A stretch of 13,176 bases of DNA. Source: Bdellovibrionales bacterium (lineage in GTDB: Bacteria; Bdellovibrionota; Bdellovibrionia; Bdellovibrionales; JAMPXM01). Location of the stretch: positions 1-13,176 of the forward strand of contig JAYUEN010000310.1 in NCBI GenBank assembly GCA_043739185.1. Direction: 5' to 3'. Under the pieces are notes generated by a model. That model saw nothing but the letters and a program-made list of their open reading frames with translations. It had not been told where the DNA came from and made no database searches. This document shows positions 1 through 13,176 of this stretch, in pieces. Each line of letters starts with the position of its first letter. Positions within the stretch are counted from its first letter, which is position 1. The translations under genes were made by a program, and so were the position numbers.

Positions 1-30
1 CTAGCCCCTAGATCAAATTTGTGAAATCGT

Positions 31-1476
31 ATGGGGGTGATGAAATCTCGAAAATCCATCTATTTTATTTTAAATAGTAAAGCTTATGAGGTAACTGGAG
101 AGCAATGCTTTTTACCATTGGCTGATTTTCTTCGCTATGAAAGGTCCTTGACCGGAACCAAAATCGTTTGTGCGGAGGGAGACTGTGGGGCCTGCACCGT
201 GCTCTTGGCTTCTGTTCATGAACTTGACAAAGGATTACTTAAATTTAAGGCGGTCAATGCGTGTATCCTGCCTTTGTTTGCAATCGATGCATGTCAGATT
301 TTAAGTGTCGAGGCGCTCAAATATGAAAACAGTCTGCATCCGGTGCAAACTTCAATGCTCAATCAATTTGCCTCACAATGTGGATACTGTACGCCGGGAT
401 TTGTATGCGCTATGACTTCATTGCTTGAAGATTCAATTTTGAATAAAAAAACTATTACTGAAAAGCGGGCGAAAAACTATATGACCGGCAATTTGTGTCG
501 CTGCACCGGCTATGATCCGATCCTTAAAGCTGCGATGGCTCTTCCTCTTAATACTGAAAGTTTGCAAAAGCGATTTTCAAATGCAAAGCAGATTACTGAA
601 TTGAAAAAGCACGCCAAGATTCCTGTTGAAATGAAGGCTTTGGGTGTTTCTCTTTTTTTACCGACCAATCTCAAGCAGGCCATGAAAATAAAAATGAATG
701 AAAAGGCTGTGCAAATTGTAGCCGGCGCTACTGACATAGGAGTAGCCGTTAACAAGGGGCGAACTGAATATCGGAACGTCATGTCTCTTCAAAATATTTC
801 AGATCTTTGGGAAATTAAAAAAACCAATGATTATATCGAAATATCTGCCAGAGTTCCGCTTTCAGAAGTTCAAAAGTATTTTAAAAAAGTCTTTCCCGAA
901 ATGGACCAGATGCTCAATATTTTTGCCTCCCCGCAAATTAAAAATTCAGCTACTCTGGTTGGAAATGTCGTAAACGCCTCTCCGATTGCAGATAGTATTC
1001 CATTTTTGATGGCTCAAGATGCTCAGGTAAAAATTGAAAGTGCCAAAGGGACCAGGCTCGTTCCGATTGATAAGTTTTACCTTGGATATAAAAAGCTCAA
1101 TTTGAAATCTCATGAACTCGTGAGTGCCATTCGCATTCCGACGCCCTCAAAACATGATGTTTTGAAATTGATGAAGGTCTCGCTTCGCAAAGATCTCGAC
1201 ATTTCTGCGGTTACCTTGGCAATTCGAATTCGACAGGAAAAAAACGATATTAGTGAAGCCCGAATTGTTTTTGGAGGAGTGGGCCCAGTGGTTTTTCGTA
1301 TTCCGAAAATTGAAAAGCAGTGGCTAGGACAGAGGTTTAAAAAAGAACTCCTGCTCGATCTCTCACAAAATATTTCAAAATATGTTGCGCCCATTTCCGA
1401 TGTGAGGGGCTCAAAGGAATATCGCAATTTGTTGTGCTGCAATCTCTTGAAAAAAATGGCAGATGAAATGATATGA
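31..1476 (+). CDS. xdhA: Xanthine dehydrogenase small subunit (two [2Fe-2S] clusters + FAD)
   Basis: GTKIVCAEGDCGAC and VNAC (first Fe-S cluster), QCGYCTPGF and GNLCRCTGY (second Fe-S cluster), FAD motifs AGATD and FASPQIKNSATLVGNVVNASPIAD, C-terminal PISDVRGSKEYR. Overlaps the next gene by ATGA. The start could be the ATG at 40 instead of 31. Confidence 0.95.
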   Translation: MGVMKSRKSIYFILNSKAYEVTGEQCFLPLADFLRYERSLTGTKIVCAEGDCGACTVLLASVHELDKGLLKFKAVNACILPLFAIDACQILSVEALKYENSLHPVQTSMLNQFASQCGYCTPGFVCAMTSLLEDSILNKKTITEKRAKNYMTGNLCRCTGYDPILKAAMALPLNTESLQKRFSNAKQITELKKHAKIPVEMKALGVSLFLPTNLKQAMKIKMNEKAVQIVAGATDIGVAVNKGRTEYRNVMSLQNISDLWEIKKTNDYIEISARVPLSEVQKYFKKVFPEMDQMLNIFASPQIKNSATLVGNVVNASPIADSIPFLMAQDAQVKIESAKGTRLVPIDKFYLGYKKLNLKSHELVSAIRIPTPSKHDVLKLMKVSLRKDLDISAVTLAIRIRQEKNDISEARIVFGGVGPVVFRIPKIEKQWLGQRFKKELLLDLSQNISKYVAPISDVRGSKEYRNLLCCNLLKKMADEMI

Positions 1477-3860
1477 AGGATTTGGCAGAAGAGTCTAAAA
1501 TAGATCAATTGCGACTTTTGATGCCGCAAAATACTATTCACGAAGGGGCTTATTCTCATATAACCGGAGAAAGTCTGTTCGTAGACGATATTGCGCCACA
1601 GAAAGATGAATTGCAAATTGGGTATTTGGGTAGCCCGGTAGCCTGTGGAATCTTAAAAAATATTAATACTTCAAGTGCGCTAAAAATTTCGGGAGTTGTT
1701 GCCGTATTGACAGCAAAAGATATTAAAAACAATCTTTGGGGCACAATCAAGCAGGACCAACCCATACTTATAGATAAAGAAATCGGCTATCGAGATGAAC
1801 CAATTTGTATTATAGTGGCCGATAATAAAAAAGCCGTTGCACTCGCCAAAAAAGCTATCGAGCTTGAAATTGAAGAACATATTCCCGTTCTGTCTCTAGA
1901 TGAAGCTATAAAAAATAAAATGTTTTTGTACTCGCCACTTGCTTTTCAATGTGGGGATGTCGATCTGGCTATGAAAAATTCCCAACATAAATTATCTGGA
2001 AGTTTTGAGATCGGCGGTCAAGAACACTTTTACCTCGAGTCACAAGCAGCCTTAGTATATCCGATTGAAGGCAATCAAATTAAGGTGATTTCTTCAACTC
2101 AGCATCCCACCGAGACGCAACACTTAGTAGCAGAATCTCTGGGCCTTGATTATCATCAAGTGGTTTGTGAAGTTCGTCGCATGGGGGGTGCCTTTGGTGG
2201 AAAAGAGAGCCAAGCTGCGCCCTTTGCTGCAATGGCAGCCCTCGCAGCCTTTAAATTTAAAAGATCCGCTCGAATTGCGATTTCAAAAGACGAAGACATG
2301 AAGGTGACAGGCAAACGTCACCCTTTTAAACAATTTTACGAGGTTGGATTTGATCAGACTGGTATAATTTTAGGGCTCAAAGTGAAACTCTACGCCGATG
2401 CTGGCGCCTATACAGATCTCACACCATCCATTCTCGATCGAGCCATGTTTCATACCGATGGCTCCTATTATCTTGAAAATGCTCTCATTGAAGCTTGGGC
2501 GTGTAAGACCAATACTCATTCGAATACGGCGTTTAGAGGTTTTGGCGGCCCGCAAGGGAATCTATTAATCGAATATATTATTGAAGATATAGCGCAATAT
2601 TTAAATAAAGATGCAGCTCAAATACGCGAACTCAATCTTTATCAAAAAGAAACGCGCAACTATACTCCCTATGGACAATGTGTAGAAAACAATCTGTTGC
2701 CAGATCTTTTTTCAAAAATAATCGAAGATTCTAATTATTTGGTAAGAAGAAATGAGATCAAAGCCTTTAATGAAAGGGACAAGACTCATATAAAAGGACT
2801 TGCCTTAACAGCTTGTAAATTTGGAATTTCATTTACCGCCAAATTTCTCAATCAAGGGAATGCATTGGTTAATATTCACCGTGACGGCAGTATTCAGGTG
2901 TCAACAGGCGCAACTGAAATGGGTCAGGGAGTAAATACAAAGATTGCTCAAGTTGTAGCTCATGAATTTGGAATTTCTGTCAACAAAGTTCAAGTTCTGG
3001 TCACTTCGACAGAGAAGAATGCCAATACTTCACCTACCGCGGCTTCAAGTGGTTCCGATATTAATTGCTCGGCTGCTCTGCTTGCGTGTGAGAAGATAAA
3101 ATATCGTTTAGCGCAAATTGCAATTTCTTATTTGGTGACTCAGCCGCGACCTCCAATTGCGCCAAGCCTAAAAGAAATTGAAGTAACAGACACAAGTGAA
3201 CTTGCGAATGTCAGTATTCACGAGGTTGAATTTCGTGAAAATATGGTTTCATATAAAAACTCCAAAATGATGCTCATAGATCTTATTGAGCTTGCATATT
3301 TAAACAGAATTTCGATCAGTGATTACGCTCATTATAAAACCGAAGGACTTTCTTTTGATCGCTCCAAATCAAAAGGAAATGCGTTCAAATATTTCACTCC
3401 AGGAGTTGCCGTTTCAGAAGTCCTCATCGATCGCTATACTGGTGAAACCAAAATACTACGAGCGGATATCCTAATGGATCTCGGAAGACCCATGAATTTG
3501 GGAATTGATTTGGGCCAAGTGACGGGCGGATTCATTCAAGGGGCAGGCTGGATGACAACTGAAAAACTATATTACAGTCCGCAAGGCGCACTCCTTTCCT
3601 ATTCGCCAACGACTTATAAAATTCCAAATATTCAAGATACTCCACGTATTTTTAATGTAAAATTATTAGAAAATAACCTAAATGTGAAAAATGTCTCTCG
3701 ATCGAAAGCTGTGGGCGAGCCACCACTTTTATTAAGCGCCAGTGTTTTTATGGCAATTAAGAATGCGCTAAGTTACAAATCGAAGGGAAAACGCATTGAA
3801 CTCAAACTCCCGGCAACTCCAGAAGTTATTTTAACCGAACTTCATCGTCATGAACTTTGA
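1473..3860 (+). CDS. xdhB: Xanthine dehydrogenase molybdopterin-binding subunit
   Basis: GGQEHFYLE, SSTQHP, RRMGGAFGGKESQ (substrate Glu), DRAMFH (substrate Arg), TAFRGFGGPQG, TEMGQG, SPTAASSGSD and SKAVGEPP (catalytic Glu). Translationally coupled to xdhA through ATGA at 1473-1476. Confidence 0.96.
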   Translation: MKDLAEESKIDQLRLLMPQNTIHEGAYSHITGESLFVDDIAPQKDELQIGYLGSPVACGILKNINTSSALKISGVVAVLTAKDIKNNLWGTIKQDQPILIDKEIGYRDEPICIIVADNKKAVALAKKAIELEIEEHIPVLSLDEAIKNKMFLYSPLAFQCGDVDLAMKNSQHKLSGSFEIGGQEHFYLESQAALVYPIEGNQIKVISSTQHPTETQHLVAESLGLDYHQVVCEVRRMGGAFGGKESQAAPFAAMAALAAFKFKRSARIAISKDEDMKVTGKRHPFKQFYEVGFDQTGIILGLKVKLYADAGAYTDLTPSILDRAMFHTDGSYYLENALIEAWACKTNTHSNTAFRGFGGPQGNLLIEYIIEDIAQYLNKDAAQIRELNLYQKETRNYTPYGQCVENNLLPDLFSKIIEDSNYLVRRNEIKAFNERDKTHIKGLALTACKFGISFTAKFLNQGNALVNIHRDGSIQVSTGATEMGQGVNTKIAQVVAHEFGISVNKVQVLVTSTEKNANTSPTAASSGSDINCSAALLACEKIKYRLAQIAISYLVTQPRPPIAPSLKEIEVTDTSELANVSIHEVEFRENMVSYKNSKMMLIDLIELAYLNRISISDYAHYKTEGLSFDRSKSKGNAFKYFTPGVAVSEVLIDRYTGETKILRADILMDLGRPMNLGIDLGQVTGGFIQGAGWMTTEKLYYSPQGALLSYSPTTYKIPNIQDTPRIFNVKLLENNLNVKNVSRSKAVGEPPLLLSASVFMAIKNALSYKSKGKRIELKLPATPEVILTELHRHEL

Positions 3861-4641
3861 AGCTTTTTTGTCGGAATTTAAAGCAGCTCAAGGAAGTGGT
3901 CGCCCCTTTGTTGTCGTGACTTTAGTCGATTGCCAAGGCAGTGCTCCCCAAGAAGTTGGTGCCCGCATGATTGTCAATGATCTGGGTTATTTATCAGGAA
4001 CTGTGGGCGGCGGAAAATTAGAAAAGGCAAGTATTGAAAAAGCCCAACAGCTCTTAACTGATAAAGTAATGCAACCGCAATTTCAAAAATGGAATTTACA
4101 GAGCGATCTCAAAATGAGTTGTGGCGGAGTCGTGAGCTTATTTTTTGAAATGCATAATCCCTTGGGACTTTGGAAAGTGGTGATCTTTGGAGCCGGCCAT
4201 GTTTCACAAGAACTCATTCGGGTTTTACTTCGTCTAGAATGCCAAATTATTTGCATTGATCCTCGCCTTGAATGGCTTGCTAAATTGCCAAAGGATGCCA
4301 AGCTTCAAATTGAAAATTGTCAAGATATGCCCGAAAGAGCACGAAATATAGCCAAAGAATCCTTTGTTGTACTTGCTACGATGGGGCATTCAACTGACTT
4401 TCCTATCTTAAGAGAACTATTGCTGTCGCAATCCTATTCCTATATTGGAGTTTTAGGCAGCGATGTCAAAGCTCAGAAGATGCGGCAGGAGCTTAAGAAT
4501 GAATGCATTTCGGATCAAAAAATAAATTCATTTTTCTGTCCAATTGGTGAATTCATTGGGGACAATACGCCTGCTGAAATTGCCATTAGTATTTCTGCCC
4601 AATTGTTAAAAATTCGTGATCTCAAGAATTCAAGCCGCTAA
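3850..4641 (+). CDS. xdhC: Xanthine dehydrogenase accessory (Moco sulfuration/insertion) protein XdhC
   Basis: GSAPQEVGARM, GTVGGGKLE, CGGVV, Rossmann-like IFGAGHV, TMGHSTD, YIGVLGS, CPIG and PAEIAISI. Overlaps the xdhB end by 11 bp. Confidence 0.93.
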   Translation: MNFEAFLSEFKAAQGSGRPFVVVTLVDCQGSAPQEVGARMIVNDLGYLSGTVGGGKLEKASIEKAQQLLTDKVMQPQFQKWNLQSDLKMSCGGVVSLFFEMHNPLGLWKVVIFGAGHVSQELIRVLLRLECQIICIDPRLEWLAKLPKDAKLQIENCQDMPERARNIAKESFVVLATMGHSTDFPILRELLLSQSYSYIGVLGSDVKAQKMRQELKNECISDQKINSFFCPIGEFIGDNTPAEIAISISAQLLKIRDLKNSSR

Positions 4642-5650
4642 AACGTGAAAAAACGCGAATGCGATTGAAGCCGCCATCTGGGTATACCTTGATTTTTAAT
4701 TGTTGAACTTTATCGTTTAAACCAATTGGCATCGTAAATGTATTGCCAGCATAGGCTTTGACGTTGGTGCGAGAAATCAGATCCAACCATTGCTCTTTTA
4801 CAAAGGCTTGAATTTGCATTTTTAGGGGATTGTTATTTTTAAAGTATGTGAAATCAATTTCAATGTGATGAATTTTGCAGTCTTGCTTCAAACCAATGAC
4901 GATTTCTTCAAAGTGATTGGCGGTACGACTCCGTGCGGATTCAAAGCCATCAAACATATCGAGTGGCGTATAAGGAGATAAAATTTGAATTGCAGGGCCG
5001 TAGTGTTCATTTGAGGCAGAGATAATTTTAGCACCGTAAGCTAGGCTTGCGACATTAAATTCTTCGCCATTTTCTAGTCTTGCATAATTTGATTGAATTC
5101 GCTTTGAATCAATAAAGTATTTTGGGGCAAGTGGCTTTTTGGGCTGCGGAACGGCCTCATGAAAAGGATGGCTAATCGCTACTTGAGAGAATTTATTTAA
5201 TTCAGAATTTGGCAGAGTTTCAAAAATAGCAAAACGAGTGAGGCCTCCATCAGGCAATTGAGAAACTTTGAAAGTATTATATTTTTCAGTAGCCTTTTCG
5301 AGCGTGATATATTGAATGGCGTGGCCCTTAAGTTCAGTTCGATCGAGTAGGATTTTCCAATTCTGACTTTCTTCATCCCAAGCGGCGAACTGAATTGCAG
5401 GAGCTTGATTCCCCAAATGAAATTGAGTTGAGATCAAAAGATATCGAATGCAAGCAGGCTTTAATATTTTAAAAATTAAATCATCCGATGCTTTCGCATT
5501 ATGACGAACACTCTCCCAACTATCCATAATTTTACCCTGCATGCCGTAAAGTTCAGGATCGTATTCGGGAGGATGAGCTGAAAATAAATTCTCAGCGCGG
5601 GCAAACTTTTGATTGCTCACCTCTAAAATCTCTGAGCCTTTTGCAAGGCT
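4622..5650 (-). other. Domain (aa ~1231-1572): allantoicase, two tandem repeats
   Basis: Repeat 1: SNQKFARAENL...GKIMDSWESVRH...STQFHLGNQAP...PDGGLTRF. Repeat 2 from ~aa 1429: ASLAYGAKIISASNEHYG...DGFESARSR...IDFTYFKNNNP...YPDGGFNRIRVF. Confidence 0.85.
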
Positions 5651-8600
5651 TAAATTTAAGAGGGGGTCGACTAAAGAAGTTCGCACAATCTCTTCTGGCA
5701 GCGTGGGTCTAAAAGCGTCAAACAGCATTGTTTTGTAGGCCTGATTGACAATATTTTCAGGACTGACATTTTTTGTATTAAATTGTTTCGGAAAGGATGT
5801 TGTATCAACCCCCTCTAAGTTAAGTTCCCGACAAATCCTTTGCGCGGCCTCACAAATAAAGCTCACTCCATTGCTATCCGCATTGCATAATATAGTGAAA
5901 CCCTTGCCTAAATCTGGACCGGCAAAACAATATACAAAAATACAACGAAAGCCATCATTGGCTCCTTGATGAAGGGCAAAGCGATTCGGTCCTGCTTCAA
6001 TAGTAAAAATCCCAAGACCCATTCGCGCGCCCATAAATTCAATACTCGCTTTGTCTTGCCCAAATAACATTTGAACTGCGGTTGAATGAGAAATCGGGCC
6101 GGCTCCTTTGCAATCGTGAAATGCCTGCGCTAGTTTTTCTAAGAATTGAGTGACGGCTTCTGCCGTTCCCAGGGCTCCGGCCGCAAATGCCGGAAACATC
6201 TTTCTTGAGGTGGGAACTTCACTACCATCTGCTAAATATCCATTTGCACAAGCCTTCGCATTTGCTTTTTGGTCAAAAGTAATTTCGAGGTCGCCTAAAG
6301 AACTAAAAAATGACCTGGTCACATCTTTTATATTGTTATTTTCTAAGGCCTCAATGAGATGTTCAAGAACCAAAAATCCTCCGCCTGAATATTGAAATCT
6401 TTGTCCAGGAGGATTTAAAACACCCACTTTTGCATAAGAATACATTTCATTGCCATTTAGTAAGCTTGAAATCTTTGGCATTTCTTTATCATAGGGAATG
6501 CCATTTACGTAATGTAAATTAAGTGCTGTATGCTCCATCAAATGACAGATTGTTACTTCGTTGCTCCATTCGGGATGGGCAGGATTTAGTGAAACCAACC
6601 TAAACTGCGAAGTGGTTTTTTCAAAAAGACTATTCACACTCGTTTCGAGAGAGATTTGATGATTCTCAAAGTACTCAATCGCAAAACAGCTCGCAATAGA
6701 TTTACTTAAAGAGGCCAATTGAAAAAGGGTTTTTTTGGTGAGATCCTGAAGAGCCTTTTTTCCTTCTCCTAAAAGTAAAACTTCATTTTTATTAAACCCC
6801 GAGCTTATGCATATCTGGGCGCCGACTATATTATATTTTGTCAAAGAGGCTTCTAAAGCATCATGCAGAGAATGTTTTACAGACAATAATCTTTTGGCGC
6901 TAATTTCCCAAAGTGCCTGTTTTGCATTTATCAATTCTTTCTCAATTGAATTTTGTAAACGCAAATTCAATACTTGTAAAAGCTCTGAAGCGTTTCTTCC
7001 TTGAGCTGATATTAAAAACTTGATGCCAAATTTCTCAAGGTATTTAGCGCCAAGTATTCGCAATTGGCTTAGGCTATCTTTCTCACCTTGATGAACCATA
7101 GATTGCTCGTTTTGAGCCTTTTCATCGAGAGTTTTTTTGTCTTCTCCGATATCTCCGTGAAAGAAGGCAGCAGCGGTAATTTCGTTGACATTAAAATTCA
7201 ATATTATCTCTTGAGCACGCTTAAGGTCGAGATTTAATTGGGAAGCCATGGCTTGAGCGAACTCTTGATTCCCACAAATTGAAAAATAAAAATTAAATTT
7301 ATCAATATAAGTGGCCAATTTGTATTTTGAAGCATCAATTCTTAACATTTCGTCCCATGGCCTTTCGCTTTCTCGAATAGTGGGATTGCTAAATGGCAGC
7401 AAAAGTTCGGAAGCAAATTCAACGGGATTGGGATTCGTCATAAGTTGAATCATGATATTGAGCGCAACGGGATACCACTTTTCAGTTCGTCTGTCCCATT
7501 TGACCTGAACGATCTTCTGTTTATTTGAAAGATCCTTTCGAATAAAAACAAATTCTTCAGCCGCAATTCTTAAAAAGTCTTCAATTGAAAATCTTTGATG
7601 ATGGATTTCATGCCAAACTTCCCAGCGCGAACGTTCGGCAGTTGCTAAATCATCCATCACTCGAACGGGGACAGTTTCAATTTGAGCTGGCAGCGCAACA
7701 CAGCCATTGCCTGATAACCAATCGGTGAGATATTGCAGGGATTGAAAAATATTATAGCGTATTTCTTCTGGATGATCGTTGGCAATAAATTTAGACTCTT
7801 TTAAATCGGCAACTATGAGTGAACGAGCATACATTGGACTGTCTGGATCAAGACCTTCAAGATCAGGCCTTTCAATAAATTCAATTATCTCTTGGTGATA
7901 TTTTTTATCTAAGAGAGATTTAACCAATGTTGTAAGCGGAACAGAGTCTCCTTCCTTGCGGAGCTTCCAAGCTTCAACAAGGGCAATTCCGAGCCGAACA
8001 AAGTCGGGATGTGCTACCCAAAAACCAGACAATTCGCGTTTCATTTGGGTGATGACGTCTTTGATATAACCGCGAATGGTAAGTTGAAAAGATGCACCTT
8101 TGAGATCATTATCAACGGGCAAAACCCCATACATGCCACCAATTTTTACTCCGCCGCGTGCACCTACCACCTCGGCCAGTAATTGGTGTGAAGCTTTGAT
8201 ATAATTGATGACAATATTGGGATCTGCCTTTACCGGAATTCGATAATTCGCATCTTCCTTAAAAAGCCTAGCAGTAGAGGCCAAATAGTCATGCCAGCCA
8301 AGACTTGCCCCTGCAAAATAAGGAAAGAGCTCGTCCATCAGTTCGTGGACTCTAAATATCAAGCGAGGATTTTCTAAAACTACAAATAAACGAATTGTCC
8401 CTAGACGATACTCAGGATGCATCTGCTGAATTTTCAGTTCGGCACGCGCGACCATTGTTTTTATATATCGAGCCTCTTCAGTGGTTTCTAATTTGGGTAC
8501 ATAAAAAGCCAAAGCTTCTTGGTTGTGCCAATTGTGAAAAAGATGGAGACTAAAATCATAAAGGTGAAGTGGCAAAGGCTGATCTTTGTAAAGTAAAAAC

Positions 8601-9340
8601 GCGCAGGGAAGTGCAAGGCCAGGAAAGCGTTTAATAGGAAGGGATAGATTGTTTTTTTCAAGGCGATATTGTTTTTTCGTTTGTGGGTCTTGAAATGATA
8701 TTTGTCGACTGAAGCATTGAGTTAGATTTTCGCCAGCACTTATTAGGTCTTCACGTAAAGGCGTTTTTGAATCTTCATCGTCGGCACCCCATTTTGGAGA
8801 ACCCGAATAGTTCGCCAGCAATTCTTCAACGATCTTTGGCTCGCCTTTTATTTTGCGATGAAATGCATTCATAGCATTAATTGAAAGTTTCGGATCATCT
8901 GGAGGTCCGAATAAAGTGATATGATGACCTTTTAGGAAATCTGGCAAATTGGCAATAGGGGCAGCTTGGCCACGTTTGCAGTAATTATCATTAAGAGGAC
9001 CTACTACCAATCGCTCTCGTGAGTCCCTTTGGCCTATCACTGTTTCATAATTGGGATCTAAATAGTCGATCTTAAGATCTTGATTTAAATGATAGGCTAG
9101 TTTGGTTCTCGTATCTATAAAGTGTCTATCGATTTTTCTTTGTTTGAGTACCAAATTCAATTCACTCTGTAATTCCTCATAGAGCTCACAGAGAAATTTG
9201 AGCGCTTCCTTTGATTCAAGTCCGCCGCTCTTGCCAATTTCAGTAAGCTGCGGAACCTGGTTCACTGGTTGAGCCTGGCCTTTAAGATAGCTTAAAAACT
9301 CGTCTGAAATAAAATCTCGGTAATATTCAATATCTCGCAA
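4622..9340 (-). CDS. 1572-aa multidomain purine-catabolic fusion: malate synthase-like / OHCU decarboxylase / beta-lactamase-family serine hydrolase / allantoicase
   Basis: Uninterrupted ORF. TTG start 5 nt after the uraH stop, with an SD-like AGAGGA inside the last uraH codons. Four domain types are recognisable by motif (see the domain features). Confidence 0.88.
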   Translation of the reverse strand: MRDIEYYRDFISDEFLSYLKGQAQPVNQVPQLTEIGKSGGLESKEALKFLCELYEELQSELNLVLKQRKIDRHFIDTRTKLAYHLNQDLKIDYLDPNYETVIGQRDSRERLVVGPLNDNYCKRGQAAPIANLPDFLKGHHITLFGPPDDPKLSINAMNAFHRKIKGEPKIVEELLANYSGSPKWGADDEDSKTPLREDLISAGENLTQCFSRQISFQDPQTKKQYRLEKNNLSLPIKRFPGLALPCAFLLYKDQPLPLHLYDFSLHLFHNWHNQEALAFYVPKLETTEEARYIKTMVARAELKIQQMHPEYRLGTIRLFVVLENPRLIFRVHELMDELFPYFAGASLGWHDYLASTARLFKEDANYRIPVKADPNIVINYIKASHQLLAEVVGARGGVKIGGMYGVLPVDNDLKGASFQLTIRGYIKDVITQMKRELSGFWVAHPDFVRLGIALVEAWKLRKEGDSVPLTTLVKSLLDKKYHQEIIEFIERPDLEGLDPDSPMYARSLIVADLKESKFIANDHPEEIRYNIFQSLQYLTDWLSGNGCVALPAQIETVPVRVMDDLATAERSRWEVWHEIHHQRFSIEDFLRIAAEEFVFIRKDLSNKQKIVQVKWDRRTEKWYPVALNIMIQLMTNPNPVEFASELLLPFSNPTIRESERPWDEMLRIDASKYKLATYIDKFNFYFSICGNQEFAQAMASQLNLDLKRAQEIILNFNVNEITAAAFFHGDIGEDKKTLDEKAQNEQSMVHQGEKDSLSQLRILGAKYLEKFGIKFLISAQGRNASELLQVLNLRLQNSIEKELINAKQALWEISAKRLLSVKHSLHDALEASLTKYNIVGAQICISSGFNKNEVLLLGEGKKALQDLTKKTLFQLASLSKSIASCFAIEYFENHQISLETSVNSLFEKTTSQFRLVSLNPAHPEWSNEVTICHLMEHTALNLHYVNGIPYDKEMPKISSLLNGNEMYSYAKVGVLNPPGQRFQYSGGGFLVLEHLIEALENNNIKDVTRSFFSSLGDLEITFDQKANAKACANGYLADGSEVPTSRKMFPAFAAGALGTAEAVTQFLEKLAQAFHDCKGAGPISHSTAVQMLFGQDKASIEFMGARMGLGIFTIEAGPNRFALHQGANDGFRCIFVYCFAGPDLGKGFTILCNADSNGVSFICEAAQRICRELNLEGVDTTSFPKQFNTKNVSPENIVNQAYKTMLFDAFRPTLPEEIVRTSLVDPLLNLSLAKGSEILEVSNQKFARAENLFSAHPPEYDPELYGMQGKIMDSWESVRHNAKASDDLIFKILKPACIRYLLISTQFHLGNQAPAIQFAAWDEESQNWKILLDRTELKGHAIQYITLEKATEKYNTFKVSQLPDGGLTRFAIFETLPNSELNKFSQVAISHPFHEAVPQPKKPLAPKYFIDSKRIQSNYARLENGEEFNVASLAYGAKIISASNEHYGPAIQILSPYTPLDMFDGFESARSRTANHFEEIVIGLKQDCKIHHIEIDFTYFKNNNPLKMQIQAFVKEQWLDLISRTNVKAYAGNTFTMPIGLNDKVQQLKIKVYPDGGFNRIRVFSRFSGLNS
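5800..6880 (-). other. Domain (aa ~821-1180): beta-lactamase/AmpC-like serine hydrolase
   Basis: TLFQLAS877LSK880 (SxxK), VTICHLMEHTA (cf. ITIxxLLxHTSG), PGQRFQY984SGGG (Yxx motif), MGLG and H1124QGANDGF (HxG motif). Confidence 0.88.
6887..7310 (-). other. Domain (aa ~678-818): OHCU decarboxylase (UraD/PucL-N-like)
   Basis: H728GDIG (cf. HPxIG), NE745QS, YLEKFGIKFLISAQG (cf. YxxKFGFxFII), RLQN and a terminal ISAKRL. Confidence 0.85.
7391..9340 (-). other. Domain (aa ~1-650): divergent malate synthase A-like TIM barrel
   Basis: ADDEDSKTP (cf. ADFEDS), R238 in PIKRFPG, FYVPKLE..EA, GTIRLFVVLE323, GWHD351Y (E-to-D spacing of 28, as in AceB E250/D278), GGM, WVAHP, WLSGNGCV and MDD564LATAERSR (cf. 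MEDAATAEISR). Confidence 0.85.
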
Positions 9341-9345
9341 GGGGT

Positions 9346-9669
9346 TTAACTTCCTCTGTATGTAGAAAAGCCGAAGGGACTTAAAAGCAATGGAACATGA
9401 TACTTTCGTGCAATATCTTCAACTTTAAATACCACCGAATTATTCATAAAGAAAAAAGCGCGCTTTTCTTTTTCAAAATATTTCTCAATTTCAAAGCTAA
9501 TCTGATAGGTCGCCGGAGTTAGCTCGCAATCAAAAGCAAAGCGACCATCTGAATTGGTAAGCCCGGCTTTGACTTCGATCCACTTTGTGCCTTCTCTCTT
9601 TTCAAGTCTCACTTTTACATCTGTTGCTGGAAGGCCACGACTCGTATCTAAAATATGGGTGCTAATCAT
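9346..9669 (-). CDS. uraH: 5-hydroxyisourate hydrolase (transthyretin-like, cytoplasmic)
   Basis: ISTHILDTSRGLPA, TNSDGR, YHVPLLLSPFGFST and the diagnostic C-terminal YRGS. No signal peptide. AAGG RBS upstream. Confidence 0.97.
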   Translation of the reverse strand: MISTHILDTSRGLPATDVKVRLEKREGTKWIEVKAGLTNSDGRFAFDCELTPATYQISFEIEKYFEKEKRAFFFMNNSVVFKVEDIARKYHVPLLLSPFGFSTYRGS

Positions 9670-9678
9670 TTTAACCTT

Positions 9679-11277
9679 CTATTTCTGGTAAATAAATTCA
9701 ACCGATAATACTTCATTTTCTCGAACTTCAATTTCTCTTGTCAGAGTGCCAAAAACCTCATGCCAAGCCTCAAGAGTATAGTGGCCAGGTGAGAGTCCTG
9801 GTATTTCATACTCGCCCTGCGAATTTGAAACGCTGAAAAAAGGATGCTCGACGACCGCAATCCATGCACTCATCCAAGGATGAACACTGCATTTTGTTTG
9901 CAGCAAGATTTCAGGTTTATCAAAAACCTGAGCAATACGATCATTTTGATTTGGCATCGCCACATTGAATTCGGCATTATTTTTAGATAATGATTTCACA
10001 TTATGAAAAACTGGATCGCTATTGATGAATTCAATTCTTTGACCAACGCGAACCCCTATGATTCGCGGCTCATATTGGCAATATCTTTGATCCAATTGCA
10101 CTGGCTTTTCGGGTATTTGATCAAAAGTTTTTCCCTCTAATCCCTTGGTAATTCGGAGCAGTACATTTTTAATTTTGTTATCGTTAATTAAAATATCATT
10201 GGCATAAACTTCAGTCTGAGCATTTTGAGCACAGGCCAATGGCAACATCAGCTTTTCACGCTTAGGAAGAATTCCTTGAAATTGAACCACTCCCTTTACT
10301 CCTGATTTTATCAACGGGCCTTCAATCGCAGAGCTTTTTTTAACTGGATTCGGGTCACTGATTGATTTTATATTTTCTTTTGAAAAGAGCATGACCCCTA
10401 AAATCAGTGTAATCCCAACTGCCAAAAAGCTCTTTGAACGCAAAGGATTCTTAAGTCTTACGACAAAAAATTCGCGAATACAGGCGCCGGCAGCACTTAT
10501 TAAGAGTAAAATGAGCCAATTTAATTTATGACCATAGGTATTGGGAAAATGATTGCTAATCATGATGAAGATTACGGGCAGAGTTAAATATGTATTATGG
10601 GTTGAGCGATTTTTTGCATTGATAGCCCATTCTTGATTGACCGGCTCGCCGCGTTTTGCGGCCGCCACTCCTTTTACCAAGCGGGGAATGATCCGCAAAA
10701 AAACATTTGCGGTCATCCAGGTTCCCAACATGCTACCCATATGCATATAGGCAGCGCGGCCACTCAGGAGATGACACAGAAAATAGGACATTCCAGAAAG
10801 CCACAATAAAGTCAGAATATGACCAAGATAGGCTTTGCTTTTTACAAAATTCTGCTCCCACAAGATATCATAAAAAAACCAAGATCCCGCAATTGAAAAA
10901 ACACTTAAGCCGATGGCCTGCCAGTAGCCAATATTTGAAATCGATGAATCGAGTAAAAAGCTGCCATTTCCCGTATAAAAAATCATGACGATTAAAAATA
11001 CGCCACTCATCCAGGTCCAATAGGATTCCCATTTAAACCAGTGAAGATGTTCAGGTACTTTCGTAGGGCCAATTAAGAGTTTTTCAACATGATAAAAGCC
11101 GCCGCCATGAACCATCCATAGATCCCCAATATGGCCCGGACTCTTAGAATTTTCATTGAATTCGAAACTTCGATCGAGCCACATAAAAAAAATAGATGTC
11201 CCAATCCAAGTAATGCCAACTGTAATATGCAGCCAACGACCTAATAATAATAACCAATCAAAAATTTCTTGATTCAA
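9679..11277 (-). CDS. puuD: PuuD-type integral-membrane urate oxidase/hydroxylase domain fused to a cupredoxin-like + carboxypeptidase-regulatory-like C-terminal region
   Basis: The N-terminal ~300 aa is multi-TM with RWLH..GITWIGTSIFF, LWMVHGGGFY, LHWFKWESYWTWMSG, SGRAAYMH.G, MTANVF..IIP, RSTHNTYLTLPVIFIMISNHFP and IREFF. The C-terminal region has DQRYCQYEP, NSDPVFHNV, KCSVHPWM and PGHYTLEAWHE. TTG start with a GAGG RBS. Confidence 0.85.
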   Translation of the reverse strand: MNQEIFDWLLLLGRWLHITVGITWIGTSIFFMWLDRSFEFNENSKSPGHIGDLWMVHGGGFYHVEKLLIGPTKVPEHLHWFKWESYWTWMSGVFLIVMIFYTGNGSFLLDSSISNIGYWQAIGLSVFSIAGSWFFYDILWEQNFVKSKAYLGHILTLLWLSGMSYFLCHLLSGRAAYMHMGSMLGTWMTANVFLRIIPRLVKGVAAAKRGEPVNQEWAINAKNRSTHNTYLTLPVIFIMISNHFPNTYGHKLNWLILLLISAAGACIREFFVVRLKNPLRSKSFLAVGITLILGVMLFSKENIKSISDPNPVKKSSAIEGPLIKSGVKGVVQFQGILPKREKLMLPLACAQNAQTEVYANDILINDNKIKNVLLRITKGLEGKTFDQIPEKPVQLDQRYCQYEPRIIGVRVGQRIEFINSDPVFHNVKSLSKNNAEFNVAMPNQNDRIAQVFDKPEILLQTKCSVHPWMSAWIAVVEHPFFSVSNSQGEYEIPGLSPGHYTLEAWHEVFGTLTREIEVRENEVLSVEFIYQK

Positions 11278-11293
11278 GTTTTAACCTCAAATT

Positions 11294-11776
11294 TTAATAC
11301 CGAACTTTATCGATTTTATGATTCCAAATATCAAAAACTTTTAATGCTTCATCTCTGCAAACTTGTTGCATACTAATTTTACGTGATTTTAAATCCTTGG
11401 GTATTTCTTGATAAAGAAATTCGTCGTCAAATTGAATCGCGGCCGCATCCGCCCGAGTGTTGGCGTAATAAATTTTTGACAATCGCGCCCAATAAATAGC
11501 AGACAAACACATCGGGCAGGGTTCACAACTTGTATAAATTTCGGCACCAGCTAATTCAAAATTATTCAGGTTTTTGCAGGCCTCGCGAATGGCTTCAACT
11601 TCTGCATGGGCGGTGGGATCATTGGTAAGCGTAACTTTGTTCCAGCCCTCACCAATAATTTTCTGATCTAAAACGACCACTGCTCCAAATGGACCGCCGC
11701 CTCTGGTTTCAACATTGAGCTTCGAAAGTTCGATCGCCCTTTTCATAAATTTCTGATGATTTGCATTTGAGTTCAT
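11294..11776 (-). CDS. guaD: Guanine deaminase, cytidine-deaminase-fold (Bacillus GuaD type)
   Basis: GGPFGAVVV, NDPTAHAEV, YTSCEPCPMCLSAIYWA (Zn motifs), FDDEFLY and a C-terminal Tyr typical of GuaD. Purine-catabolic context. GAGGG RBS. Confidence 0.88.
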   Translation of the reverse strand: MNSNANHQKFMKRAIELSKLNVETRGGGPFGAVVVLDQKIIGEGWNKVTLTNDPTAHAEVEAIREACKNLNNFELAGAEIYTSCEPCPMCLSAIYWARLSKIYYANTRADAAAIQFDDEFLYQEIPKDLKSRKISMQQVCRDEALKVFDIWNHKIDKVRY

Positions 11777-11797
11777 TGGTCCCTCTCTGGACCAACA

Positions 11798-11827
11798 ACT
11801 CTAGCGGGGCTTTTTAATACAGTCCAA
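11798..11827 (-). promoter_or_regulatory. Possible sigma70-type promoter for the guaD-puuD-uraH-fusion operon
   Basis: On the minus strand, TTGGAC-18 nt-TAGAGT ends 21 nt upstream of the guaD ATG. The match to consensus is imperfect. Confidence 0.3.
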
Positions 11828-11869
11828 TCCTAGACTCCTACTTTGACAAGCTGCAGGGTATTTGAGACT

Positions 11870-12400
11870 TTAAATTCCCACTGAACAATCAAATTTACCA
11901 CTCGAAGTGGGGGCTCCGGTTTTAGAAAAGCCTTTGAAAGACCCAATATAGTGCCGTTCGGTGTCAGTAGAGCCTTCAAAATCTGGCTCGGTGTTCTCAG
12001 TGATATCGATTTTATAAACCGAATTAGAAGACTTAATTTCTGCAGAAACTGGCAATACCATAGTCTCATCACCATCTCGATCGTCCATATGAGTTCTTTT
12101 GCTCGAATATTGTACACTCGTCTGCCATCCAGCTGAATCATCATTTGGCTCTGATAAAACAATTCCAAAATTACTCTTATCTAATTTTGAAATTTTGCCG
12201 TCTTTGCACTCCTGAAACTCGCTGACGCTCAATCTGATATCCGTTCCACTGTCAGGATTAATACAATTTAAAGTGACCATTCGATAGTTAAAGGAACATT
12301 CATGTCCAGGCTGAGCAACTGACTGCGCAAATAACTGTGGTGTTGCTGTTAAAAGCAAACCGAATGTCATCGAGATAATAGATTGCATGTGAATACCCAT
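11870..12400 (-). CDS. Hypothetical secreted protein
   Basis: Hydrophobic N-terminus (MQSIISMTFGLLLTATPQLFA|QS) resembling a Sec signal peptide, four Cys in the mature part, AGGGG RBS upstream. No family recognised. Confidence 0.7.
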   Translation of the reverse strand: MGIHMQSIISMTFGLLLTATPQLFAQSVAQPGHECSFNYRMVTLNCINPDSGTDIRLSVSEFQECKDGKISKLDKSNFGIVLSEPNDDSAGWQTSVQYSSKRTHMDDRDGDETMVLPVSAEIKSSNSVYKIDITENTEPDFEGSTDTERHYIGSFKGFSKTGAPTSSGKFDCSVGI

Positions 12401-12524
12401 AACTAGACCCCTATCTTAAAGTTTGAAATACCTAGGTGGAGGCTAAGATACTTGATAGTTGCACCCATTTGAATTTTATTGTGGCTCGCGCTAGTTTTTA
12501 CAAAAGTGATAACAAAAAACGTCC

Positions 12525-12585
12525 TTATTACCAGGAGCATGACATAGTTCGCTTTTTGCGAGCTATGTCATGCTCCTGGTAATAA
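12525..12585. repeat. 28-bp inverted repeat with a 5-nt T loop
   Basis: TTATTACCAGGAGCATGACATAGTTCGC-TTTTT-GCGAGCTATGTCATGCTCCTGGTAATAA. 27 of 28 positions pair by Watson-Crick rules, and the remaining one is a T.G wobble on the + strand. Confidence 0.95.
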
Positions 12586-12687
12586 ATGCTCAATTGAAAA
12601 TTGTTTAAACTAGCCTCGATTATATTCATTATAAATTGAAACAAGACTAGGATTTGAAGAATTCAACCCTATAATTAATTCTAAGAG

Positions 12688-13176
12688 ATGAGAAAGAGTC
12701 AAAGTTCTTCCTTAAAACTAAAAGGCCACGAAAGTGAAGTTGTAGAGCTCGATGACTTTTCTTTTGAGGGAAACTATTCCTCCCACGGAATTGGTGTTGG
12801 GAATAAAATTTCTCCGGAGCGCTTGCTCAATTTAGCTGTCGATCACAAATTTAAACATGTGGTTCAAAGCTCGACTGAAGATCATCAGCGGCAGATTTTG
12901 AGCTCGCAAATAATGTTAGAAAAGCCCAAAATATTTTTTAAGTATCCGCTGAGCACTATTGTTAAGCCAGACTCTACCAATAGTAGTACTGAAAAAGCTC
13001 TTACCAAAATTCAAATTAAATTCAAAAATTTTGAGCAAAAATCTGCTGCTCTTGAAAAATTAGTAGTCGCACTTTCTGAATCAAGTAAAGATCAATCTTT
13101 AATTTTAGATGTTAAATTAGTGGCAGATGAATTGATGTGCAATGCGCTTTACAACGCTCCTTCGCCTGAAGCTAAA
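12688..13176 (+). CDS. Partial ORF (runs off the window): putative GHKL/HATPase_c-like (anti-sigma-factor-like) protein
   Basis: Not in the ORF track. By my translation it is open for 163 codons from ATG 12688 (MRKSQSSSLKLKG...) and ends ...LDVKLVADELMCNALYNAPSPEAK, which resembles the N-box (ELxxNA) of RsbW/SpoIIAB-like ATPases. TATAAT lies at 12670-12675. Confidence 0.55.
   Translation, partial: MRKSQSSSLKLKGHESEVVELDDFSFEGNYSSHGIGVGNKISPERLLNLAVDHKFKHVVQSSTEDHQRQILSSQIMLEKPKIFFKYPLSTIVKPDSTNSSTEKALTKIQIKFKNFEQKSAALEKLVVALSESSKDQSLILDVKLVADELMCNALYNAPSPEAK

Follow-up and report, generated by a model that had tools for sequence, protein, structure and literature searches.

A four-module reading frame among purine-catabolic genes

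The window analyzed here, the whole 13,176-nucleotide stretch of the Bdellovibrionales contig, contains the following genes and modules.

31..1476, + strand: xdhA, xanthine dehydrogenase FeS/FAD subunit (TIGR02963, 436 bits, slightly below the cut-off of 467)
1473..3860, + strand: xdhB, xanthine dehydrogenase molybdopterin subunit (TIGR02965, over cut-off)
3850..4641, + strand: xdhC accessory protein (TIGR02964, over cut-off)
4622..9340, − strand: four-module purine-catabolic fusion open reading frame (ORF), 1572 aa, TTG start, AGAGGA 11 nt upstream
7331..9340, − strand: malate synthase-like (MSL) module, aa 1 to ~670
6881..7318, − strand: predicted OHCU decarboxylase (UraD) module, aa ~675 to 820, with H728 and E745
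5705..6874, − strand: serine hydrolase (SH) module of beta-lactamase/PBP fold, candidate allantoinase, aa 823 to 1212
5207..5650, − strand: allantoicase repeat 1, aa 1231 to 1378, D1273/W1275/E1276/R1279 and PDGG retained
4640..5080, − strand: allantoicase repeat 2, aa ~1421 to 1567, E1467/R1470/R1472 retained
9346..9669, − strand: uraH, hydroxyisourate hydrolase, which makes OHCU (TIGR02962, over cut-off), 5 nt upstream of the fusion
9679..11277, − strand: PuuD-type membrane urate oxidase (Urate_ox_N plus a C-terminal C-x-x-H-P-W-M domain)
11294..11776, − strand: CDA-fold deaminase, probable guanine deaminase (named from fold and context)

The fusion ORF contains no internal stops, and the linkers between its modules are short. 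Pfam matches, each over its cut-off, were obtained to MS_TIM-barrel (residues 239 to 451), MS_C (525 to 642), OHCU_decarbox (707 to 818), Beta-lactamase (830 to 1157), and Allantoicase (two repeats, the best at 1235 to 1373). All modules are divergent, since NCBIfam equivalog scores fell under the cut-offs for malate synthase A (TIGR01344; 141 bits, and 155 for a stand-alone relative, versus 594.5), UraD (TIGR03180; 67 versus 139.4), and allantoicase (TIGR02961; 166 versus 277.9). A homologue search gave 634 matches at E ≤ 1e-10 among 8000 scored, and the best 120 of the 634, those examined, were without exception full-length fusions (53 to 64% identity over 95 to 100% of the length) carrying all five Pfam families (120/120). 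Closed chromosomes were among their sources. Of 153 genome loci found, 80 were examined: the fusion was one complete ORF in 58, cut by a contig end in 15, and split in two in 5, and the remaining 2 were stand-alone MSL genes.

Assembled contigs (not raw reads) from four runs of one study cover positions 4000 to 10000 without gaps or joints. One of them, X1, spans this interval in one piece with 0 differences, although X1 is possibly the source itself; the three module junctions are also bridged by the pieces of contigs X3 and X4 taken together. The sequence-only reading had placed these junctions at ~7350, ~6880, and ~5700, in agreement with the module borders. The chance that the long ORF arose by mis-assembly or fortuitous read-through is vanishingly small: the five split loci would fit such an origin, but the full-length homologues, the complete ORF at most related loci, and the gapless contigs speak against it. 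We conclude that the 1572-aa ORF is real and that mis-assembly is ruled out. The Pfam matches and the best 120 of the 634 homologues thus bear out the original description of four enzyme modules in one chain. That reading had not recognized the architecture, and our literature search, with most subscription journals outside its scope, likewise returned no paper describing it. The four-module fusion is widely conserved and apparently unstudied.

The surrounding genes support the purine-catabolic role proposed at the outset, with uraH adjoining the fusion in 70/81 loci and a PuuD-type urate oxidase and xdhAB lying near it in 59/81 and 26/81, respectively. Within the window, xdhC is convergent with the fusion and overlaps its 3′ end by 20 nt. 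In the PuuD-type protein's C-terminal domain, C-x-x-H-P-W-M replaces the CxxCH of the cytochrome c described in PMC4562309. A promoter and terminator scan gave counts at chance level (19 versus 19.2 and 4 versus 6.8).

Two of the modules are readily placed by family. The UraD module scored 62.5 bits against a cut-off of 24 for PF09349, and its H728 and E745, invariant in 121/121 fusions, align with residues of the Klebsiella UraD enzyme; we take them to be the catalytic His and Glu of OHCU decarboxylase. Family membership suggests that this module is an OHCU decarboxylase. The allantoicase module comprises a pair of PF03561 repeats bearing the motifs D-G/S-W/F-E-x-x-R and PDGG. When 11 canonical and 11 fused allantoicases were aligned, 33 positions were invariant across both, whereas 11 positions that are otherwise invariant set the fused copies apart from the canonical enzymes. 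All fused copies scored under the TIGR02961 cut-off and formed a clade of their own. The low score and the 11 differences weigh against the route proposed below. By family, this module is predicted to release urea and ureidoglycolate.

The serine hydrolase module as a candidate allantoinase

The SH module carries S877-x-x-K880, Y984, and H1124-Q-G, together with a family motif, H943-Y-V-N-G. The S-x-x-K, Tyr, and H/K-x-G elements are presumably the catalytic motifs of beta-lactamase-fold serine hydrolases, and in aligned homologues the Ser, Lys, Tyr, and His were conserved in 141/142, 141/142, 181/183, and 172/173 sequences, respectively. Membership in this superfamily is further indicated by PF00144 (over cut-off) and by the structural model (pLDDT 94.5), whose neighbors were esterases, D-amino-acid amidases, and peptidases. 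The module shares its fold (rmsd ~3 Å, with Z values reaching 34) and catalytic motifs with class C beta-lactamases, R61 DD-peptidase, family VIII esterases IS11/EstB, D-amino-acid amidase, and LACTB, but differs from them in its HYVNG and HQ[GA]ANDGF motifs, a C-terminal extension, and identities of at most 20%. The class C beta-lactamase model NF033085 scored 20.4 versus 415 bits and, unlike the stand-alone, exported class C enzymes, SH is an internal module of a 1572-aa protein; we saw no sign of a resistance role. ESM Atlas returned generic beta-lactamase and malate synthase clusters only. The fusion had no match to TIGR03178 (AllB) or TIGR03212 (PuuE), which lowers the probability that SH is one of these enzymes, not that it works like one.

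The case for allantoinase function comes from gene distribution. Among 151 genomes of the phylum, which are related rather than independent and mostly incomplete assemblies, 19 carried the fusion and 17 others carried AllB over its cut-off, with an overlap of 0; both types occur within families f13 and f15. PuuE was found in 0/151, and allantoicase was present in 36/36 of the genomes with fusion or AllB. Strong matches to an SH profile were confined to the 20 fusion genomes among the 80 searched. In the closed fusion genomes G153 and G154, neither PuuE nor AllA was found and nothing scored over the AllB cut-off; G154 had no AllB-like match even at 1e-40. A hidden AllB was also sought in the source genome (G000), where the sole AllB-like gene proved to be a dihydroorotase, scoring over that family's cut-off; the AllB-like gene of locus L001 is a dihydropyrimidinase inside a pyrimidine cluster.

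Gene order tells the same story. In all 15 own-phylum AllB loci fetched, allB, alc, and uraD were adjacent in that order, and SH therefore occupies the slot of AllB. Clusters with stand-alone MSL contain AllB (L109, L120, L122, and L125) or PuuE (L124 and L014) as the allantoinase. No match to AllB, PuuE, AllA, or DUF6986 was found in 80/80 metagenome SH loci; for PuuE in the 80 genome loci, the recurrent neighbors were scanned. A single fusion sequence, P0375, combines SH with canonical AllA, an allantoicase over cut-off, and an SKL end, its allantoicase clustering with canonical ones (support 100/100) on a long branch. Because P0375 already has AllA and allantoicase, its SH step should be neither allantoicase nor lyase.

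Together, the exclusion of AllB, the operon-slot replacement, and P0375 back the allantoinase role guessed early on for the hydrolase, and SH is quite probably a third allantoinase, non-homologous to the known ones. Compared with AllB/DAL1 (metal amidohydrolase) and PuuE/HpxB (polysaccharide-deacetylase fold), it would catalyze the same reaction, shows a complementary distribution, and takes the same place in operons, with OHCU decarboxylase on one side and allantoicase on the other, but has an unrelated, serine beta-lactamase/PBP-like fold with SxxK, Tyr, and HxG motifs. The literature covered, which left out most subscription journals, held no beta-lactamase-fold allantoinase and no precedent for a serine acyl-enzyme on allantoin. 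SH might instead act elsewhere, as a ureidoglycolate or urea amidohydrolase or in side-product repair, with allantoin opened by an unrecognized gene or a moonlighting dihydroorotase or hydantoinase. The fold does not give the substrate, dihydroorotase/hydantoinase-type genes occur in G000 and 4/5 other fusion genomes, and neither urease nor urea carboxylase was found in the five fusion genomes checked. Nevertheless, we consider this improbable given the clean mutual exclusion with AllB, the lack of any AllB-like match in closed G154 even at 1e-40, and the AllA and allantoicase already within P0375.

Stand-alone SH homologues, whose eukaryotic origin is based on source labels and neighboring genes, frequently end in a peroxisomal targeting signal (PTS1; 15/58 sequences, or 11/29 clusters at 70%), compared with 0.25% of internal tripeptides and 2/121 fusions, which also favors the allantoinase role. 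In a cryptophyte, purine enzymes bear PTS1 (PMC9244630). A metagenome scan with P0198 as the query found no relative.

The malate synthase-like module: synthase, lyase, or both

The MSL model (pLDDT 94.8) matched E. coli malate synthase A best (3cv2, 22% identity). Positions 166, 250, 278, and 447 of E. coli AceB, which we take to be the catalytic Arg, the Mg-binding Glu and Asp, and the catalytic Asp (in agreement with the fetched sequence), correspond to R238, E323, D351, and D564, which were kept in 27/27 MSL rows and 121/121 fusions. The module has G-W-H-D where malate synthase A has G-R-W-D; the counterpart of Arg276 is Trp349, and that of Trp365, the Trp gate, is Trp441 (both 27/27 rows). 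The acetyl-CoA site of malate synthase (I94, T95, G96, M102, M330, P369, and C438; PMC3112382) is represented by L143, F144 (changed), G145, L152, M403, P445, and C547, 6/7 being identical or conservative. MSL thus shares fold, catalytic Arg/Glu/Asp/Asp, Trp gate, and CoA-site residues with malate synthase A (AceB, 3cuz/3cv2), but has 24% identity to it and ~680 aa with insertions, and its occurrence follows that of allantoicase, not that of isocitrate lyase. Like yeast DAL7 in the DAL cluster, it is tied to purine clusters. [quoted passage not shown]

That reading also traced a path from OHCU to malate. Its architecture and role stood, but the step from ureidoglycolate to glyoxylate was left without an enzyme. 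AllA was not found in fusion genomes, and the MSL family behaves as an occupant of this step, so MSL may combine synthase and lyase activities or have only the latter. Allantoicase was present in 20/22 genomes with stand-alone MSL versus 2/20 without MSL, and isocitrate lyase in 15/22 versus 8/20. A glyoxylate-shunt role was rejected, given that aceA was found in 0/20 fetched stand-alone loci and that isocitrate lyase was accompanied by its own malate synthase A-type gene in 35/35 cases. Strong AllA was confined to the MSL-free genomes G037, G358, and G366, and one MSL genome (G528) had a weak AllA-like match (43 bits). G358 and G366 each carry DUF6986 in addition to AllA, and in G453 DUF6986 occurs with MSL, so that exclusion at the post-allantoicase slot is not strict. 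An adjacent allantoinase-allantoicase cluster was lacking at 15/20 fetched stand-alone MSL loci of a second phylum, and in the phylum of G151 stand-alone MSL occurred in 1/201, G151 itself.

A eukaryotic parallel is the zebrafish lyase DrMSL (PMC10120013), in which Arg276 and Trp365 are replaced and the acetyl-CoA site is lost. The Danio rerio MSL/UGL proteins and the bacterial module have in common a malate synthase fold tied to allantoicase, replacement of Arg276, and PTS1 on some members, and the UGL clade in that source is eukaryote-only. Compared by published description, the fusion MSL retains the CoA site and the Trp365 equivalent that DrMSL lost, which weighs against lyase activity. 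We nonetheless lean toward MSL also splitting ureidoglycolate into glyoxylate and urea; that one site serves as both synthase and lyase is a tentative proposal.

Either activity might stand alone. An ordinary purine-dedicated malate synthase, like DAL7, with ureidoglycolate decaying spontaneously or through the allantoicase module, is possible though somewhat doubtful. It accords with the retained catalytic, Mg, Trp-gate, and CoA-site residues, with the variability of positions 276/277 among malate synthase isoforms (hvMSH E190/V191 and ecMSG L454; PMC3112382), with the spontaneous hydrolysis of ureidoglycolate (PMC10120013), and with the source genome, in which no further malate synthase A or G, no Gcl, and no other glyoxylate sink was found. 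Against it, MSL persists beside canonical aceBA in 14/22 stand-alone MSL genomes (a separate canonical malate synthase A being retained in all 14) and in 5/19 fusion genomes, is nearly exclusive with AllA and DUF6986, and has a comparable place in P0375 taken by AllA. A lyase only, parallel to DrMSL, would end the protein's route at glyoxylate and urea rather than malate. The association with allantoicase, the avoidance of AllA, the Trp at the Arg276 position as a replacement like that of DrMSL (PMC10120013), and the MSL of L014 among puuE, allE, and allC without allA all favor this, but it is rather unlikely in view of the invariant CoA site and Trp365 equivalent and of the 14/19 fusion genomes with no other malate synthase A.

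Proposed route and the joining of its steps

As a whole, the locus is best explained by one cytoplasmic polypeptide that carries the lower urate pathway, a reading to which we assign a probability of about 0.7 and in which we infer every activity. OHCU would be supplied by the guanine deaminase, XdhABC, PuuD, and UraH of the neighboring genes. The UraD module, by family membership, would decarboxylate it to (S)-allantoin, whose hydantoin ring the SH module would open to allantoate. The fold suggests a chemistry like that of beta-lactam opening, in which Ser877, with Lys880/Tyr984 as its activators, attacks the C4 carbonyl of the ring to give an acyl-enzyme that is subsequently hydrolyzed. The allantoicase module would yield urea and ureidoglycolate, and the N-terminal MSL would dispose of ureidoglycolate/glyoxylate. 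An AllD route was dismissed, the AllD-like gene of G000 scoring under all cut-offs and lacking purine neighbors. Since no urease or urea carboxylase was found in the five fusion genomes checked, we propose that the cell gains carbon (as malate) and reducing power and rids itself of purines, but obtains no nitrogen, which suggests that the host bacteria use purines for carbon.

A bolder joint reading is that SH founds a third, serine-nucleophile allantoinase class found in predatory bacteria as well as in peroxisomes of numerous protists and that MSL is a bifunctional ureidoglycolate lyase/malate synthase, so that one chain leads from OHCU to malate and two ureas or, in a five-module form, starts at urate oxidation, HIU hydrolysis excepted. 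This combination is unlikely to hold in full. For its part, an allantoinase role of SH would add a new fold for the allantoinase step and fill in a missing pathway step for the many bacteria and protists whose genomes have SH annotated under such names as "beta-lactamase class C family" or "serine hydrolase." MSL would offer a testable living candidate for the bifunctional enzyme proposed, for early eukaryotes, as the ancestor of both activities (PMC10120013).

The benefit of fusion may be co-expression and proximity. The last three modules, UraD-SH-allantoicase, are in reaction order if SH is an allantoinase, as first proposed; this order is kept in every examined fused form with those three and, like the short linkers, would suit an assembly line with connected active sites. 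Such channeling, also suggested by the sequence-only reading, was not supported and seems quite improbable: OHCU is produced by a separate UraH protein, MSL lies outside the reaction order, modules including MSL and SH also exist as stand-alone or differently split proteins, and natural UraH-UraD fusions are attributed to co-localization rather than direct channeling in a review (PMC13751858).

A natural urate-degrading chain of four to five enzymes is relevant to multi-enzyme uricolytic design. Like the present protein, allantoin synthase (UraH-UraD; PMC13751858) and the allantoicase-UraD fusions of L120, L122, L124, L161, and L162 join consecutive urate-pathway enzymes in one chain. Those are two-enzyme fusions, whereas the present one has four modules, two of them with candidate functions only, and five with uricase in L220.

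Architecture and neighbors of the fusion

The sequence-only reading placed four enzyme modules in one 1572-aa ORF, and this arrangement is borne out by its Pfam domains and by the full-length homologs listed. The ORF, its domains and the nearby urate oxidase gene are as follows.

4622-9340, minus strand: fusion ORF, 1572 codons, internal stops absent
aa 239-451 of the fusion (minus strand): malate synthase TIM-barrel domain, Pfam, over cut-off
aa 525-642 (minus strand): malate synthase C-terminal domain, Pfam, over cut-off
aa 707-818 (minus strand): OHCU decarboxylase (UraD) domain, Pfam, over cut-off
aa 830-1157 (minus strand): beta-lactamase domain, Pfam, over cut-off
from aa 1235 on (minus strand): allantoicase, two repeats, Pfam, over cut-off
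9679-11277, minus strand: PuuD-type urate oxidase with a C-terminal domain containing H-N-V and C-x-x-H-P-W-M

Because all NCBIfam equivalog scores fall below their respective cut-offs, the modules are divergent. A protein search scored 8,000 candidates and gave 634 matches at E ≤ 1e-10; the best 120 of these are 53 to 64% identical over 95 to 100% of the length, and all 120 carry the five Pfam families. A relative is encoded by 153 stretches from species-representative genomes. Among the 80 kept, the locus holds one complete ORF in 58, is cut by a contig end in 15, is broken in two in 5, and encodes a stand-alone malate-synthase-like (MSL) protein in 2. Their titles point mainly to Bdellovibrionales, Bacteriovoracaceae, and Oligoflexia; some are Planctomycetota. 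Two of the loci lie on closed chromosomes. Mis-assembly at the module junctions was also checked: contigs from four runs of one study show no gaps or joints in the region, and pieces from X3 and X4 bridge the junctions (X1 and X2 may themselves be the source of the window sequence). Together, the homologs, the 58 complete loci, and the contigs rule out an artefact; the fusion is real and conserved.

On the same strand, 5' of the fusion, lie a probable guanine deaminase, the PuuD-type urate oxidase, and uraH (hydroxyisourate hydrolase), and the xanthine dehydrogenase genes xdhABC are convergent with it. Across 81 loci (the 80 plus the window), neighbors include uraH (70), PuuD-type genes (59), xdhA (26), xdhB (26), xdhC (25), and uricase (8). 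The convergent xdhC and fusion genes share 20 nt at their 3' ends (4622-4641), where a search for a terminator-like site found none. A 176-aa ORF with a signal-peptide-like start (11870-12400, minus strand) has no Pfam or NCBIfam match; it also occurs 5' of a second cluster copy in the same assembly (L104, G000:C299:1-4464; hypothetical, deaminase, puuD, uraH, fusion), whose fusion is truncated by the contig end. Identity between the two clusters is about 71% for the DNA and 74% for the start of the fusion, and the second copy is either a paralog or a contaminating relative.

The H-N-V and C-x-x-H-P-W-M motifs of the window PuuD match a type-1 copper (cupredoxin) signature, and the protein lacks the CxxCH cytochrome c motif; judged by these motifs, it is possibly a copper-type urate oxidase variant. 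The 59 PuuD genes at fusion loci include 51 with the C-x-x-H-P-W-M motif and 6 with CxxCH. The cytochrome c of PuuD is described as invariant in an earlier report (PMC4562309).

The serine hydrolase module as a candidate allantoinase

The beta-lactamase-fold serine hydrolase (SH) module (aa 823 to 1212) gives a confident predicted model (pLDDT 94.5). Its structural matches are esterases, amidases, and peptidases of the penicillin-binding/beta-lactamase fold, all sharing 20% identity or less, and this fold points to no particular substrate. Residues S877-x-x-K880, Y984, and H1124-Q-G, which correspond to the textbook S-x-x-K, Tyr, and H-x-G motifs of this fold, are unchanged in 121/121 fusions. 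In the wider family, among rows covering each position, Ser is kept in 141/142, Lys in 141/142, Tyr in 181/183, and His in 172/173.

Four lines of evidence (distribution, operon slot, a separate fusion, and peroxisomal signals) suggest that SH is an allantoinase, with a probability of about 0.78. The fusion occurs in 19 of 151 genomes of the phylum and the known allantoinase AllB (over cut-off) in 17 others, the two never together, although these related genomes are not independent and most assemblies are incomplete. The other known allantoinase, PuuE, was found in none of the 151. Allantoicase is present in all 36 fusion or AllB genomes, and both types occur inside two families of the phylum (f13 and f15). 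When 80 genomes were searched with an SH profile, the 20 with the fusion were the only ones to score strongly; G358 gave two weak matches. Neither AllB over cut-off, nor PuuE, nor the ureidoglycolate lyase AllA is present in two closed fusion genomes, G153 and G154; in the window's own genome (97.65% complete), PuuE, AllA, and isocitrate lyase were searched for and are absent, and an AllB-like search returned dihydroorotase only. Dihydroorotase/hydantoinase-type genes are present in most fusion genomes checked, and their products might instead moonlight on allantoin.

With regard to operon slot, all 15 AllB loci fetched from the phylum have the order allB-alc-uraD (alc, allantoicase), 12 with puuD immediately upstream; these operons are the fusion's parts list, with AllB standing where SH does. 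Clusters with stand-alone MSL contain AllB (L109, L120, L122, and L125) or PuuE (L124 and L014), and 0/80 metagenome SH loci matched AllB, PuuE, AllA, or the domain DUF6986. A separate fusion, P0375, joins SH to AllA and allantoicase (over family cut-off) and ends in SKL. The allantoicase of P0375 shares 35.5% identity with a canonical enzyme, compared with 25% for the fused type; in the tree it clusters with canonical allantoicases (support 100/100, long branch). Since this one sequence already holds both downstream enzymes, SH is left with the upstream step. By BLAST of 150 representatives against pathway references, fusion partners of the SH family are MSL, UraD, allantoicase, and AllA.

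Stand-alone SH homologs of 400 to 450 aa carry eukaryotic source labels (Prymnesium parvum, Symbiodinium pilosum, MMETSP, EukProt). A strict PTS1 end is found in 15/58 of those with a complete C terminus (11/29 clusters at 70% identity), the 58 having been selected from 103 matches for where their alignments ended and for identity below 44%, compared to 58/23,543 internal tripeptides, 2/121 fusions, and 5/120 MSL-search matches. Purine-degrading enzymes of one cryptophyte bear PTS1, according to PMC9244630.

Possible activities of the malate-synthase-like module

The best fold match of the MSL module (aa 1 to ~670; model pLDDT 94.8) is malate synthase A, at 22% identity. In an alignment of 13 malate synthase A rows and 27 MSL rows, the four catalytic residues (Arg, Glu, Asp, and Asp, by E. 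coli numbering) and the Trp365 equivalent are kept in 27/27 MSL rows. Arg276-Trp277 of malate synthase A is Trp-His in MSL, and these positions differ among true malate synthase isoforms too. PMC3112382 names seven CoA-site positions; six are identical or conservative in MSL, and Thr95 is replaced by Phe. According to PMC10120013, zebrafish MSL acts as a ureidoglycolate lyase; it carries Arg276Ile and Trp365Met, and its acetyl-CoA site is not conserved. Thus, while the zebrafish-type lyase lost Trp365 and the CoA site, the module retains both; the kept residues favor a working synthase, and a zebrafish-type lyase does not fit.

Distribution points in the opposite direction. Stand-alone MSL occurs in 22/201 genomes of the phylum of G156. 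Allantoicase is found in 20/22 of these versus 2/20 genomes without MSL (those heading a list of 178), and isocitrate lyase in 15/22 versus 8/20. In 35/35 cases, isocitrate lyase is accompanied by a malate synthase A-type gene of its own, and this pair is kept in 14/22 MSL and 5/19 fusion genomes. Among 20 (of 22) stand-alone MSL loci fetched, a full purine cluster surrounds 5, no allantoinase-allantoicase cluster adjoins 15, and aceA lies beside none. Strong AllA matches are limited to the MSL-free allantoicase genomes G037, G358, and G366, with one weak match in G528. The window's genome, searched for malate synthase A, malate synthase G, and Gcl, has none apart from the fusion copies. With low confidence, we slightly favor a module that is both malate synthase and ureidoglycolate lyase; malate synthase only is nearly as likely, ureidoglycolate lyase only is less likely, and some other activity is improbable.

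DUF6986 (PF22484) is terminal in allB-alc-uraD(-uraH) operons (L143-L156; e.g., L143:9761-11116, plus strand), near-exclusive with MSL. It ends the operon in 14/15 fetched AllB loci, gives weak malate-synthase/HpcH matches, and is present in 16/17 AllB genomes, 0/19 fusion genomes, and 1/23 MSL genomes (second phylum); AllA and DUF6986 occur together in G358 and G366, contrary to strict exclusion. It is another candidate for the ureidoglycolate/glyoxylate step. A cluster in a record titled Desulfobulbaceae (L014:3532-14163) encodes stand-alone MSL together with PuuE, an ABC transporter, a probable allantoin racemase (without an NCBIfam match), ureidoglycine aminohydrolase, and allantoate amidohydrolase; by this gene content, MSL would also serve the AllC/AllE route.

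Proposed pathway and variant forms

In the UraD module, the His and Glu aligning with the Klebsiella enzyme are both kept. The fused allantoicase, the only copy found in fusion genomes, has 33 invariant positions in common with canonical enzymes and 11 different, and forms its own clade. In the proposed pathway, OHCU from UraH would be decarboxylated, the allantoin ring would be opened via a Ser877 acyl-enzyme, allantoate would then lose urea, and ureidoglycolate/glyoxylate would yield malate as end product. Urease and urea carboxylase, sought in five fusion genomes, were not seen. The suggestion that the fusion channels its substrates is unsupported: modules occur alone or otherwise split elsewhere, MSL is out of reaction order, and, for UraH-UraD fusions, a review prefers proximity over channelling (PMC13751858).

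Automatic annotations of homologs already name the domains. Among the papers searched, none describes the four-module architecture, which the sequence-only reading did not recognise either, or a beta-lactamase-fold allantoinase. The protein is a fusion of enzymes of a known pathway, apparently uncharacterised in the literature, and probably contains one new enzyme class.

Several variant forms were observed. Four-module proteins P0355 and P0403 have a PTS1 end. A 1940-aa form (L220:156-5978, plus strand) has five modules: uricase (over cut-off), MSL, UraD, SH, and allantoicase; a close relative is in three pieces (L224). L230 and L231 carry a split form, MSL with an AKL end followed by a separate UraD-SH-allantoicase ORF. 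At L199:582-9148, the genes accompanying the fusion are a tandem CDA-type deaminase, uraH, a TauD-family dioxygenase, and an FAD monooxygenase. The two oxygenases are possibly a xanthine dioxygenase and an HpxO-type urate hydroxylase, and by gene content they may replace Xdh and PuuD.

Follow-up and report, generated by a model that had tools for sequence, protein, structure and literature searches.

The question at this locus is which protein opens the ring of allantoin. The window, by which we mean the whole 13,176-nt stretch of DNA that was analysed (contig JAYUEN010000310.1 of a Bdellovibrionales bacterium), holds a purine-degradation cluster. The xdhA-xdhB-xdhC genes for xanthine dehydrogenase lie on the plus strand (31..4641) and are convergent with a four-domain fusion ORF on the minus strand (4622..9340). 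The minus strand also carries 5-hydroxyisourate (HIU) hydrolase (uraH, identified by profile matches, 9346..9669), a PuuD-type membrane urate oxidase (Pfam PF06181, 9679..11277) and a Zn deaminase (PF00383, 11294..11776) whose label of guanine deaminase comes from its context. A Pfam and NCBIfam profile scan of the eight main genes in the window found neither an AllB-type nor a PuuE-type allantoinase, in agreement with the sequence-only reading that preceded this work. What stands in the fusion between the maker of (S)-allantoin and the consumer of allantoate is a serine hydrolase domain, and we think it very probable, from comparison of sequences, that this domain is the allantoinase (EC 3.5.2.5). 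It would represent a third structural class, with no relation to AllB or PuuE. This reading is well supported by comparative genomics. The fold, the kept catalytic residues, the place in the fusion and the distribution of the domain are what the data show directly.

The fusion ORF encodes 1572 aa, starts at TTG and has no internal stops. Its N-terminal part (7361..9340, minus strand, aa 1-660) is a divergent malate-synthase-like domain, with Pfam matches to the malate synthase TIM barrel at aa 239-451 and to the malate synthase C-terminus at 525-642, and is a candidate ureidoglycolate lyase or malate synthase. It is followed by an OHCU decarboxylase (UraD) domain, which makes (S)-allantoin (6887..7222, minus strand; Pfam span 707-818; H728, E745 and Q746 are invariant), then by the serine hydrolase domain (PF00144, Pfam span 830-1157), and last by a divergent allantoicase of two repeats, which consumes allantoate (4625..5638, minus strand; Pfam repeats from aa 1235; 166 bits vs a cut-off of 278). 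The Pfam order thus bears out the earlier placement of the serine hydrolase between OHCU decarboxylase and allantoicase. Its extent had been given as 5800-6880; the location holds, and the folded domain is slightly larger, at about 5711-6883 (minus strand, aa 820-1210, with the Pfam core at 5870-6853).

The window has a few other features. A 176-aa protein at 11870-12400 (minus strand) begins with what looks like a signal peptide and matches nothing in Pfam or NCBIfam, and a partial ORF lies at the window end (12688-13176, plus strand). The C-terminal domain of the urate oxidase has no cytochrome c match; it has CarboxypepD_reg-like Pfam matches and Cys/His/Met residues that resemble those of a cupredoxin. 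PuuD-type relatives in such cassettes come in both a ~390-aa and a ~550-aa form.

We looked at the serine hydrolase domain itself by profile, alignment and model. It matches PF00144 with an E-value of 6.7e-16 (58.8 bits vs a curated cut-off of 27). The residues S877, K880, Y984 and H1124 are where the sequence-only reading had put them, and they align with the SxxK serine and lysine, the tyrosine and the HxG histidine of the Streptomyces R61 DD-peptidase, that is, with its catalytic sites. The SxxK motif spans 6701..6712 on the minus strand, with the putative nucleophile S877 at 6710-6712 and K880 at 6701-6703; Y984, the putative general acid/base, is at 6389..6391 (minus strand) in a YSG motif rather than YxN; and the HxG strand is H1124-QGANDGF-R1132 at 5945..5971 (minus strand, H1124 at 5969-5971). 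All four residues are invariant in 32 full-length fusions and kept in 203 of the 208 family domains (two of the five exceptions are truncated sequences), and R1132 is present in 206 of the 208. Compared with 20 generic PF00144 proteins, the family-specific residues are Y944, V945, F1102, M1103, Q1125, A1127, C1138, V1198 and N1199. Y944 and V945 lie in the segment H937-x5-H943-Y944-V945-x-G947 (6500..6532, minus strand), and a ureido pocket might be lined by Y944, F1102, M1103, Q1125 and R1132, the last of which is near-invariant.

An AlphaFold2 model of aa 820-1210 (pLDDT 94, from a 29-row alignment) puts the beta-lactamase fold beyond doubt. Among 48,161 representative chains it matched serine beta-lactamase-like structures with Z of 30-34 at 13-19% identity, the best match having Z 34.1 and rmsd 3.0 over 341 aligned residues. 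The top matches were an esterase, a PBP homologue, a DL-peptidase and a D-amino-acid amidase (Z 32-34, 14-18% identity). A sequence search of the PDB with the domain gave the R61 DD-peptidase alone, and the fold searches of solved structures gave no close relative and none with a bound ureide. Because no solved relative exceeds ~19% identity, the substrate is not readable from structure. We rejected a class C beta-lactamase (AmpC) or resistance enzyme, as the domain scores 20.4 bits on that model vs a cut-off of 415 and has YSG and HQG, not YxN and KTG. The fusion ORF has no TIGR03178 or PF01979 match, which AllB would have, and the model has the beta-lactamase fold; the TIGR03212 match of PuuE is absent from the fusion ORF and from the genome.

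The genome that holds the window is 97.65% complete with 3.73% contamination. Profile searches of its contigs found no puuE, AllA, urease, isocitrate lyase or hydantoinase A. It has one polysaccharide deacetylase domain, on another contig, with no TIGR03212 match. No allB scored over cut-off, and the best match (275 bits) is a dihydroorotase. We considered this protein (L001) as a hidden allB and rejected it, since it has 611 bits vs the dihydroorotase cut-off of 482. A 4.5-kb contig (G000:C299) has a second, truncated cassette (deaminase, puuD and the start of the fusion) that is 74% identical, and a counterpart of the 176-aa protein precedes this copy as well. It is either a paralogue or bin contamination.

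The family is large. When proteins of 864-2751 aa were searched with the domain, 516 matched, and all of the 120 listed had PF00144 together with allantoicase and/or OHCU decarboxylase, most in the four-domain architecture. Named sources among these 120 were Bdellovibrio, Bacteriovorax, Halobacteriovorax and a planctomycete. In GTDB contigs 204 loci matched, of which 80 were kept, and in metagenomes 161 loci matched, of which 80 were kept (65 fusions and 15 stand-alone). An assembly artefact or chance fusion is ruled out by the hundreds of intact homologues. We stored 318 proteins, and 228 of them span most of the domain (208 family members and 20 generic PF00144 proteins as outgroup). In a FastTree tree of 88 rows, 17 of the 18 outgroup rows lie apart from the family; P0290 and P0261 have long branches. 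The closest homologues are linked to purine-catabolic genes, a tie that the sequence-only reading had expected. Two variants have more parts: P0218 combines the serine domain with a PF04115 ureidoglycolate lyase (E 6.7e-33) and a canonical allantoicase (348 bits, above cut-off), and a 1940-aa protein (L175:156-5975, plus strand) is a five-domain fusion of uricase, malate-synthase-like, OHCU decarboxylase, serine hydrolase and allantoicase domains. L157 is grouped with L175 as a five-domain uricase fusion.

If the serine domain is an allantoinase, it should take the place of the known ones, and we searched 301 genomes of the phylum with the domain profile, allantoicase, puuE and allB. The domain was found in 44 genomes, allantoicase in 73, allB over cut-off in 29 and puuE in none (allB scoring took at most about five candidates per genome, and sub-cut-off matches in G274 and G307 were left unassigned to class). 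The 73 allantoicase-positive genomes divide into 43 with the domain only, 28 with allB only, one with both and one with neither, so the anti-correlation that had been proposed does appear among prokaryotes. Neither the domain nor allB over cut-off occurs in the 228 allantoicase-negative genomes. In three genera (g84, g96, g140) both types occur within the genus and never in the same genome. The Fisher p of 7e-18 for this exclusion overstates it, as related genomes do not count as separate trials and each cassette passes on as a unit, by descent or by transfer. Nor is the co-occurrence of the domain with allantoicase independent, the two being fused in each of the 44 bacterial carriers sampled. 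G321, which has neither, is a 90% complete assembly of 520 contigs. In an order-level sample around a carrier titled Planctomycetota, 2 of 79 genomes were carriers, a number too small to give a second profile.

We also took 50 carriers from the 80 GTDB loci, with preference for long contigs and a mixture of taxa. Some of their records bear the titles Planctomycetota and Myxococcales, and the set may overlap with the phylum sample. None of the 50 has puuE or allB over cut-off. Carriers therefore do not routinely encode a known allantoinase: allB is in 1 of 44 and puuE in 0 of 44 in the phylum, and both counts are zero in this second set. With the link of the closest homologues to purine-catabolic genes, the reading thereby survives both of the genomic refutation tests that the sequence-only reading had put forward. 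Of the 33 sub-cut-off allB matches in these carriers, 30 were retrieved and 29 could be assigned: 17 are dihydroorotases and 12 are dihydropyrimidinases. No AllB-like ORF was seen in the 80 metagenome loci.

These relatives of AllB give the best-surviving alternative, although we consider it improbable. A dihydroorotase or dihydropyrimidinase could moonlight as the allantoinase and leave the serine domain with a side job, such as removal of the by-products of spontaneous HIU or OHCU decay, or turnover of (R)-allantoin or oxalurate. Dihydroorotases are common, 27 of the 50 carriers have a cyclic amidohydrolase that scores 205-300 bits on the AllB model, and in L003 a dihydropyrimidinase lies ~6 kb from the fusion (the only amidohydrolase of that cluster in the neighbourhoods of 81 loci, GTDB and window together). 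Against this, the other 23 of the 50 have no match at E 1e-60, and the genome of the window has a dihydroorotase with no dihydropyrimidinase found. Moonlighting also leaves unexplained the mutual exclusion of the domain and allB, and the loss of Y984 in the sole genome that has both.

That genome (G286) has two gene sets. Its domain copy reads FSGGG, i.e. Y984F, and also has H943S, which is as expected if the domain decays or changes role once AllB is present, one case only. The locus (L128, G286:C12:1-14000) has puuD, a serine domain-allantoicase fusion with the Y984F change, a class V aminotransferase that resembles the alanine-glyoxylate type, one half of an allantoicase, and a malate-synthase-like gene on its own. 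The allB of this genome is fused to uraD at another locus (L129).

Gene order points to the allantoinase step too. In ten regions around allB or canonical alc, taken from eight allB genomes, we found the recurring order puuD-allB-alc-uraD-uraH-DUF6986, in which alc directly follows allB; some regions lack parts or have them at other places. The order in carriers is puuD-uraH-[malate-synthase-like, uraD, serine domain, alc]. The two parts lists are one-to-one if the serine domain is the counterpart of AllB and the malate-synthase-like domain the counterpart of DUF6986. For the 29 allB genomes, DUF6986 is present in 24 and AllA in 4, never both, and the remaining one is G286; neither AllA (PF04115) nor DUF6986 occurs in the 44 carriers. 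Because AllA, DUF6986 and the malate-synthase-like domain replace one another, the ureidoglycolate slot has its own three-way complement. DUF6986 (PF22484) closes allB-type cassettes, for example at L132:10605-11972 (plus strand) and L134:3577-4914 (minus strand). It is a candidate ureidoglycolate lyase family, and none of the papers that our search for it listed mentions the name.

The serine domain could instead work at the ureidoglycolate step and release glyoxylate, as had been put forward as an alternative from the start, and the lack of AllA and DUF6986 in carriers speaks for this. We judge it very unlikely, and the alternative has become weaker. The slot has a known or candidate enzyme in both kinds of genome, and with the serine domain placed there nothing would perform the allantoinase step. 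In P0218 the serine domain stands beside a dedicated PF04115 lyase and beside a canonical allantoicase, and with these two steps taken its own must come before allantoate. The elimination of urea from a carbinolamide also requires no acyl-enzyme.

The N-terminal malate-synthase-like domain, which was absent from the sequence-only reading, bears on this alternative as well, since malate-synthase-like proteins can be ureidoglycolate lyases (PMC10120013). Dembech et al. showed this for the zebrafish protein DrMSL. The criteria for such a lyase are a glyoxylate site kept with two substitutions, loss of the acetyl-CoA site and a 2-aa insertion. The domain in the fusion scores 141 bits vs the malate synthase A cut-off of 594 and sits in a genome in which no isocitrate lyase was found. 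Aligned with E. coli malate synthase A, it retains the catalytic Arg, the Glu and both Asp, has W349 at the Arg276 position, is changed at the Trp277 position and keeps Trp365 (numbering hand-counted from the alignment). In the four retained catalytic positions and in the substitution at Arg276 it resembles DrMSL (PMC10120013); unlike DrMSL it retains Trp365, and the lyase group given in that paper is eukaryote-only. The domain is possibly a bacterial ureidoglycolate lyase.

In another arrangement the roles would be swapped: ring opening would fall to the divergent allantoicase repeats, and the serine domain would hydrolyse allantoate or free its ureido group. The fused allantoicase does fall below its equivalog cut-off, yet its repeats retain the DSWESxRHN and PDGG motifs, P0218 pairs the serine domain with a canonical allantoicase, and stand-alone copies of the domain occur with no divergent allantoicase, which makes the swap more doubtful still. 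Least credible of all is a serine-type urease or carbamoylase that recovers urea nitrogen, or a non-catalytic spacer: urease is lacking in the genome of the window and in every sample carrier, but it is absent from all 29 allB genomes too, so its absence does not track the domain, and a spacer does not fit with catalytic residues kept in nearly every copy. Urease was found in only 1 of the 73 allantoicase-positive genomes, and with so little urease purine breakdown may serve glyoxylate carbon or disposal, not nitrogen.

The domain also occurs outside fusions. Stand-alone homologues of 430 aa have named sources in Prymnesium parvum, Effrenium voratum and Symbiodinium pilosum, and others are in EukProt and MMETSP. 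For most of them we infer a eukaryotic origin from source labels, context and the peroxisomal signal PTS1. PTS1-like ends were found in 11 of the 62 stand-alone copies that reach the C-end of the domain, in 6 of 178 fused copies and in 0 of 20 outgroup proteins, with a background of 0.3% of internal positions for such tripeptides; 58 further rows, mostly fragments, had none. The other 51 of the 62 (some are fragments) have no PTS1, including the named Prymnesium protein, and the haptophyte-like copies, P0134 among them, are without it too. The 15 stand-alone metagenome loci contain 13 intact ORFs, 10 of which end in PTS1, and some are near-duplicates or overlap with the 62-copy set. An ESM Atlas search with P0134 gave generic beta-lactamase clusters alone. 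In Guillardia theta, urate oxidase and allantoinase carry peroxisomal signals and a full-length allantoinase fusion is cytosolic (PMC9244630). The PTS1 ends fit peroxisomal purine breakdown, as a predicted location that does not name the step. Four proteins (P0205, P0255, P0261 and P0259) are fusions of the bacterial architecture, or parts of them, with PTS1-like ends, which suggests from their termini that the fusion may occur in eukaryotes as well. P0261 has lost the nucleophile serine.

We propose the following mechanism for an allantoinase of this kind, for which the chemistry of class C-like enzymes is the model. (S)-Allantoin would be passed from the adjoining OHCU decarboxylase to the serine domain, where S877, activated by K880 and Y984, would attack the C4 carbonyl of the hydantoin ring. 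The imide-like C4-N3 bond would break, the ring nitrogen leaving as the ureido group, and an allantoyl-serine ester would form. Water activated by Y984 and K880 would then deacylate the enzyme, and allantoate would go to the allantoicase domain. The malate-synthase-like domain would probably handle the ensuing ureidoglycolate or glyoxylate. In the cassette the serine domain would replace AllB one-for-one, and stand-alone or differently fused copies may do the same job in the peroxisomes of several protists.

The proposed enzyme shares something with each known system. It shares the putative reaction and the place directly before allantoicase with AllB/PucH/DAL1 (amidohydrolase, TIGR03178), and differs in its beta-lactamase fold and lack of any amidohydrolase match, AllB having a TIM barrel with a binuclear metal centre and a carbamylated lysine (PMC13751858 and PMC9863593). 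With PuuE/HpxB (polysaccharide-deacetylase fold, TIGR03212) it shares the putative reaction and the putative character of a non-orthologous replacement of AllB with no need for a metal, and the folds are unrelated; puuE is also absent from the 301 phylum genomes and the 50 carriers. The class C-like serine hydrolases (R61 DD-peptidase, D-amino-acid amidase, family VIII esterases, LACTB, NylB) have the same fold (Z 24-34) and S/K/Y/H positions. Identity to them is only 11-19%, the domain has YSG vs YxN and forms its own clade, and unlike them it is internal in a metabolic fusion or apparently peroxisome-targeted. A chemical precedent is cyanuric acid hydrolase/barbiturase, in which Ser-Lys opens a cyclic ureide ring according to PMC4051656 and PMC3758960; those enzymes have a different, 'Toblerone' fold, and the fusion protein has no PF09663 match.

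A metal-independent variant of allantoinase, presumably PuuE, is already known. The domain had been proposed to be a metal-independent enzyme of a new class, and the first half of this is not distinctive in view of that variant, which a 2026 review lists beside the metal-dependent TIM-barrel allantoinase (PMC13751858); in the accessible text of the review neither 'lactamase' nor 'serine hydrolase' appears. Novelty would lie in the fold and in the acyl-serine chemistry for which the domain is a candidate. Our literature search, with subscription papers mostly outside it, found no report of the fusion or of a beta-lactamase-fold allantoinase. A known reaction and a known fold are probably paired here in a new way, as a third allantoinase class.

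On a wider scale, we lean slightly towards a single-chain line from OHCU to glyoxylate, in which a beta-lactamase-fold serine allantoinase (in Bdellovibrio-like bacteria and in the peroxisomes of algae and protists) works with a bacterial malate-synthase-like ureidoglycolate lyase, DUF6986 being a further lyase family in allB-type cassettes. The comparison also yields testable assignments for DUF6986 and for the malate-synthase-like domain. In algae and protists the protein is annotated merely as 'serine hydrolase' or 'beta-lactamase'. If the allantoinase reading is true, a pathway hole would be filled in at least 204 GTDB loci, in algae and in other protists. It would also be a clear example of unrelated enzymes converging on one reaction, here from the penicillin-recognising serine hydrolase fold. 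This fold, known above all for its opening of beta-lactams, would then have a natural metabolite whose ring it opens.
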